In this document: positions 1 through 64,000 of the stretch, one piece after another
Numbering within the stretch: the first letter of the stretch is position 1
Layout: each line of letters opens with the position of its first letter
Assembly (NCBI GenBank): GCA_965247115.1
Contig: CBDFGR010000003.1
Location: 32,001-96,000 of the forward strand
Source: Myxococcota bacterium
Lineage (GTDB): Bacteria; Myxococcota_A; UBA9160; SZUA-336
Reading direction: 5' to 3'
Length of the DNA stretch: 64,000 bases
Translations under genes and position numbers: made by a program
Notes under the pieces: generated by a model
Told to the model about the DNA's origin: nothing
The model's database searches: none
What the model saw: the letters and a program-made list of their open reading frames with translations, nothing else

Positions 1-2
1 GC

Positions 3-260
3 AGCGGTAGAATCGCGAACATCTCCTTCTCCGGGGCGCTGATCGAGCCCGCCTCTCCAACACCCTCGCCGGGCACCCCACTCGGTTTGCGCGCGTCGTG
101 TCTCGCGTTCGCGGGCGAGCTCTCATCCGAGGTCGTGCGCACGACGCACTCCGGCTTCGCCGTCCGTTTCACCGAGCTGGACCCCGAAGCCCTCGCTGCA
201 CTGCGCAGGCTACTCAGTCTTGCCGAGCTGAGGGTGGGATCCTCCCCGCGAACACCGTAG
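3..260 (+). CDS. PilZ-domain protein, C-terminal part (5' end outside window)
   Basis: Own translation of frame +3: SGRIANISFSGALIE...EVVRTTHSGFAVRFTELDPEAL...*. Has the PilZ (D/N)xSxxG motif and the VVR...GFAVRF beta-strands; TAG at 258-260. Not in the ORF track. Confidence 0.75.
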   Translation, partial: SGRIANISFSGALIEPASPTPSPGTPLGLRASCLAFAGELSSEVVRTTHSGFAVRFTELDPEALAALRRLLSLAELRVGSSPRTP

Positions 261-382
261 CTTTCTTCCCACGCCGAGGCGCACGAGCTGCGTTCCACGA
301 CAGCTCTCCACTCGACCCTTGGTAGCCCCGCTTCTACGAAGTGATATGGTGGCAGCTGCCGATAGGGACGGAGATACGAGCG

Positions 383-2611
383 ATGGATGAGGTGTCGGGT
401 CGAGCCTGCGCCCTGATCCTCGAGTCCGCTCTGGAGAGGGGCGGAACGGAGGCCGTACTTCTCGACGGCCTCTCGTTCAGATCCGGTGAGCTGCGTCGTC
501 CACACAGCCGCATCGACTGGGAAGAGTTCACCATCTTCCTCGAGCGCTGTCGCACCTGCCTCGGCGGCATGGAGGCACTCGACGAGCTCGGTGCCCTGCA
601 CGTGGGCCAGCCCTGGCCGTCCCTGGCACGATCGCTCGCGAAAGGGGTCGCGAGCGCTGCTGGACTGTACGCGCTCGGTCAGTGGAACGGACCCGCGAAC
701 TTCTCGTGCACGCGCGTCGAGCTGGAGAAGCTCTCGAACGGACGCATCCTGCAGACCTTGGAGATCCTTCCCGGGTTCCGGGATTCCCCCGAGTTCTTCT
801 ACGGCATGCGCGGGATCATTCGCGCCACGCCGCGGATGCTGGGGCAGCCCGATGCCGTCGTGGAGATGACGCTCACCACGCGCCGCGCGCGCTACGAGAT
901 CACGCCGCCGCCCTCGCGCACGTGGTGGGCGCGCGCTCGTCGCCACATTTCTCGCAACGCATGGCTCACGGGAGCGCTGAAGGAGCTGAGCTTCCAGGAC
1001 TCGATGCTGCGCGAGAGCGAGCAGGAGAACCGCCAGACGGCACTGGCCTTGGACGAGAAATCGCGCCAGCTCGACAGCCTGAACGAGCTCGGCAGTCGGC
1101 TGGCGCAGCACCTCAGCATCGACGAGCTCGCCTCCGCGGTCACCAAGCTGCTCGAGGAGCACTTCAAGGTTGCAGGTCTGGTCTTCTGGGCGCGCGAGGC
1201 CGAGGGCGATGGTCTGGAAGAGGTGAGGCGCTCGGGCGACACCACCGGGGGGCCCGCACGTCGGATGGATCTGCACACAGCTGGGCGACGCGTCGGCGGG
1301 CTCTGGCTGTGGGAAGGCAGCGAGCAGCCTCGGAGCAGCGACGACGGGCGACTCGATTCTCTCGCCTCCTGGATCGCGCTGGCGGTCGACAACGCGCGCA
1401 CCTTCGAGACGCTGTCTCGTCAGACCCGGCGCCTCGAGCGCGAGATCGAGATCCGCAAGCGCACCGAGCAGCAGCTGTTCCAGGCCCAGAAGCTCGAGGC
1501 CCTCGGCGTGCTGGCTGGTGGGATCGCACACGACTTCAACAACATCCTGACGGCGATCCGAGGCTACGCCGAGCTCGCTGCGGAGCGTGTGGCCGCCGAC
1601 GAGACCTTGAGTCGAGATCTCGACGAGATTCGCATCGCCGGCGACCGCGGGTCGGCGCTCATCGCCCAGCTTCTGCTGTTCAGCAGGCGACAGATTCAGG
1701 AGCTGAGCCACGTCGATGTGAACCGCGTGATCGCGGGAATCGAGCGGCTGCTGCGGCGGCTGCTCGGAGAAACCATCGAGCTCGAGATCGCGTGGGGCTC
1801 AGACTTGCCGCCGGTTCTGGCGGATCCCGCGCAGCTCGAGCAAGTCATCGTGAATCTCGTGGTGAACAGCCGCGATGCGCTCCTGGGTGGGGGTCGAGTC
1901 GCCATCACGACATCGTGCGCTCCAGTCGGCACGGGAGCGGTCGTGCGGATCGTGGTCCAGGACGAAGGCACCGGGATGAGCGAGGAGACACGTGCCAAGG
2001 CCTTCGAGCCCTTCTTCACAACGAAAGCGCCGGGACGAGGATCGGGCCTCGGGCTGGCGACGGTCCACGGAATCGTGAGCCAGACCGGCGGCAGCGTGGA
2101 CGTGCAGAGCGAGCTCGGCCGCGGTACGACCGTCGTCGTCGAGCTGCCCGCATCAGAGGGCGAGGTCGAGCGGACGAGCGACGTCGAGCTGGCGACGACG
2201 CGCACCCGAGGGAGCGAGACGGTGCTGCTCGTCGAAGACGACACCCAGGTGCTGGAGGTCGGACGTCAGATCCTGGAGGGCCATGGCTACCAGGTCATCG
2301 CGTGCAGCTCCCCCGTCGAAGCGCTGGAACACTGCCAGTCAGAGGTCCAGCCAATCGACGTGCTGGTCGCGGACGTGGTGATGCCCCAGATGAACGGAAT
2401 CGAGCTCGCGCGGCGCCTCCGCCTGCTGGTCCCGGAGCTCCGCAACGTCTGGATGTCGGGGTATGCGCGGGATGACCTGCGGGGCGACCAGGACCCGGCC
2501 GGCATCTTCGTGAGAAAGCCGTTCACTTCCGAGACATTGCTCCTCGCCATACGCCGCACGCTTGCCATCGAGGGGGAGAGCGGCGACAAGCCCGACGAGG
2601 CTCCCGCGTAG
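383..2611 (+). CDS. Hybrid sensor histidine kinase/response regulator (uncharacterised N-terminal domain, GAF-like, HisKA, HATPase, REC)
   Basis: H-box AGGIAHDFNNILTAI, N-box EQVIVNLVVNSRDA, G-boxes DEGTGM / FEPFFTTK / GSGLGLA, receiver LLVEDD...DVVMPQMNG...KPF. ATG at 383 follows GGAG. Confidence 0.93.
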   Translation: MDEVSGRACALILESALERGGTEAVLLDGLSFRSGELRRPHSRIDWEEFTIFLERCRTCLGGMEALDELGALHVGQPWPSLARSLAKGVASAAGLYALGQWNGPANFSCTRVELEKLSNGRILQTLEILPGFRDSPEFFYGMRGIIRATPRMLGQPDAVVEMTLTTRRARYEITPPPSRTWWARARRHISRNAWLTGALKELSFQDSMLRESEQENRQTALALDEKSRQLDSLNELGSRLAQHLSIDELASAVTKLLEEHFKVAGLVFWAREAEGDGLEEVRRSGDTTGGPARRMDLHTAGRRVGGLWLWEGSEQPRSSDDGRLDSLASWIALAVDNARTFETLSRQTRRLEREIEIRKRTEQQLFQAQKLEALGVLAGGIAHDFNNILTAIRGYAELAAERVAADETLSRDLDEIRIAGDRGSALIAQLLLFSRRQIQELSHVDVNRVIAGIERLLRRLLGETIELEIAWGSDLPPVLADPAQLEQVIVNLVVNSRDALLGGGRVAITTSCAPVGTGAVVRIVVQDEGTGMSEETRAKAFEPFFTTKAPGRGSGLGLATVHGIVSQTGGSVDVQSELGRGTTVVVELPASEGEVERTSDVELATTRTRGSETVLLVEDDTQVLEVGRQILEGHGYQVIACSSPVEALEHCQSEVQPIDVLVADVVMPQMNGIELARRLRLLVPELRNVWMSGYARDDLRGDQDPAGIFVRKPFTSETLLLAIRRTLAIEGESGDKPDEAPA

Positions 2612-2671
2612 CCAGACGAGGCCCGACAGCCTCAACCTTTCGCAGCGACGCTCCGATCTCAGCTAGCTGAG

Positions 2672-5083
2672 ATGAGTTCGCCGAGGCGAGTGCTGGACGC
2701 GGTCGAGAAGAACGTGGCCGCTGGCACGGAACTCGGGATGCTGCTGTTGCAGGCCGAGGACGAGCGCCTCGACGGCCGGCACCTGCTCATTCGCGGGCGA
2801 CGTATGCTCGCGTTCACATCCTGCAGCTATCTAGGTCTGGAACTCGACCAACGACTGATCGAGGGCTGCATCGATGCCGTACGTCGCTACGGCACGCAGT
2901 TCTCGGCATCGCGGACCTACATCTCGGCTCCCGGCTACGAGGAGCTCGAAGCTCTGCTGGCACAGATATTCGGCGGCCCCGTACTGACCGCCCCGAGCAC
3001 CTCGCTCGCCCACCTGACAACGCTGCCCGCGCTGGTGAGCGAGCAAGACGCCGTACTCCTCGACCAGCACGTCCACGAGTCCGTCCAGATGGCGGTCGCA
3101 CAGCTTTCGGCACAGGGCACCACGGTGGAGCGGGTCCGCCACAGCCACATCGATCGGGTCGAATCTCGAGTCAGGGCGCTGGCTCCTCATTGCGAGCGCA
3201 TCTGGTACTGCTGCGACGGCGTTTACAGCATGCTCGGCGACTACGCCCCGATCCCGGAGCTCCTGACCCTGCGGAATACCTACGAGCAGCTCCACCTCTA
3301 CGTCGACGACGCACACGGGATCGGCTGGAGCGGGCCCCGCGGCTCCGGTACGGTCTTGAGCAGACTTCCCTCCCGTGAACGGGTCTTCGTCGCGGTGTCG
3401 CTCAACAAATCCTTTGGCGCCGCCGGTGGGGCCGTGGTGTTCCCGAGCGCCCAGCTGCGTGATCGCGTGCGGCTGCGCGGTGGGCCCACACGCTACTCGG
3501 GGCCGATCCAGCCGCCGATGCTGGGCGCGGCCCTGGCTTCTGCTCGCATCCATCTGTCCGAGGAGCTCCCGCGCCTGCAAGAAGAGCTGCAGGAACGTCT
3601 GCGTCGGCGCAACGAGCTCGCGGGGGAGTGGGATCTCCCCCTGGTCAGCGGGGGCGATGTCCCGCTGGGCTACCTGCGACTGGGATCTCCCCACCTTGCC
3701 CAGAGCCTCACGCAGCGTCTGCTCGAAGCCGGGATGTACACGAACGTGGCGAGCTTCCCAGCGGTGCCCCCGGACGCGGCCGGAGTGCGCTTCACGCTAA
3801 CGCGCCACCACTCTCTGGACGACGTCCACTGTCTACTCGCCCACGTAGCGGAGCTGCTCCCCCGGGTCAGGGGAGAGCGAGCCGGGCGGCGGACCCCGAC
3901 TCCCAGCGACAGCAGTTTGCACACGGTGAGCGCCGCGCCGCACCGCACGGCTGGCTGGACGTGTCAGCACGAGACCAGCGTGCACCAGATTGGGCGGGAT
4001 GAGTGGGACCGGCTGATGCGAGGCACCATCTGCTTCGACTCTGCGGGCCTGGCATCGCTGGAAACGATCTTCGCGGAGGGGAATCGGCCGGAAGATCGCT
4101 GGAACTTCCACTACTACGTGATCCGCGACGCACAGGGCAGGCCGGTTCTTGCGGCGCACTTTACCGACGCGCTGTGGAAAGACGACATGCTCGCGCCTGC
4201 CGAGGTCTCCGTCCTCGTCGAGAACGACCGGCTCCGCGACCGGTATCACCAGACCACGCGGGTGCTCGCAGCCGGCACGCTCCTCAGCGAGGGGGACCAC
4301 GTCTACCTCGATCGCTCGCGGGACTGGCGACGCGGCCTCCGGATCCTCCTCGAACATCTCGCCCTCGAGAGCTCTCGCTGCGGGGCGGGTCTGGTGGTGC
4401 TTCGAGATCTACCCGCCGGCGACGCGGAGCTCGATCGAGAGCTCGCCGGCTCCGGCTTTGCTCGCATCGACCTTGCCGAGGGGATGAACCTGGATATCGA
4501 CTGGGCTGACGAAGAGGAGTTCCTGGCGCGTCTGAGTCGTCGCGCTCGCCGCTTTCAAAAGCGCATGGTCCAGCCGTTTGATGAGAACTTCGAAGTGGAA
4601 GTCCTGGGGGCTCAAACGCGCGCTCCTTCCGACGCTGAGCTGCGACACCTCGACCAGCTCTACCGAAACGTCAAGGACCGGAGCCTGGCCCTGAATACGT
4701 TTGCTCTCCCCGAGTGCTTCCTGCCGCGGATCCTGCAGGTCCCTGGCTGGGAGGTACTCGCCCTCACGCTGCGCAACCGACCGGTGTCCGAGGCGCAGCT
4801 GCCGCACGGCTTCGTCGCGAGCTTCCGCCACGGCGTGCAATACGTGCCCCGGGTGATCGGGCTGGACTACCGCTTTGTGCGCTCTCACGGTCTGTACAGA
4901 CAGTCGATCCGGCACATGCTGCGTCGTGCCGAGTCGCTTGGCTGCAAGCGCATGCTCTGCGGGATTGGCGCGAAATACGAGAAGAGCCGCTTTGGAGCTC
5001 GCGCGGAGCAGCGGACGATCTACCTGCAGCAGGCGGATCAGCTCACCTGCCGCCCGGAGCAACCCGCCTTCTCCCGGTCATGA
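2672..5083 (+). CDS. PLP-dependent alpha-oxoamine synthase (BioF/AONS-like) fused to a C-terminal GNAT/FemAB-like domain
   Basis: SYLGL, DGVYSM, DDAHG and SLNKSFG (PLP lysine) motifs in the first ~400 aa. The second half has 'FLARLSRRARR...GLDY...GLYRQ...G..YEKSRFGA', typical of GNAT-fold acyltransferase domains. Confidence 0.85.
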   Translation: MSSPRRVLDAVEKNVAAGTELGMLLLQAEDERLDGRHLLIRGRRMLAFTSCSYLGLELDQRLIEGCIDAVRRYGTQFSASRTYISAPGYEELEALLAQIFGGPVLTAPSTSLAHLTTLPALVSEQDAVLLDQHVHESVQMAVAQLSAQGTTVERVRHSHIDRVESRVRALAPHCERIWYCCDGVYSMLGDYAPIPELLTLRNTYEQLHLYVDDAHGIGWSGPRGSGTVLSRLPSRERVFVAVSLNKSFGAAGGAVVFPSAQLRDRVRLRGGPTRYSGPIQPPMLGAALASARIHLSEELPRLQEELQERLRRRNELAGEWDLPLVSGGDVPLGYLRLGSPHLAQSLTQRLLEAGMYTNVASFPAVPPDAAGVRFTLTRHHSLDDVHCLLAHVAELLPRVRGERAGRRTPTPSDSSLHTVSAAPHRTAGWTCQHETSVHQIGRDEWDRLMRGTICFDSAGLASLETIFAEGNRPEDRWNFHYYVIRDAQGRPVLAAHFTDALWKDDMLAPAEVSVLVENDRLRDRYHQTTRVLAAGTLLSEGDHVYLDRSRDWRRGLRILLEHLALESSRCGAGLVVLRDLPAGDAELDRELAGSGFARIDLAEGMNLDIDWADEEEFLARLSRRARRFQKRMVQPFDENFEVEVLGAQTRAPSDAELRHLDQLYRNVKDRSLALNTFALPECFLPRILQVPGWEVLALTLRNRPVSEAQLPHGFVASFRHGVQYVPRVIGLDYRFVRSHGLYRQSIRHMLRRAESLGCKRMLCGIGAKYEKSRFGARAEQRTIYLQQADQLTCRPEQPAFSRS

Positions 5084-5982
5084 AACCGAGACCGCGGCCC
5101 GGGCGCGTCGCCCTCCTCTGCGCCGCAACCGCCCTGCTCCCGCTGTGCGTCGTGTACGCGAGCACCGAGCTGCGCCTGCGCCGCGTCTACACGGTGCCCC
5201 CGGTGACGCTCGAGGTACCCACCGACCCCGCGTCGATCGAGCGGGGCCAGCACCTGGTCCACGTGATCGCCCAATGCACGAACTGCCACGGCGAGGACCT
5301 TGGCGGTCGCTCCCTCGGGTCGAACCCGTGGCTAGGCCGGCTGTCTGCTCCGAACCTGACCCCCGGCCACGGGGGACTCGGGTCTCACAGCGACGAAGAG
5401 CTGGTCTGGAGCATCCGGTACGGCGTCGGCCGCGACCGTCGCGCTCTGGTGATGATGCCTGCCCAGTACCTGAGAAGGGTAGGCGACACAGACCTCGGAG
5501 CCATCGTGGCTTACCTCCGCTCCCTGGCTGCCGTGGACCGCGAGGTCGCGCCGTTTCGGGCGGGGCCACTGGCGCGCCTGCTCCTGTTCCTAGGTCGGGT
5601 GCCTGACGTGGTCCCTGCGGAGGCCGTGATCCAAGCCGGCGAGCCGACGCCCCCGCCACCGCCCGGCCCCACCATCGAGTACGGCGGCTACCTGGTCGAC
5701 ACTGCAGGGTGTCGGATCTGTCACCGTCACGACCTGTCTGGCGGGCTCCACCCTCTCTCGCTGCCGGGTGAGCCCCGGCCCCCCCGACTCACTCCAGAAG
5801 GACCGCTGGCGGCCTGGTCGGAGCGGGATTTCCTCCGCACGCTGCGGACCGGAACGACGCCCGATGGGCGCGGCCTGGATGAGGCGTACATGCCCTGGCG
5901 CCGTATCGGACGCATGTCGGACCCGGAGCTCAAGGCAATCTGGCGCTACCTGCGTTCGCTCGAGCCGACGCGGCCGGGTTAG
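5080..5982 (+). CDS. Membrane-anchored diheme c-type cytochrome
   Basis: Two CxxCH motifs (CTNCH, CRICH), APNLTPG, axial-Met 'MP' motifs and an N-terminal hydrophobic segment. ATG overlaps the upstream TGA (ATGA). Confidence 0.88.
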   Translation: MKPRPRPGRVALLCAATALLPLCVVYASTELRLRRVYTVPPVTLEVPTDPASIERGQHLVHVIAQCTNCHGEDLGGRSLGSNPWLGRLSAPNLTPGHGGLGSHSDEELVWSIRYGVGRDRRALVMMPAQYLRRVGDTDLGAIVAYLRSLAAVDREVAPFRAGPLARLLLFLGRVPDVVPAEAVIQAGEPTPPPPPGPTIEYGGYLVDTAGCRICHRHDLSGGLHPLSLPGEPRPPRLTPEGPLAAWSERDFLRTLRTGTTPDGRGLDEAYMPWRRIGRMSDPELKAIWRYLRSLEPTRPG

Positions 5983-6536
5983 CGGCGGACCGGACGATCG
6001 TGCCCGATCATCTGCTGGACGGCCTGACGCGACACCCCCAGCAGGCGTCCCGCGGCACTGCGGTTTCCCCCCGCCAGGGCAAGCGCCTGGTCGAGCATCA
6101 CCTGGCGCACGCGCTGCTGAACCTCGCGGATCGGGGTCATCCCCACGTTCCGAACCACCTGAGCTTCGAACGCTGGCGGATCCTCGAGCGCTGAGTCGAT
6201 CGCGGTGCGCAGGCGTTCCAGCGAGAAGGGCTTGGTGACGTACCAGTGAACGCCTAGCCGCGCGAGCTCGAACGCCTCTTCTGTCGTGGCGAGGCCGCTG
6301 ATGGCGATCACCTTTGGAGCCGGTCTCATCTGGCTCGCGAGACGCGCGAGCTCGACGGCGCTTCCGTCCGGCAGGTGCACATCGAGCAAGACAAGCGGCG
6401 GCTTTGTCGCGAGCAGCTCGCGTGCCTTCGACAGCGTGTCTGCCCGAAGCACGTCGAAGCTCCAGCTTTCCGCAGCCCGCGCCAGCAGATCGCCAACCTG
6501 TGGATCATCCTCGACGATCAACACTCGCTGGGACAC
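5979..6536 (-). CDS. Response regulator, REC + Fis-type HTH (RegA/PrrA-like)
   Basis: LIVEDD...LLDVHLPDG...KPF receiver; C-terminal ALALAGGNRSAAGRLLGVSRQAV HTH. Confidence 0.9.
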   Translation of the reverse strand: MSQRVLIVEDDPQVGDLLARAAESWSFDVLRADTLSKARELLATKPPLVLLDVHLPDGSAVELARLASQMRPAPKVIAISGLATTEEAFELARLGVHWYVTKPFSLERLRTAIDSALEDPPAFEAQVVRNVGMTPIREVQQRVRQVMLDQALALAGGNRSAAGRLLGVSRQAVQQMIGHDRPVRR

Positions 6537-6595
6537 ACTTCACCCCCGAGACCACCAAAGGTAGCGGCCGGCGCGGACAGGACCAGTTTTCGAGT

Positions 6596-6632
6596 GCAAG
6601 CAACCTTGCGCTCTGGCGGCAAGCCCGCTTGC
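6596..6632. promoter_or_regulatory. Two GCAAG-N4-CTTGC inverted repeats (candidate operator pair)
   Basis: GCAAG-CAAC-CTTGC at 6596-6609 and GCAAG-CCCG-CTTGC at 6619-6632, between the divergent response regulator and HDOD genes. Confidence 0.5.
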
Positions 6633-6688
6633 ACTGGGTCCCGACCCCCGAGAGCGGTAGCTTGCCTTGCGAGGGGATCCCGGCGTCC

Positions 6689-7543
6689 ATGCTCGACCTA
6701 GCCGCGCTGACCGAGGCCTGCTACGACCTGGACCCACTGCCCGCGAGCGCGACGCGGCTGATGCGGCTCGCGGCAGAGGCCGACGCGGATGTCGAGGAGA
6801 TCGTCACAATCGTCACCTACGATCCCGCGCTCACCGCGCGCCTGCTTCGGGTCGCGAACTCCGTCGAGGCCGGCGGAGTGCGCCCCATCGCTACGGTTCG
6901 GGCCGCAGTGCTTCGACTCGGCATCGGGCTCGTGCTCGGTATCGCGCTCGGGTCTTCGGCTCGCATGCACCTCAGCGCAGCGTCGCACGAGTACTACATC
7001 CAGGAAGGAGAGCTCTGGCGGCACTCGGTCGCGGCCGCCATCGCCGGTCATCTCGCACGGAGTGTCGCCGCCGTCGAGCTCCCGCTCGAGTCCTTCACCG
7101 CCGCGCTGCTGCACGACATCGGCAAGCTCGCGCTCCTGCGACACATGACGCCGGAGGTCTTCCACGTCATGCAGCAGGCAAGGGAGCAGACGAGCCTCAG
7201 CCAGCTCGAGGCCGAGTCAGAGATCCTCGGAATTCACCACGGTGAGCTCGGCGGCTTGATCGCACGGCACTGGCGCTTGCCGGAAAGGATTATCCAAGGC
7301 GTCACGCACCACCACGACCCGGCCGCGTGCGAGCAAGCCGAGGACAGCACGATCTGCTTCGTCGTGCACACCGCGGACCTGGTCGCAAAGCTCGCCGGTG
7401 CCGGAGTCGGCGAGGACGAGGCCGCCGGAATCGAAGAGCCCGCTCTTGCCACCGGGCGACTGGGCATGAGTGGCGACGGGTTTGCTCAGCTCTGCGAGCG
7501 GGTCAAGGAGAACCTGGACGCCGTGCTGCACTGGTACGCGTAG
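6689..7543 (+). CDS. HDOD-domain protein
   Basis: LPASATRL...DPALTARLLRVANS...AVLRLG...LWRHS...ALLHDIGKL...HGELGG...W.LPE...HHHDP. Confidence 0.92.
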   Translation: MLDLAALTEACYDLDPLPASATRLMRLAAEADADVEEIVTIVTYDPALTARLLRVANSVEAGGVRPIATVRAAVLRLGIGLVLGIALGSSARMHLSAASHEYYIQEGELWRHSVAAAIAGHLARSVAAVELPLESFTAALLHDIGKLALLRHMTPEVFHVMQQAREQTSLSQLEAESEILGIHHGELGGLIARHWRLPERIIQGVTHHHDPAACEQAEDSTICFVVHTADLVAKLAGAGVGEDEAAGIEEPALATGRLGMSGDGFAQLCERVKENLDAVLHWYA

Positions 7544-7686
7544 GCTCCCTCGCCGACTGCCCCAGAGCCGCGCCAGGAAATCTCGCGAGACCTCGAGCGT
7601 GTCCTTGCACGGGCCGGCGAAGGTGCCCTCACACCGGACCCACTACAGTCCCAGTGGGACTATGATGGCGCCCGGAAGGATCCCGC

Positions 7687-9081
7687 TTGACCCAGGCCGC
7701 TCCCACAGAGCAGCTCCATGCACTCCGACTCTCTCCGGTCGAGCGCTGTCTGCGCATCTTCACAGACATCCGGCCCGGCGAGGGGCGTACCGGCCTGATG
7801 ATGTTCGCCAACGTGCTGCTCATCCTGTGCGCCTACTATCTTGTGAAGCCATTGCGCGAGGGATGGCTCGCCGTGTCTACGGTCGAGGGGCTGACAGCGA
7901 TGGAGCTCAAGGCCTACTCGAGCTTCGCGCAAACCGTGCTCCTGGTTGGTGTGGTCGCCGTGTACGGCCGGCTTGTAGGTCGCTGGTCGCGCAGCGTCCT
8001 GATCACACGCTCCACGCTGTTCTGCATGTCGAACCTGCTCCTCTTCTGGCCCCTACAGCCAGACTTCCTGATCGGAGTGCTGCCGGGTGTGGGGATCGTC
8101 TTCTACCTGTGGGTCGGCATGTTCGGCGTCTTCGTGGTGGCCCAGTTTTGGGCCTTCGCTGCAGACCTGTACGCGGAGGAGCGCGGGAAGCGCCTGCTCC
8201 CGATGATCGCCATCGGGGCTACCAGCGGCGCGGTTGTGGGAGCCTGGCTGACGGAGCAGCTCATTGCCTCTGGGCTGCTGCGCACAGAGAACCTCATGCT
8301 CGTGGCGCTGGTGCCGCTCACCGCTTCGATCCTGCTGACGCGCAGCGCCGACAGCAGAGAGGCGGACCGCGAGGTGGCAGCCAAGGCCGCGGCGCCGAAG
8401 CCGGAGACGGGGGGAGCCCTGCCCCTGGTACTCAGGACACGCTTCCTGCTGGTCGTTGCGGTGATCACCCTGCTGTTGAACTGGGTGAACACGAACGGGG
8501 AGAACCTGCTCTTCCGGGTCGTCCAGGAGATGCTCGCGCGCGACCTCGTCGGCATGGGGATCACGGGTGAGGCAGAGGTCGTCTCCTACCTGCGCGATGC
8601 CACCACCGTATTCTATGGGAGCTTCTTCTTCTGGGTGAACCTGCTGGCCCTGGTCATGCAGGCGCTGCTGGCGTCGCGTCTGCTCAAGTACGGTGGCTTT
8701 GGCGCGATCTTCCTGCTCCTGCCAGTGATCGCTCTGATCTCGTACTCGGTCATGGCGCTCGTTCCGATCCTGATCGTGGTCAAGTGGATGAAGGTGGCCG
8801 AGAACGCCACCGACTACTCGATCAACAACACGGCACGTCACGTGCTGTGGTTGCCGATGAGCCGAGAGGTCACGTTCAAAGCAAAACCCACCATCGACTC
8901 GCTCTTCGTGCGAGCGGGCGACGGACTCGCGGCACTGACCGTCCTGATCGGGGTGCGGGTGTTCACGTTCCCGCTAGAAGCCTACATGGTCGTGAACATT
9001 GCGCTGGTCGCCGCGTGGCTGGCGGGCGGGCTGTGGGTCGTGCGCCGCTACGCGACTCTCTCGGAGTCCGGGGCAGCGTGA
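7687..9081 (+). CDS. Npt1/Npt2 (TLC ATP/ADP translocase-like) MFS transporter
   Basis: AYYLVKPLRE, QFWAFAADLY...GKRL, ENATDYSINNTAR..LWLP, KAKPTID..F.R.GD; many hydrophobic segments. Start uncertain. Confidence 0.82.
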   Translation: MTQAAPTEQLHALRLSPVERCLRIFTDIRPGEGRTGLMMFANVLLILCAYYLVKPLREGWLAVSTVEGLTAMELKAYSSFAQTVLLVGVVAVYGRLVGRWSRSVLITRSTLFCMSNLLLFWPLQPDFLIGVLPGVGIVFYLWVGMFGVFVVAQFWAFAADLYAEERGKRLLPMIAIGATSGAVVGAWLTEQLIASGLLRTENLMLVALVPLTASILLTRSADSREADREVAAKAAAPKPETGGALPLVLRTRFLLVVAVITLLLNWVNTNGENLLFRVVQEMLARDLVGMGITGEAEVVSYLRDATTVFYGSFFFWVNLLALVMQALLASRLLKYGGFGAIFLLLPVIALISYSVMALVPILIVVKWMKVAENATDYSINNTARHVLWLPMSREVTFKAKPTIDSLFVRAGDGLAALTVLIGVRVFTFPLEAYMVVNIALVAAWLAGGLWVVRRYATLSESGAA

Positions 9082-9132
9082 GCGGGGCGCCCTAGCTCGC
9101 ACGGTCGCTCTCGTATGTGCGACAATGCGCCC

Positions 9133-10314
9133 ATGAGTGAGCGAAGCATTCGTGGAAAAGTGGCCGTCGTCGGTGTGGGAGAGACTACGTACTACAAGCG
9201 CGGTCAGTCACCCGACCCCGAGTTCGTACTGGGACTGAAGGCGATTCTGGCAGCCTGTCAGGATGCCGGCATCGATCCACGCGAGATCGATGGCTTTGCC
9301 TCGTACAGCAACGACCGGAACGATCCGTCGCGCTTCGCGGCCGCCCTTGGGCTCCCCGAGCTGCGCTTCTCGAACATGCACTGGGGCGGCGGTGGCGGGG
9401 GCGGCTCCGCCGCGGTGGGAAACGCTGCGGCAGCCATCGCGGCCGGCTACACGAACTGCGTCGTCGTGTTCCGCTCGCTCGCCCAGGGCCAGTTCGGGCG
9501 GTTCGGGGCCGGCCCCCGGCGCGCCGCCGTCGCCGGGGAAGCAGCCCTGTCGCTGCCGTACGGGCTGATGTCCCCTGCCCAGTCGTTCGCGATGCGGGCC
9601 CAGCGGCTGATGCACGAGTTCGGCATCAAGCAGGAGGCGCTCCGGGCCATCTCCCTCGCCTCGTACTACCACGCGCAGCAGAACCCCCGCGCGGTCATGC
9701 ACGGGAGGCCGCTCACGGAGGAGTCGTACGAGAGCTCCCGCTGGATTGTCGAGCCCTTTCACCTGTATGACTGCTGCCTCGAGAACGACGGGGCGGCGGC
9801 ACTCATTCTCGTTCCGGCAGAGCACGCCCGCGACTTGCGCCAGAGGCCGGCGTACCTGCTCGGCGCTGCCCAGGGCTCCCAGCACCGGGCCGCCGCGGGT
9901 TCCCACAACAGCCCGGACTATGCGACGGCAAACTTCAAGACCCTGGCACCACGACTCTACGAGATGGCGAAGGTGCGCCCCGAAGACGTGGACGTGGTGC
10001 AGAGCTACGAGAACTTCACGGGCGGCGTGGTGATGAGCCTGATCGAGCACGGCTTCTGCAAGCCGGAAGAGGCGAACGAGGTCCTCCAGTTCGAGAACCT
10101 CCGGGCGCCCGACGGGCGCCTGCCGCTGAACACGAGCGGCGGCAACCTGGCCGAGTGCTACATGCACGGGCTCGAGCTGCAGGTCGAGGCGGTGCGCCAG
10201 ATCCGCGGCACCTCACCGAACCCCGTACCGGACGTGAACGTCTCGCTGGTCGGCTCAGGACCCATGGTGACACCGCTCAGCAACATGATCCTCGGCTCCG
10301 AAGCGGCGCTCTGA
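9133..10314 (+). CDS. Thiolase-fold protein (SCP-x / Ltp2 lipid-transfer-like)
   Basis: VAVVGVGET, DCCLENDGAAA, YENFT, LPLNTSGGNLAE.YMHG...EAVRQIRG; a Gly run replaces the usual catalytic Cys region. Confidence 0.88.
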   Translation: MSERSIRGKVAVVGVGETTYYKRGQSPDPEFVLGLKAILAACQDAGIDPREIDGFASYSNDRNDPSRFAAALGLPELRFSNMHWGGGGGGGSAAVGNAAAAIAAGYTNCVVVFRSLAQGQFGRFGAGPRRAAVAGEAALSLPYGLMSPAQSFAMRAQRLMHEFGIKQEALRAISLASYYHAQQNPRAVMHGRPLTEESYESSRWIVEPFHLYDCCLENDGAAALILVPAEHARDLRQRPAYLLGAAQGSQHRAAAGSHNSPDYATANFKTLAPRLYEMAKVRPEDVDVVQSYENFTGGVVMSLIEHGFCKPEEANEVLQFENLRAPDGRLPLNTSGGNLAECYMHGLELQVEAVRQIRGTSPNPVPDVNVSLVGSGPMVTPLSNMILGSEAAL

Positions 10315-10754
10315 TGGCCGGCTACCTTCCCGAAGGACTGCCGGCGCCCGCCCCGCTACCCGATGGTCTCGACGCGGCGTACTGGGAGGGAACCCGCGCA
10401 CATGAGCTCCGGGTGCAGGAGTGCAGCGCGTGTGGAGGGTGCCAGTGGGGGCCAGAGTGGATCTGCCACAAGTGCCTGTCCCTCAAGCTGGGATGGAAGA
10501 CGCTCGAGCCCTGGGGGAGGATCTACAGCTGGGAACGCGTCTGGCACCCGGTCCACCCTGCACTCAAGGATGGAGTGCCCTACGTCGTGGTGCTGGTCGA
10601 GCTCCCGCAGGCGGATAGCGTTCGCATGATCGGAAACCTCGTCGGTGACCCCGAGCAGCCCGTCCCGATCGGTGCGGAAGTCGAGCCTGTCTTCGAGGAC
10701 CACGACGACTCGGACACTCCGTACACGCTCGTGCAGTGGCGGATCCGCGAGTAG
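10314..10754 (+). CDS. DUF35 Zn-ribbon/OB-fold protein (thiolase partner)
   Basis: CxxC (CSAC) and CxxC (CHKC), GRIYSW, PYVVVLVEL, IGAEVEPVFE; start overlaps the thiolase stop. Confidence 0.9.
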   Translation: MAGYLPEGLPAPAPLPDGLDAAYWEGTRAHELRVQECSACGGCQWGPEWICHKCLSLKLGWKTLEPWGRIYSWERVWHPVHPALKDGVPYVVVLVELPQADSVRMIGNLVGDPEQPVPIGAEVEPVFEDHDDSDTPYTLVQWRIRE

Positions 10755-10774
10755 CGAGCCGCATCCAGAGCAGC

Positions 10775-11767
10775 ATGGAAGAAGTACTGCCGCGCCTGTA
10801 CCGCGTCGTCGTCCCCCTTCCCGACAATCCGCTCAAGGAAATCAACTCCTACATCCTCACCTCCGACGACCGGAACCTGATCGTCGATACGGGCATGAAT
10901 CGCCCTGAGTGTCGAGAGGTGCTCGAGCGCGGTTTGCACGCGATAGGAGTCGACCTGGCACGGACCGACTTCATGGCGACGCATCTGCACTCAGATCACC
11001 AGGGGTTGATTCCCACGTTGAAGAGCGAGAGCTCGGACGCCTACATGGGTGAGCGCGACGCGCTCCAGATGAAGAGCGGCACGGGGCTCGGCTTTGCGGA
11101 CGGACCCATGGGCAGGTACGCGGCGCGCAGCGGCTTTCCGGCAGAGGAGCTGAACACCTCGCTGCAGGAACACCCCGGCCGCAAGTACGGGCCCGTGGGG
11201 GAGGTCGACTACATTCACCTGCGCGGGGACGAGGTCTTCGAGGTCGGAGAGTACCGGCTGATCAGCGTCTCGACGCCGGGACACACGGATGGGCACATGT
11301 GCCTGTACGAGCCGGAGAAGAGGCTCCTGCTCTCTGGCGATCACGTCCTCGGAGACATCACCCCCAACATCCAGGCGTGGTCCGACGAGAACGACCCTCT
11401 GGACATGTACCTCCAGAGCCTGGAGAAGGTCCTCGGACTGGAGGTGGAGCTCTGCCTTCCCGGCCACCGCGGCTTCATCACAGACTTCGGAGGCAGGATC
11501 GAGGAGCTCGTGGAGCACCACCGAGCCCGGGCAAACGAGGTCCTGGACGTGCTGAAGGACCGGGCCAAGACCGCGTATCAGACCGCGGCCGGAATGAGCT
11601 GGCGCATCCGGGCCAGATCGTGGGACGAGTTCCCCGTCATGCAGAAGTGGTTCGCGACGGGTGAGGCGATCGCCCACCTCCGCTACCTCGAAGAAAAGGG
11701 ACTGGCCCGGCGGGAGGAGAGGAACGACCAGATCTTTTACTCGGCGGAGGGCAGGACCAGGCTCTGA
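10775..11767 (+). CDS. MBL-fold metallo-hydrolase with C-terminal winged-helix (LACTB2-like)
   Basis: THLHSDH, TPGHTDGH, SGDHVL, LPGH; C-terminal GEAIAHLRYL. Confidence 0.9.
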   Translation: MEEVLPRLYRVVVPLPDNPLKEINSYILTSDDRNLIVDTGMNRPECREVLERGLHAIGVDLARTDFMATHLHSDHQGLIPTLKSESSDAYMGERDALQMKSGTGLGFADGPMGRYAARSGFPAEELNTSLQEHPGRKYGPVGEVDYIHLRGDEVFEVGEYRLISVSTPGHTDGHMCLYEPEKRLLLSGDHVLGDITPNIQAWSDENDPLDMYLQSLEKVLGLEVELCLPGHRGFITDFGGRIEELVEHHRARANEVLDVLKDRAKTAYQTAAGMSWRIRARSWDEFPVMQKWFATGEAIAHLRYLEEKGLARREERNDQIFYSAEGRTRL

Positions 11768-12396
11768 TGGACGAGAGCCGGCACGCGGTCATCCTGCTGG
11801 ATCTCGGCGGAGTCCTCTGGGACATCGGCGGTGGCGAGAGCTTCTTGCGCAGGCTGGGCTCGCGCTTGAGCCGCGCTGAGGAGTTCGACTTCTGGTCTCG
11901 CTCTGGCTGGCTGGAGCGCCTCGACGTCGCCAGCTGCACACTCCACGAGTTCGCCACGAGCTTGATCACAGAGCTCCAGCTCTCTGCGCAACCCGAGCGC
12001 GTGCTTGCGGAGCTGGCGAAGGTCGACCGCGGCTTGTTCCCTGGTGCCATGGAGCTCCTCGACGCCCTGCGCGGCCGGTACCTGCGCGCCTGCCTGAGCA
12101 ACAACAACGAGCTCCACTGGGAGCGGCTGCAGGCCACGGGAATCGAGGGCGGCTTCGAACGCTGCTACCTCTCGCACCAGATCGGGCTCCGAAAGCCCGA
12201 TCCCCGCGTGTTCCAGCACGTGGTCGAGGATCTGGGCGTAGCGGCCGAACGGATCCTGTTCCTCGACGACCGGGCCGAGCACGTCGCGGCCGCGGCGGCA
12301 CTCGGGCTCGACGCCCATCGGGCAATCGGCGTCGCGGGAGTGAGAGAGGTGCTCGTGTCCCGGAACGTCCTCCCCCCGCCTACGCCCACCCCTTGA
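11767..12396 (+). CDS. HAD-family hydrolase
   Basis: LLDLGGVL, LSNNN, GLRKPDP, LFLDDR. Confidence 0.9.
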   Translation: MDESRHAVILLDLGGVLWDIGGGESFLRRLGSRLSRAEEFDFWSRSGWLERLDVASCTLHEFATSLITELQLSAQPERVLAELAKVDRGLFPGAMELLDALRGRYLRACLSNNNELHWERLQATGIEGGFERCYLSHQIGLRKPDPRVFQHVVEDLGVAAERILFLDDRAEHVAAAAALGLDAHRAIGVAGVREVLVSRNVLPPPTPTP

Positions 12397-13585
12397 GCAT
12401 CAGGTTCCAGTACATGAACGAGAGCCCGTAGCGCTTCAGATACCACATGTCGCGCCGCTCCTTGATCGTGTTGATCAACGGGATCGAGGGCTTCGGCGTC
12501 AGCGTGTAGTCGAACTCGGCGAGGAGCATCTTGTTGCGGGCGGTTGTGAGCGGGCAGGACGAGTAGCCCTCGTAGCGGGCCTGCGGCTCCTTGCCATCCA
12601 TCACCGCGAGAAGGTTGCTCACGACCACGGGAGCCTGGCTGCGGATCGCGGCCCCGGTCTTGGAGTTCGGAGAGCCTCCGGCGTCGCCGAGTGCGAACAC
12701 GTTTGGCCAGCGCGCGTGCTGCATGCTGAACTTGTCGATGTCGACGTACCCCGGGGGCTCCTTCGTGGCCAGCGGGCTCTTCTTTAGCCAGTCCGGGGGG
12801 CTCTGCGGGGGCACAGCGTGCAGCACGTCGTAGCCCAGCGTCGAGGTCTCCTCGGCATCGTTCTGCCGATTCACCAGCGTGACCTGCTTCGTGCCGGGGT
12901 CGACGGCGGTCAGCTCGGTCTTGAGCCGCACGTCGATCCCGTAGCGCTCGGCAACCCCGACCAGGACCGCAGCGAACTCGGGCACCGAGAACATTGCGGG
13001 AGTCGGCATGGCGAGCACGACGTGAACGTCCTTTAGGATGCCGAGCTGCTGCCAGTAGTGGGCCGCCAGATACGCGATCTTCTGCGGCGCACCGGGACAC
13101 TTGATGGGCCCGGCAGGCATGGTGAAGACGGCGGTTCCCCCGCGCAGCTCCTTCAGGAACTCCCAGGTCTTGGGCGCGAGGTCGTAGCGGTAGTTGCTCG
13201 AGACACCGTTCTGCCCGAGTGTCTCCCCCAAGCCCGGGATCCTGTCCCAGTCGAGCTGGATGCCCGGCGCTACGACCAGGAAGTCGTAGCCAAGCGTCTC
13301 GCCGCCCCGTGTCGAGACGCTGCGGTTGTCGGGATCCACCTCTATGGCCGCGTCGCGGATCCAGCGCACCCCCCGCGGGATCAGGTCGGCCTCGTTGCGC
13401 TCGCTCTCGGTATCTGGCGCACAACCACCCCCCACGAGCGTCCAGAGCGGCTGGTAGTAGTGCTTCTCCGAGGGCTCGATCACCGCGATGTCACTCTGGC
13501 CCGCTCTCCGCAGGCGCGCGGCGACGGTGATCCCGGCGGATCCCCCACCGATGATCAGGATCCGATGCTGGCTGCTGGCTGCCAT
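12380..13585 (-). CDS. sqr: Sulfide:quinone oxidoreductase (type II-like FAD oxidoreductase)
   Basis: IIGGGSAG, HYYQPLWTLVGGG, IKCPGAPQK, NVFALGD, YEGYSSCPL, LAEFDY; both active-site Cys present. Confidence 0.85.
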   Translation of the reverse strand: MAASSQHRILIIGGGSAGITVAARLRRAGQSDIAVIEPSEKHYYQPLWTLVGGGCAPDTESERNEADLIPRGVRWIRDAAIEVDPDNRSVSTRGGETLGYDFLVVAPGIQLDWDRIPGLGETLGQNGVSSNYRYDLAPKTWEFLKELRGGTAVFTMPAGPIKCPGAPQKIAYLAAHYWQQLGILKDVHVVLAMPTPAMFSVPEFAAVLVGVAERYGIDVRLKTELTAVDPGTKQVTLVNRQNDAEETSTLGYDVLHAVPPQSPPDWLKKSPLATKEPPGYVDIDKFSMQHARWPNVFALGDAGGSPNSKTGAAIRSQAPVVVSNLLAVMDGKEPQARYEGYSSCPLTTARNKMLLAEFDYTLTPKPSIPLINTIKERRDMWYLKRYGLSFMYWNLMLKGWA

Positions 13586-13758
13586 TGTTTTCTCCCCCTG
13601 GCGTGCTCCCGGCGCGCCCACATCGTACACCCCCTCGGGCGGGACCGCGCCCCCGAATCACGCCCTCGACCGAGAGTACGCAGGTCCCTGACGTCAGGTT
13701 GCCGGCACGAGCTGCCGATATCCCTCCCGCGCCCATCCGAGCCAGGCACGGAGGAACC

Positions 13759-14160
13759 ATGAGACTGCGTACCCTCAGCTTGATACTGGCTGCCTCTACC
13801 ACGCTAATCGCGGGCTGCGTCGTCGTCCCGCGAACTCCAGTACTCCGGAGCCGAGTCCACACGGTTGGACCGCCACCGCAAGCGCCCGCTCACGGCTACC
13901 GCCACAAGCAGAGCTCGGGAGTGGAGCTCGTTTTCGACTCCGACGTCGCCGTTTACCTGGTGGTGGGACGCCAGCACTACTACTTCTCTGGCCGGAGGTA
14001 TCTGCGCATGCGGGGTGGCGTCTGGCAGGTCAGTCAACACCTAGAACACGGCTGGGCACGCCTGCCCGTCGAGAAGGTCCCGAAGCGACTCCGGAGCAAG
14101 CACGCCAAGCGGAAGGGACGACCCTGGCCGAGACACGTGCCCGCGAGCGCGCGTCACTAG
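13759..14160 (+). CDS. Small basic lipoprotein, hypothetical
   Basis: GGAGG RBS; lipobox LIAG-C; GPPPQAPAHGYRHK motif. Confidence 0.75.
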   Translation: MRLRTLSLILAASTTLIAGCVVVPRTPVLRSRVHTVGPPPQAPAHGYRHKQSSGVELVFDSDVAVYLVVGRQHYYFSGRRYLRMRGGVWQVSQHLEHGWARLPVEKVPKRLRSKHAKRKGRPWPRHVPASARH

Positions 14161-14178
14161 CAGGGGCCGACTGGATGC

Positions 14179-16419
14179 TCAGTAGCGGAAGGTCCACCGG
14201 ACCTTGCCGGCCAGCTGCGTCTCGGTCGCGTCGAACCGGAGCTCATCGTCGCGCTCGAAGAACGAGTCGACGGCCAGCACCAGCTCGTTGCCCGGCTCGA
14301 CGATCCAGGTAAAACGGCTGGACCAGCCCAGCTCCTCACTCTCGTTGTCCCACTGGACGAGATTCGTCCATGACACGTCGGCGTTGAACGCGAAGTCGAG
14401 GTTGGCGCGCACCACCCGCGTCGTGAAGTCGCCCTCGGGGAGGCGGACCTGGAACTGCTCGTACTCGATACCCAGGAACACGTGCTCGCTCGCTCTCCAC
14501 TTGGCGTCGAGGATCGTGTCGAAGCGCGTCCCCGTGTAGAACTGACCGTAGACCAGCTCGACCCCTCCCTCGAGCGGGCGATTCCTCGAGGTGTGCAACT
14601 CGATCTTGTAGCGGTCCCAGCGGTAGTGGTCCTTCGGGATGATGATGCCCAGCCGGATCTCGAAGTCCTCGAGCAGGTCTTCGCGCACATAGTCGACGCC
14701 AATCCGGAAGCGGTCGCCGATGTCGGTCTGGATCATCACCGGATAGAACGCGAGCTTCATGCTCTGGAAGTCGTTGTCTGTGGCCGTGACGAGTCTGCCA
14801 CCGAGCTGGATGTCGATCGTCCGGAGGAGCCCGGCCATGCGCCAGCGACGGCGGATGCGTCCTTCGTAGTCGCGGATCGCCCTGCGATTCGCGAAGCCGA
14901 GCGCGGGATTGAAGTTCTCCTGGATCTCGGTGGCGTGCCCCTCCCAGTTCCACTTGTCGTTCGGATACTGGAGCGAGGCGCCGAAGGCACCTTCCTTGTC
15001 TTTGAGTCCCGAGGACGAAGTCTACTGTCCCCACGCCGAGCCCTGCAGGATCTTGTCGCCGAGGAACCGGACCGTGCGGTAGTTGAAATCCGCGCCGAAC
15101 AGCTTGTTGTGCTTGTTCTCGGCGGGATCTCCGTAGGTCATGATCAGGCCGACGCTCGACTCCTCCAGAACGTTGAGCGTCGCTCGCCCGACCGTGAGCC
15201 ACTTTCCCTCCGCGTCAACGAAGGTGTCGTCCGCGACACTCCCCGCCGTGTATCCCTCGATGCGGGAGCTCAAGAACCCGACGTTCAGGGGGCCGATCCG
15301 TCCCGTGAGCTTCTCTCCAAAGCGGATCGCCAGGGGCCCGTCCTCGGAGAGCCCGATCTGCCGCGAGAAGAAGGGCTGGCCGTTGACCTTTTGGGGGGCG
15401 AACGGCCGAAAGCGCCCGAAGTCCGCGAAGCGGAAGATGCCCGCGTCCTGAAGGAAGAAGTCGCGCTGCTCAGGAAAGAACAGTGAGAAGCGTGTCAGGT
15501 TCGCGAGACGCCGGTCGGGCTGCGCCTCTGTGAAGTCAGTGTTCGTAGTCAGGACGTTCGTGAGCTCGGGCGTGATCTTGTAGAAGACGTCGAGGGAGGC
15601 TATCCCCTGGTTGCTGACGTTGCTCCCTGCGTTATCTCGCGTCTGGCGAAGCGTGTACGCCGGAATCGCGTCGAGACCGATGCCCTGCTCCAGCCCACGG
15701 AGCCCATCCAGGTGGCCGAAGCGAGCCACGTCGAACAGGAACACGTTCTGGAGCGGGAAGGCCCACCGCCCAGTCTGGTTCTGACGCGCGACGCCGCGAA
15801 AGAGGTTGAGGCCCCAGACTCCCCTTCCCTCCTCGGGGAAGTTGAGGCTCTTCATCGGGATCGCGATCTCGACGACCCAGCCGCTGTCAGTCATACGCGA
15901 CTCGGCATCCCAGATCGCGTCCCACTGACTGTTCACGCTTCCGCCGTCCTCGATCAGAGCATCCCAGCGCGCGCCGTTCGGGTTGACCTGGAACGCGTAG
16001 CCGGTGCGTCGCTCGTAGAAGGTGTCGAGCATGACCATGATGCGGTCGTCGCTTCGCAAGTCCGCGTCACGACGGAGCGCGGTCCTCACCACCGCCGCGG
16101 GATCGTCAAAGCACGTGAACCCGAAGTAGATCGCTTCTTCGTCGTACAGGATGCGGACGACGGTGGGCTGGCGCAGCGGCACACCGGCGATCGGCTCGGT
16201 GACGCGAAAGTCCTCCACGACCGTCGCGTCGCGCCAGGCCGGCTCGTCCAGCACGCCGTCGATGACCGGGGCCTCGTCCGTCCGTCTGGCCGTGACACGC
16301 GGCCCCTCATCAAGCTCGGCCTCGGGGTCGAAGCCCTCCTGCGCCAGAGCCGGCCGCGGGTGAGCAAACGCGCTCACAAGCAGGGCGAAGAGGCAGATCG
16401 AGAGCCGGGTCGCAGTCAC
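14179..16419 (-). pseudogene. CBM9-like/DUF5916 outer-membrane protein interrupted by one in-frame TAG (15022-15024)
   Basis: ORFs 15022-16419 and 14179-14838 are in the same frame. Read-through gives WGQ*TSSSGLKDKEGAFGASLQYPNDKW...EIQENFNPALGFANRR with no other stop. Signal peptide, IDGVLDEPAW, W.VEIAIP..SL.F, NTDF...NLTRFSLFFPEQRDFF, C-terminal WTFRY. Confidence 0.8.
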
Positions 16420-16450
16420 CGGGATCAGGCTCTCGAGAGGCGCGCGCGGT

Positions 16451-16843
16451 TCAGGATTTCTCGACGAGCTGAACCAACACGCCGTGGGCAGAGCGCGGGT
16501 GGATGAACACCTGCCCCCCTGGCTGATCGGCTCCGATCAGCTGTGCGCCCTTCTGCTGAAGGTCCTTCACGGTCTGCTCGAGATCATCCACAGCCATGGC
16601 CACGGTGTGGATTCCCTCGCCGCGACTCTCGATCGCTCGTCCGACCGGGGTCTCGGCCCCAAGCGGCGCAACGACCTCCAGAAAACCGCCATCGGCGAGG
16701 GGAAAGAAGGCTTGCTTGATACCGATCGCCTCCGACTCGGCGGTGCGTTCGATCTCCATCCCCAGCGTGTCCTTGTAGGTGGCTATGCCCTCGTCGATGT
16801 TCTTGACCCGTACGACGATGTGGTCAACACCCTTGATTGCCAT
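16451..16843 (-). CDS. VOC-family protein (methylmalonyl-CoA epimerase-like)
   Basis: DHIVVRV, FLEVVAP, GEGIHTVAMAVDD, FIHPRSAHGVLVQL. Confidence 0.88.
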   Translation of the reverse strand: MAIKGVDHIVVRVKNIDEGIATYKDTLGMEIERTAESEAIGIKQAFFPLADGGFLEVVAPLGAETPVGRAIESRGEGIHTVAMAVDDLEQTVKDLQQKGAQLIGADQPGGQVFIHPRSAHGVLVQLVEKS

Positions 16844-16950
16844 CCGTCCCCTCCTTTTTGCCGTGCGAGTGTACTCTCCCGCAAGTAACGCCGTCTCGCC
16901 GCTTCGGAACCCTCTTTGGTCACGACGAGTTGCAGGGTATTCTTGCTCCC

Positions 16951-18051
16951 GTGCATGATGGCCCGCCCTTCCGCGCAGAGCATGTCGGCAGCCTGCTCAG
17001 GCCGCCCGAGCTACGACGCGCCTTTCGAGCGCAGCGCGACGGCGGAGTTCGAGCGGCGGACTTCTCCGCGCTTCAGGACCGGGCCATCGAGCAGGCGGTT
17101 GCGCTGCAGGAGCGCGCCGGCCTCCAGGTCGTGACGGACGGGGAGTTTCGGCGGGGCTCCTACTGGAGTCGCTTCGTAGAGCGGGTCGAAGGACTCGGCG
17201 TGCGCGAGGCCCAGTTCGAGTTCCAGGATGACTCGGGCGGCCGTCGCGCGTTCACCGCTCCCCATGTGGAGGGACGGCTGCGTCGCACCCGTGGGATCTC
17301 GACGGACGAGTTCGCGTTCCTTCGCTCGGTCACGTCGCGCACGACCAAGCTCACCCTGCCCTCACCCCCGACCATGCACTTCTGGCGCGGACCCGCTGGC
17401 GTCGAAGACGGCCTGTACGCCGAGCTAGAGCCGCTGTTCGCGGATCTCGCGCAGGTGTACCGCGAGGAGATCGCGGAGCTCGGTCGGATGGGTGCCCGCT
17501 ACGTTCAGCTGGACGAGGTGCCGCTGGCGATGCTCTGCGACGCTCGCGTTCGAGAGGCGGTCCGGGCCCGCGGCGAAGATCCCGACGCTCTGGTGTCGAC
17601 CTATGTCATGGCGATCAACTCCGCACTCGCCGGGCGTCCAGCCAATATGGTCGCCGCGCTGCATCTGTGTCGCGGGAACCTCAAGGGCAGCTACCTCTCC
17701 GAGGGAAGCTACGAGGCCGTGGCCGAGCGCATCTTCGGCGCGATCGAGGTCGACGCCTTCCTGCTGGAGTTCGACACCCAGCGCGCCGGCGGCTTCGCAC
17801 CCCTTCGCTTCGTACCTGAGGAGAAGCTCGCCATTCTCGGACTCGTGAGCTCCAAGCGCCGCGAGCTCGAATCGCCGGATGACCTGATGCAGCGCATCGA
17901 CCAGGCCAGCAAGGTGGTACCGCTGGGGCAGCTCGGGCTCAGCCCGCAGTGCGGGTTCGCGAGCACAGCCGCTGGAAACCCGCTCACCCTCGAGGACCAG
18001 GAGGCAAAGCTCCGGCTCGTCGTCGACGTTGCACGGCGCGTCTGGAGCTGA
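16951..18051 (+). CDS. Cobalamin-independent methionine synthase II family (MetE C-terminal domain only)
   Basis: PFRAEHVGSLLRP, TDGEFRR, HLCRGN, LEFD, LSPQCGFAS (Zn ligands H, C, E, C). Start approximate. Confidence 0.88.
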   Translation: MHDGPPFRAEHVGSLLRPPELRRAFRAQRDGGVRAADFSALQDRAIEQAVALQERAGLQVVTDGEFRRGSYWSRFVERVEGLGVREAQFEFQDDSGGRRAFTAPHVEGRLRRTRGISTDEFAFLRSVTSRTTKLTLPSPPTMHFWRGPAGVEDGLYAELEPLFADLAQVYREEIAELGRMGARYVQLDEVPLAMLCDARVREAVRARGEDPDALVSTYVMAINSALAGRPANMVAALHLCRGNLKGSYLSEGSYEAVAERIFGAIEVDAFLLEFDTQRAGGFAPLRFVPEEKLAILGLVSSKRRELESPDDLMQRIDQASKVVPLGQLGLSPQCGFASTAAGNPLTLEDQEAKLRLVVDVARRVWS

Positions 18052-18067
18052 CAGGCCGCTATCGATC

Positions 18068-20332
18068 TCAGCGACTCTCGAGCTTGTTCTCCAGCGTGTG
18101 GGTAAGTAGCTCGAAGACGTTCTCGGGAGTGACCGGGAGCTCCTTCACGCTCACTCCGACCGCATCGAGGATGGCGTTCACGATGGCCGGGGCAACTCCG
18201 CTGATCGACTGCTCGCCGATCGGCTTTCCGCCGTAGGGAGCGGGTCCTCCGGTCTCGCTTCGGAGCAGCACCGTGCGCAGCTCCGGGATGTCGCGGATCG
18301 TGGGTAGCTTGTACTCGCCCAGCGACGGGTTGGTCACACGACCGTCGTCGTACTCGAGCGCCTCCAGCAGCGCAGCGCCAATGCCCTGCACGATGCCGCC
18401 CTCGATCTGCCCCTGGTGGGCGATGGGATTGAGAATCGCGCCAACATCGTGCGCGGTCGTGAAGCGCACGAGCTTGACCTGTCCCGTGTCGGGATCGACC
18501 TCCACCTCGGCCACCTGACTCGAGAAGTTCGTGATCGACGCATCGACCTCGCCCTCGTGCGTATATCCGGCCTCCACGCTGCCGCCCGCACCCTGGGCCA
18601 GCTCCGCGAGCTCGAGTGCTGGGCCCTCGCCCACGAACGCGCGTCCGTCGGAGAAGCGAACCGCCTCGGGAGCGCCGCCGAGTCTCGCCGCGGCAAGCCT
18701 TGCGAGCTGCGCACGGAGCTCGCGCGCGACGCCGTAGGCCGCGTGTCCTCCCACGTTCGTGACCCGAGCTCCTCCAACGCCGCTGTCGAAGTCCGCGTCA
18801 TCGGTGCTCCAGGTCTCGACGCGCACGGACTCGTGGGGCACCTGGAGCTCCTGCCCTATGATTTGACGCAATACCGTGTAGAACCCAGTACCCGTGTCCC
18901 GCAGAGCCGTGTAGAAGGTGAGCGACCCGTCGCCAGCCAGCACCAGCTTCGCGGGGGACACGCCGGTGGGGACGGCCCGCTCGCAGATCGCCATTCCCCG
19001 ACCGACTTTCCTTCCGCGCTGGACCGGCTTGGGGTCGCGATAGCCGGACTCCTTGGCGGCCGCCTCCAGGGTGCGAGTGGCCATGATGTTCTGCCAGCTC
19101 TGGCCGAGAGGAGCCAGGTCCCCGTCCCGCACCAGGTTCTTGAGCCGGAACTCGTAGGGGTCCATTCCGAGCTCGCGCGCGATCAGGTCGATCTGCGCCT
19201 CGGAAGCAAAGACGGACTGGGGGTCGCCGGGAGAGCGCATGCTGCCGCAGGGAACGTGATTCGTGTACACCATGTACGCGTCGATCCTGCCGTGCTCCAT
19301 CCGGTATGGACCGAGGCTGCGGCGCCCGTACATGATGCCGGGCGCAGGCTTGAAGGCGGCATAGCCACCGCTGTCGAAAACGAGGTGAGCGTGACGAGCG
19401 GTGAGCGTGCCGTCGCGGCGCACACCCGTCCTGAAGGTTATGACCGCGGGGTGGCGAGGGTTCGCAGCCATGAGCTCCTCGCTGTAGCTCATGGTCATCC
19501 GGATGGGCCGACCCGTCGCCCTCGCCAGCCAGTAGCAGACGTGGGTGTCCATGAAGCCGCCCTTGCCGCCGAAGTCCCCCCCGATGAGGATCGGATTGAC
19601 GCGGACGCGGTCCTGCTCGACCCCGATGCCGCCCGCAAGCTGCTGGCGGAGCTGAAAGGGCATCTTGCTGTTGGCCCAGACCTCCACGCGGTCCTCGTCG
19701 GTGATCCGCACGACCGTGGCGTGAGGCTCGATGTAGCCCTGGTGCTGGTGAGCCGTCCGAAAGCGGTGCTCGAAAACGAGCTCCGACTCCGCGAGCGCGC
19801 GCTCGACGTTCCCGTTCTCCCAGACCGCGTGCGCGGTCACATTCGGGTGCTCCTGCGGTCCATCCACCCGACCCTTGTAGTCCATGAAGCCCGGGTGAAG
19901 AGCAGGAGCATCGGCTTCCATCGCGTCGAGAGGATCGAGCAGCGGCTCCAGCTCCTCGTACTCCACGTCGATGAGCGCGAGGGCCTCCTCGGCGACCTCC
20001 GGGGTGTCGGCGGCGACTGCCGCCACCTTCTGCCCGGCAAAGCGCACGACGTCGCGAGCGAGCACGGGAATGTCCCGCAGGAAGCGCCCGACCAGCACAT
20101 CGGGCAGGTCCCGGCTCGTGAGCACAGCGCGAACGCCGGGAAGGGCGCGGGCCTCTGACGCATCGATCGAGACGATTCGCGCGTACGGAACCGGGCTCCT
20201 GAGGCACTTGCCCACGAGCATGCCGGGCAGGCGGAGGTCAGCCGGATACAGCCCTCGCCCCGTCACCTTCTCCGGGCCATCCGCCCGTCCGACCTCGACT
20301 CCGATGGTTCCAGTGGCCGTCGACATCGTCAT
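18068..20332 (-). CDS. Xanthine dehydrogenase-family molybdopterin-binding large subunit
   Basis: KVTG...Y.AD, HQGYIEPH, IGGDFGGKG, GSMRSPG, GQIEGG..QGIG, GGKPIGE. Confidence 0.93.
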   Translation of the reverse strand: MTMSTATGTIGVEVGRADGPEKVTGRGLYPADLRLPGMLVGKCLRSPVPYARIVSIDASEARALPGVRAVLTSRDLPDVLVGRFLRDIPVLARDVVRFAGQKVAAVAADTPEVAEEALALIDVEYEELEPLLDPLDAMEADAPALHPGFMDYKGRVDGPQEHPNVTAHAVWENGNVERALAESELVFEHRFRTAHQHQGYIEPHATVVRITDEDRVEVWANSKMPFQLRQQLAGGIGVEQDRVRVNPILIGGDFGGKGGFMDTHVCYWLARATGRPIRMTMSYSEELMAANPRHPAVITFRTGVRRDGTLTARHAHLVFDSGGYAAFKPAPGIMYGRRSLGPYRMEHGRIDAYMVYTNHVPCGSMRSPGDPQSVFASEAQIDLIARELGMDPYEFRLKNLVRDGDLAPLGQSWQNIMATRTLEAAAKESGYRDPKPVQRGRKVGRGMAICERAVPTGVSPAKLVLAGDGSLTFYTALRDTGTGFYTVLRQIIGQELQVPHESVRVETWSTDDADFDSGVGGARVTNVGGHAAYGVARELRAQLARLAAARLGGAPEAVRFSDGRAFVGEGPALELAELAQGAGGSVEAGYTHEGEVDASITNFSSQVAEVEVDPDTGQVKLVRFTTAHDVGAILNPIAHQGQIEGGIVQGIGAALLEALEYDDGRVTNPSLGEYKLPTIRDIPELRTVLLRSETGGPAPYGGKPIGEQSISGVAPAIVNAILDAVGVSVKELPVTPENVFELLTHTLENKLESR

Positions 20333-20796
20333 CCCGTAGAGGAGGGCGCCGCACCGAGCTCATGGCTGACCTGCTCCGCGAAGCCACGCAGCATGGCCTG
20401 GGTCTTGCGCCGGATCAGTGGCTGCCCGAACTCGCTGATCTTCCCCTGTAGCTGGGCGTCGAGCCCGACTTCGAGCTGCGTTCTGCCCGCGTTCTCCTCG
20501 GAGAGCTGCAGCTGCAGGTACGCGCGAAGCCGACCTCCGCGCTTGCGATCCCTCGCGTCCGCACGGAGCAGAATGCGCGAGCGCGCGGGGTCGCGGAGCT
20601 CGACCTGCAGGGTTCCCTCGAAACGCAGGGCGACCGGACCCAGCTTGACGCGAAGGGCGCCGCGGAACTGATCGTCGTCGAGCGCGTCGAAGGTCTCCAC
20701 CCCCTCCATGCAACGCGCTACGCTGGGTGCGTCGAGAAAGAAGTCCCAGACCGCGGGCCGGCTCGCGTGAATTGTGCAGCTCTCGGTAAACTTCAC
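20329..20796 (-). CDS. CoxG/SRPBCC-family protein
   Basis: VWDFFLD...ARCMEG, VKLGPV..F.G, GKISEFGQPLI; GTG start overlaps the upstream TGA. Confidence 0.85.
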   Translation of the reverse strand: MKFTESCTIHASRPAVWDFFLDAPSVARCMEGVETFDALDDDQFRGALRVKLGPVALRFEGTLQVELRDPARSRILLRADARDRKRGGRLRAYLQLQLSEENAGRTQLEVGLDAQLQGKISEFGQPLIRRKTQAMLRGFAEQVSHELGAAPSSTG

Positions 20797-21661
20797 GCGG
20801 CCTCCAGCGCTCTCTGCCACGCGTCCTCGAGCGCGCGTCGCACGAACACTCCGGCCATAGAACGCTTGTACGCAGCCGATCCGCGCGTATCGGTCAGCGG
20901 ATCCGTGACCTCCATGGCCGCGCTGGCAGCAGCAGCCGAGAGCTCCGGGCTGAGTCGCTGCCCGCGAACCAGGTCTTCGCTCGCCCGAGCCCGCAGTGGC
21001 GTCGGTCCCACGCACCCCATTGCGATGCGACAGTCCGCACAGGTCTCGGTGGCGCGGTCCAGCCGGACCGAGGCCGCCACCGCCACGGTGGCGTAGTCGT
21101 CCTCGCTGCGGGGCAGGAACTTGTGATACACGACGCCGGTGTCTGCATTGGGCAGCGGGATGCGGACCCCGGTGACGAGCTCGTCGGGCTCGACCACCGT
21201 CTCGTAGTAGTCGCGGAAGAAGCTCCCCAGGGGCACGTCGCGGCTCCCCGAGCTGGAGCGCAGCTCGGCTCTGGCGTCCAGCGCCAGCAGCGTCACCAGC
21301 GGATCCTGATTCGGGTCGGCGTGCGCCAGCGATCCACCGACCGTGGCCAGATTGCGAATCCGGATCGTGGCGACACGATGATAGGTCTCGGAAAGAGCGG
21401 GGATGTGAGCTCGGACTTGCGGCGCGAGCTCTACGGCCCGATGGGTCAGCAGCCCTCCGAGACGAAGCTCGCTCGTGTCGACGTGGACTCGATCCAGGTC
21501 CGGCACACGCGACACGTCGACTACGAGCTCCGGGACGAGCAAGCGCTGCTTGAGCATCAGGACGAGCGCAGTCCCACCCGCCATCAGCCTGGCCTCGTCG
21601 CCGTGCTGCCTGAGCAGGTCGAGGGCCTCCTCCAGCTTGCCGGCTGAGCGGTACTCGAAGC

Positions 21662-21665
<4 letters not shown>
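20793..21665 (-). CDS. FAD-binding medium subunit of Mo-hydroxylase (CoxM-like)
   Basis: LMAGGTAL, IRNLATVGGSLAHADP, D.RGSAAYKR. Confidence 0.92.
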
Positions 21666-22171
<506 letters not shown>

Positions 22172-22304
22172 CGGCTGGAGGCGATGATCCGTGAGCGGAG
22201 CGGTCGAGGTCAAGCGGCTTGCCGCCTGCGCAGGGTCCGGCGTTGCGGCCAGGTCGAAGTCGGAGGCAGCCCGACGTAGACTGACAAGTCAGAGAGGAGG
22301 AGGC

Positions 22305-22769
22305 GTGTCAAAGCAACGAGACAAGATCCGGATGTCCGATGAAGAGATCCGCGAGTTCATCGAGGAGCAGAAGAGCCTGCAGGTCGCCACGCTGAATCGC
22401 GACGGCTCCCCCCACCTGACCACCCTCTGGTTCGCGATCGTAGACGATGACATCGTCTTCGAGACCTTCACGAAGTCACAGAAGATCAAGAATCTCGAGC
22501 GCGATTCCCGCATCACCGTGCTGCTCGAGGACGGAACGGACTACGCCGAGCTGCGCGGCGTCTCGATCAGCGGGCGTGCAGAGCTGCACAAGGATCCCGC
22601 GGTCGTCCATGGCTATGCAACCCAGTTGATGGCGCGCAACAACCCCGAGGTTTCAAAGGAGAACCTGGCCCAGGCTGCGAAAAGAATGGCCGCGAAGCGC
22701 ACCGTCGTCGTGGTCAAGCAGCAGAAGCTCGTTTCCTGGGACCATCACAAGCTGGGCGGCCCCAACTGA
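22305..22769 (+). CDS. PNPOx-family (PPOX-class, possibly F420-dependent) oxidoreductase
   Basis: VATLNRDGSPHLTTLWF, KSQKIKNLERD, YAELRGV, SWDHHKL; GGAGG RBS before GTG. Confidence 0.87.
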   Translation: MSKQRDKIRMSDEEIREFIEEQKSLQVATLNRDGSPHLTTLWFAIVDDDIVFETFTKSQKIKNLERDSRITVLLEDGTDYAELRGVSISGRAELHKDPAVVHGYATQLMARNNPEVSKENLAQAAKRMAAKRTVVVVKQQKLVSWDHHKLGGPN

Positions 22770-22802
22770 AGCTCCGCTCTTTCGTGATGTCGAAGTCCGC
22801 GC

Positions 22803-24020
22803 CTACTTGCTCCTCTGCGCGGCCCAATCTCGCGGAAGTCCCAGCCCTCGCTCTCCAATGATATTGCGCTGAATGTTCGAGCTGCCGGCCGCGATTGCTC
22901 TGCCGAGCGAGCCCATGTAGCTCGCGACCCAGCCGCGACTGTCGCTCGGTGGCTCGACATCGAATACCTCAGCCTCGGTGGCCGCCAGCAGGCCGTCGTC
23001 ACCAATCAGCTCCATCGCGAGCTTGGCCAGCTCCTGCCCGATTTCGGTCGCGATCAGCTTTGCCATGAGCTGGATCCGCCCAGGATCCTGCCCCTTGATG
23101 TTCTTCGTGCCGCGGTAGTGGAGCGAGTACTCATACGCCTTGATGTAGCCCTCGATCTCCGCAAGCTTCTGCCGAACCTCGGGGTCCTCGATAGCCGGCC
23201 TGCCGTTGCGCCTGGTGCTCTGTGCTAGCTTCACCAGCGCAGGCAGCTGAGCCGTCACCTGGCCGACGTTGAGCTGACCGCTGCGCTCGTGCTTCAGGGT
23301 CGTGCGCGAGACCAGCCACCCCTCGCCACGCTCGCCCACGATCCAGTCCTTGGGCGTCTTCGCATCGGTGAAGAAGACCTGGCTGAAGCCGGAGCTTCCA
23401 GTCATCTGCAGCAATGGGCGGACCTCGACGCCCGGCTGGTGCATGTCGATCAGCAGGTACGAGATGCCAGCATGCTTCGGCTGATCCGGCTCGGTGCGCA
23501 CCAGGCAGAAGCAGTAGTCCGCTTCCTGGGCTCCGCTGGTCCAGATCTTCTGGCCGTTGATTACCCACTCGTCGCCGACGAGCTCTCCCTTGGTCTGAAG
23601 GGAGGCCAGATCGCTGCCCGAGCCCGGCTCGCTGTAGCCCTGACACCAGCGGATGTGACCGCGGATGGTCGGGCGGATGAACTTCTCCTTCTGCCACTCC
23701 TCGCCTCGCTCGAGGAGCGTCGGGACCAGCAGACCCATACCCGCTCCGATTCCAACGGGATCGCCGGGCGCTCGGACGCTGCGAAACTCCTCGCTGATCA
23801 CGGAGGCCTTTCCGGCATCCGTCGGCTGCTCCGAGCCTCCGTACTTCCTCGGTACCGAGCGCGCCAGGTAGCCAGCGTCGACCGCCTTGTCGCGAAAGCG
23901 ATCGGCCTGCTCCTCGCGCGAGAGCTCCGTGTCCGGGCCTTTTGGAGGCCAGTTCTGGGCGAGGAACGCCTGTACCTCCGCGCGAAACCCCTCGTACTCT
24001 TCCCCGTGGCTCAGGTCCAT
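22803..24020 (-). CDS. Acyl-CoA dehydrogenase family protein
   Basis: WCQGYSEPGSGSDLASL, INGQKIWTS, GW.VSRTTLKHER, IAAGSSNIQRNIIGERGLGLP. Confidence 0.94.
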   Translation of the reverse strand: MDLSHGEEYEGFRAEVQAFLAQNWPPKGPDTELSREEQADRFRDKAVDAGYLARSVPRKYGGSEQPTDAGKASVISEEFRSVRAPGDPVGIGAGMGLLVPTLLERGEEWQKEKFIRPTIRGHIRWCQGYSEPGSGSDLASLQTKGELVGDEWVINGQKIWTSGAQEADYCFCLVRTEPDQPKHAGISYLLIDMHQPGVEVRPLLQMTGSSGFSQVFFTDAKTPKDWIVGERGEGWLVSRTTLKHERSGQLNVGQVTAQLPALVKLAQSTRRNGRPAIEDPEVRQKLAEIEGYIKAYEYSLHYRGTKNIKGQDPGRIQLMAKLIATEIGQELAKLAMELIGDDGLLAATEAEVFDVEPPSDSRGWVASYMGSLGRAIAAGSSNIQRNIIGERGLGLPRDWAAQRSK

Positions 24021-24102
24021 GTCAGGACTCCCCTCGTCAACCGAGCTAGTCGGCTGCGGGCAAGGTTCTCATCATCGTGCCGTCGGGCACAACTCCGAGC
24101 AG

Positions 24103-26973
24103 TCACTCCGTCGAGCCGCCCCAGCGAGCAATGAAGAGATTCGTCTCTCCGGCGGGTCCAGCGCGGTTGCTCGCGAACACGAGCCAGCGGCCATCCGGCG
24201 AGAGCATGGGGAAGCTGTCGAAGCCCTGCGCGTACGTGACCCGTACCGGCCGGTCACCCTCGAGACCCACGGTGAAGAGATCGAACTCGCGTTCGGAGCC
24301 CCCCAGGTTGCTGGCGAAGATCGCTCCCGAGCCGTCGGGCAGAGGGTACGGAGCGAAGTTTGCTCGTCCGTTGTCCGTGAGCTGGCGCACGTTCGATCCG
24401 TCCGCATCCATCCAGAAGATCTCGAGCGCAGAGGGCTGAACCAGGTCAGCGGCGAGCAGCTCGCGGTACTTCGCGAGCTCCTCGCCGTGAGGACGCGAGG
24501 CGCGCCACACGAGCGAGGAGCAGTCCTGCGTGAAGAAGGCGCCACCGTCGTAGCCAGGCGTGTCCGTCAGCTGCCGGAGATCAGAGCCATCGCTGTTCGC
24601 TACGTACAGGTCCAGGTCACCGTTGCGGGTCGAGGTGAACACGACGCGGCCATCGCGCATGCAGACGGTGGCCTCCGCGTCGTAGCCGGGGTGCGGCAGG
24701 AAGCTCGCGGGGCTCGAGGCAGAGTCGGACTGCCAGACCAAGTCGTACTCGAAGAGACCCCAGACGTAGCCGCGCGAGCGGTCCGGCGGTGCCGGACACT
24801 CCGCGCTGACCGACTCGGTGGTCGCGTAGATCACTCGCTCGCCCCGGGGATAGGCGTAGTAGCCGCAGGTGGTGCGACCGCGCCCTGACGAGAGTCGGGT
24901 CTGGGCCCCGCTGGAGAGGTCCAGGAGGAATTGCTGATCGCAACCCCCGTCCGCCGGCGTGCGCTGGAACACGAGCGAACGACCATCGGGTGAGAAGTAG
25001 GCCTCCGCGTTCTCGCCGCCGAACGTGAGCTGGCGCAGGTCCGCCAGCTGCAGCTCGCGGGGCTCCAGCAGGTGGCCCGCGTCTTTGCCCGCGGTGGGAG
25101 CCCAGTCCTCTTGCGAGGGCGCCGCGTGGGCAGGCGCGCTGCTCGGATCCACGCTCTCGCGGCGTCCGAGCGTCGCGGTCACGTCGACGCGCGTGCCGTC
25201 GCGCAGCAGCTCGATCTCGATCACCTCGCCAGGACGATGCTCCCGCAGCACGAAGGTCATGTCGTACAGGTTGTGGATCTCGACACCCGCCATCGAGACG
25301 ATGCGATCGCCGGCGCGCAGCCCCGCTTGATCGCCGGGCCCATCCTTGCGGACGCCGCTCAGCAGGACGCCGCCCGTTCCACCCATCATCTCGCTGAAAT
25401 CCGGAACCGTACCGAGATAGGAGCCGTAGCTGCGGCTATCCCCCACGAGGGGCGCGGCGCTCTCCGCGGGTCGATAGGTGAGCGCCTGGTCGGCTTCCAG
25501 CAGCTCGCGCAACACTCCCTGCAGGAGTCCCGCCACCTGCCCCCCACCCTCGAGGTTCAGTGTTTTCGGATCGTCGTCCGGGGTGTGGTACTCCGTGTGG
25601 CCCCCGGTGAAGAGGTGGACGACCGGGATTCCCTGCTCGTAGAAGGGCAGCTGATCGGAGGGGCCGTAGCCATCTCCTCCGGTCACCACTTCCAGCCCGG
25701 ATTGCTTGCCGCGGCGCTCCAGGAGTGCCGACCACTCTGGTGCCGAATCGCTGCCCAGCCCCCAGAGCTTGTCATCGCGAAGGCGCCCCACCATGTCGAG
25801 ATTCACCATCGCGGTGGTGGCCTCGAGCGGAAAGGCCGGGTGGCGCACGTACTCGAGCGAGCCTGCCAACCCGATCTCCTCGGCGGTGAAGGCGATCACC
25901 ACCAGGCTGCGGCGGTGCGGACCCGGGTCGTTCTCCAGCTCGCGGATCAGCGCGCCGACGCCGCACACCATTGCCGCGACGCCGGACGCATTGTCGTCCG
26001 CCCCATTGTGTACGGCGGCGCCGCGTTGGAGCGAGCCGGTGCCGCCCATCCCCAGGTGATCGTAATGAGCGCCTACAACGACCGCCTCCCGCGCCAGCGA
26101 TCCGCGTCCGGGCAGCAGACCCACGACGTTCTTGACACTGACTCGTGTAGTCTGCAGATCGATGCGCCCGCTGACCTCGAGCCCCTCGATCTCGAAAGAG
26201 TGGGGGCGAGTGTCCGCGTCGATCGCCGCGTGCAGATCTTCAGGGTCACGGCCGGCGGCGAGCAGCCACTCCCTCGCCACGGCCTGTGAGACCTGGAGGA
26301 CAGGCAGACCCGCGGGGGACACGGGACCACGGGCACGCAGCGGCGGGAGTCTGTCCTCTTCCTCTCCGGGGGGAGAGACCAGTACGAGCGCCGCAGCTCC
26401 GGCCTCGCGGGCGATCAACGCCTTGTAACGCAGGCCCGACCAGCGGCTGGCCCGCGTGCCCTCGAAGGGGCTGTCCGGGTCGCGTTCCCCTGGCTCGTAG
26501 CGCCAGGCCAAGGCTACCTTGCCCGTGACATCGAGGCCTGCGTAGTCGTCATACCCCAGCGGCTCCGCGCGGATCCCGTAGCCGACGAAGACCAGGGGTC
26601 CGGCGAACTCCCCCGCCGACGAGAAGCCGAGCGGAGTGAAGTCCACGCCCCGCTCGCCCCGGGTGCTCTCCCATTCGAGCGAGCTGGCGGGTCCCTGGGC
26701 AACACCCGTAACGGTCTCGAAGGGCTGCGCGTAGCCGGTTCCTGTCGCCTGCAGGCCAACGGCGGCGAAACGCTCCTCCAGGAAGCGAGCAGACCGCTCG
26801 AGGCCCTGGGTTCCAACACCACGGCCCTGCATGTCATCGTCCGCGAGCACCTCGACAATACCCTGGAAGCAAGCCGTTGCCGGAGCCACACCTCGGGCGC
26901 GGGCCGTTGGCTCGGCCACGCACCCCAGCAGCACCAGACTTGCGCCGATCACCCCACGGGTAGACTCGAGCAT
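24103..26973 (-). CDS. Exported M28 aminopeptidase with PA and PDZ domains and a C-terminal TolB-like PD40 propeller
   Basis: Lipobox-like VLLG-C; GAHYDHLG, GADDNASG, FTAEEIG, NLDMVGR, SD, YHT; PDZ YLGTVPD...AGLRAGD; PD40 repeats ENAEAYFSPDG, GYDAEA, GYDGGAFF, FPMLSPDG. Confidence 0.9.
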   Translation of the reverse strand: MLESTRGVIGASLVLLGCVAEPTARARGVAPATACFQGIVEVLADDDMQGRGVGTQGLERSARFLEERFAAVGLQATGTGYAQPFETVTGVAQGPASSLEWESTRGERGVDFTPLGFSSAGEFAGPLVFVGYGIRAEPLGYDDYAGLDVTGKVALAWRYEPGERDPDSPFEGTRASRWSGLRYKALIAREAGAAALVLVSPPGEEEDRLPPLRARGPVSPAGLPVLQVSQAVAREWLLAAGRDPEDLHAAIDADTRPHSFEIEGLEVSGRIDLQTTRVSVKNVVGLLPGRGSLAREAVVVGAHYDHLGMGGTGSLQRGAAVHNGADDNASGVAAMVCGVGALIRELENDPGPHRRSLVVIAFTAEEIGLAGSLEYVRHPAFPLEATTAMVNLDMVGRLRDDKLWGLGSDSAPEWSALLERRGKQSGLEVVTGGDGYGPSDQLPFYEQGIPVVHLFTGGHTEYHTPDDDPKTLNLEGGGQVAGLLQGVLRELLEADQALTYRPAESAAPLVGDSRSYGSYLGTVPDFSEMMGGTGGVLLSGVRKDGPGDQAGLRAGDRIVSMAGVEIHNLYDMTFVLREHRPGEVIEIELLRDGTRVDVTATLGRRESVDPSSAPAHAAPSQEDWAPTAGKDAGHLLEPRELQLADLRQLTFGGENAEAYFSPDGRSLVFQRTPADGGCDQQFLLDLSSGAQTRLSSGRGRTTCGYYAYPRGERVIYATTESVSAECPAPPDRSRGYVWGLFEYDLVWQSDSASSPASFLPHPGYDAEATVCMRDGRVVFTSTRNGDLDLYVANSDGSDLRQLTDTPGYDGGAFFTQDCSSLVWRASRPHGEELAKYRELLAADLVQPSALEIFWMDADGSNVRQLTDNGRANFAPYPLPDGSGAIFASNLGGSEREFDLFTVGLEGDRPVRVTYAQGFDSFPMLSPDGRWLVFASNRAGPAGETNLFIARWGGSTE

Positions 26974-27031
26974 AGCGGGCATATAGGTCGTGGGAGCCGC
27001 ACGGTCAACGCCTCTGGTATCCTTCGCGTTC

Positions 27032-27598
27032 GTGACCCTCGATCGAGCGAGCGCATGGGAGCAGCTCTGCTCCTGGACGGAGACCGAGTCCCTCCGCAAG
27101 CACGCGCGCGCCGTCGAGCTGGTCATGCGCGCCGCGGCCGAACGCTACGGGGCGGGCGAGTCGGACGTGGAGCGCTGGGGCATCGCCGGCATGCTGCACG
27201 ACGCCGACTACGAGCGCTGGCCCGAGGAGCATCCCAAGCGCATCGTCGCCTGGCTAGAAGAGTCAGGGGAGCCCGAGATCGCCCACGCCGTCTCCGCGCA
27301 CTACACCAAGTGGAACGTCGCTCACGAGACTGCCCTGGACAGAGCGCTGCTCGCCTGCGACGAGCTCACGGGCTTCATCGTGGCATGCTGTCTGGTCCGA
27401 CCGGACGGGATTCGCAGCCTTCGGCCGAAGAGCGTGCGCAAGAAGCTCAAGGACAAGGCCTTCGCCGCAAAAGTCGAGCGTCACGAGGTCGCATCGGGCG
27501 CGGAGCTGCTAGGAGTCGACCTCGCCGAGCACATCCAGTTCGTGATCGATGCGCTGACGCCTCACCACGACGAGCTCATGCTCGGAGGGCGTGGCTGA
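27032..27598 (+). CDS. HD/HDIG-domain protein
   Basis: SLRKHARAVE, GMLHDADYE, ACDELTGF, KKLKDKAFA. Confidence 0.9.
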   Translation: MTLDRASAWEQLCSWTETESLRKHARAVELVMRAAAERYGAGESDVERWGIAGMLHDADYERWPEEHPKRIVAWLEESGEPEIAHAVSAHYTKWNVAHETALDRALLACDELTGFIVACCLVRPDGIRSLRPKSVRKKLKDKAFAAKVERHEVASGAELLGVDLAEHIQFVIDALTPHHDELMLGGRG

Positions 27599-27600
27599 GC

Positions 27601-28266
27601 TTGGACCTCCGCTACACGGCACACGTTCCCAGCGGGGCGGGCCCCTTTCCGACGGTGCTCGCGCTCCATGGCTGGGGGGCGAACGCACACGACCTGCTCG
27701 GACTTGCACAGGTGCTACATCGAGGGGATGCGCTCATGCTGTGCCCCGAGGGTCCCGTCTCTACACAGATCGGCGGCGGGATGGTCGGCCACGGCTGGTA
27801 CGAGATCGCCGGAGGCAGCGCGCGAGATCGGTCCGAGTTGGAGGCCGCGGCGGACGCGGTGCGAGCCTTTCTGGCCCTCTCCCTCGAACGGTACCCGGTG
27901 GACCACAGCAAGCTCATCATCCTGGGCTTCAGCCAGGGAGGCGTGATGGCCTACGACCTCTTCCTGCGCGAGCCCGGGCGCTTCGCCGGCCTGATCGTCC
28001 TCTCGTCCTGGCTCCCCGAGGAGATTGCAGACGCTGACCTCGACAGCGGCGAGCTGGCGACCCGCCCAGTGCTCGTGATGCACGGCACGCGCGACCCCAT
28101 GATCGACGTGGAGCGGGCCCGCGAGTCGCGCACCCGACTCATCCAGCTCGGCGCCTCGCTGACCTATCGCGAGTACGAGATGGGCCACGAGATCGCACCC
28201 GAAGCCCTGCGTGACCTCGTCACATGGCTAGACGAAAAGGCAATCAGCCCGATCCAGCTCGCGTGA
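27601..28266 (+). CDS. Phospholipase/carboxylesterase (alpha/beta hydrolase)
   Basis: LHGWG, GFSQG nucleophile elbow, HGTRDPMI, MGHEI. Start approximate. Confidence 0.9.
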   Translation: MDLRYTAHVPSGAGPFPTVLALHGWGANAHDLLGLAQVLHRGDALMLCPEGPVSTQIGGGMVGHGWYEIAGGSARDRSELEAAADAVRAFLALSLERYPVDHSKLIILGFSQGGVMAYDLFLREPGRFAGLIVLSSWLPEEIADADLDSGELATRPVLVMHGTRDPMIDVERARESRTRLIQLGASLTYREYEMGHEIAPEALRDLVTWLDEKAISPIQLA

Positions 28267-28375
28267 CTCCAGTCGGTGCAAGAGCAGAGCACGAGCGCCA
28301 GCGCAGGCGAGAACATCTGCGGCCTTCGCCCGAGGGCGTAGAAGGTGTCGACACGGCCTGAGAGTGTAGGTCCGC

Positions 28376-29068
28376 CTAGGGCGAGGCCCGCGCTCCTCCA
28401 GGTACATCCAACGGATCGAGCAACCCGCCGCGTCGCCAACCCTCTCTGAGCAGCCACGTGCGTGCGGTCGCAACGGACCGAGGCCCCAGACGACGCTCGA
28501 CTCGCGCAGCACCTCTCTTCCAGCCGGAAAACCAGCGCCCCGAGGAGGCGCGATCCAGCGTCTCGCGCGTAGCGCCGCGATGGCAGGCCGCGTTGAGCAG
28601 CACGTACCGGATCGCATTCCGGACCTCGCGCGGCGTCTTCAGCACCCGCATGTGGTAGCGATCCGCCAGCAGCCCACCACGCCACTCGAACGCTCGCCGC
28701 ATCGCCCAGACCATCCTCCTGCTGAGAGACTTCATCCCTCGACCGAGCGCACCCCGATCCTTCGCCTCAACGATGAGATGCGCGTGATCCCGCAAGAGCG
28801 CGTAGTGCACCAGGCGAAACTCCCCCCGGTCACACCCCCGCGCCAGCGTCTCCTCAAACGCCCGCACAAACGCCGGAGCCCGCAATGACGGAGCACCATC
28901 GCGCACTCGCAGGGTCACGTGACACGGATGCCGCGACGCGAGACTCCGCCGACTTCGGTGGCGAACCAGCGGATTCGCCCCAGGCTTGCGTCCCGCCCCC
29001 TCGCGCCGCCCGCCATGACGCGCCAGAGGCCGTAGATGAAGCGAGAACTGTCGGTCTGACTTCTTCAA
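28376..29068 (-). mobile_element. Y1/HUH transposase (IS200-like, REP-associated RAYT type)
   Basis: PCHVTLRV, RLVHYALLRDHAHLIVEA (HUH), DRYH.RVL.TPREVRNAIRYVLLN (catalytic Tyr); AT-rich upstream tract at 29060-29112. Confidence 0.85.
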
Positions 29069-29157
29069 TTATATCACTAATTAGTGTAGATTAGGGCTTT
29101 CTATATATTCTGTCAAGGTACAGACCTGGTAGATGGTTGACATGTCAGAACCGGAAC

Positions 29158-29456
29158 ATCGCGGACTACGACAGCGAGCTTTACAGCATGACCGAGCTCT
29201 GCGAGCGCTTCGCGTGAGTCGCGAGACCAACGACAAGTGGATCCGACGCTACCGTACTGAAGGAGCTGCGGGGTTGGAGGACCGGAGTCGAGGTCGCTCG
29301 GTCGCGACCATGAGGAAGACCGGAAGGTCTTTCGGGTAGACCGGGCTCCTGCGAGCCCGTGTCTCGAAGCCAAGGACATCAAGGGAACAGAGAAAGAAGA
29401 CAACCGAGTGTTACCCATGTTGCCGGTCTAACCGTTACCCATGTCCCGGTTGAACA
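29158..29456 (+). mobile_element. IS481-family remnant (frameshifted N-terminal HTH plus right end; DDE core deleted)
   Basis: IADYDSELYSMTELCERF/(frameshift ~29212)/VSRETNDKWIRRYRTEGAAGLEDRSR; terminal repeats GTTACCCATGT at 29410-29420 and 29434-29444, ending ...TGAACA at 29456. Confidence 0.78.
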
Positions 29457-29525
29457 AAGGGAGGTCCGGTCCTGGAACATGGTTTCAGGCCGCTCCCGAG
29501 AACCTCTTTCAAGGCTGCTTCGACG

Positions 29526-30503
29526 CTAGCGGTACGTTCCCGCCACGCGGGCGCGTTGCTGGATCAACGAGAGCACGACGTCGAGAATTGGCGTGGGAAG
29601 GCCGACGAGGCGGCCCATCTCCTGAATGGCGGTCACGAGGGCGTCGATTTCCATTGGGCGGCCGCGCTCGAGGTCCTGGAGCATGGAGGTCTTGTGGGCG
29701 CCGACCGCCTCCGCTCCGGCAATCCGCTTGTCGACGTCGAGGCCGAAGCGGACGCCGAGCTTCTCCCCGATCGCTTGCGCCTCGAGCATCATGGAGCGAG
29801 CGATGCTGCGCGTCCCGGGATCCGTCGCGATCACGTCGAGCGGCGCGTGCGTCAGCGCGCTGAGCGGGTTGAAGCAGAGGTTTCCCCAGAGCTTGAGCCA
29901 GATCTCGTCCCGGATACGAGGACGCACCGGCGCGCGGAACCCAGCGCCGATCAGTGCCTCGCTGAGCCGCCCGACACGCGGCGTCCGTTCACCACTCGGC
30001 TCACCCAGCGTGAAGCGGTTGCCACCCAGGTGCTCGATCACGCCGGGCTCGAGAACCTCGCAGGCTGGATAGACGACACAGCCAATCGCTCGCTCGGGCC
30101 CGATTCCCCGCCACTGCACGCCGCCCGGATCGACGCTCTCCAGCCGATGATCGGTCCAAGGTCCCTCGAGCTCGTGGAAGTACCACCAGGGCACTCCGTT
30201 TGCGGCGGTCACGACGGCCGTGTCCGGTCCGAGCAGCGCCTGCATGTCGTCCACGACCGCTGGCACAGAATGCGCCTTGAGTGTGACGATCACGCAGTCC
30301 TGAACGCCGATCTCGCCGGGGTCGTCACTGCAGCGGGGGCGCGCGACGCGCTCGTCGCCGTCGACGACGAGCCGCAGGCCGTCGCTCCGCATGGCCTCGA
30401 GGTGAGGCCCGCGAGCGATCAGAGTCACGTCCTGACCGGCGAGCGAGAGCTGCCCGCCGAGGTAACCGCCGATCGCGCCCGCGCCGTAGACGCAGATCCT
30501 CAT
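29526..30503 (-). CDS. Ketopantoate-reductase family protein (PanE2 / oxalyl-CoA reductase-like)
   Basis: VYGAGAIGG, LKAH, NGVPWWYF, IW.KLWGN..FNP.SALT, HKTSMLQDLE.GRPME. Confidence 0.88.
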   Translation of the reverse strand: MRICVYGAGAIGGYLGGQLSLAGQDVTLIARGPHLEAMRSDGLRLVVDGDERVARPRCSDDPGEIGVQDCVIVTLKAHSVPAVVDDMQALLGPDTAVVTAANGVPWWYFHELEGPWTDHRLESVDPGGVQWRGIGPERAIGCVVYPACEVLEPGVIEHLGGNRFTLGEPSGERTPRVGRLSEALIGAGFRAPVRPRIRDEIWLKLWGNLCFNPLSALTHAPLDVIATDPGTRSIARSMMLEAQAIGEKLGVRFGLDVDKRIAGAEAVGAHKTSMLQDLERGRPMEIDALVTAIQEMGRLVGLPTPILDVVLSLIQQRARVAGTYR

Positions 30504-32032
30504 TCGGTGAGGCCGAGCTTCTCGGCCAGTCCGATCCGCTGCAGCTTGCCCGTAGCCCCCTTCGGGATCTCAGCGAGGAAGACGATCTTGCGCGGGACCT
30601 TGAAGTCCGCCAGGCGGTCCGCAGCAAAGCGACGGATCTCGCGCGCCTCCGCTTCTGCACCCTCGCGCAGGACCACGGCGGCGGCCACCTCCTCTCCAAG
30701 CTTGTCGTGCGGCATGGCAAAGGTCACGACCTGCTCGATCGCCGGGTGGTCCATCAGGGCGTCGTCCACCTCGCGGGGCGAGATCTTCTCGCCGCCGCGG
30801 TTGATGATCTCCTTGAGCCGCCCAGTGATGGCGACGTAGCCCTCTTCGTCCATCACGCCCTGGTCGCCGGTGCGAAACCAGCCACTCGTGAAGCACGCCG
30901 CGTTGGCCTCCGGGTTGTTCTCGTAGCCCGCCGTCACGTTGGGGCCGCGAATCACGAGCTCTCCCACCTGTCCCGCCTCTAGCAGCGTGCCCTTCGCATC
31001 CATCACCGCAACCTCCGGGCCCGCCGCGACACCCACGCTGCCGGGCTTCCTCGGTAGGGGCGGCAGCGGGTTGCTGGTCATCTGATGAGCCGCCTCGGTC
31101 ATCGCGTAGGCTTCGACGACCGGAGCCCCGAACGTCTCCTCCAGCGCCTTCATGACCTGGGGCGGGAGCGAAGAGGACGACGAGCGAACGAAGCGCAGCC
31201 GGGTGCCCGCGATGATCGCCGCGTTCCGCTGCGCGCGGACAAGCACGGCCTGATGCATGGTCGGTACGGCCGTGTACCAGCTCGGTCTGGCATCCCCGAG
31301 CCAGGCGAAGAAGCGGAGCGCGTTGAAGCCCGGCGTGCAAAATACGCTTGCCCCCGCCGAGACGGACGCGAGGACCGCGGCCATCAAGCCGTGGATGTGG
31401 AACAGGGGCATGACGTTCAGACAACGATCGCTGGCCCCCAGGGCGAGGGTGCGACGGATGTGATGGGCGGAGGCGCACACGTTCGCGTGACTGAGCGGCA
31501 CGATCTTCGGGCGCGACGTGGTGCCGGAGGTGTGGAGGATGAGCGCAACGTCGTCGCTCTCGGCCATCCCCCCCGCTCGCATCAGAGGTGTCGCGGGGTC
31601 GGGCCCGATGAGCTCGAAACGGCCAGCGGGGTCACCCGGGTCGGACACGAGCTCGAGCACGGGGAGCTCCAGGGCGGATGCAGCGTCGAGCGCGGCGGAC
31701 GTGCTGCCGCGCTCGACGAGCAGCGCGCGAGCGCGAAGGTCGGACAGGTAGAACTCGAACTCTTCTCTGCGATACGCCGGGTTCAGGGGCGCCGTGGTCG
31801 CGCCGGACGCGATGCTGACGAAGGCGCTGGCCATCTCGGGCCCGTTCGGGAGCACGATCGCGACTCGCTCGTTGCGGCCAACGCCGAGGCGGTTCAGCGC
31901 GGCGACCGTGCGTTCGCCCTGGGAGCGCAGGTCGCGATAGGTGAGCGGCTCGCGCTCGGGAGCCAGCAGTGCCGCCGCGGCGTCGCCGCCCGCAGCGAGC
32001 AGCTCAGGGATCGTGGAGGGTTGGGCCTTCAT
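30500..32032 (-). CDS. Acyl-CoA ligase (oxalate-CoA ligase AAE3/Pcs60-like)
   Basis: LHTSGTTSRPKIVPL, MPLFHIHGL, WYTAVPTMHQ, EAYAMTEAAHQM.SNPLP, FRTGD, KELI-type KEIINRGGEKISP, PKGATGK.QR. Confidence 0.88.
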   Translation of the reverse strand: MKAQPSTIPELLAAGGDAAAALLAPEREPLTYRDLRSQGERTVAALNRLGVGRNERVAIVLPNGPEMASAFVSIASGATTAPLNPAYRREEFEFYLSDLRARALLVERGSTSAALDAASALELPVLELVSDPGDPAGRFELIGPDPATPLMRAGGMAESDDVALILHTSGTTSRPKIVPLSHANVCASAHHIRRTLALGASDRCLNVMPLFHIHGLMAAVLASVSAGASVFCTPGFNALRFFAWLGDARPSWYTAVPTMHQAVLVRAQRNAAIIAGTRLRFVRSSSSSLPPQVMKALEETFGAPVVEAYAMTEAAHQMTSNPLPPLPRKPGSVGVAAGPEVAVMDAKGTLLEAGQVGELVIRGPNVTAGYENNPEANAACFTSGWFRTGDQGVMDEEGYVAITGRLKEIINRGGEKISPREVDDALMDHPAIEQVVTFAMPHDKLGEEVAAAVVLREGAEAEAREIRRFAADRLADFKVPRKIVFLAEIPKGATGKLQRIGLAEKLGLTE

Positions 32033-32119
32033 CGCAGCCGGAGTTTACAACGCCTCCGCCAACACTCAGGGTGCGTCGCTCTTTCGCAGCCGCGCGATCT
32101 CTTCCCAGGAGACGCCGGC

Positions 32120-32500
32120 CCGAAGACGTGAGCCGCCTCGCGATGCAGGAGGCCGCCGTGACCATCCGGGACATCGACGGGGTTCTCGTCGACCCCGTCA
32201 ACGAGGGAGGGATGCTGCTGCCCTCCCCAAGTGCGGGAGCGTCAAGCTGGAGTGGAAGGAGGTCAGCGGTCGCGGGATCCTGTAGAGCTTCACGATAGCG
32301 AGGCGCCCTACTGCCCGCGATTTCGCGGACAAGGTTCCCTACGCGATCGCGATCGGGGAGCTCGAGGAAGGTCCGCACGTGGCCACGAACGTGGTGGACT
32401 GCGATCCCGAGGCGCTCCGCATCGGTCAACCCCTGGAGGCGTATTCGAGGACGTCTCGGAGGTGATCAGCCTGGTTCACTTCCGTCCGGTGGACACCTAG
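32120..32500 (+). pseudogene. Collapsed thiolase + DUF35 pseudogene
   Basis: LAMQEAAVTIRDIDGVLV (thiolase N-terminal part) joined near 32225 to PKCGSVKLEWKEVSGRGIL*SFTI...PYAIAIGELEEGPHVATNVV...LRIGQPLEA/VFE (DUF35). TAG at 32283-32285, frameshift near 32441. Confidence 0.75.
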
Positions 32501-32613
32501 GACGGACTCGGGGGATCACTCGAGAGAAGGGGCCCAACTGACCAGCCGAACACGGTTTCTCTGAGCGAGGTGCAGACGAACACAGTACACTCGCGAGTGG
32601 GGGAGGAACAGAG

Positions 32614-32967
32614 ATGCTTCGACAGACCGCTGCCTTGACGGCCGTCCTGGTGCTCGCGGGGTGCGCCGGGAGGGAGACCTTCTGGACCAAGCAGGACGCT
32701 TCCGAGCGTCAGTTCCAGGCCATCAGCGGGCGCTGCGCGCAGTGGGCCAGCGAAGAGGCGGCGGAGCGGGTGGGCAGCGGCAGCAAGGACACCTGCGTGT
32801 TCGACAGCCGCTACGGCACAGTCTGTGGGCGGCCGCGCGACACACAGGAGGCCGCCATGAGGCGAGAGATGAGGAGGGAAGACAGGGCGAGGCGGCTCTG
32901 GGGCCAGTGCATGGAGGACCGCGGCTGGACGTCGAACCACGACGGTGTCGGCTACCAGCGGACGTAG
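32614..32967 (+). CDS. Small Cys-containing lipoprotein, hypothetical
   Basis: Lipobox VLAG-C; four further Cys, CMEDRGW end motif; purine-rich RBS. Confidence 0.75.
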   Translation: MLRQTAALTAVLVLAGCAGRETFWTKQDASERQFQAISGRCAQWASEEAAERVGSGSKDTCVFDSRYGTVCGRPRDTQEAAMRREMRREDRARRLWGQCMEDRGWTSNHDGVGYQRT

Positions 32968-32999
32968 TATGCTGGGGCTACCAGCTGGAGGAACTACGA

Positions 33000-33476
33000 T
33001 TGGCAGACGAGCTTCCTGACCTGACACCGGAGATGAAGGCCGCGATCGGCACCTCCGGGCCCCCCGGAACTCTCGAAGTGACGAGCCAGGGATCCCGAAC
33101 CTTTGCCCGCGCCGTCGGCTATACGGATCGGATCTACTACGACGAGGCGTATGCGAAGTCCAAGGGGCACCGGGCGCTGCCCGCCCCTCCCGGCTTCCTC
33201 GGCATGCCCGTGTACAACCCCTTCGCTCCCCGCGAGGAGGAGAGTCCGCAGTTCTCGACCCCGTTCAAGCGGATGCTGAACGGCGGGACCGAGGTCGAGC
33301 CGATCGAGCAGGTGTACGCCGGAGATGTGCTGGAGCAGGTGACGACGCTGGCGGACCTTCAGCTGCGCAAGGGCCGCCTCGGCCAGATGCTGGTGCGCAC
33401 CGCGGAGACGGTCTACACACGAGCGTCCGACGGAGCGGTGGTCGCGAAGATGCGCGGGACCGGGATCTCATACTAG
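33000..33476 (+). CDS. MaoC N-terminal (FAS1-like hot-dog) dehydratase subunit
   Basis: FARAVG..D.IY.DE.YA...G...PAPPGF, LNGGTE.E....YAGD; GGAGG RBS before TTG. Confidence 0.85.
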   Translation: MADELPDLTPEMKAAIGTSGPPGTLEVTSQGSRTFARAVGYTDRIYYDEAYAKSKGHRALPAPPGFLGMPVYNPFAPREEESPQFSTPFKRMLNGGTEVEPIEQVYAGDVLEQVTTLADLQLRKGRLGQMLVRTAETVYTRASDGAVVAKMRGTGISY

Positions 33477-33487
33477 GAGCGGCAGCG

Positions 33488-33919
33488 ATGACAGACGAGC
33501 AACTCTTCTGGGACGACATCAGCGAGGGCCAAGAGGTCTCTCTCCAGGAGCCGATGAGCTCCCAGCGCCTTGTGATCTGGGCCGCCGCTTCCGGCGACTT
33601 CTACCAGATCCACTACGACGACGGCTTTGCGAAGGGGAACGACCTTCCGGACATCATCGTGCACGGAGCACTCAAGGGCATGCTGGTGGGACGATTGCTG
33701 GACGAGTGGAAGGGATCAGAGGGGCGCATCGTGAACTGGGGGGTCTCGTACCGAGGCATGGACGCCGCGCGCCAGGACCTGCGCGTCTGGGCGAAGGTCA
33801 CGAAGAAGTACGAGGAGGGAGGCGAGGCTCGCGTGGACCTCAACGTGGGCGTCACCCAACCCAACGGGACCGAGACGACGCCGGGCACCGCTACCGTCGC
33901 TCTACCGAAGCGGGTCTAG
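33488..33919 (+). CDS. MaoC-family dehydratase
   Basis: WAAASGDFYQIHYD..FA...LPDIIVHG hydratase motif. Confidence 0.9.
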   Translation: MTDEQLFWDDISEGQEVSLQEPMSSQRLVIWAAASGDFYQIHYDDGFAKGNDLPDIIVHGALKGMLVGRLLDEWKGSEGRIVNWGVSYRGMDAARQDLRVWAKVTKKYEEGGEARVDLNVGVTQPNGTETTPGTATVALPKRV

Positions 33920-33941
33920 GCCGAAGCGGGCCTGGGCCGAA

Positions 33942-35000
33942 TCAGGCCTGGGCCAAAGCGGGCGCGATCCAGGTCTGCAAGCCGGCCAGCTCGGGCTCCA
34001 GCTCGGGGGCGCTGGCGAGAGGCGTGAACTGCCTTGCAAACTCCGGGTTCGCACGCCGGGCGTGCTTCACGATCGCGTCCGTCGCGACGATGCCGCCCGG
34101 CGGCGCGAGCTTGAGGATCCGGGCGGCGATGTGGACGCTCGGGCCGACGAGCGACACCGTCTGGCGGAAGCGCGTTCCCACGATGCCAATCACGACGGGA
34201 CCCATGTCGAGCGACAGGCGAGGCAGCGGGAGTGCGGGTAGCTCGACCCGCCGGCGCAGCAGCTCGTCGCGCAGACGAAAGGCGGCGGGCACCGCCTCCC
34301 CCGCTCCTTCGAAGTAGAGGAGCGCACCGTCGCCCTCGAAGTCGTGCACGTCTCCGCAATGGTATGCGCCCACGTCGATCACGATCTCCATGAACGCCTG
34401 CATGATCTCGAGGACCTCTTCGGCGGAGCGGCCCAGAACGAGGCGCATGGACGAGACCATGTCGACGAACAGGGCCACCATCTCGCGCTTCAGCGGTAGC
34501 TCGTGACCCTCGAGGAAGGTCTGTCCCGCGATGCGCGGCAGGAAGGCAGAGTCGGCCTGGATCCCCGCTGCCTCGGGGGCGCGGAACATCTCGGCCAGCG
34601 GAACTTCCTTCCACGCGGGTCCCGGCGCCGGAATCTCGCTGGAGACGGGCTCGAGGGGATAACCAGCCTCGATCCAGGCCTCGAGCCCTCCGCGCAGCGC
34701 CGCGACGTCTCGGTAGCCGTCCTGAACCAACCAGTTCGCGACCCGCGAACTCGAGGCCTCGCCTGTTCAGAGGCAGTAGGCGACCAGGGGACGGTCTCGC
34801 GGGGCGACCGGCAACAGGATCGGATCGCGATCGAGAGCGAAGGGAAGTGCACCGGGAATCCCACCGTGCTCACCGAAGCCCGCTGCGCGCCGCACATCCA
34901 GGAGGAGCGGCGCGGGCGGCGTCTCGAGTGAGGACTTCAGCTCTTCGGCCCCGATGCGTCGAAACTTTCCAGGGGAAACGGCGTCGGTGGAGGTCATCAC
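33942..35000 (-). CDS. Predicted selenoprotein: Sec-rhodanese domain fused to a class III nucleotide cyclase (UGA/Sec at 34767-34769)
   Basis: ORFs 34767-35000 and 33942-34730 are in frame and separated only by TGA. Read-through gives LLLDVR...GIPGA...LVAYCL-U-TGEASSSRVANWLVQDGYRDVAALRGGLEAW (complete rhodanese), then ALFVDMVSS...FEGDG...GPVVIG..G...VGPSVHIAARI (cyclase). SECIS-like hairpin downstream. Confidence 0.82.
34733..34751 (-). promoter_or_regulatory. Candidate bacterial SECIS element
   Basis: mRNA after the UGA: 15 nt spacer, then AGUUCGCG-GGU-CGCGAACU, a perfect 8-bp stem whose G-initiated apical loop starts 24 nt after the UGA. Confidence 0.75.
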
Positions 35001-35093
35001 CTGAGCCTAGCACCGACCGGCCGCTTCGCCGCACGTCTCGAACCCGGCTCGCCTATACTGGGCACCGTTCTCTACTGATTCCACGGAGGAGCC

Positions 35094-35924
35094 ATGAGCG
35101 AGAGTCGCAGTATCGATACCGGTACGGAGGATCTTCTGGCGCGCGTCGAAGACCGAGTCGCAATCCTCACGATGAACCGCCCTGACCGCCGGAATGCCAT
35201 GTCCAACGGCATGATTGTGGGCCTCGGGCATGCGCTGGCCGAAGTCGAGGTGGCGGATGACGTGGGTTGCGTGGTGCTCACGGGCTCGGGTGGGGCATTC
35301 TCCGCCGGCGGAGACGTGAAGGGCATGGCCAGCGCCGGTGACGGCAGCGCCGCGCCTGTGGGCTTCGACGAGCGGGTACACCTCCAGCGCCTGAACCACC
35401 GCGCCACCTCCGGTCGGATCTACGAGATGCCCAAGCCGGTGATCGCGTCCCTACCGGGGGCTGCGGCTGGCGCAGGTCTCTCCCTCGCGCTGGCCTGTGA
35501 TCTGCGCATCGCGTCCGAGCGCGCGATCCTGACCACAGCGTTCGCCAGGGTGGGCTTCAGCGGCGACTTCGGTGGAACCTGGTTCCTCACCCGACTCGTG
35601 GGCGCGGCCAAGGCTCGCGAGCTCTATTACCTGTCTGAGCGCGTGGACGCGAAGGAGGCGGAGCGGCTCGGGCTGCTGAACTGGGTGGTGCCCGACGACG
35701 CGCTCGAGGAGCGCACGCTGGCACTAGCGCGCCAGCTCGCCAGCGGCCCCACCGTCGCGTACCGCTACATGAAGGAAAACATCCGACGTGCCATGAGCGA
35801 GGATCTGTTCGAGTGCCTGGACCTCGAGGCGACCCACCACATCCACACGGGACGCACGGAAGATCACCGCGAGGCGGCGAAGGCCTTCGTCGAGAAGCGA
35901 ACGCCCGTGTTCAAGGGACGCTAG
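35094..35924 (+). CDS. Enoyl-CoA hydratase/isomerase family
   Basis: MNRPDRRNA, AFSAGGDV, GAAAGAGLSLALACDLR, GDFGGTWFL. Confidence 0.93.
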   Translation: MSESRSIDTGTEDLLARVEDRVAILTMNRPDRRNAMSNGMIVGLGHALAEVEVADDVGCVVLTGSGGAFSAGGDVKGMASAGDGSAAPVGFDERVHLQRLNHRATSGRIYEMPKPVIASLPGAAAGAGLSLALACDLRIASERAILTTAFARVGFSGDFGGTWFLTRLVGAAKARELYYLSERVDAKEAERLGLLNWVVPDDALEERTLALARQLASGPTVAYRYMKENIRRAMSEDLFECLDLEATHHIHTGRTEDHREAAKAFVEKRTPVFKGR

Positions 35925-35940
35925 GTCCGGGAGAGAAGCC

Positions 35941-36765
35941 ATGTACGACGACATTATCTACGATGTGAAGGAGCCGGTGGCGACGATCGAGTTCAACCGG
36001 CCGGACAGACTGAACGCCCTCACCTACCCGATGCTCGACGAGTTGCGCCACGCGCTCGCACAGGCGGAGCAGGACGACAGGGTCATCGGCATCGTCCTGA
36101 CCGGCGCCGGGCGCGGGTTCAGCGCCGGGATAGACTTGCAGAGCCTTGGCGAGACCGCGGCCGCCGGACAAGTCGTCCCTGGGGCAACGAAGCTCGAGGC
36201 CGATCCCGGCGACAAGGAGATGGGACCCGAGTTCCGGGAGGGCTACGGCTTTCTGCTCTCGATCCGCAAGCCGATCCTGGCCGCCGTGAACGGGCCCTGC
36301 GCGGGACTGGGCTTCTCGATCGCCATGTTCTGCGATCTCCGCTTCGCATCGGAGAAAGCCATGTTCACCACCTCTTTCGCGCAACGAGGGCTCGTTGCCG
36401 AGCACGGCGTGAGCTGGATCCTGCCCCGGCTGCTCGGGAGCGCGCGGGCGCTGGACATCTTGTGGAGCTCGCGCAAGCTCGATGCCTCAGAGGCCGAGCG
36501 GCTCGGCCTGGTGAGCCGCGTGGTCGCGCCAGAGCAGCTACTGCCCGAGGCACGCAGCTATCTCGAACACCTGGCCGAGAACTGCTCGCCGACCTCGCTC
36601 ATGGTGATGAAGCAGCAGGTGTACCGACACATGATGCAGCCCCTGGGCGACGCCATGCGCGAGACAAACAAGCTCATCGCCGAGAGCCTCAAGCGGCCGG
36701 ACTTCACGGAGGGAGTGAGGTCGTTTCTGGAGCGTCGCCCGCCCCGCTTCGAGAAGTTGGGCTAA
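35941..36765 (+). CDS. Enoyl-CoA hydratase/isomerase family
   Basis: NRPDRLNA, GFSAGIDL, KPILAAVNGPCAG, AEHGVSWILPRL. Confidence 0.93.
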   Translation: MYDDIIYDVKEPVATIEFNRPDRLNALTYPMLDELRHALAQAEQDDRVIGIVLTGAGRGFSAGIDLQSLGETAAAGQVVPGATKLEADPGDKEMGPEFREGYGFLLSIRKPILAAVNGPCAGLGFSIAMFCDLRFASEKAMFTTSFAQRGLVAEHGVSWILPRLLGSARALDILWSSRKLDASEAERLGLVSRVVAPEQLLPEARSYLEHLAENCSPTSLMVMKQQVYRHMMQPLGDAMRETNKLIAESLKRPDFTEGVRSFLERRPPRFEKLG

Positions 36766-36773
36766 AGACGGCG

Positions 36774-37244
36774 TCAATCACCAGAGCTGGCGAAGTGTAT
36801 GAGCCCCTCCGCCAGGACTACGCGGTTGCGCGCCCCGGCGGCCCAGCGGTTCGGGACCGAACCTGCCTCGAGACAGGTCGGGGCCCCCGCCTCGAGCGGC
36901 GCCCACTCCGGCGAGAACGGAGAGTCGATGAAGTCGGGCAGCACGAGGCCGAGACGGATGCCCTGGCACTCGACAGCCTCCTAGGGCGGGCTCGTCAGCC
37001 CGACCGACTCGAGTGACGGCGCGCGAAAGCGCGCGTAGGCCAGGTAGCCCTGCATGCCGCTGGCCGAGACGGCCTGCAGGTCGCTCACGGAGTCGGGGAT
37101 CGGGCTCGCGATCACGGCCTCGAAGACCTCCTCCGGATCCGTCCACCCGCCCCGCATCTGCGACTGGATGGCCCAGTACGTGTAGAGGACGAACGCGACC
37201 AGCAGAAACCCCACGCACCCGACGATTCGCGCGAGTTGGCGCAC
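36774..37244 (-). pseudogene. Hypothetical membrane-anchored protein with an internal TAG (36981-36983)
   Basis: N-terminal TM helix. After LTSPP* the same frame stays open for 68 codons (EAVECQGIRL...SPEWAPL...TCLE...GLIHFASSGD) to TGA at 36774, filling the gap to the convergent gene. Confidence 0.55.
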
Positions 37245-37346
37245 CGAGACACCAGTAGCGGGCCTACGGCAGGACTCAAGAGCGGATCACAGGGATCGCG
37301 TGCTCGATAGCCGCTCCTCCCGTCCGTGGCGTATCATCTCCCGATC

Positions 37347-38669
37347 ATGACCGTCGATAGCCCCGAGGCTGTGATCGCCCCGACTCCCCTCGTCGAGCTG
37401 GCAGACGCGCTGCGCAGCGACGTGCTTTCGCTGGAAGACAGCGTCGAGACGGCCCTAGAGCGCATCGACGGGTTCGAGCCAGGGATCCGGGCGCTCATGC
37501 CAGAGCCGGGCCGGCGGCAGCGCCTGCTGGAAGAGGCGAAGGCGCTGCGCGAGCGCTTTCCTGACCCGGCCCTGCGCCCGCCCCTGTTCGGAATCCTCGT
37601 GGGGGTGAAGGACATCATCAACACGGACGGCTTCGCGACGCGCGCGGGCTCCATGCTCCCGCCCGAGCTGCTCGGGGGCCCGGAGGCCGCCTGCGTCGCG
37701 CGCTTGCGCAGCGCGGGGGCGCTGGTACTCGGAAAGACGGTCACCACCGAGTTCGCCTACATGGATCCCGGGGCCACGGCGAACCCGAACGATCGCTCGC
37801 GCACACCTGGCGGATCCAGCAGCGGGTCGGCGGCCGCGGTCGCGGCCGGCTACGCACCGCTCGCGCTGGGCTCCCAGACTGTCGGGTCGGTGATCCGTCC
37901 GGCAGCGTTCTGCGGCGTCGTCGGCTTCAAGCCGAGCTACGGCCGGATTCCGACAGACGGGGTGCTCGCGTTCTCCCGCTCCGTCGACTGCGTGGGCGCG
38001 TTCGCCAGGAACGCGTCCGGGATTGCGCGGGCCGCGTCCGTGCTCTGCGATGCGTGGAGCGAGGTTCCTCGGGAGGGGCGACTCCCGACGCTCGGTGTTC
38101 CCGTCGGTCCCTACCTGGAGCTTGCGAAGCCCGAGGCCAGGCGCGCCCTGGAGGAGCAGCTCGAGAGGCTGGCCTCCGGGGGCTGCCAGATCCGCTACGT
38201 GCCCGCCCTGCGCGACATCGAGGAGGTAGCAGGACGTCACCTGCGGCTGATCGCGAAGGAATTCGAGCAGGTGCATGAGTCCTGGTTCCGGGAACACGGA
38301 AGCGTGTACCGCCCGGCAAGCACGATGCTCATGGAGCGCGCGAGTGGCTACGCAGAGGACTCGATCGAGATCGGCCGGGCGAGCGGAGAGAGCCTCCGCA
38401 GCGAGCTGGAGGCGTTGATGGACGCGCACCACCTCGACGCGTGGGCGTGTCCCGCGGCGACGGGCGGTGCACCGCAAGGGCTGCAGTCCACTGGCGATGC
38501 CGCCATGAACCTGCCCTGGACGCACGCCAGGCTGCCCGCGGTCAGCCTGCCCGCGGGCAGCTCCCCCGACGGGCTGCCCCTGGGCCTGCAGCTCGCAGCG
38601 CGCCGCGGGACCGACGAGAGGCTGGTCGCGTGGGCGCAGCAGCTCGAGCCGCTCCTGGCTAGCGTCTGA
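37347..38669 (+). CDS. Amidase signature family enzyme
   Basis: GVKD, GKTVTTEFA, TPGGSSSGSAAAVAAG, GSQTVGSVIRPAAFCG. Confidence 0.93.
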   Translation: MTVDSPEAVIAPTPLVELADALRSDVLSLEDSVETALERIDGFEPGIRALMPEPGRRQRLLEEAKALRERFPDPALRPPLFGILVGVKDIINTDGFATRAGSMLPPELLGGPEAACVARLRSAGALVLGKTVTTEFAYMDPGATANPNDRSRTPGGSSSGSAAAVAAGYAPLALGSQTVGSVIRPAAFCGVVGFKPSYGRIPTDGVLAFSRSVDCVGAFARNASGIARAASVLCDAWSEVPREGRLPTLGVPVGPYLELAKPEARRALEEQLERLASGGCQIRYVPALRDIEEVAGRHLRLIAKEFEQVHESWFREHGSVYRPASTMLMERASGYAEDSIEIGRASGESLRSELEALMDAHHLDAWACPAATGGAPQGLQSTGDAAMNLPWTHARLPAVSLPAGSSPDGLPLGLQLAARRGTDERLVAWAQQLEPLLASV

Positions 38670-38703
38670 CGGTTCGAACCCAGGAACAACCCGAGGAGAT
38701 CCC

Positions 38704-39861
38704 GTGGCACCGAATCCGCAGCGGCTGGAGACTCGCGTCGTTCACGCCGGCGACCCGCACCCGCGGATCGAAGGGGCCGTCACGCTCCCGATCTTCCAGT
38801 CGACGGTCTTCGAGCAAGAAGAGGGTGTCGGTTACCACGAGCTCCGCTATCCGCGCCTGAACAACCTGCCGAACCACGAGGCGCTCGCGGCCAAGCTCGC
38901 CGACCTGGAGGGAGGTGAGGCCGCCCTGGTCACCGCCAGCGGGATGGCCGCGATCTCGACGACGCTGCTCACGGTGCTCGGCGGCGGCGGACATCTCCTG
39001 GTGCAGGACTCCCTGTACGGGGGGACGCACAACCTGCTGACGGATGATCTCGACTCGCTCGGCATGAGCTACGACTTCATCGACGCGCGCAATCCGGACT
39101 CCTGGGAGTCGAGCCTCCGGACCGAAAGCCGAGCCGTGTACGTGGAGGCGCTCTCGAACCCGCTGCTCCAGGTCGCGGACCATGCCGCGATCGCCCGCTT
39201 CGCACACGAGCACGAACTGGTCGCGATCATCGACAGCACCTTCGCGTCGCCGATCAACTTCCGAGCGCTCGAGCTGGGCTTCGACCTTGTGCTGCACAGC
39301 TGCACCAAGTACCTGAACGGCCACTCCGACCTCGCGGCCGGGGCCCTGATCGGTCGGGCGGACTGGGTGGAGCGCGTGCTCCACCGACTGAACCACCTCG
39401 GCGGCAGTCTCGACCCGCACGCGTGCTTTCTCCTGAACCGGGGCGTGAAGACGCTCGCGCTGCGCGTGCGCCAGCAGAACGCGAACGCCCTCGCCGTGGC
39501 ACGGCACCTGAGTGCCCGACCCGAAGTGACCGTGGTGAACTATCCAGGGCTCGAGACCCATCCCGACCACCAGCGGGCGCGCGAGCTGTTCCGGGGCTTC
39601 GGCGGCATGCTGAGCTTCGAGCTGTCCGGCGGCGCCGAGGCCGCTCGCCAGCTGGCACGAGGAGTAACGCTCTTCACCGACGCCCCGAGCCTCGGCGGCG
39701 TCGAGTCGCTGGTGACGCGCCCGGTCGCGACCACCCACGCCGGGATGAGCGCTGCAGACCGCGAGCGGCTGGGGATCTCGGACGGGCTGCTACGCCTCTC
39801 GATCGGCATCGAGGCGGTGGAAGACCTGATCGCCGATCTGGATACCGCGCTGAAGGAGTGA
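38704..39861 (+). CDS. PLP-dependent trans-sulfuration enzyme (cystathionine gamma-synthase/lyase or methionine gamma-lyase family)
   Basis: PIFQST, ASGMAAI, YGGT, DSTFASP, HSCTKYLNGHSD, SLGGVESL, RLSIGIE. Confidence 0.93.
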   Translation: MAPNPQRLETRVVHAGDPHPRIEGAVTLPIFQSTVFEQEEGVGYHELRYPRLNNLPNHEALAAKLADLEGGEAALVTASGMAAISTTLLTVLGGGGHLLVQDSLYGGTHNLLTDDLDSLGMSYDFIDARNPDSWESSLRTESRAVYVEALSNPLLQVADHAAIARFAHEHELVAIIDSTFASPINFRALELGFDLVLHSCTKYLNGHSDLAAGALIGRADWVERVLHRLNHLGGSLDPHACFLLNRGVKTLALRVRQQNANALAVARHLSARPEVTVVNYPGLETHPDHQRARELFRGFGGMLSFELSGGAEAARQLARGVTLFTDAPSLGGVESLVTRPVATTHAGMSAADRERLGISDGLLRLSIGIEAVEDLIADLDTALKE

Positions 39862-39871
39862 CGCGGACCCG

Positions 39872-40825
39872 TCAGTCGGCGTCAGCGTCCCGTGGAGCCG
39901 GCGAGAGTCCCACCGCTCGTCGGCGAGCAGCAGCGCGGCGCCGGCCGCTGCCGGTGGGGGCCTTCAGGAACACGAGAAAGTCCAGCGCGACCCGAGTCGG
40001 CGTTCGGGCCGGGTCGCGTACGATCTTGAGCGGCCGGTGCAGCTCGACGTCCGCGACACGAACCACCGCGAGCGTTCCGGACCTGCGTTCCAGCTCGACG
40101 GCGAAGCCCGAAACAATTCCGACTCCGAGCCCCGCGCTCACCGCGCGCTTGATGGCCTCGGTGTCCCCCAGAACCTGGGTTCGCGGAAGCGGCGCCTCGG
40201 CTTGCAGAAACGCTGCATCCACGCTTGCTCGGGTCGCAGAGCCGTGCTCGCGAGCCAGCAGCAGCTCACCGCGGAGCTCCACCGCACGAACCTTGCGACG
40301 TCCAGCGAGCCGGTGCTGCGGGCCCACGATCAGCACGAGCTCGTCGCTGCGCCAGGGCTCCGCCTCGAGGCTGCGCGCGCTGAGCGTCCCGCCCACCACC
40401 CCGAAATCGACTTCGCCCGCGATGATGCGCTCCTCCACCTGGCGACTGTTCAGGACCTCGAGGCGCACCGCGACCCCCGACCGCCGCCGACGGTACGTCG
40501 CAATGAGCTCTGGCAGCAAGACGCCCGGAGTGCTGCTGACGGCCACGCGGACGAGCTCCTCGCCCCGACTACGCGCGAGCAGCGCCGTCTCTGCCTCGCG
40601 CACGAGCCGCAAGATGCGATCCGTGTAGTCGGCCAGTGCCCTGCCTGCCGGAGTGGGCTCCTGCACGCGGCCCCGCCGCGCCAACAGCTCCACACCGAGA
40701 TCTCTCGCAAGGGACTTCATCTGCATCGACACGGCGGGCTGCGTGAGGCCGTGCTCTCGCGCGGCGCCCGACAGCGTCCCCAGTCGCACGACCGACTGGA
40801 AGATCTCCAGCTGACGGAATGTCAT
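39872..40825 (-). CDS. LysR-family regulator (CysL/YeiE/CbbR-like effector domain)
   Basis: TFRQLEIF...AARE.GLTQPAVSMQ HTH; REHGSATR and EAIKRAV.AGLG motifs. Confidence 0.92.
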   Translation of the reverse strand: MTFRQLEIFQSVVRLGTLSGAAREHGLTQPAVSMQMKSLARDLGVELLARRGRVQEPTPAGRALADYTDRILRLVREAETALLARSRGEELVRVAVSSTPGVLLPELIATYRRRRSGVAVRLEVLNSRQVEERIIAGEVDFGVVGGTLSARSLEAEPWRSDELVLIVGPQHRLAGRRKVRAVELRGELLLAREHGSATRASVDAAFLQAEAPLPRTQVLGDTEAIKRAVSAGLGVGIVSGFAVELERRSGTLAVVRVADVELHRPLKIVRDPARTPTRVALDFLVFLKAPTGSGRRRAAARRRAVGLSPAPRDADAD

Positions 40826-40832
40826 GTCTACT

Positions 40833-40849
40833 CATAAATAATATTTATG
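40833..40849. promoter_or_regulatory. LysR recognition site (T-N11-A palindrome)
   Basis: CATAAATA-A-TATTTATG, a perfect AT-rich inverted repeat 8 bp upstream of the lysR start, in the divergent intergenic region. Confidence 0.8.
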
Positions 40850-40920
40850 CTTAACCAAAGTCAACCTTGAATGTACTTTGGCCACTCGAGTTCCCGATCA
40901 TTGCCCGCGGGGGCAAACTC

Positions 40921-41775
40921 GTGCAGGACGCGCTGCCAGACATCTACCCGTCTCTCGCGACGCTGGTCCGCGTGGGCCTGGCTCTCTTGGGCCTGGCTGC
41001 CGCGATCCTGTGGGAGCGTGCCCGTCCGTTCCGCCGCGCGCAGCCTACCCGGCTGCGCCACGACGCCTCGAACCTTTCGCTCTGGCTGGCGAACGCGCTC
41101 TTCCTCCAGCTCGTGTTCGGTGCGGTGTCCGTCGGAACCGCACTGCTATCGCAGCGAAGTGGGCTCGGGCTGCTCCATCACACTACGTGGCCATTTCTCT
41201 GGAAGCTGGCGCTCACGCTCCTGGTACTCGACCTCACCACGTACTCGCTTCACAGGCTGTACCACCTGGTGCCGATCCTGTGGCGGCTTCACCTGGTCCA
41301 CCACAGCGACGCGGACCTGGACGCGACAACGGGAGTCCGCTTCCACACCCTGGAGATCGGTCTCTCCACCTGCGTGCGGCTGGGTGTGGTGTTCGCGCTC
41401 GGGGCGACGCCCCTCGGCGTGATCGTCTACGAGGCCTCGCTGTTGCTGGCGAGCCAGCTCCAGCATGCGAACGTGCGCTTGACGACGCGGATCGACCAGC
41501 TTCTCCGTTCGCTCGTCATCACACCAAACATGCACCGAATCCACCACTCGGTGCGCCGTTCCGAGCTGGATTCGAACTACGGAACCATCCTCAGCTGCTG
41601 GGATCGGATCTTCGGCAGCTACCGGAGCCACCCCAACGTCGAGGAGGTCCGCGTCGGTCTGCCCGGCTTCGCTCCGGAACTCTCTCTCCTCGGCCTGTTG
41701 GCCATGCCCTTCGTCGCACTCCCCTCGGAGCACAGCAGCGATCTCGCACGATCTGCTCGGTCCCGGGACGCGTAG
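40921..41775 (+). CDS. Sterol desaturase / fatty acid hydroxylase family
   Basis: His boxes HRLYH, HLVHH, HAN, HRIHH; NYG..LS.WDR.FGSY. Start approximate. Confidence 0.9.
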   Translation: MQDALPDIYPSLATLVRVGLALLGLAAAILWERARPFRRAQPTRLRHDASNLSLWLANALFLQLVFGAVSVGTALLSQRSGLGLLHHTTWPFLWKLALTLLVLDLTTYSLHRLYHLVPILWRLHLVHHSDADLDATTGVRFHTLEIGLSTCVRLGVVFALGATPLGVIVYEASLLLASQLQHANVRLTTRIDQLLRSLVITPNMHRIHHSVRRSELDSNYGTILSCWDRIFGSYRSHPNVEEVRVGLPGFAPELSLLGLLAMPFVALPSEHSSDLARSARSRDA

Positions 41776-41815
41776 CAAAGCTCGGACTTCGGATCCGATG
41801 CTGTGCCAGGTCTGG

Positions 41816-44110
41816 TTACGGGCTCGACGGCCCAGCAAGCCGTCCCCCCCGGCGGCGAACGCTCTCCGCAGCAACGAGCAGGGCCGGCAGCACCACGAGG
41901 TCTGCCAGTAGGGCACCGAGAATTCCGATCCCCGAGACCACACCAAAGCTCGCGATGCTCTTCCAGGGAGAGAGTGCGAGCGCGAAGAAGCCCACGCTGA
42001 GGGCGAGGGACGTCGTGCACAGCGCTCTGCCGCGCGAGCGCACCGCCGCCTCGATTGCCACAGCGGCCGAGCCCGCTGCCCTGCGCCGCACATGAAATGG
42101 CACGACCACGTGCAGGGCATCGTCCACTGCAAGTCCCAGCAGCACCGCGGCGACCATCGCTGTGCCGACATCGAGGCGTATGCCGAGCGCACCCATCGCT
42201 CCCAGCGTGAGCACGACGGGCAGGAGCGTGGGCACGAGCACGAGAGCCGCGCCGAGGAGCGAGCGGAGGTACGCGGCAACCAGCGCGAGCACAATCGAAA
42301 AGGCGAGCGCAAAGCTCTGCAGCTGAGCGCGGCTGATCGCGTCGACCAGCTGCTGAACGACGGCCAGCGGTCCCGTCACGACAGCGCTCCAGCCCGACGG
42401 CAGCCGGGCTGCGAGGAGCGCGTGGACCTCACGAAGTGAGGCGTTGAGGCGCTCCTGCGGGAGCTTCTCCGCCTGGGTACTGAGGCGCAGCGCGCTCGTA
42501 CGAGAGTCGACAAGGAGCGCGACTCCTCCGGGATCCTCGGCCCGAAGCAGGCGCAGAAGGGACTGTGCCTCGCTTGTTTCCGTGTCGAGCTCGCCCGCGC
42601 GCACCAAACGGTGCAGCGCTCGCAGCGGAGCGAGCACGGAGAGCGTGGGACCCAGCCCATCGATGCGCTGCAGGCCACTCTCCAGGTCGGCGAGTGTGCG
42701 GAGGGCGACTCGAGAGCCTGCCTCGGTCTGCGCCGGCGGCCGCAGCTCGATCTCGAGAGTCTCGGGCTGGCGCAGCGCCAGCGCGACCTCGCGTGTCCAG
42801 CGCACCACCTGACTGTCCTCGCCGTACAAATCCTCGAAGCTTGCCTCGACTACGAGCTGGGCCACGCCCCAGAGGGAGGCGACACAGACGAGAGCGGTTG
42901 CTCCGAGCACGGCCCGACGTCGCGTGCCCGACCAGGCGACGAGCCGTGCGAGCACGCGCTCCCAGCCCAGGCTCGACCGCAACTCGCGCGGCGCACCCCC
43001 GCGCCGAGCTTTCAGCACGATCGGCAGGAGCGTGAAGCTCAGGAGCAGCGCCACGAGAACCCCGAAGGCCGCGCTGAGTCCGAAGCGCGCGAGGCTCTCG
43101 AGCTCCGTTCCGGCAAAGGAGGCAAAGCCCGCCGCAGTCGTGAGTGTGGTCAGCGCGCAGGTGGGCCCGACTTCTCTGCAGGCGGCAAGGATGCGTTCGT
43201 CGCCTCGATCGGTGACCTGCTCGGCGGAGAGGCGTGCAAGCACGTGGATCGCGTCGCAGACGCCGATCACCAGGATCAGCGGTGCCAGCGCAGACGTGAA
43301 GCTGTTCAGAGGCCAGCGAAGCCACCCCAGCAGTCCGAAGGTCCAGAGCGCCGCAATTCCGACCACAGCCAGGCTGATTGCCGCGGGATGCCAGCTGCGA
43401 AAGAGCGCGAGCAGCATGGCGGCCACGAGCGCCAGCATCAGCGGGATGATCCGAACCGTGTGGCGCTGCAGCTCGTCTCCGGCAACGACGAACTCGACCG
43501 GCGCGCCCACCAGCGCAAACTCGAAGCCTGCGACGCGTGCCTCGTCCAGGACACGCGACAGGGCGTCGAAGACGCGCCGGCTCGTCTTGCCGTCGCTGGA
43601 TTCCAGCGTGACGAGGACTGCCCCGGAGCGACCATCGGCGGACACGATCTGGTGCACCCAGGTCGCGTCCGTGAGTGCTCGGGCTGCGAGGGCGTCGATG
43701 TCCTCGGCGGGCGTCCCCTCTGGAGCCAGCTGGCGGGCACGCGGCAGTCCAAAACGAGAGGAGGCAAGCAGGCCAGTCGTGGCCGGACTGTCGACGCGCC
43801 GCACGCCGGGCACGGATACGAGCGCGCTCGTCACTCCATGAGCCATGCGAAGCGAGGCCTCGTCGAACACGCTCTCGCAGGCGCTCGACTCTCCGCACGT
43901 CCAGACGGCAGCTATCGGCAGGCCCGCGCCGAAGCGCGCCACGAAGGCGTCCAGCTCGACAATCGCAGGATGTCGCTCCCCGAGGAACGCGCGGTACCCG
44001 ACCTCGGTGTTTAGCCGCGGCAGGCCGGCACCGAGCAACAGGGTCACACCTGCGAGCAGGAAGAGAACCCAGCGCGGATGCGCGAGCGAGAAGCGCGCTA
44101 GCGCCGTCAT
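41816..44110 (-). CDS. MMPL/RND-family membrane transporter
   Basis: Two repeats of TM blocks with IGVCDAIH and GLAVDDALH, TTLTTAAGF, TTS...GF. Confidence 0.9.
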   Translation of the reverse strand: MTALARFSLAHPRWVLFLLAGVTLLLGAGLPRLNTEVGYRAFLGERHPAIVELDAFVARFGAGLPIAAVWTCGESSACESVFDEASLRMAHGVTSALVSVPGVRRVDSPATTGLLASSRFGLPRARQLAPEGTPAEDIDALAARALTDATWVHQIVSADGRSGAVLVTLESSDGKTSRRVFDALSRVLDEARVAGFEFALVGAPVEFVVAGDELQRHTVRIIPLMLALVAAMLLALFRSWHPAAISLAVVGIAALWTFGLLGWLRWPLNSFTSALAPLILVIGVCDAIHVLARLSAEQVTDRGDERILAACREVGPTCALTTLTTAAGFASFAGTELESLARFGLSAAFGVLVALLLSFTLLPIVLKARRGGAPRELRSSLGWERVLARLVAWSGTRRRAVLGATALVCVASLWGVAQLVVEASFEDLYGEDSQVVRWTREVALALRQPETLEIELRPPAQTEAGSRVALRTLADLESGLQRIDGLGPTLSVLAPLRALHRLVRAGELDTETSEAQSLLRLLRAEDPGGVALLVDSRTSALRLSTQAEKLPQERLNASLREVHALLAARLPSGWSAVVTGPLAVVQQLVDAISRAQLQSFALAFSIVLALVAAYLRSLLGAALVLVPTLLPVVLTLGAMGALGIRLDVGTAMVAAVLLGLAVDDALHVVVPFHVRRRAAGSAAVAIEAAVRSRGRALCTTSLALSVGFFALALSPWKSIASFGVVSGIGILGALLADLVVLPALLVAAESVRRRGGRLAGPSSP

Positions 44111-44151
44111 GCGGCCAGTGTAGTGGCCTCTCAGCGGCACAGCGTGAGAGA

Positions 44152-45012
44152 ATGGCTGGCATGGTGCCGCAACGCAGCTCCGTCGAGGCGACCCTCGTGG
44201 CCTTCATGGATGACCCGGATTCAGCGCATCCGGAGAACCCCATCCACTCCACGGGCGGAGCCCTGGACTTCGGCTACGCCGCCGCCCTAGTCGGTGGCGT
44301 AGCCGTGTACGGCTGGGCAACGCCACTGATCCTCGACGCGCTCGGAGAAACCTGGCTCTCCGACGGCTGGGCAGAGGTCTCGTTCCGTCGACCGACGTAC
44401 CCCGGGGACCCCCTCACGATCCGCGTCTCCGAGCAGGACCAGGGTGTCTTCGCTTTACAGATGGAGAAGGCCGCTGGAGAGACGACGGTTGCCGGCCGCG
44501 TGGGACTCGGCCGGGCGCCGTGGATCGACGCCTTCGAGCTCCCGCTCCGCCGCGAACCCGAGCCGCGCCCCGAGCGCTTGCCGCGTCTCACCATGGCTTC
44601 CGCACCCGTCGGTCAGGACCTGCGGCCCTTGGCCTGGCCGATCACTGCGGAGGACGCTGCGAGGTGGTCCGTCGAACAGGAGAGGGACGACAGCCCTCTC
44701 TTCACGCGCGGCGAACGCCCCCGCCTGCATCCCGGCTGGATTGCGGGCGTGATGAGCCCGTTCGCCCATCACTCGTACGACTACGGACCGTCCATTCACA
44801 CGCGCAGCCACATCCAGCACCTGGCGCGCGCGGAGGCCGAGCAGACCGTCGTGGTCGCCGGGCGCATGCTCCGCACGTACGCCAGGAAGGGTCACCACTA
44901 CTACGAGACGGACGGCGTGATTCTGGATGAGACGGGAGCGGAGCTGGCCTACATCCGCCACACGAGCATCTTCGAGCTCGCGAGACGTCCCCGCACTGAC
45001 GGGAGCGCGTAG
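44152..45012 (+). CDS. Hypothetical double hot-dog-fold protein
   Basis: ENPIHS..GA...GY..ALVGGV.VYG, FRRP.YPG, IHTRS.IQH, RKGHHY..D. Start approximate. Confidence 0.7.
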   Translation: MAGMVPQRSSVEATLVAFMDDPDSAHPENPIHSTGGALDFGYAAALVGGVAVYGWATPLILDALGETWLSDGWAEVSFRRPTYPGDPLTIRVSEQDQGVFALQMEKAAGETTVAGRVGLGRAPWIDAFELPLRREPEPRPERLPRLTMASAPVGQDLRPLAWPITAEDAARWSVEQERDDSPLFTRGERPRLHPGWIAGVMSPFAHHSYDYGPSIHTRSHIQHLARAEAEQTVVVAGRMLRTYARKGHHYYETDGVILDETGAELAYIRHTSIFELARRPRTDGSA

Positions 45013-45016
45013 GTCT

Positions 45017-45793
45017 CTACCACTTCTTGCGGATTGGGATCTTCGCGGCGATGAGCTCGTCTTTGAGCTGGCGGATCGTGTACTCGCCGGTGTGGATCAT
45101 GCTGGCGATGATTGCTGCGTTGGCGTCCGCGCGCGTGAAGACGTCGATCAAGTGCTGGACGGTGCCGGCTCCACCACTGGCCACCACCGGGATGCTAACG
45201 CCGTGCGCGATCATCCTCGTCAGCGCGAGCTCGAAGCCGCTGCGCGTTCCATCCGCGTCGACCGAGTTCACGACGATCTCTCCCACTCCCACATCCATAG
45301 CTCGCCGCGCCCAGTCGAGCGCGTCGAGTCCGGTGCGGTTGCGAAAGCCCCGCGTGGTGATCTCGTACCCGCTCGGAAAGCGAGAGTCTTTGGTCCGGAC
45401 GGGGTCCATTCCGAGCACGATGCACTGACTCCCGAACTGGCGGGCCCCCTCCCGCATGAGCTCCGGGTCCTCGACGGCCAGCGAGTTGACCGAGACCTTC
45501 TCCGCCCCAGCGTTCAGCACCGCGTACATGTCGGCAAGGCTCGCGATGCCACCGCCGACCGCAAAGGGGATCCGGATCACCCGACCGACCTCCCGCACCA
45601 TCTCAATATCGATCGGGCGGCCTTCCGCGCTCGCGGTGATGTCGTAAAAGACGAGCTCGTCGCAGCCCCCGTCCGAGTAGGCCACCGCCATCTCGATCGG
45701 ATCGCCGAGCTCCACGTTGTTCTGGAACTTGACGCCCTTGGTCACACGCCGGTTCCGCACGTCGAGACACGGAATCAACCGCCTGGTCAGCAT
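45017..45793 (-). CDS. hisF: Imidazole glycerol phosphate synthase cyclase subunit
   Basis: RLIPCLDV, KGVKF, DELVFYDITAS, PFAVGGGI, D.DGT..GF, ASGGAG. Confidence 0.96.
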   Translation of the reverse strand: MLTRRLIPCLDVRNRRVTKGVKFQNNVELGDPIEMAVAYSDGGCDELVFYDITASAEGRPIDIEMVREVGRVIRIPFAVGGGIASLADMYAVLNAGAEKVSVNSLAVEDPELMREGARQFGSQCIVLGMDPVRTKDSRFPSGYEITTRGFRNRTGLDALDWARRAMDVGVGEIVVNSVDADGTRSGFELALTRMIAHGVSIPVVASGGAGTVQHLIDVFTRADANAAIIASMIHTGEYTIRQLKDELIAAKIPIRKKW

Positions 45794-46416
45794 CCGCTGC
45801 TACCGTCCCAGCGGATGAAGTTCTCGTAGAGCCGCAGGCCGATCCGCCCGCTTCGCTCGGGATGGAACTGCGTGGCAAACACGTTGTCGCGACTCACGAC
45901 CGAGGCGAAATCGACGCCGGCATAGTCCGTTCTTCCCAGGATCTCGCTCTCGACGCGTGCTGCGCAGTAGTAGCTGTGGACGAAGTAGAACTCGCTATCG
46001 TCGTCGATCCCCGCGAAGAGCGGGTGGGGCCCAAGCTGGCGAACCGCGTTCCACCCCATGTGGGGGATCTTGTCCAGGGGGTCCTGTGGGGTGAAGCGGC
46101 ACACCCCGCCGGCAATCACTCCAAGGCAGTCCGTCCCGTCGTCTTCCTCGGAGTGGTCGAACAGGAGCTGCATTCCGAAGCACACGCCGAGGAAGGGCTT
46201 GCCTTCCTCGATGACCTCGCGCAGCACGGGCACAAGCGCCGCGTCGGTCAGGGCTTGCATGCCTGCCCCGGCGGCGCCCACTCCCGGGAAGACGACGCGC
46301 TGCGCCGCTCGGACCCTTCGCGGGTCCGCCGTGATCTCCGACTCCGCACCCAGCGCGTCGAGCGCGAGCTTTACGCTGGTCAGGTTGCCAGCTTTGTAGT
46401 CGACGATGGCAATCAC
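45787..46416 (-). CDS. hisH: Imidazole glycerol phosphate synthase glutaminase subunit
   Basis: IVDY.AGNL.SV, PGVGA, LGVCFGMQ, PHMGWN, YFVHSY, QFHPE. Confidence 0.95.
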   Translation of the reverse strand: MIAIVDYKAGNLTSVKLALDALGAESEITADPRRVRAAQRVVFPGVGAAGAGMQALTDAALVPVLREVIEEGKPFLGVCFGMQLLFDHSEEDDGTDCLGVIAGGVCRFTPQDPLDKIPHMGWNAVRQLGPHPLFAGIDDDSEFYFVHSYYCAARVESEILGRTDYAGVDFASVVSRDNVFATQFHPERSGRIGLRLYENFIRWDGSSGC

Positions 46417-46500
46417 GGCGTTTCTCCTGGCCCGAGACCGCGCACTCTAGCGAACCCGGCAGTGGAGGGCGCACGGCGTCTTCGCGAACACCCGCCGAAC

Positions 46501-47823
46501 TCAGGCTGCGATCGGCTTGTCCTTGGCCTTGAGGTCCACCCGGAGGGTGCGGGCCGCCATGAAGTAGTGGAAGACGGCCCAGGAATTGCCGACGATCACG
46601 ACGCTGAGCAGCGCGTAGCGGATGGCCTCCACGCCGAGCGAGGGCTCGAGAGTGTCGCTCAACATGCCGACGAAGAGAGGCCCGAGGCCGAGGCCGATGA
46701 TGTTGATGATGAAGAGCAGGATGGCCGAGGCCAGGGCCCGCATCCGCAAGCGGACCATTCCCTGCGTCATCGAGAAGGTGGGGCCGAGCCACATCGGACC
46801 GAGAATCGAGCCGGGGATGGAGAAGAAGAGTGCCCAGTAGGGTGTGGGCCAGAGGTAGAAGAGGAACCCGAAGGGAACGCTGAACAAGGTGGCCAGGCCC
46901 GGCACCCACATGTACCAGCGCGCATCCTGTGCACCGAAGCGGTCCCCCAGCGCCCCGCCCAGGTAGGTACCGAGCACGCCGCAGGTGAGGCCCAGCAGAG
47001 CCAGCCACGTGCCGATCTCGCCCAGCCCGAAGCTGTGGATGCGCATGAAGAACGGGGCCAGGAATAGCCCCGCGCCGTAACCCACGAAAGCGTGCAGCGC
47101 CGCTGCCAACGACATGTGCCGGAACGATGGTAGCTTGAGCATGAAGCGGATCACGCTCCCGACGGACTCCGTCTCCGCTTCTACCACGATGCCTTCGGAG
47201 AGACCGCGTTCCGGCTCGCGCAGCGTCAGTCGCACAAAAATCGCGAGCAGGATCCCTGGCGCGCCCACGACAACAAACGCAGTGCGCCACCCGAAGAACT
47301 CCCCGATCCAGCCACCAAAGAGGTTTCCGAGCGCCGCCCCGATGGGGATCCCGAGCGCGTAGATCGACAGAGCGGTCGCGCGGCGTTCCGGAGGGAAGAT
47401 GTCGGAGATGAAGGAGTGGGAAGGAGGAGAGCCCGCGGCCTCTCCGATCCCGACGCCAATGCGGGCCAGCACGAGCGTCGTGAAGCTGCGTGCCATCCCG
47501 GTCATGACGGTCATCAAGCTCCACGCGAAGAGCCCGACCGCGATGATCGTACGGCGCGATCGCGTATCCGCCAGGCGCGCAATAGGAACCCCAGCGAACG
47601 TGTAGAAGATGGCGAACGCGATCCCACCGAGGAAGCCGAGCTGCGTATCCGACAGCTCGATGTCCTTCTTGATGGGCTCTATGAGGATCGAGAGGATTTG
47701 GCGGTCAATGAAGTTGAAGATGTATACGGTGAGCAGCAGGCCAAGCGCGTAGCGACGATACCCGGAGGAGATGCCTTGCCCTGGAGCGCTCGCAGGCTCC
47801 GCCGGTGACACGTTCGTCGCCAC
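46501..47823 (-). CDS. MFS transporter (spinster-like)
   Basis: NFIDRQIL.IL.EPIK.D..LSDTQLG, ARIGVGIGEA...PPSHS.ISD.FPPERR. Confidence 0.92.
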   Translation of the reverse strand: MATNVSPAEPASAPGQGISSGYRRYALGLLLTVYIFNFIDRQILSILIEPIKKDIELSDTQLGFLGGIAFAIFYTFAGVPIARLADTRSRRTIIAVGLFAWSLMTVMTGMARSFTTLVLARIGVGIGEAAGSPPSHSFISDIFPPERRATALSIYALGIPIGAALGNLFGGWIGEFFGWRTAFVVVGAPGILLAIFVRLTLREPERGLSEGIVVEAETESVGSVIRFMLKLPSFRHMSLAAALHAFVGYGAGLFLAPFFMRIHSFGLGEIGTWLALLGLTCGVLGTYLGGALGDRFGAQDARWYMWVPGLATLFSVPFGFLFYLWPTPYWALFFSIPGSILGPMWLGPTFSMTQGMVRLRMRALASAILLFIINIIGLGLGPLFVGMLSDTLEPSLGVEAIRYALLSVVIVGNSWAVFHYFMAARTLRVDLKAKDKPIAA

Positions 47824-47903
47824 GCCCTCTCCCTCGTCTCGGTTCGCGACAACCCGGGAGTCTATAGGAATGGCATGCGGGGCAGGGGCCAGGACTCCGG
47901 CAC

Positions 47904-50495
47904 TCAGGGTATGGAGTGACCGCCCACCCAGATTGGGCTCGACCAGGCGATTCCCCCGTCGAGCTGCGTCACGCGGACGTAGTAGCTGTCGCCCTGCCCC
48001 ACCGGATCGGTATCGAGGAACTCGAACTCCCGGTCCAATGTTGCGTCCGGGTCGATGCGGCGCAGCGTCACGCGGTCCTGGAAGCGGTCGACCGGGGCAA
48101 GCGTGGTCGTCCTGCCCTCCACCAGGTCGGCGAGACGCAGCTCGAACTTCTGTGCCGGGATCCGCGCCGGCTGCCGGTAGAGCGACGGGCTCGAGGGCGT
48201 CTCCAGGCTCGGCTCGAGCTCGACCTCGATCGTGATGCCTGGGACGGCATCCAGCAGCTCGAGCACGATCGTGCTGGCCGAGCCTCTGGTGAAGGTGCGG
48301 AAGTTCACGCGATTCGGATGCGATGGATCGACGGAGACGAACTGCGCCCGCCGGTTTCGAAACGAGGGTGCGGAAGCCGCGACGAGCGGGGTTCCTCGCA
48401 CGTTCAGCGTGCCCTCCCAGATCCGCCAGCCTCGCGGGTTGTCGCGGATCCCGGGATCCGCCTGCGACCAGAAGCTCACCGCGACGAATCGCGTGTCGCC
48501 CAGAGCGAGCGTCAGGAGGTCCTCGCGAAAGACTTCCTGCTGGTTCTTGATCACCGAGACCGTATCGATCGGGGCGGTACCACTGACCCGCCCGCGGAGC
48601 ATGCGCTCCGCGGCGAACTGCGTACGGCTACCCATCTGCGCCTCGTTCAGCTCCACGTCGAGCAGGATGCGTTGCCCGGTCGTCGCGTACGTGTGCTTCT
48701 GCTTGAGCGCGTCGAAGATGGCATCCGAGGTTTTCTCGGTCGCGAGCACCGCGGCAAGGCCGCCAGGCTGGGCCAGACCCGAGGTCAGTGGTGTCGGGTA
48801 GCCCGGGTGACTCAGGTGATCATCGGAGGCCGCGATGAAGCCGACCTCGTGCCCGTGGGCCAGATACTCGCGTCCGAACCACTCGAAGCTGCCATGCATG
48901 GACATGATCTCGACCAGCGACACCAGCCCGGGGCTGGTCACACGCCAGTCCGCCGCCTGGTGTGCGTGAGGGATGACGAGCACGTCGTCGGGATCGTTCG
49001 CGATCTCCAGGCGCCTGTAGAGCTCCGAGGGCACCGAAGCCACCTGCACGGGAACCCTGGCTCGCCCCCGCGGCGTGCGGAACAACACGTTGTGGTGTCC
49101 ACCACTGCGAGCGTTGACGGTCCACTCGTAGCCGAGGAACGCGATGAACTCACCCTCCACCGTGTAGTGATCCACGTTCTCTCGCAGAGTCTCCCACTCG
49201 TGGTCGTCCAGCCACAGGTCGTGCTCGGAGTGCGCCAAAAAGTCGAGGCTGGCGTCGTCCCGTCCAAAACGGAAGTACGCGTCGGACGTGCCCTGCCCTT
49301 CGGCGAAGCCCGAGTGGCCGTGAGTGTCACCCCAGTAAACGCGCCGGGGCGGCTGCTCCTGCACCCAGACAGGGTTGCTGGTACCCACGATGTTGCCCGT
49401 GCGAGAGCGAAAGCCGAACCGGTACACACCCGGCTCGGTCAGTACCACGTCCGTCATCAACGAGATAGCGTCGTCGCCGGGCGGGAGCCCGACGAAAGGC
49501 TCGCCGTTCAGGCTCACCTGATAGGCGGGGAACCCGCTCGTGGCGCGGTTGTAGTGGATGTCCTCGCTTCGAACGGAGACGGTGAAGGGCTCACCGACCT
49601 GTACAACGGAAGGAGCGAAGCCGTGGACGCCGTACGTCTGGAGGCCCACGACGCGGTAGGGCTGGATGGGAAGCGTAAAGAAGTTGCCGTGTCCCTCGAG
49701 GTCGACGTAGAGCGGGAGTGGGAAACGCTCGTTGCTGTAGGTCTGTACGCGAAACCCGTTGGACCCACCGCTGGTATCGCCATAGGTCACGGTCACCGTG
49801 TCTCCGGTTTCCAGAGCGGTCTCCTCGAGCTGGAAGATCAGGGCGGGAGCAGCGCTCCGAAAGCCGCCGTGCATGCCACGAAGCGGCAGGGTGTCGGGAA
49901 CAAAGCGCGCGTCCGTGTTCGAGGAGCGGATCGAGACGTAGTTGTCTCCGGTCGGGTCAGTCGTCTGGAACGGGCCCGCGTTCGTCATGAAGTGGCGACC
50001 AACGAGCACGCCGCCGCCGGGGAGCATGGGCATCCCCCCCACCGTGTACGTCTGCTCGATTGTCTGGTGGCTTCCAGCGGGGAATGGCTCGGTCACGTTC
50101 GTCGATAGCGTGCCGATGGCGTCCGGCCGCTCTTCCCGGATCTGAAGCTCGTGCACGAACATGTCGAGCCGGCGAAGCAGGTCCGGGGTCCTGGCGTCGT
50201 CTCCCAGGATCCTCGCCACCACCAGAGGCACATCCACGTTCATCTCTCGCCCAGTGAGCGAATAGGCGTTCAGCCACTCCCAGACCACGCGGGCCCGCTG
50301 CTCCGCAGTATCCGAAGAGGTCGGATCGCGGGCGACATCGGCCTTGAGCCGCTCCACCCTGCCGCGCAGCTCGGGGCTGAGGTAGTCGCCGGGGCGCATC
50401 GACTCGCCACAGCTCGCGCTGATGGCGAGAACGAGCGCGAGCGCGCCCACTCGCGCGAACGCTCCGCACCCACGTGTCTCCGGTCTGCGGTCCAT
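47904..50495 (-). CDS. DUF3604 / PHP-like exported metallohydrolase
   Basis: Lipobox-like ISAS-C; YWGDTHGHS, SEHD, GYEW, PHAH, ASDDH, YATTG.RI, AWSSPIW. Confidence 0.85.
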   Translation of the reverse strand: MDRRPETRGCGAFARVGALALVLAISASCGESMRPGDYLSPELRGRVERLKADVARDPTSSDTAEQRARVVWEWLNAYSLTGREMNVDVPLVVARILGDDARTPDLLRRLDMFVHELQIREERPDAIGTLSTNVTEPFPAGSHQTIEQTYTVGGMPMLPGGGVLVGRHFMTNAGPFQTTDPTGDNYVSIRSSNTDARFVPDTLPLRGMHGGFRSAAPALIFQLEETALETGDTVTVTYGDTSGGSNGFRVQTYSNERFPLPLYVDLEGHGNFFTLPIQPYRVVGLQTYGVHGFAPSVVQVGEPFTVSVRSEDIHYNRATSGFPAYQVSLNGEPFVGLPPGDDAISLMTDVVLTEPGVYRFGFRSRTGNIVGTSNPVWVQEQPPRRVYWGDTHGHSGFAEGQGTSDAYFRFGRDDASLDFLAHSEHDLWLDDHEWETLRENVDHYTVEGEFIAFLGYEWTVNARSGGHHNVLFRTPRGRARVPVQVASVPSELYRRLEIANDPDDVLVIPHAHQAADWRVTSPGLVSLVEIMSMHGSFEWFGREYLAHGHEVGFIAASDDHLSHPGYPTPLTSGLAQPGGLAAVLATEKTSDAIFDALKQKHTYATTGQRILLDVELNEAQMGSRTQFAAERMLRGRVSGTAPIDTVSVIKNQQEVFREDLLTLALGDTRFVAVSFWSQADPGIRDNPRGWRIWEGTLNVRGTPLVAASAPSFRNRRAQFVSVDPSHPNRVNFRTFTRGSASTIVLELLDAVPGITIEVELEPSLETPSSPSLYRQPARIPAQKFELRLADLVEGRTTTLAPVDRFQDRVTLRRIDPDATLDREFEFLDTDPVGQGDSYYVRVTQLDGGIAWSSPIWVGGHSIP

Positions 50496-50648
50496 GCTCC
50501 TCTCCCCCCAGAATGCCGCGATAGTGTGACACCGCTCTGCCCTTCTACAAGGTGGACCATCGCTGCAAAGTGCTTTTCTGCGCGCGCCGGCTCCTGTATG
50601 GTGCGTCGCAAGGCCACACAAGTGCCCAGGCTTCGACAGGAGACACGC

Positions 50649-51152
50649 ATGGACCCAAACGCGAAGAAGACCGCGCTGCGAATGATTCCCTACGGACTGT
50701 ACGTCCTCACGGCAGAGGCACCGGATGGCCGCGTCTGCGCATCGACCGTCAACTGGGTAACCCAGACCGCCTTCGAGCCCCCCCTCCTTGTCGTGGGCGT
50801 GAAGGCGGACTCCGCGGCGCACGAGATCATCAAGCAGTCGAACACGTTTGCGCTGAACGTGCTCGGCAAGGGACAGCAGGCCCTCGCCTTCGCGTTCTTC
50901 AAGAGCGTGGAGCGCGAGGGGAACACGATCGGCGGAGAGAGCTTCCGTGCCGGCACGACGGGTGCTCCCGTACTGGAGAACGCGGCCGCAAGCCTCGAGT
51001 GCTCACTCGTCGACACGCTGGAGAAGGGCGACCATTCGGTCTTTATCGGCGAGGTGCGGGACGCGAGCGTTCGCGAGGAGCCGGCGGGCCGGGCCGATGA
51101 TGTGACCCTCACGCTCAAGGACCTGGGCGAGAAGACCTTCTACGGCGGCTAG
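50649..51152 (+). CDS. Flavin reductase-like protein
   Basis: IPYGLYVLT, WVTQ..FEPP, GDH..FIGEV. Confidence 0.92.
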   Translation: MDPNAKKTALRMIPYGLYVLTAEAPDGRVCASTVNWVTQTAFEPPLLVVGVKADSAAHEIIKQSNTFALNVLGKGQQALAFAFFKSVEREGNTIGGESFRAGTTGAPVLENAAASLECSLVDTLEKGDHSVFIGEVRDASVREEPAGRADDVTLTLKDLGEKTFYGG

Positions 51153-52081
51153 GGAATTCGCGCGCCGGAGCGCGGCTCGGCCGGCTGCGGCGTGGTCGGG
51201 TCGGACAGGTCCACGCCACCCAGGGTGGCGTCGCCTGTCTGGCGGACGCTGGCCTCGAGTCGCGAGACCAGGCACTCGCTGATCGCGCCCGTGACAGCCT
51301 GTCCGATCTCCGCCTGGAATACGCGGATGGACTCGACAGTCCGTGCGCCAAGCGACCCATCGATCTCGCCCGGGCTGTAGTCGAGCTCGCTGAGTAGCTC
51401 CTGAACGTGCTCCACGCTTCCGCGGCGAGCAGCACTGGGGTCGGGGGCGGGCTCGACGCTCGGTGGTGGAACCGCACCGACCGCAGGCAGCCTGCCCTCC
51501 AGCGCGCCCACCCTCGCGGCATCGACCAGGCCCGCACTGCTGCGCAGCATATCGGCGAGCTCCCTGTGCCGGTAGTTCAGCGCGACGCGTAGCGGTGTTA
51601 CCCTCCCCCTGCGCTCGGCATTCACCAAAGCTCCGTTCGCGAGCAGCAGCGCAGCGAGGTCCTGGTGGCCCGCCGCGACTGCCAGGTGCAGCGGCGTGCT
51701 CCGATCCACGTTCCTGGCCTCCACATCCGCGCAGTTCGCGAGCAGCAGCTCGCCGACCTCGCGGTGTCCCCAGATGGCGGCAAGGTGCAGAGACGTCAGA
51801 CCGGAGAGGTTCTTCGCGTCGACGTCCGCGCCACTGCCAAGGAGCAGACGCACGACCTGGGAATGGCCTGAGCGCGCGGCCTCGTGCAGCGCGGTTCTGC
51901 CGAACTCTTGCGGGGCGTTGACTGCCTCTCCCATCAGGATCGCGGTATGCACCGATCTGACATCGTTGCGTGTCACCGCGTCGTACAACGGCGACGCGGC
52001 TTCCGCAGACCGGCAGACCAGCAGCAAGAGGCCCGCTAACAGCAGACAGAACGAGCGCGGGCGCGCGAGAGAGCTCACCAC
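51149..52081 (-). CDS. Secreted ankyrin-repeat protein with C-terminal peptidoglycan-binding domain
   Basis: Signal peptide; about 5 ANK repeats (G.TALH.AA..GH..VV.LLL..GADV); PG_binding_1 VQELL..L.Y.PG.IDG..G.RT...IR.FQ...G..VTG. Confidence 0.88.
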   Translation of the reverse strand: MVSSLARPRSFCLLLAGLLLLVCRSAEAASPLYDAVTRNDVRSVHTAILMGEAVNAPQEFGRTALHEAARSGHSQVVRLLLGSGADVDAKNLSGLTSLHLAAIWGHREVGELLLANCADVEARNVDRSTPLHLAVAAGHQDLAALLLANGALVNAERRGRVTPLRVALNYRHRELADMLRSSAGLVDAARVGALEGRLPAVGAVPPPSVEPAPDPSAARRGSVEHVQELLSELDYSPGEIDGSLGARTVESIRVFQAEIGQAVTGAISECLVSRLEASVRQTGDATLGGVDLSDPTTPQPAEPRSGARIP

Positions 52082-52236
52082 TCCAGAACTCCTCAGACAC
52101 GAATCGGGGTACGCGCCATCCTAACACGCCTTGGCGTAGACCGCCCTCGTGTTGGCAAGCGCCTGTAGGACCGGTCCCGAGTTCTAACTCCGTGGAGAAC
52201 CGGCAACCTCCGACGGGGGCTTGGCAACCTGCAAGC

Positions 52237-52320
52237 GCCGCGGAAAGCGGCACGCGCAGCGAAGGGCGAAGCCCTGAGCGGAGGTAGGTGGCCGCGGACG
52301 CCCGCGGCCGGGTCCCACCT
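52237..52320. repeat. Cluster of GC-rich hairpins (REP-like / possible terminator)
   Basis: GCCGC-GGAAA-GCGGC (52237-52251), AGGGC-GAA-GCCCT (52263-52275), and GGCCGCGG-ACGC-CCGCGGCC (52290-52309) nested within AGGTGG...CCACCT, directly after the TM2 stop codon. Confidence 0.55.
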
Positions 52321-52577
52321 TACGAGGACTTGATGGGCAGACCCGCCTTGTCCTTGAAGTTCCCGCTCACGATCATGATGAAGTCGATGAGCGTCCAGAG
52401 CCCGAGGCCGCCGACCGTGAAGAGCTGAAGCAGGCCGGTTCCGACCTTGCCCACGTAAAAGCGGTGAACGCCCAGGGTCCCCAGGAAGAAGCAGAGCAGG
52501 ATCGCGGGCACGAAGCCCTTGTCACTCAGGCTACTCGTGGTCGTCGGGGGTCCCCCCATCGTGTCAACTGCGTCCAT
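52320..52577 (-). CDS. TM2-domain membrane protein
   Basis: LLCFFLG.LGVHRFYVGKVGTG.L.LFT.GG.G.W.LID. Confidence 0.92.
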   Translation of the reverse strand: MDAVDTMGGPPTTTSSLSDKGFVPAILLCFFLGTLGVHRFYVGKVGTGLLQLFTVGGLGLWTLIDFIMIVSGNFKDKAGLPIKSS

Positions 52578-52592
52578 GCCAAACCACCTTTC

Positions 52593-52973
52593 TCACCCGA
52601 TCCGTTTCGGGCGCAGCTTCTGGCCGGGGTAGCAGACACGGAGACCGTCTCCGTCCCGATAGCTCCCGACCAGGAGCATGATCGTTGCCAGAAAAGCGTG
52701 TCCGAAGTCCGCCACCACGAAGAGGGCTCCCCATAGAGGCTCGCCGAGCAGGAACGAGAAGATCCACCCGAGTGACAAGGCGATGTCCAGCAATCCCTCG
52801 GCCCAGCGGCCCAGGTAGAAGTGCTGCGCGCCGAGCCAGCCCAACAGGCTCGAGAGAATCACGGCACGCGCGTAGCTCTTGGTCGAGGGCACCTCGAGCG
52901 CCGCTCCGGCCGACTGCTCCACTGCGAACACGCCTCCCGTATCGGGAGTCCACTTCCGGATCTTGGGTCCCAT
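52593..52973 (-). CDS. TM2-domain membrane protein
   Basis: KSY..AVILS.LLG.LGAQHFYLGRW.EG. Start uncertain. Confidence 0.82.
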   Translation of the reverse strand: MGPKIRKWTPDTGGVFAVEQSAGAALEVPSTKSYARAVILSSLLGWLGAQHFYLGRWAEGLLDIALSLGWIFSFLLGEPLWGALFVVADFGHAFLATIMLLVGSYRDGDGLRVCYPGQKLRPKRIG

Positions 52974-53032
52974 GCCACGCGGGCGACGGTGCACGTCTAT
53001 GGGCACGGGCATACACTGGAGCGCCCACACCC

Positions 53033-53897
53033 ATGACGCTCTCCGACCTCACGATCGAGCGCCCCATTCTCACCTGGATGATGATCCTGGCGCTGCTCGT
53101 CTTCGGCACGATCGGCTACTCCCGCCTGGGGGTCGACCAGATGCCCAAGATGGAGTTCCCAGTCGTGATGGTCTCCGCCACGCTGGAGGGCGCGACTCCC
53201 GAGGCGATGGAGGAGGATGTCACCGAGATCCTCGAGGAACACCTGAACTCGATCGCGGGGATTCGCTCGATCCGTTCGACCACTGTTCCCGACGTCTCGA
53301 ACGTGGTGGTCGAGTTCGAGCTCGGGCGCAACCTCGACGTGGCGATTCAGGAAGTTCGGGACAAGATCGCGCTGGCCCGTCGGGACCTGCCGCGCGAGAT
53401 CGAGCCTCCGGTGGTCTCGCGCGTGGACATGGACCGGGCCCCCATCATCTTCATCCCATTCAGCACCACGCGGCCACTGACGGAAGCCAGCGAGTACATC
53501 CGGCACCACGTGGCCCCGTACCTGGAGACCATCCCCGGGGTTGGCGGGTCAGCATCTTCGGGCGCAGCGACCGGACCATCCGGATCTGGCTCGACGGGGA
53601 CAGCATGCGCTCGCGCGGCCTCTCCGCCAGCGACGTGCTCACGGCGCTGCGGCGCGAGTACGTCGAAGTCCCCGGTGGGCTCGTGGAGGGCGCGAAGATC
53701 GAGTGGTCGGTCAAGACGAACGCCGAGTTCCGCTCCATCGAGGCGCTCGAGCGCATGGTCGTCTCCCGGGCTGAGGGAGCGCTGATCTACCTGGAGGACG
53801 TGTGGTCCTGGACGACTTCAGCGAAGTCCTCCGCCACCTGCCTCGCCGACTACTGACTCGCGTCTCGCCGGAGCCATCGGCCGGCGGATCGTCCTAG
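53033..53897 (+). pseudogene. AcrB/RND permease pseudogene (frameshift plus large internal deletion)
   Basis: MTLSDLTIERP...L.VDQMP..EFP.V.V...GA.PE..E..VT..LE N-terminus; 1-nt deletion near 53548 (IPGVGG/VSIFG); ends at LIYLEDV (~53802), where a C-terminal-tail-like VVLDDFSEVLR...* runs to 53897. Confidence 0.85.
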
Positions 53898-53908
53898 CAC
53901 CCACTGGA

Positions 53909-55090
53909 CTAGTCCTCGTCCGGGGTGATCTCCACATCGCCCACTCGGCGCGATCTCACGTTGTCGCGGCGCCGGAGCTCGCGCAGACGGGCGAGATCCG
54001 CGTTCTGACGCTCGCTCATCGACATCGACACAGACCTTCCGGCGAGCTCGACTTCCACCTGGCGAGTCGCCTCCAACCCGTCGGTCGAGCGGGCGAAGAC
54101 TTCGATCACGTTGCGCCCCGTCTGCATGGGGACGAGCGCGGAGTAGGTCCCGTCGGGATTGCGAAGCTGGTAGGAGGCAGCGGCGGACGTTGTCGCGTTC
54201 CGGATGCGCAGCTCGGCAATCTCCGAGAAACTCGCCCCCTCGATCGCGGCCTGCAGGTCGCGGGGATCCGCGACGGGGGCAAAGACGCCGTCCGTCACCC
54301 TCGCGATCTCCAGTGGCGCCCGTGGCTCACGCGTGGCCTCCCTGCCGATCGCGAAGGTGTGGATGTGCACGCCGCGTCTGGCGGCCTTAGAGGCCACGTC
54401 GATCGCCCGGTCCGTGTTCGCCCGGGTCGAGAAGCGATCGGGAAGTGTGGGAATCCCATCGGTCAAGAACATCATGATCCGCTGCGCCCCGTCGCGCCGA
54501 CGGCTCACCGCGCTCTACGATCCGAGCAGCTCCACGGTTGCCCGCAGAATCCCGGCGTGCATGTTCGTCCCGCCGTTCGGCCCATCCAGGAGGATGCCGT
54601 CCAGCCCGCGCTCGACCTCGCGATAGTCCCGGGTGAGCTCGACCTCGACAAAGGCATCGGGCGTCCGGTAGTCGTCGTCCCCGCTGAAGATCACGACACC
54701 CACCCGTGTCGTCCGGGAATCGAGCTGGGAGAGCAGCGTCCGCACGGCCGCCACCTCGGCTGCCAGGATACTGTCCGGGTTCTCTTCTCCGCCCAGCCCC
54801 AGCAGACCACCGGCGCGCCTCGTGACCTTTCCGTCGCCGTCGACGTCGGCGCCGGAGGGCGCTGCGGTGCTCCCAGAGACGTCCAGCACGAACACGATGT
54901 CGAACTTCGGCAGGTCCCCTGCGTGGGCATAGGCCAGGCCGGACACGAAGGCCATCCCGGACGAGTCCACAGCCACCATTCCCGGGGCTGGGCTGTCGAT
55001 CTGCAGCGTCAGCTTCTGGGCCGCACCTCGTGCTGGGCCCGCGCCGAGCAAGCCAACAACCAGCGCGAGCGTGCTCGTCAATCGTAGCAT
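53909..55090 (-). pseudogene. Secreted VWA-domain protein interrupted by one in-frame TAG (54515-54517)
   Basis: ORFs 54515-55132 and 53909-54508 are in frame. MIDAS DVSGS...GGT.M lies before the stop and FLTDG after it; the junction reads ELLGS*SAVSRRRDGAQRIMMFLTDG. Confidence 0.8.
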
Positions 55091-55229
55091 CGAGCGCCTT
55101 TCTCCTGCGGTCCCCCCGCCGCTGCCCGGCATGACGAGAGACCCCGCAAGGCTACCGGAATCGGCTGCAGAGCGGGCGAGCGCGGAATCCGATGTATGCT
55201 TAACCGCTTACCCGAGAAGGAGTTCTGGC

Positions 55230-56324
55230 ATGCCCACGCCCGCCCGCGTCGTCGTAATGCCGGGGGAGCCCGGCCCACTGAGAGTCCAGGAGGTCGATCT
55301 CCCCGACCCCGGACCGCACCATGTCGTCGTGAAGCAGTTTGCGAGCGGCATCTGCCACAGCCAGCTCCACCAGATGCACGCTCCGCGCACAGCTCCCGGT
55401 CTGCTGGGACACGAGTCTACCGCCGTCGTCCTGGCGGCAGGAAGCGAGGTCCGCCACGTGCGAGAGGGCGACAAGGTCATGCTGACCTGGGTCCCCCGCG
55501 ATGCGGAGAACGCGGGTCGCCCGGCGGAGCCCGCCAGTCTCGACGTTGGCGGTGGAGCCAAAATTCAAGCCCAGAACGTGTTCACCTGGGCGGACCACAG
55601 CATCGCCGACGAGCAGTACGTGGTGAAGGTACCGAGCTCCACAGAAAACGACGTGACCGCGATCATCGGCTGCGCCGTCATGACGGGGGCCGGGGCGGTC
55701 TACCACACTGCCGGAGTCCAGCGGGGCGAGAGCGTCGCCATCTTCGGCGCGGGCGGCGTGGGGCTGTGCGCGGTGGTCGGGGCCAGAGTGGTCGGGGCCA
55801 ACCCGATCATCGCGGTGGATCTCGACGAGAGCAAGCTGGAGTTCGCGCGGCGCTTCGGCGCAACCCACGGGATCAACGCCTCCAAGGTCGATCCCGTCGA
55901 GGCCATCCGGAAGCTGACCGTCCGGAAAGGCGCCTACAACATCGCTCGCGAGCCCGTGAGCGGTGTGGACTACGCCTTCGACTGTATCGGCGTGCGCCAA
56001 ACCATGGAGCAGATCCTGCCCGCCGCGCGCGGCGGCAGCTTCGGCGTGGGACCTGGCGGCACGGCCGTCCTGGTGGGCGTGCCCACGTCGGGTCTGGAGC
56101 TCGATCCGCGCGACCTGCTCATGCACGAGAAGAAGTACATCGGCAGCATCGGCGGCTCCTGCCATCCCGACCGGGACTTCCCGATGTTCCTGCGTTGGCA
56201 GCAGGAGGGACTGCTGGACCTCGCGTCGCTGGTCACCGAGCGCTACCCGATCGAGCAGATCAACGAGGCAACCGCGGCACTGGAGGCCGGACAGATCCGG
56301 GGTCGAGCCATCCTCGAGTTCTGA
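55230..56324 (+). CDS. Zn-dependent alcohol dehydrogenase (MDR family)
   Basis: GICHS, GHE, IGCAVMTGAGA, FGAGGVG; lacks the four structural-Zn Cys. Confidence 0.92.
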   Translation: MPTPARVVVMPGEPGPLRVQEVDLPDPGPHHVVVKQFASGICHSQLHQMHAPRTAPGLLGHESTAVVLAAGSEVRHVREGDKVMLTWVPRDAENAGRPAEPASLDVGGGAKIQAQNVFTWADHSIADEQYVVKVPSSTENDVTAIIGCAVMTGAGAVYHTAGVQRGESVAIFGAGGVGLCAVVGARVVGANPIIAVDLDESKLEFARRFGATHGINASKVDPVEAIRKLTVRKGAYNIAREPVSGVDYAFDCIGVRQTMEQILPAARGGSFGVGPGGTAVLVGVPTSGLELDPRDLLMHEKKYIGSIGGSCHPDRDFPMFLRWQQEGLLDLASLVTERYPIEQINEATAALEAGQIRGRAILEF

Positions 56325-56477
56325 GCCTGCGGTCCGGTGCCCGCAACGGCAGAGCCACCTGGTATACTCGAGCGCGAGCCCGGATCACGGCACCTGCGCC
56401 CGGCATTCAGCGAATGGACGGACCCGGCAACGCCGTGGCAGACTGCGGGCCGGGTCGATCGGATTCCAGAGGACGCA

Positions 56478-56891
56478 ATGAGCAGACGACACCAGTTCAA
56501 ACCAAACGAGGAAGAGAACGAGGTGAACCTGACGCCCATGCTGGACGTCGTCTTCATCATGCTCATCTTCTTCATCGTGACGGCGTCCTTCGTCAAGGAG
56601 TCCGGGATCGACGTCTCCCGCCCCGATTCGCAGCAGCAGCAGCAGGATACGAACAAGCGCAGCATCCTCATCTCGATCACGTCGAGCAACGAGGTCTGGA
56701 TCCAGAAGCGCCGCGTGGACGTGCGAGCGGTGCGCGCGAACATCGAGCGACTGCTCGCTGAGAGACCGGAGAGCGGCGTCGTGATCCAGGCGGCCGAGAG
56801 CGCCGAGAACGGCACCTTCGTGCGGGTGCTGGACCAAGCGCGCATGGCGGGCGCGGCAAACGTCTCGATCGCCGCCCCGATCTCGAACTGA
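56478..56891 (+). CDS. exbD: ExbD/TolR biopolymer transport protein
   Basis: VNLTPMLDVVFIMLIFFIVTASF; VVIQA...G..V.V.D.A..AG. Confidence 0.92.
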   Translation: MSRRHQFKPNEEENEVNLTPMLDVVFIMLIFFIVTASFVKESGIDVSRPDSQQQQQDTNKRSILISITSSNEVWIQKRRVDVRAVRANIERLLAERPESGVVIQAAESAENGTFVRVLDQARMAGAANVSIAAPISN

Positions 56892-56985
56892 GCGCCGGAC
56901 CGAGCTGCCGCGCGCGAGCTGATCCTGGCGATGCGCGCCACCTGGGGGAGACAGCTTCGCTACACTTGGTGCCGACCGGCCCCAC

Positions 56986-57062
56986 GGACGATTAGCTCAG
57001 CTGGCTAGAGCGCTGCGTTGACATCGCAGAGGTCGCTGGTTCAAGTCCAGTATCGTCCACCA
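56986..57062 (+). tRNA. tRNA-Val(GAC)
   Basis: Acceptor GGACGAT/ATCGTCC, D-arm GCTC...GAGC, anticodon stem CTGCG/CGCAG with loop TT-GAC-AT, T-loop TTCAAGT, encoded CCA. Confidence 0.97.
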
Positions 57063-57105
57063 GAAGGTGCAGCGAAAACCAACAGTTACGCACGGGGGCC
57101 CCCGG

Positions 57106-57555
57106 ATGCTTGACCAGGCCATCGATTGTCGTGACGAGAGCGACGCGCCGGCGTTCCCGAAGCTCATGGAGAGGCTTGGCGACCCGAAGAAGCGGCTCCT
57201 CTGCGCGGGCCCCAGCCTCGCGTCGCTCGTGCTGGGACTGACGCTGCTGGGAGCGGGGGGCGTCGGCGTGCCGGAGCCCGGAGCGTTCGTGCAGAAGCAT
57301 CTTCAGGACTCCGTCTCCGACGTCAGCATCCTGGAGGTCGGGGGGCGGGGCATCTTCGTGTACGGCCGGACCACAACGAACGACCCCGCTCTGCTCGCGA
57401 GCTTCTGCAGCGGCGCCATCGAGGCCCTGGAGATGATCCTTCCGGGGCGCTCGGCGCACGTGCTCTGGCACACGCCGAGCAGCATCGACTACAAGTGTCC
57501 GATCCCGACGACGCGACGGAAGTTGCCACCGCGGGAGCCGGAGCCCTCCGAGTAG
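57106..57555 (+). CDS. Hypothetical protein with one hydrophobic segment
   Basis: Fills the gap between the tRNA and the cyclophilin; no recognisable motif; start uncertain. Confidence 0.4.
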   Translation: MLDQAIDCRDESDAPAFPKLMERLGDPKKRLLCAGPSLASLVLGLTLLGAGGVGVPEPGAFVQKHLQDSVSDVSILEVGGRGIFVYGRTTTNDPALLASFCSGAIEALEMILPGRSAHVLWHTPSSIDYKCPIPTTRRKLPPREPEPSE

Positions 57556-57610
57556 GTGGGACTCGGTCCGGGGTCCGCGGCCATCCGCCGCTGCCGCGGC
57601 TCGGGACCGC

Positions 57611-58336
57611 TCAATCGATTCGGATTCCCGCCTTCTCGACCTGGACGGTGCTCTTCGGACGCCCGGAGCGGCTCCCCACTTTTTCGATCCGCTCCAGCGT
57701 GCGCCTCCCGCCGACTACCTCGCCAAAGATCGTGTGCTTGCCGTCGAGGTGCGGCACGGGCGCAAACGTGAGGAAGAACTGGCTCCCGTCCGTCCCGGGA
57801 CCCGCGTTCGCCATGCTCAAGAGGCCTCGGCGGTCGTGGCTGAGCGAGTCCGCGATCTCGCCAGCGAACTTGTAGCCCGCATCGCCAGTCCCATTGCCCC
57901 GCGGGTCGCCGCCCTGTGCCATGAAGCCGGGAATCACCCGGTGGAACGTGAGCGAATCGTAGAAGCCAAGTCGCGTCAGGTAGATCGTGCTCGAGACGTG
58001 AACGGGTGCGACGTCGGGGTACAGGCGGATGGCCAGGTTTCCCATGTTCGTCTCGAGATCCCAGACGTAGCGCCGCGCCTTGTCGAAGCGCAGCATTGGA
58101 GCGGGCGGCAGCTTTTCCTTCCAGCGCGGATCCGAGCGATCGATCTCGCGCGTCGCGATGAACGCGTCGACCGCCGCGAACATGGGGTCTTCTGCAGCGC
58201 TGGCCTCGGCCGCGTCCTCGGCAGGGGCTTTCTCTTGCGCAACCGCCGGCGCGGTTGCGGCCAGCAAGCCCAGGACAACGGCGAGCCCAACGGCCGCTCG
58301 GCGTCGATCCACATATTCACCCGGATTGACTGGCAT
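57611..58336 (-). CDS. Exported cyclophilin-type peptidyl-prolyl isomerase
   Basis: FHRVIPGFMAQGGDP.G.G.G, LSMANAGPGTDGSQFF.T....HLDGKHTIFG.V. Confidence 0.95.
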   Translation of the reverse strand: MPVNPGEYVDRRRAAVGLAVVLGLLAATAPAVAQEKAPAEDAAEASAAEDPMFAAVDAFIATREIDRSDPRWKEKLPPAPMLRFDKARRYVWDLETNMGNLAIRLYPDVAPVHVSSTIYLTRLGFYDSLTFHRVIPGFMAQGGDPRGNGTGDAGYKFAGEIADSLSHDRRGLLSMANAGPGTDGSQFFLTFAPVPHLDGKHTIFGEVVGGRRTLERIEKVGSRSGRPKSTVQVEKAGIRID

Positions 58337-58393
58337 GGTCGTTCGTCTCCACTCCACGGGCCGACGGGACTCTACGGTACCACGCAGCGGCGC

Positions 58394-59038
58394 TCAGATT
58401 CCCTGGCTCAGGTGGGCGGTGTCGTTGAAGCGAGCCAGCAGCCAGGGAGCGTCGTCCGGGGGACGCACCCACTCGGTGATCGACGTGTTCGACGGCTCCA
58501 GCCGAAAGGGTCGCTCGCGATGCATCGCGTGGTCGAGGAACGCCAGGGTCGCCGCACTTACGACGCCGCCATGGCACACGAGCACGCAGGTCTCACCTGT
58601 GTGCTCGCGTACGAGCTCATGCAGACGACGCTCGACCCGCGTCTGGAAAGAGCTCAGGCTCTCGCCCCCCGGCGACATCGGCCGCTCGGGCTCGGCGCGC
58701 ATGTCAAAGGCATAGCGCTCGCGATACTCCTCCCAGCGCAGGCCATCGCACTCGCCCGGGTGAAGCTCGCACAGGTCGCAGTCGCGCAGCATGGCGAGAT
58801 TCCCGAGCGCAGGGGCCAGGATCTCGGCGGTCTCGATGGCGCGCGGCAACACGCTTGTCATGAGCACGTCGGCCTCGAGCTCGCCCGTATTGAGCAACCG
58901 GTCGCGTAGCGAGGCCGTCTGCCTCCGCCCGAGCTCCGTGAGGCCGCGGCAGGCGCGGTGTCCCGCAACGACCCCATCGATTGCGGCCCGTGCCTGACCG
59001 TGGCGAATGAAGACAAGTCGCGTGGAGCGCTCCGACAT
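58394..59038 (-). CDS. Histidine phosphatase family protein
   Basis: FIRHG, RAIETA, PGGES, VCHGG, N.SITE, FNDTAHL. Confidence 0.93.
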   Translation of the reverse strand: MSERSTRLVFIRHGQARAAIDGVVAGHRACRGLTELGRRQTASLRDRLLNTGELEADVLMTSVLPRAIETAEILAPALGNLAMLRDCDLCELHPGECDGLRWEEYRERYAFDMRAEPERPMSPGGESLSSFQTRVERRLHELVREHTGETCVLVCHGGVVSAATLAFLDHAMHRERPFRLEPSNTSITEWVRPPDDAPWLLARFNDTAHLSQGI

Positions 59039-59155
59039 GCGCGAATTGTAGCCGGATCCGCGCGCGACTCCGGGGGGCCCGGCGACTGGACTTCCACCAT
59101 CTACCGAGGCGGGAGAGTTCTCAACCCTACCGCTCAGAATGCCGTCAAGCTACGG

Positions 59156-60760
59156 ATGGCCGCAACTCTCGAGATCGCCTCCGCGTCGCTCACCGACGTC
59201 GGACTCGCGCGCTCGGAGAATCAGGACTTCTGGGGTGAGTTCGAATACCGAGGCGAACGGCTCCTCATCGTCGCCGACGGCATGGGCGGCCACCGTGGTG
59301 GGGCCACCGCCAGCCGACTCTGCGTCGACTCGGTAGCAAGAGCGTTCAAGCGGGCCAACGGACCCCCGGAAGAGCGCCTGCGCCGTGGGCTCGAGCTGGC
59401 AAACGACAAGATCTACCGCGCAGCCTGGAAGGAGCCTGGACTCAAGGGAATGGGCACGACCGGGGTGGCGCTGCTCTTCTCTCCTCCGCGCACGGCCTGG
59501 ATCGGCTGGATAGGCGACAGTCGGGCGTATCTGATACGAGCGGGCGCCGTGCGGCTCCTGACCAGCGATCACTCGCTGGTCGCCGACTGGATCCGCACCG
59601 GGATCCTTTCCGCTGACGAGGCCGAGATCCATCCTCGTCGCAACGAGCTCACTCGCGCGATCGGATCCTCGGAGAGCGTGGAGGCGGACCTGGTCGAGGT
59701 CGACATGCAGGCCGGTGACGTCCTGATGCTCTGCTCCGACGGCCTCTGGGGCTCCGTCCCGGAGGAGAAGATCGGAGACATCCTCGCCTCGATGGACCCT
59801 GCACCGGCAGCACGAGCGCTCGTCGATGCGGCGAACGCGAACGGCGGACCCGACAACATCACGATCCAGATCGTCCGCCTCAGTGGCGAGCAGGCGGCGC
59901 ACGAGTCACCTCACGTCGCCTCCAGCGCGGAGACGGCTCCCAGACGACAGGCCGCCCCCAGGATGATGGCCGACGTAGACGTGATGGCCGAAGAGAGCTC
60001 GACCGCACTCGCAGAACGCTCGATCTTCCACGTCTCCTCGGCACTGGTGGGCGCCTCGCTGGCGGCGCTCGTACTGTCTGTCGGGTTCGTCATCACCTCG
60101 CTCCGACCTGGGCCGGAGCAGAGCTCCGACCAGCCGAAAGCCTCCGCAGCGCCGATCCCCGCGGAGAGGGCAGCCCCTCGAGCCGAGCTCGAAGCCGAGC
60201 CCAGCTCGGCGGCGGCCGCGGGAGCCGAGGCCGAGGCGCTGCGCCGTCTGGAGGGCGTGTTGACGGGCGGGGTGGTTCTGCTTGAATCGATGGCGGACCC
60301 GATGCCTGGACAGGCCGACCGGGTAGAGCAAGGGCGCGCAGTCGAACGGCCACGCTCCGCACCCAGCGTCGTCCGCAGGCCGAGACCCGCCCGGGTTCGG
60401 CGCGCGACGCCGGCGTCCCCGGTCAACGTGGAGACCGACGAGCTCGAGCCCAGAGTCCAGACGTTTGTCGAGAGCTGGCTCAAGGCGCTCCGAACGGCCG
60501 ACCACTCGCTCTACACGAGCCTGGGGTTCCGGGAGCCGGCCTCCGAGTTCGAGCGCGCGTACGAGGCTCGCGAGAGCTTCAGGCTCGTCGACAGCGAGAT
60601 CGTGGACGTCGGGCGGCGCGCGCCCATCCGCATCTATCTCCAGGTCGTCGCGAGCTACGCGTTCGAACGCCCGGACGGACGCTTCCGCACCGAGGACACG
60701 CACCGGGTCATCCTGGAGGACGGCCCGGGCGGCTTGCGTGTGGCGGGGAGCTGGCAGTAG
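59156..60760 (+). CDS. PP2C-type Ser/Thr phosphatase with a TM helix and C-terminal extension
   Basis: TDVG..R.ENQD, VADGMGG, GMGTT, GDSRAY, DHS, LCSDGL, GG.DNIT; TM segment LVGASLAALVLSVGFVI. Confidence 0.92.
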   Translation: MAATLEIASASLTDVGLARSENQDFWGEFEYRGERLLIVADGMGGHRGGATASRLCVDSVARAFKRANGPPEERLRRGLELANDKIYRAAWKEPGLKGMGTTGVALLFSPPRTAWIGWIGDSRAYLIRAGAVRLLTSDHSLVADWIRTGILSADEAEIHPRRNELTRAIGSSESVEADLVEVDMQAGDVLMLCSDGLWGSVPEEKIGDILASMDPAPAARALVDAANANGGPDNITIQIVRLSGEQAAHESPHVASSAETAPRRQAAPRMMADVDVMAEESSTALAERSIFHVSSALVGASLAALVLSVGFVITSLRPGPEQSSDQPKASAAPIPAERAAPRAELEAEPSSAAAAGAEAEALRRLEGVLTGGVVLLESMADPMPGQADRVEQGRAVERPRSAPSVVRRPRPARVRRATPASPVNVETDELEPRVQTFVESWLKALRTADHSLYTSLGFREPASEFERAYEARESFRLVDSEIVDVGRRAPIRIYLQVVASYAFERPDGRFRTEDTHRVILEDGPGGLRVAGSWQ

Positions 60761-60814
60761 CCCAAGCTCCCGCCGGCCAGCCCTACGGGCCAGCCGCTAT
60801 ACTGCCGCGCCGGC

Positions 60815-62191
60815 ATGGAAGACTCGGCGGCCCGCTACCTAGACGTTCCCCGCCTCGCCGCCTTCTCGGACACCGTGGTCATCCGGACGCTCGGAGACGG
60901 GCTGGTGCACCGGCACGCGGGGCCGGACGACGTGGACGCACTCGCTGCCTTTGCTTCGGTCGCCCTCGCGGACCCCCCGGACTACGACAACCCAGCACAC
61001 ATGGCGATCTGGGTACGCGAGCTGGCCGGAGGCGAGCACCCCCGCATGCGGGCAGAAGACTTCAGTATCGTCGAAGACGTCAACCTACACCGCATCGCGT
61101 CGACCTGCTCGCTGCTCTCGCACACGCTGAGCTACGAGGGAGTCACCTTCGAGGCGGGTCAGCCCGAGCTGGTTGCGACGCATCCGGACTACCGACGCCG
61201 CGGCCTCGTTCGCCTGCAGTTCGAAGAGCTCCACCGTTGGAGTGCCGAACGCGGCCAGCTCCTGCAGCTGATCGACGGCATCCCCTGGTACTATCGCCAG
61301 TTCGGCTACGAGTACGCGCTCGAGCACTTCGAGGGGCGAGTGGTCCGTGCCAACCGACTCGCAGAGCAGCCGCTCCCGCAGGACGTCCGCGTCCGCCCCG
61401 CCACCCCGACGGACCTGCCCTTCTTGCAGCGGCTGTACGAGCGCCAGCTAGAGCGCTCAGTGCTCGGCTGCGTCCGCCCCGAGGAGAGCTGGCAGTACGA
61501 GCTCCTCCGACGCGACCCGCTGAGCTACGGACGACGCGATCTCCGCGTGGTCGAGCGGGACGACAGGCCAGTGGCGTTCTACGCCCACTACCCGGTCCTG
61601 GTCCTGAACGGAGCGCTCCTCGTCACGTTCCTCGAGGTGGCCCCAGGAGAGTCCTGGCAGACCGTCGCCGACGTCGTATTCGGCGAGCTGCGCCGCACAG
61701 GCCATCAGTATGCGAAGCGGGACGGGGGCAGCTTCCAAGAGCTCCAGGTGCTGCTCGGCTGCGAGCACCCGGTCTACGACGAGGCACCGGGCCTGCTTCG
61801 AACACGGCGCCCGGGCTCCGGCTACTACGTCCGCGTCCCCGATGTCGTCGGCTTCCTGCGCGTGATTGCCCCAGCGCTGGAGCGTCGCCTGGCCGCGTCG
61901 AAGCGGGCCGGTTTCAGCGGTGGGATCGAGCTCAGCATGTATCGGAGCGGCGTACGGATCGAGCTGGAGCGTGGCCGCGTACGCAGCGTGGGAGAGTGGG
62001 AGGCAACGCGCGAGAGGCCCGGGCACGTCGCGCTCCCCGACCTGACAGCGCTCCAGCTCCTGTTCGGCTTTCGCTCCCTCTCCGAGCTCTGCGGCCACTT
62101 CGCGGACGCACTGGTGCAGGGCGGTCCCGAAGGGGCTACCGCCGAGGCCTTGTTTCCGAAGCGCGCCTCTCCCATCTGGCTGACCTGGTAG
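60815..62191 (+). CDS. GNAT-family acetyltransferase (Eis-like, multi-domain)
   Basis: ELVATHPDYRRRGL, GIPWYYRQFGYE, second GNAT VRPATPTDL, C-terminal LQLLFGFRS. Confidence 0.88.
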   Translation: MEDSAARYLDVPRLAAFSDTVVIRTLGDGLVHRHAGPDDVDALAAFASVALADPPDYDNPAHMAIWVRELAGGEHPRMRAEDFSIVEDVNLHRIASTCSLLSHTLSYEGVTFEAGQPELVATHPDYRRRGLVRLQFEELHRWSAERGQLLQLIDGIPWYYRQFGYEYALEHFEGRVVRANRLAEQPLPQDVRVRPATPTDLPFLQRLYERQLERSVLGCVRPEESWQYELLRRDPLSYGRRDLRVVERDDRPVAFYAHYPVLVLNGALLVTFLEVAPGESWQTVADVVFGELRRTGHQYAKRDGGSFQELQVLLGCEHPVYDEAPGLLRTRRPGSGYYVRVPDVVGFLRVIAPALERRLAASKRAGFSGGIELSMYRSGVRIELERGRVRSVGEWEATRERPGHVALPDLTALQLLFGFRSLSELCGHFADALVQGGPEGATAEALFPKRASPIWLTW

Positions 62192-62487
62192 AGCGGCTGT
62201 TCGGGCGGCGTCTCGGGCCCGACCCGCAGCGTCGCCCTCCGCGTCCGCAACGCCCACCTCCGCCAGGAGCTCGCGCGCGGGCTCGCCCGAGATCGGGCGC
62301 GGGGAGGCGGATTCTTGCGGGAGTCGCGTCAAAGCGCGCCGCCGGGCGAGCCTGGCGCATGGGTCCGTGTCGCGCGAAAGGGCCCTCGGGTAAGGTCACT
62401 CGGTGATTTACCCGAATCTTGGGAAGGGCTCCGTCGTGTGCGCACCCGCATCTGTCCGGGCGCGAGCTCAGTGCTAGGAGACGAACC

Positions 62488-63936
62488 GTGAGGCGATCAG
62501 CGCTAGGGCTCGTGCTGGCTTCGATCAGCCTCAGCTGGGCTGCGAGCGCTCACGGGGAGACCACGGGGATCGTCTTCGTCGACGCGAACGGCAACGGTGT
62601 CCAGGACCGCGGCGAGCTCGGTCGCGCCAGCGTGGCCGTGAGCAACGGACGCGAGGTCGCGCGCACGAACGTGTACGGCCGCTACCGGCTACCGGAACGA
62701 TCCGGGTTCATCGCTCTGACCTGCCCCGACCAGTTCGACTGCCCCCTCCCGTACCGGAGCAGGGGTGGGGACTTCCCACTGCGAAACGCTCCCAACGAGA
62801 GCGAGTTCTTCTTCGTTCAGATCTCCGACGCGCGAGTATCCGAAACCATCGACAATTTCGTCGGCTTCTCGTTGCCGAGGAAGAGCTGGCTCCCTCGCAC
62901 CGTTGGCGCTCGACTCGTGCTGCGCAGCCTGCGCGACCTGCTCGGGCTGGAAGAAGACAGGATCGTCGACGGACTGCGCAGCGCGCTCAGGCCGTACCAA
63001 GCCGTCGACAATCTGTCGAACGCCGCGATCGTCGACGCCTACTTCTCCGAGGTGTTCGCGCCCGGCAGCGAGCTCGGCAGGGTCGCAGACGCCGCGCGTG
63101 ACTCCATGGGGGAGATCGCAGCGCTGCGACCCGCCTTCGTGGTCAGTACCGGCGACCTCGTAGCCCCAGACGGTCGCGGCTCCGCAACCGCGGCCCAAGC
63201 GTGGCTCCGGTTCTACAAGGAGGTCACAGAGGCCACCGGCATCCCGTTCTACAACACGCTCGGCGCTAGCGAGAGTACCAGTCGCGAAAACGGCGCGGAC
63301 GGGATGGTCACCGAGGAAAGCGGCGAGCAGCTCTTCCACGACGTGTACGGGCCGTCCCACTACAGCTTTGACCACGCTAACTTCCACTTCGTGGCACTCG
63401 ACGCGGACTCGCGGGAGTGGCTTGCCGCCGACCTCCTCGCTCATCCGAACCAGGTGTACGTGGGCCTCGGCCAGCGACCCCCGCACGCATCCCCCCGATC
63501 CGCCCTCCAGTACGCCCTCACGAGTCACGAGAGTCACGCCACGGCCGTGAGCCGCAATGGGACCACGACGATCACCACGGGCTCCCTGGCCGGTGGTCGC
63601 TGGGTGCTTCCGGCCGAGCTCCACGAGCGCGGCTACCGCTTGTTCTACGCGAGAGACGGTCAGCTCTATCACGCCTGGAAGCCCACCGGAGAGCCCCTCG
63701 TCGCCTTCCTCGAGGACACCCGAGTACTGGCCAGGAGAGGCGTCTTCGTCGGCGTCGCTGTTGATCGCTACGGGAAGTTTGCCGAGCTGGAGCTCCTGGT
63801 CGACGGCGAGCACGTTCCCTTCGAACGTTGGGGAGACTACTTCTTCCGGGTCTCGCTTCCCTACCCGGCCGAACGCCTGGTGGTCTCGGCGACGAGCGCG
63901 AACGGCGAGACCACGACCGCTGATCTCGAACCCTGA
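62488..63936 (+). CDS. Exported calcineurin-like phosphoesterase homolog (MetallophosN) with degenerate metal motifs
   Basis: Signal peptide; GIVFVDANGNG..D.GE.G...V.VSNG; QISDAR, TGDLV, GASE, YSFD...HFVALD, GYRL. Confidence 0.75.
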   Translation: MRRSALGLVLASISLSWAASAHGETTGIVFVDANGNGVQDRGELGRASVAVSNGREVARTNVYGRYRLPERSGFIALTCPDQFDCPLPYRSRGGDFPLRNAPNESEFFFVQISDARVSETIDNFVGFSLPRKSWLPRTVGARLVLRSLRDLLGLEEDRIVDGLRSALRPYQAVDNLSNAAIVDAYFSEVFAPGSELGRVADAARDSMGEIAALRPAFVVSTGDLVAPDGRGSATAAQAWLRFYKEVTEATGIPFYNTLGASESTSRENGADGMVTEESGEQLFHDVYGPSHYSFDHANFHFVALDADSREWLAADLLAHPNQVYVGLGQRPPHASPRSALQYALTSHESHATAVSRNGTTTITTGSLAGGRWVLPAELHERGYRLFYARDGQLYHAWKPTGEPLVAFLEDTRVLARRGVFVGVAVDRYGKFAELELLVDGEHVPFERWGDYFFRVSLPYPAERLVVSATSANGETTTADLEP

Positions 63937-64000
63937 GCGCTCGAGCTCCGGGCTACGTCTCCTCGACCTCCGGTACGGGATCCACGAGCGCGACCTTCAG

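Follow-up and report, generated by a model that had tools for sequence, protein, structure and literature searches.

A predicted selenoprotein fusing a Cys-x-Sec rhodanese-like domain to a class III nucleotide cyclase-like domain

Rhodanese-like selenoproteins with a CxU motif have already been catalogued (form 3, NCBIfam NF041203, rhodanese_LYCAU; PMC13188914, Table 1; PMC9312934). Form 3 shares the rhodanese fold and a YCxU motif with the protein described here. However, it is a single domain of 126 profile positions, whereas our protein adds a cyclase domain of 180 residues. The nearest precedent for such a combination is the Prx-PP2C-type phosphatase selenoprotein fusion of the GOS survey (PMC2398784), which also joins a redox domain of a Sec family to a signalling-type enzyme domain bearing its own conserved Cys – though there the sensor has a Trx fold and the output is a phosphatase, and here they are a rhodanese and a cyclase. 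In overall layout, the protein resembles the BLUF-cyclases OaPAC and bPAC, which likewise consist of a small N-terminal domain, a linker, and a class III domain within ~350 amino acids, but which sense through a flavin domain rather than a Cys/Sec rhodanese. Cya2, a bacterial guanylyl cyclase, and Rv1900c, an atypical cyclase, are among the top fold matches of the cyclase domain and have other partner domains.

A 119-family catalogue of prokaryotic selenoproteins (2026, PMC13188914) lists no cyclase, and the word ‘cyclase’ is absent from the available text of PMC13188914, PMC9312934, PMC13326102, PMC2398784, and the deep-Sep supplements. Like the original prediction, whose author knew of no described Sec-rhodanese-cyclase fusion, we found no paper on a Sec-cyclase or rhodanese-cyclase selenoprotein in a search of mostly open-access literature; BSepDB or RefSeq may list Sec-annotated members. 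Cys orthologues have been automatically named ‘class 3 adenylate cyclase/rhodanese-related sulfurtransferase’ in JGI/NCBI records and form an ESM Atlas cluster of 67 members, but this is a machine label only, with no Sec form, function, or paper attached. Two further ESM Atlas clusters, of 59 and 98 cyclase-only proteins (254-259 aa), are probably truncated Sec forms. What appears to be new is the Sec form of the rhodanese-cyclase fusion; the CxU rhodanese selenoproteins and the auto-annotated Cys fusion were already known.

An in-frame UGA within a rhodanese-like domain

We analyzed a window of 64,000 nucleotides from a Myxococcota contig. Two minus-strand open reading frames lie in one frame, at 34767-35000 (77 aa, ending LVAYCL) and 33942-34730 (262 aa), and the plus-strand tca at 34767-34769 is a TGA on the minus strand. 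Translating 33942-35000 with TGA read as U yields 352 residues with zero further internal stops, ending at a terminal TGA (33942-33944). The whole gene (33942-35000, minus strand) thus read through would encode a rhodanese-like and a class III cyclase-like domain. Against NF041203 the joined protein scores 62 bits and the separate halves 14 and 19 bits, which indicates that the stop splits a single domain. A scan for promoters and terminators found none.

The rhodanese-like domain spans residues ~13-117 (34650-34964, minus strand). In the joined protein, Pfam Rhodanese matches residues 18-111 (36 bits, E=8e-9). NF041203 is the best NCBIfam match (62.3 bits, E 3e-17, profile positions 15-124 of 126; 58.9 bits in the genome search), yet it falls under its curated 115-bit cut-off. 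The N-terminal part of the structural model superposes on GlpE with Z 14.1 and rmsd 2.0 over 105 residues, and the CxU motif lies inside this fold. We counted conservation over 85 distinct full-length loci (45 Sec, 40 Cys). Cys76, the first residue of the motif (34773-34775, minus strand), is Cys in 85/85 and comes right after a model beta-strand ending at residue 75; D35, R37, and S84 are also invariant. As to which residue occupies the canonical rhodanese Cys position, sequence alignment favours 78 and the end of the model strand favours 76.

The in-frame TGA (34767-34769, minus strand) is predicted to encode selenocysteine 78, and comparison with homologs at this site carries much of the argument. 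Among the best 120 of 266 protein matches, 60 run through the site in one chain, every one with Cys at that position, as the proposed single rhodanese-cyclase fusion would have it. The remaining 60 lack the N-terminal half and start just 3' of the site, as expected if genes are cut at the UGA – so the prediction that gene callers would split this gene holds for database relatives. We also examined 154 DNA loci and could read the motif in 113; the other 41 are partial, stand-alone cyclase relatives, weak matches, or missed by the pattern. The site codon in the 113 loci is TGA in 58, TGC in 41, and TGT in 14, with no other codon found. Trp or Arg at this position, either of which would have spoken against selenocysteine, does not occur.

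The selenocysteine machinery follows the codon. A selA gene was found in 23/23 TGA-bearing genomes vs 6/26 Cys-bearing ones, in a set of 49 genomes of which many are incomplete and related ones are not independent. The 20 Cys-bearing genomes without a selA match are the gammaproteobacterial ones. The host encodes selA (522 bits), selB (257 bits), selD (321 bits), and tRNA-Sec, so the machinery called for by the prediction is present. Host selD itself carries an in-frame TGA, and a noisy selenoprotein motif scan of the host returned only selD and the rhodanese-cyclase gene as credible candidates.

A bacterial SECIS element is predicted at 34733-34751 (minus strand), with an 8-bp stem, a GGU loop that starts 23 nt past the UGA, and a folding energy of -9.9 kcal/mol. 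This hairpin agrees with the consensus given in PMC13188914: a loop of 3-9 nt with G in the first two loop positions, a 4-16 bp stem, a distance of 16-37 nt from the UGA, and an energy of -7.5 kcal/mol or lower. The hairpin past the host selD TGA also has an 8-bp stem, with the same length and build. Synonymous shuffling of the window gene gave p=0.005 for its hairpin, and p<0.1 was reached by 18/49 distinct TGA sequences vs 4/37 Cys sequences. A loose stem/loop rule by itself fails to separate the two groups, as 49/49 TGA and 34/37 Cys sequences pass it. A hairpin with a folding energy of -5 kcal/mol or lower is found in 48/49 TGA vs 9/37 Cys sequences, and one within the stricter limit of -7.5 kcal/mol in 26/49 vs 3/37. 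The Arg codon in the loop is CGG or CGT in 48/49 TGA sequences vs 8/37 Cys sequences. Of the nine window-type TGA sequences, 4 have U-A at pair 18-32 and 5 have C-G, a change that also alters the encoded residue (Asn/Ser); the remaining 40 TGA sequences have a different stem register, in which pair 18-30 is U-A in 23, C-G in 16, and U-G in 1. Judged from these alignments, compensatory pairs are present in two different predicted stem registers.

Two explanations of the TGA were rejected on these data. A sequencing error or nonsense mutation is ruled out by the TGA in other runs, the 58 TGA loci, and the selA association. Contigs from two runs of different studies keep the TGA unchanged and show no sense codon (X3, 34734-35014, identical to the window; X6, 34663-35014, with one difference away from the codon). 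A short metatranscriptome contig (X19, one 192-nt piece, 34707-34898) spans the UGA with 0 differences, and a further RNA run (X20) leaves the UGA uncovered. Genome-wide recoding of TGA as Trp is ruled out because Trp is never found at the site in homologs, because tRNA-Trp(cca) is encoded alongside tRNA-Sec, and because the gene's own stop is TGA. More generally, many database proteins of 233-273 aa start just past the site, as they would if the TGA were a true stop, whether through a nonsense mutation, an error, or the existence of two separate proteins. Such a stop would, however, cut the active-site loop in half. It also has to contend with TGA in 58 loci of several phyla and never TAA, TAG, or another sense codon, with the restriction of TGA to selA-positive genomes among those tested, with SECIS covariation, and with the agreement of independent runs; we find it hardly credible.

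On these sequence comparisons, UGA codon 78 almost certainly specifies selenocysteine. The two open reading frames parted by the in-frame UGA very likely form one selenoprotein with a Cys-x-Sec rhodanese-like domain and an atypical nucleotide-cyclase domain.

An atypical class III cyclase-like domain with an acidic base pocket

A linker of residues ~118-167 (34500-34649, minus strand), partly of low confidence in the model (pLDDT <50 at 144-148 and 150-158), leads to a class III nucleotide cyclase-like domain at residues ~168-346 (33963-34499, minus strand), which was identified by profile, sequence, and fold searches. The whole-protein model has a pLDDT of 87 and a pTM of 0.82. Pfam Guanylate_cyc (PF00211) leaves the window protein unmatched at E<=0.1, and the gene is absent from the 23 PF00211 matches in its own genome; some Cys orthologues carry a precomputed PF00211 match. 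A family profile matches OaPAC (the best cyclase, E=5e-12), Cya2, and CyaC, and Foldseek matches the domain to CyaC (E=7e-13). Fold comparison places Cya2 (Z 22.6), CyaB (22.4), and Rv1900c (22.0) in a tie, with the Cya2 superposition giving rmsd 2.1 over 179 residues and sequence identity to Cya2 and Rv1900c of 17-21%. GGDEF domains score Z ~12-13, and the Pycsar/Pucsar cyclases (producing cUMP, cCMP, or cGMP) score 18-19.5. As modelled, the C-terminal domain is of the class III fold.

Much of the catalytic apparatus is retained. The first and second metal-binding aspartate positions, Asp180 (34461-34463; aligned to OaPAC and CyaC) and Asp224 (34329-34331; profile and alignment), both on the minus strand, are each Asp in 85/85 loci. 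R261 and R279 are also invariant in 85/85, and R294 is present in 83/85; together these residues argue for a functional active site. The transition-state Asn and Arg positions fall at His290...Arg294 (34119-34133, minus strand), where the Arg is kept and the Asn is replaced by His in the window gene. Position 290 is Asn in 44 of the 85 loci, His in 19, Ser in 17, Pro in 4, and Thr in 1. Rv1900c likewise has His for Asn (PMC4886424), and active cyclases without the transition-state Asn are described in PMC4215837 and PMC4886424. The window gene also lacks the C-terminal Lys-Gly motif, which is present in at least 33/85 relatives. The Lys of this motif binds the gamma-phosphate.

The base pocket is unusual. 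Asp220 and Glu222 (34335-34343, minus strand) form an acidic pair: D220 is invariant (85/85), and position 222 is Glu in 80/85 loci and Gln in 5. D220 aligns to the adenine-reading Lys of OaPAC and CyaC, and E222 takes the place of a hydrophobic residue. The second base-reading position is Ala in 47 loci, Ser in 27, Thr in 5, Cys in 3, and Gly in 2. Relative to OaPAC and bPAC, three aligned active-site positions are thus changed in the window protein (Lys to Asp, Thr to Ser/Ala, and Asn to His). With Asp220 in 85/85 loci, the ATP-specific pair of Lys with Asp, Thr, or Ser is not what the family carries. Where guanylyl cyclases have a guanine-reading pair of Glu with Cys or a small residue (PMC2576301, PMC4215837), the family has Asp and, at the second position, a small residue. 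Guanylyl cyclases read guanine with a Glu four residues ahead of the second Asp (PMC2576301), and so share an acidic first base-reading residue with the window protein, though theirs is Glu and ours the shorter Asp. The additional Glu/Gln at 222 distinguishes the family from Cya2 and Rv1900c. The cCMP cyclase EaPycC reads the base with its -4 and -2 positions (PMC11224242); it has an Arg four before the second Asp, where the rhodanese-cyclase family has Asp, and a polar residue, Q144, two before it, where the family has Glu or Gln. A K-to-E change alone gave Ma1120 no GTP preference.

We consider it probable, from these residues and the fold, that the C-terminal domain dimerises and acts as a cyclase. 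Since Asp220 replaces the adenine-reading Lys, cAMP is an unlikely product. Our first guess is cGMP, which the pocket suggests at somewhat short of even odds; no product, or some other one, is a lesser possibility, and a pyrimidine cyclic nucleotide is less likely even than cAMP. An Asp that never varies at this point of the base pocket may also be the mark of a new class of cyclase specificity.

The same replacements could instead mean that this is a real selenoprotein whose C-terminal domain is not a cyclase, with nucleotide or metal binding regulating the Sec domain, or with some other chemistry. The acidic pocket (D180/D220/E222/D224/D265) fits such a reading, as do the changes in the window gene to the Lys, the Thr/Asp, the Asn, and the C-terminal Lys-Gly motif. 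So do the failure of Pfam to detect the domain, a fold match to a class III-like ATP-binding protein (6yii, Z 16.7), and the lack of a regular cNMP receptor nearby. Against it, the two metal aspartates and a pair of arginines on the phosphate side never vary (85/85 loci), Asn is the commonest residue at 290 (44/85), and Asn-less active cyclases are known. We regard a non-cyclase domain as unlikely.

Separately, we inspected 20 other cyclase domains of the host genome and found none with Lys at the first base-reading position, where they have E, Q, R, D, or T; the pattern was mis-anchored in about five of them. Non-canonical cyclases seem to be common in this host.

Distribution of Sec forms, Cys forms, and stand-alone relatives

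Family members occur in Myxococcota, Binatota, Tectomicrobia, Methylomirabilota/Rokubacteria, and Gammaproteobacteria. The gene is patchy, being found in 18/225 genomes of the host's class and 8/401 genomes sampled in its phylum. A quick tree of the 85 distinct full-length loci has the Sec/Cys label switching at least four times, and branches with good support require two of these switches. Since Sec forms fall to either side of the midpoint root, Sec may be the ancestral state of the family. The Cys-x-Cys form is used in organisms without Sec machinery, often within copper-resistance clusters. No longer fused forms (631-2000 aa) were found at E<=1e-20, which is weak evidence. In one genome (G034) the gene is in two pieces 125 kb apart (L015 and L025), one beside a run of N, which is probably an assembly break.

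Cys215 (34356-34358, minus strand) is a candidate partner for the CxU motif. It is present in 111/111 fused loci and in 0/22 stand-alone Rokubacteria-type relatives, which lack the rhodanese. This correlation hints at an internal thiol relay, though the pattern amounts to one or two evolutionary events. Of the 22 stand-alone relatives (L068-L074, L145, and L147-L160, including named Rokubacteria/Methylomirabilota records), 21 have a CxxxC motif inserted behind their third strand, which may act as a second switch, built into the protein and based on thiols or metal. Other cyclase-only relatives (P0147, P0148, P0151, P0152, and P0161) have, where the rhodanese would be, a short N-terminal stretch with Cys-x7-Cys, and P0152 has an extra, regulatory-looking C-terminal domain.

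The existence of rhodanese-less stand-alone cyclases, together with a linker that is partly of low confidence, leaves room for an active but ungated cyclase, with a Sec domain that deals with redox chemistry or metals on its own and was fused to it for the sake of co-expression. That the fusion is maintained across several phyla (36-87% identity), that the two-domain model has a pTM of 0.82, and that Cys215 tracks the fusion all speak against this, and we consider it quite improbable. The resemblance of OaPAC to the window protein in its sensor-linker-cyclase layout and length counts in favour of the proposed sensor-cyclase reading.

Gene neighbourhoods and the putative signal

The original prediction had named a persulfide- or redox-gated signal. 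A true sulfurtransferase in which Cys76/Sec78 takes up sulfane sulfur or selenium, and thereby gates the cyclase, would suit the rhodanese fold with its match to GlpE (Z 14.1), the Cys/Sec in the active-site loop, and the invariant D35, R37, and S84. However, the CxU/CxC pair differs from the single-Cys loop of aligned solved rhodaneses, and recurrent sulfur-metabolism genes were absent from the 129 + 87 flanking proteins that we scanned (129/138 listed neighbours at 24 Cys loci, and 87 neighbours at 23 Sec loci, comprising 83/116 listed plus four more from L030).

Metal genes, in contrast, prevail around the Cys forms. Metal-handling genes lie within three genes of 19/24 Cys loci and encode multicopper oxidase, P1B ATPase, CsoR-type repressor, MerR, cation efflux, and CusAB-like proteins. 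All but one of these 19 loci belong to a single gammaproteobacterial clade, with L031 a separate Myxococcota case; two of the 19 were counted only via DUF411, which we take to be CopG. In L031 and L055 the gene begins at the end of the ATPase gene. The Cys loci without a metal link are L028, L029, L042, L059 (NnrS, hemerythrin), and L032 (an unassigned HAD-domain fragment). Around the Sec forms, a metal link was found in 1/23 loci (L030, with MerB and an RND pump), and no neighbourhood was repeated across clades among the 23. The neighbours of the window gene itself are enoyl-CoA hydratases and MaoC-type dehydratases of acyl-CoA metabolism.

Because a recurring sulfur context is missing and copper or heavy-metal clusters surround the Cys forms, the neighbourhoods favour a general thiol-reactive or soft-metal signal over persulfide, weakly so for the Sec forms. 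Persulfide as the specific signal, as in the original prediction, thus appears rather unlikely.

Several individual loci deserve description. The recurring gammaproteobacterial copper cluster that includes the Cys form (L033, L037-L040, L044-L056, and L060) contains genes for an outer-membrane efflux protein, multicopper oxidase, cytochrome c, SnoaL/DUF4440, SAM methyltransferase, DUF411, P1B ATPase, and MerR; a SAM methyltransferase gene also adjoins the family gene in Myxococcota L031 and L032. At L030 (1452-4700) the Sec form stands beside MerB and the RND pump, and ~2.2 kb upstream there is another, broken copy of the N-terminal part of the rhodanese. In one Cys clade (L059:6178-7781 and L089) genes for NnrS and a hemerythrin-domain protein come after the family gene, a setting of the nitrosative-stress type. 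At L067 (3592-4770 and 7205-7876) the Sec form is near a DUF3095 gene and just upstream of a PilZ-domain gene. In a close relative (L026:4619-5827) an inserted DDE transposase separates the family gene from the enoyl-CoA hydratase gene. Elsewhere in the window, open reading frames at 28376-29068 (minus strand) and 29133-29339 (plus strand) resemble a REP-associated tyrosine transposase and an insertion-sequence fragment.

We also looked for a receptor of the putative product. A cNMP-binding neighbour was found at 5/154 loci (1.05 Mb of sequence with many short flanks; four of the five are distinct, one of them a non-member), which amounts to no enrichment, and the window's own locus (L007) has no cNMP-binding domain. 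Unlike Pycsar/Pucsar systems, rhodanese-cyclase loci have no CNBD-TIR or CNBD-TM effector gene as a regular neighbour. At L066 (2371-3522) and L137 the gene immediately 3' of the Sec form encodes an ion channel with a cNMP-binding domain, a possible local receptor. The host genome does offer receptors in trans, with 8 cNMP-binding domains; it also encodes 23 other class III domains.

Taken together, we propose that the gene encodes a 352-residue selenoprotein in which a Cys-x-Sec rhodanese-like switch for thiol-reactive stress controls a predicted dimeric class III cyclase, with cGMP or another non-cAMP nucleotide likelier than cAMP as its product; we put the probability of this reading at roughly 0.5. 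SelB would bind the hairpin 23 nt 3' of the UGA, leading to Sec insertion. Soft metals such as Cu(I) and Hg(II), or oxidants, would then bind or oxidise Cys76/Sec78, and this change, possibly relayed to Cys215, would alter cyclase output, while Asp220/Glu222 in place of Lys and a hydrophobic residue would disfavour adenine. A fuller version is more doubtful: that soft metal or oxidation at Cys76-x-Sec78 acts through the invariant Cys215 to switch synthesis of a non-cAMP nucleotide read by the Asp/Glu pocket, that about half of the family's database entries are cut at the UGA, and that the Cys form is a metal-triggered cyclase of copper-resistance islands.

To our knowledge, nearly every prokaryotic selenoprotein described so far is a redox or metabolic enzyme. 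A Sec domain joined to a second-messenger enzyme would put selenium directly into bacterial signal transduction, and the copper islands around Cys forms hint at a nucleotide signal triggered by metal. Nature provides both a Sec and a Cys version of this two-domain protein, and some family members come from cultured bacteria (Solimonas, Sinimarinibacterium, and Hydrocarboniphaga); the benefit of Sec over Cys and the role of CxU rhodaneses could thus be tested by a simple cyclic-nucleotide read-out.
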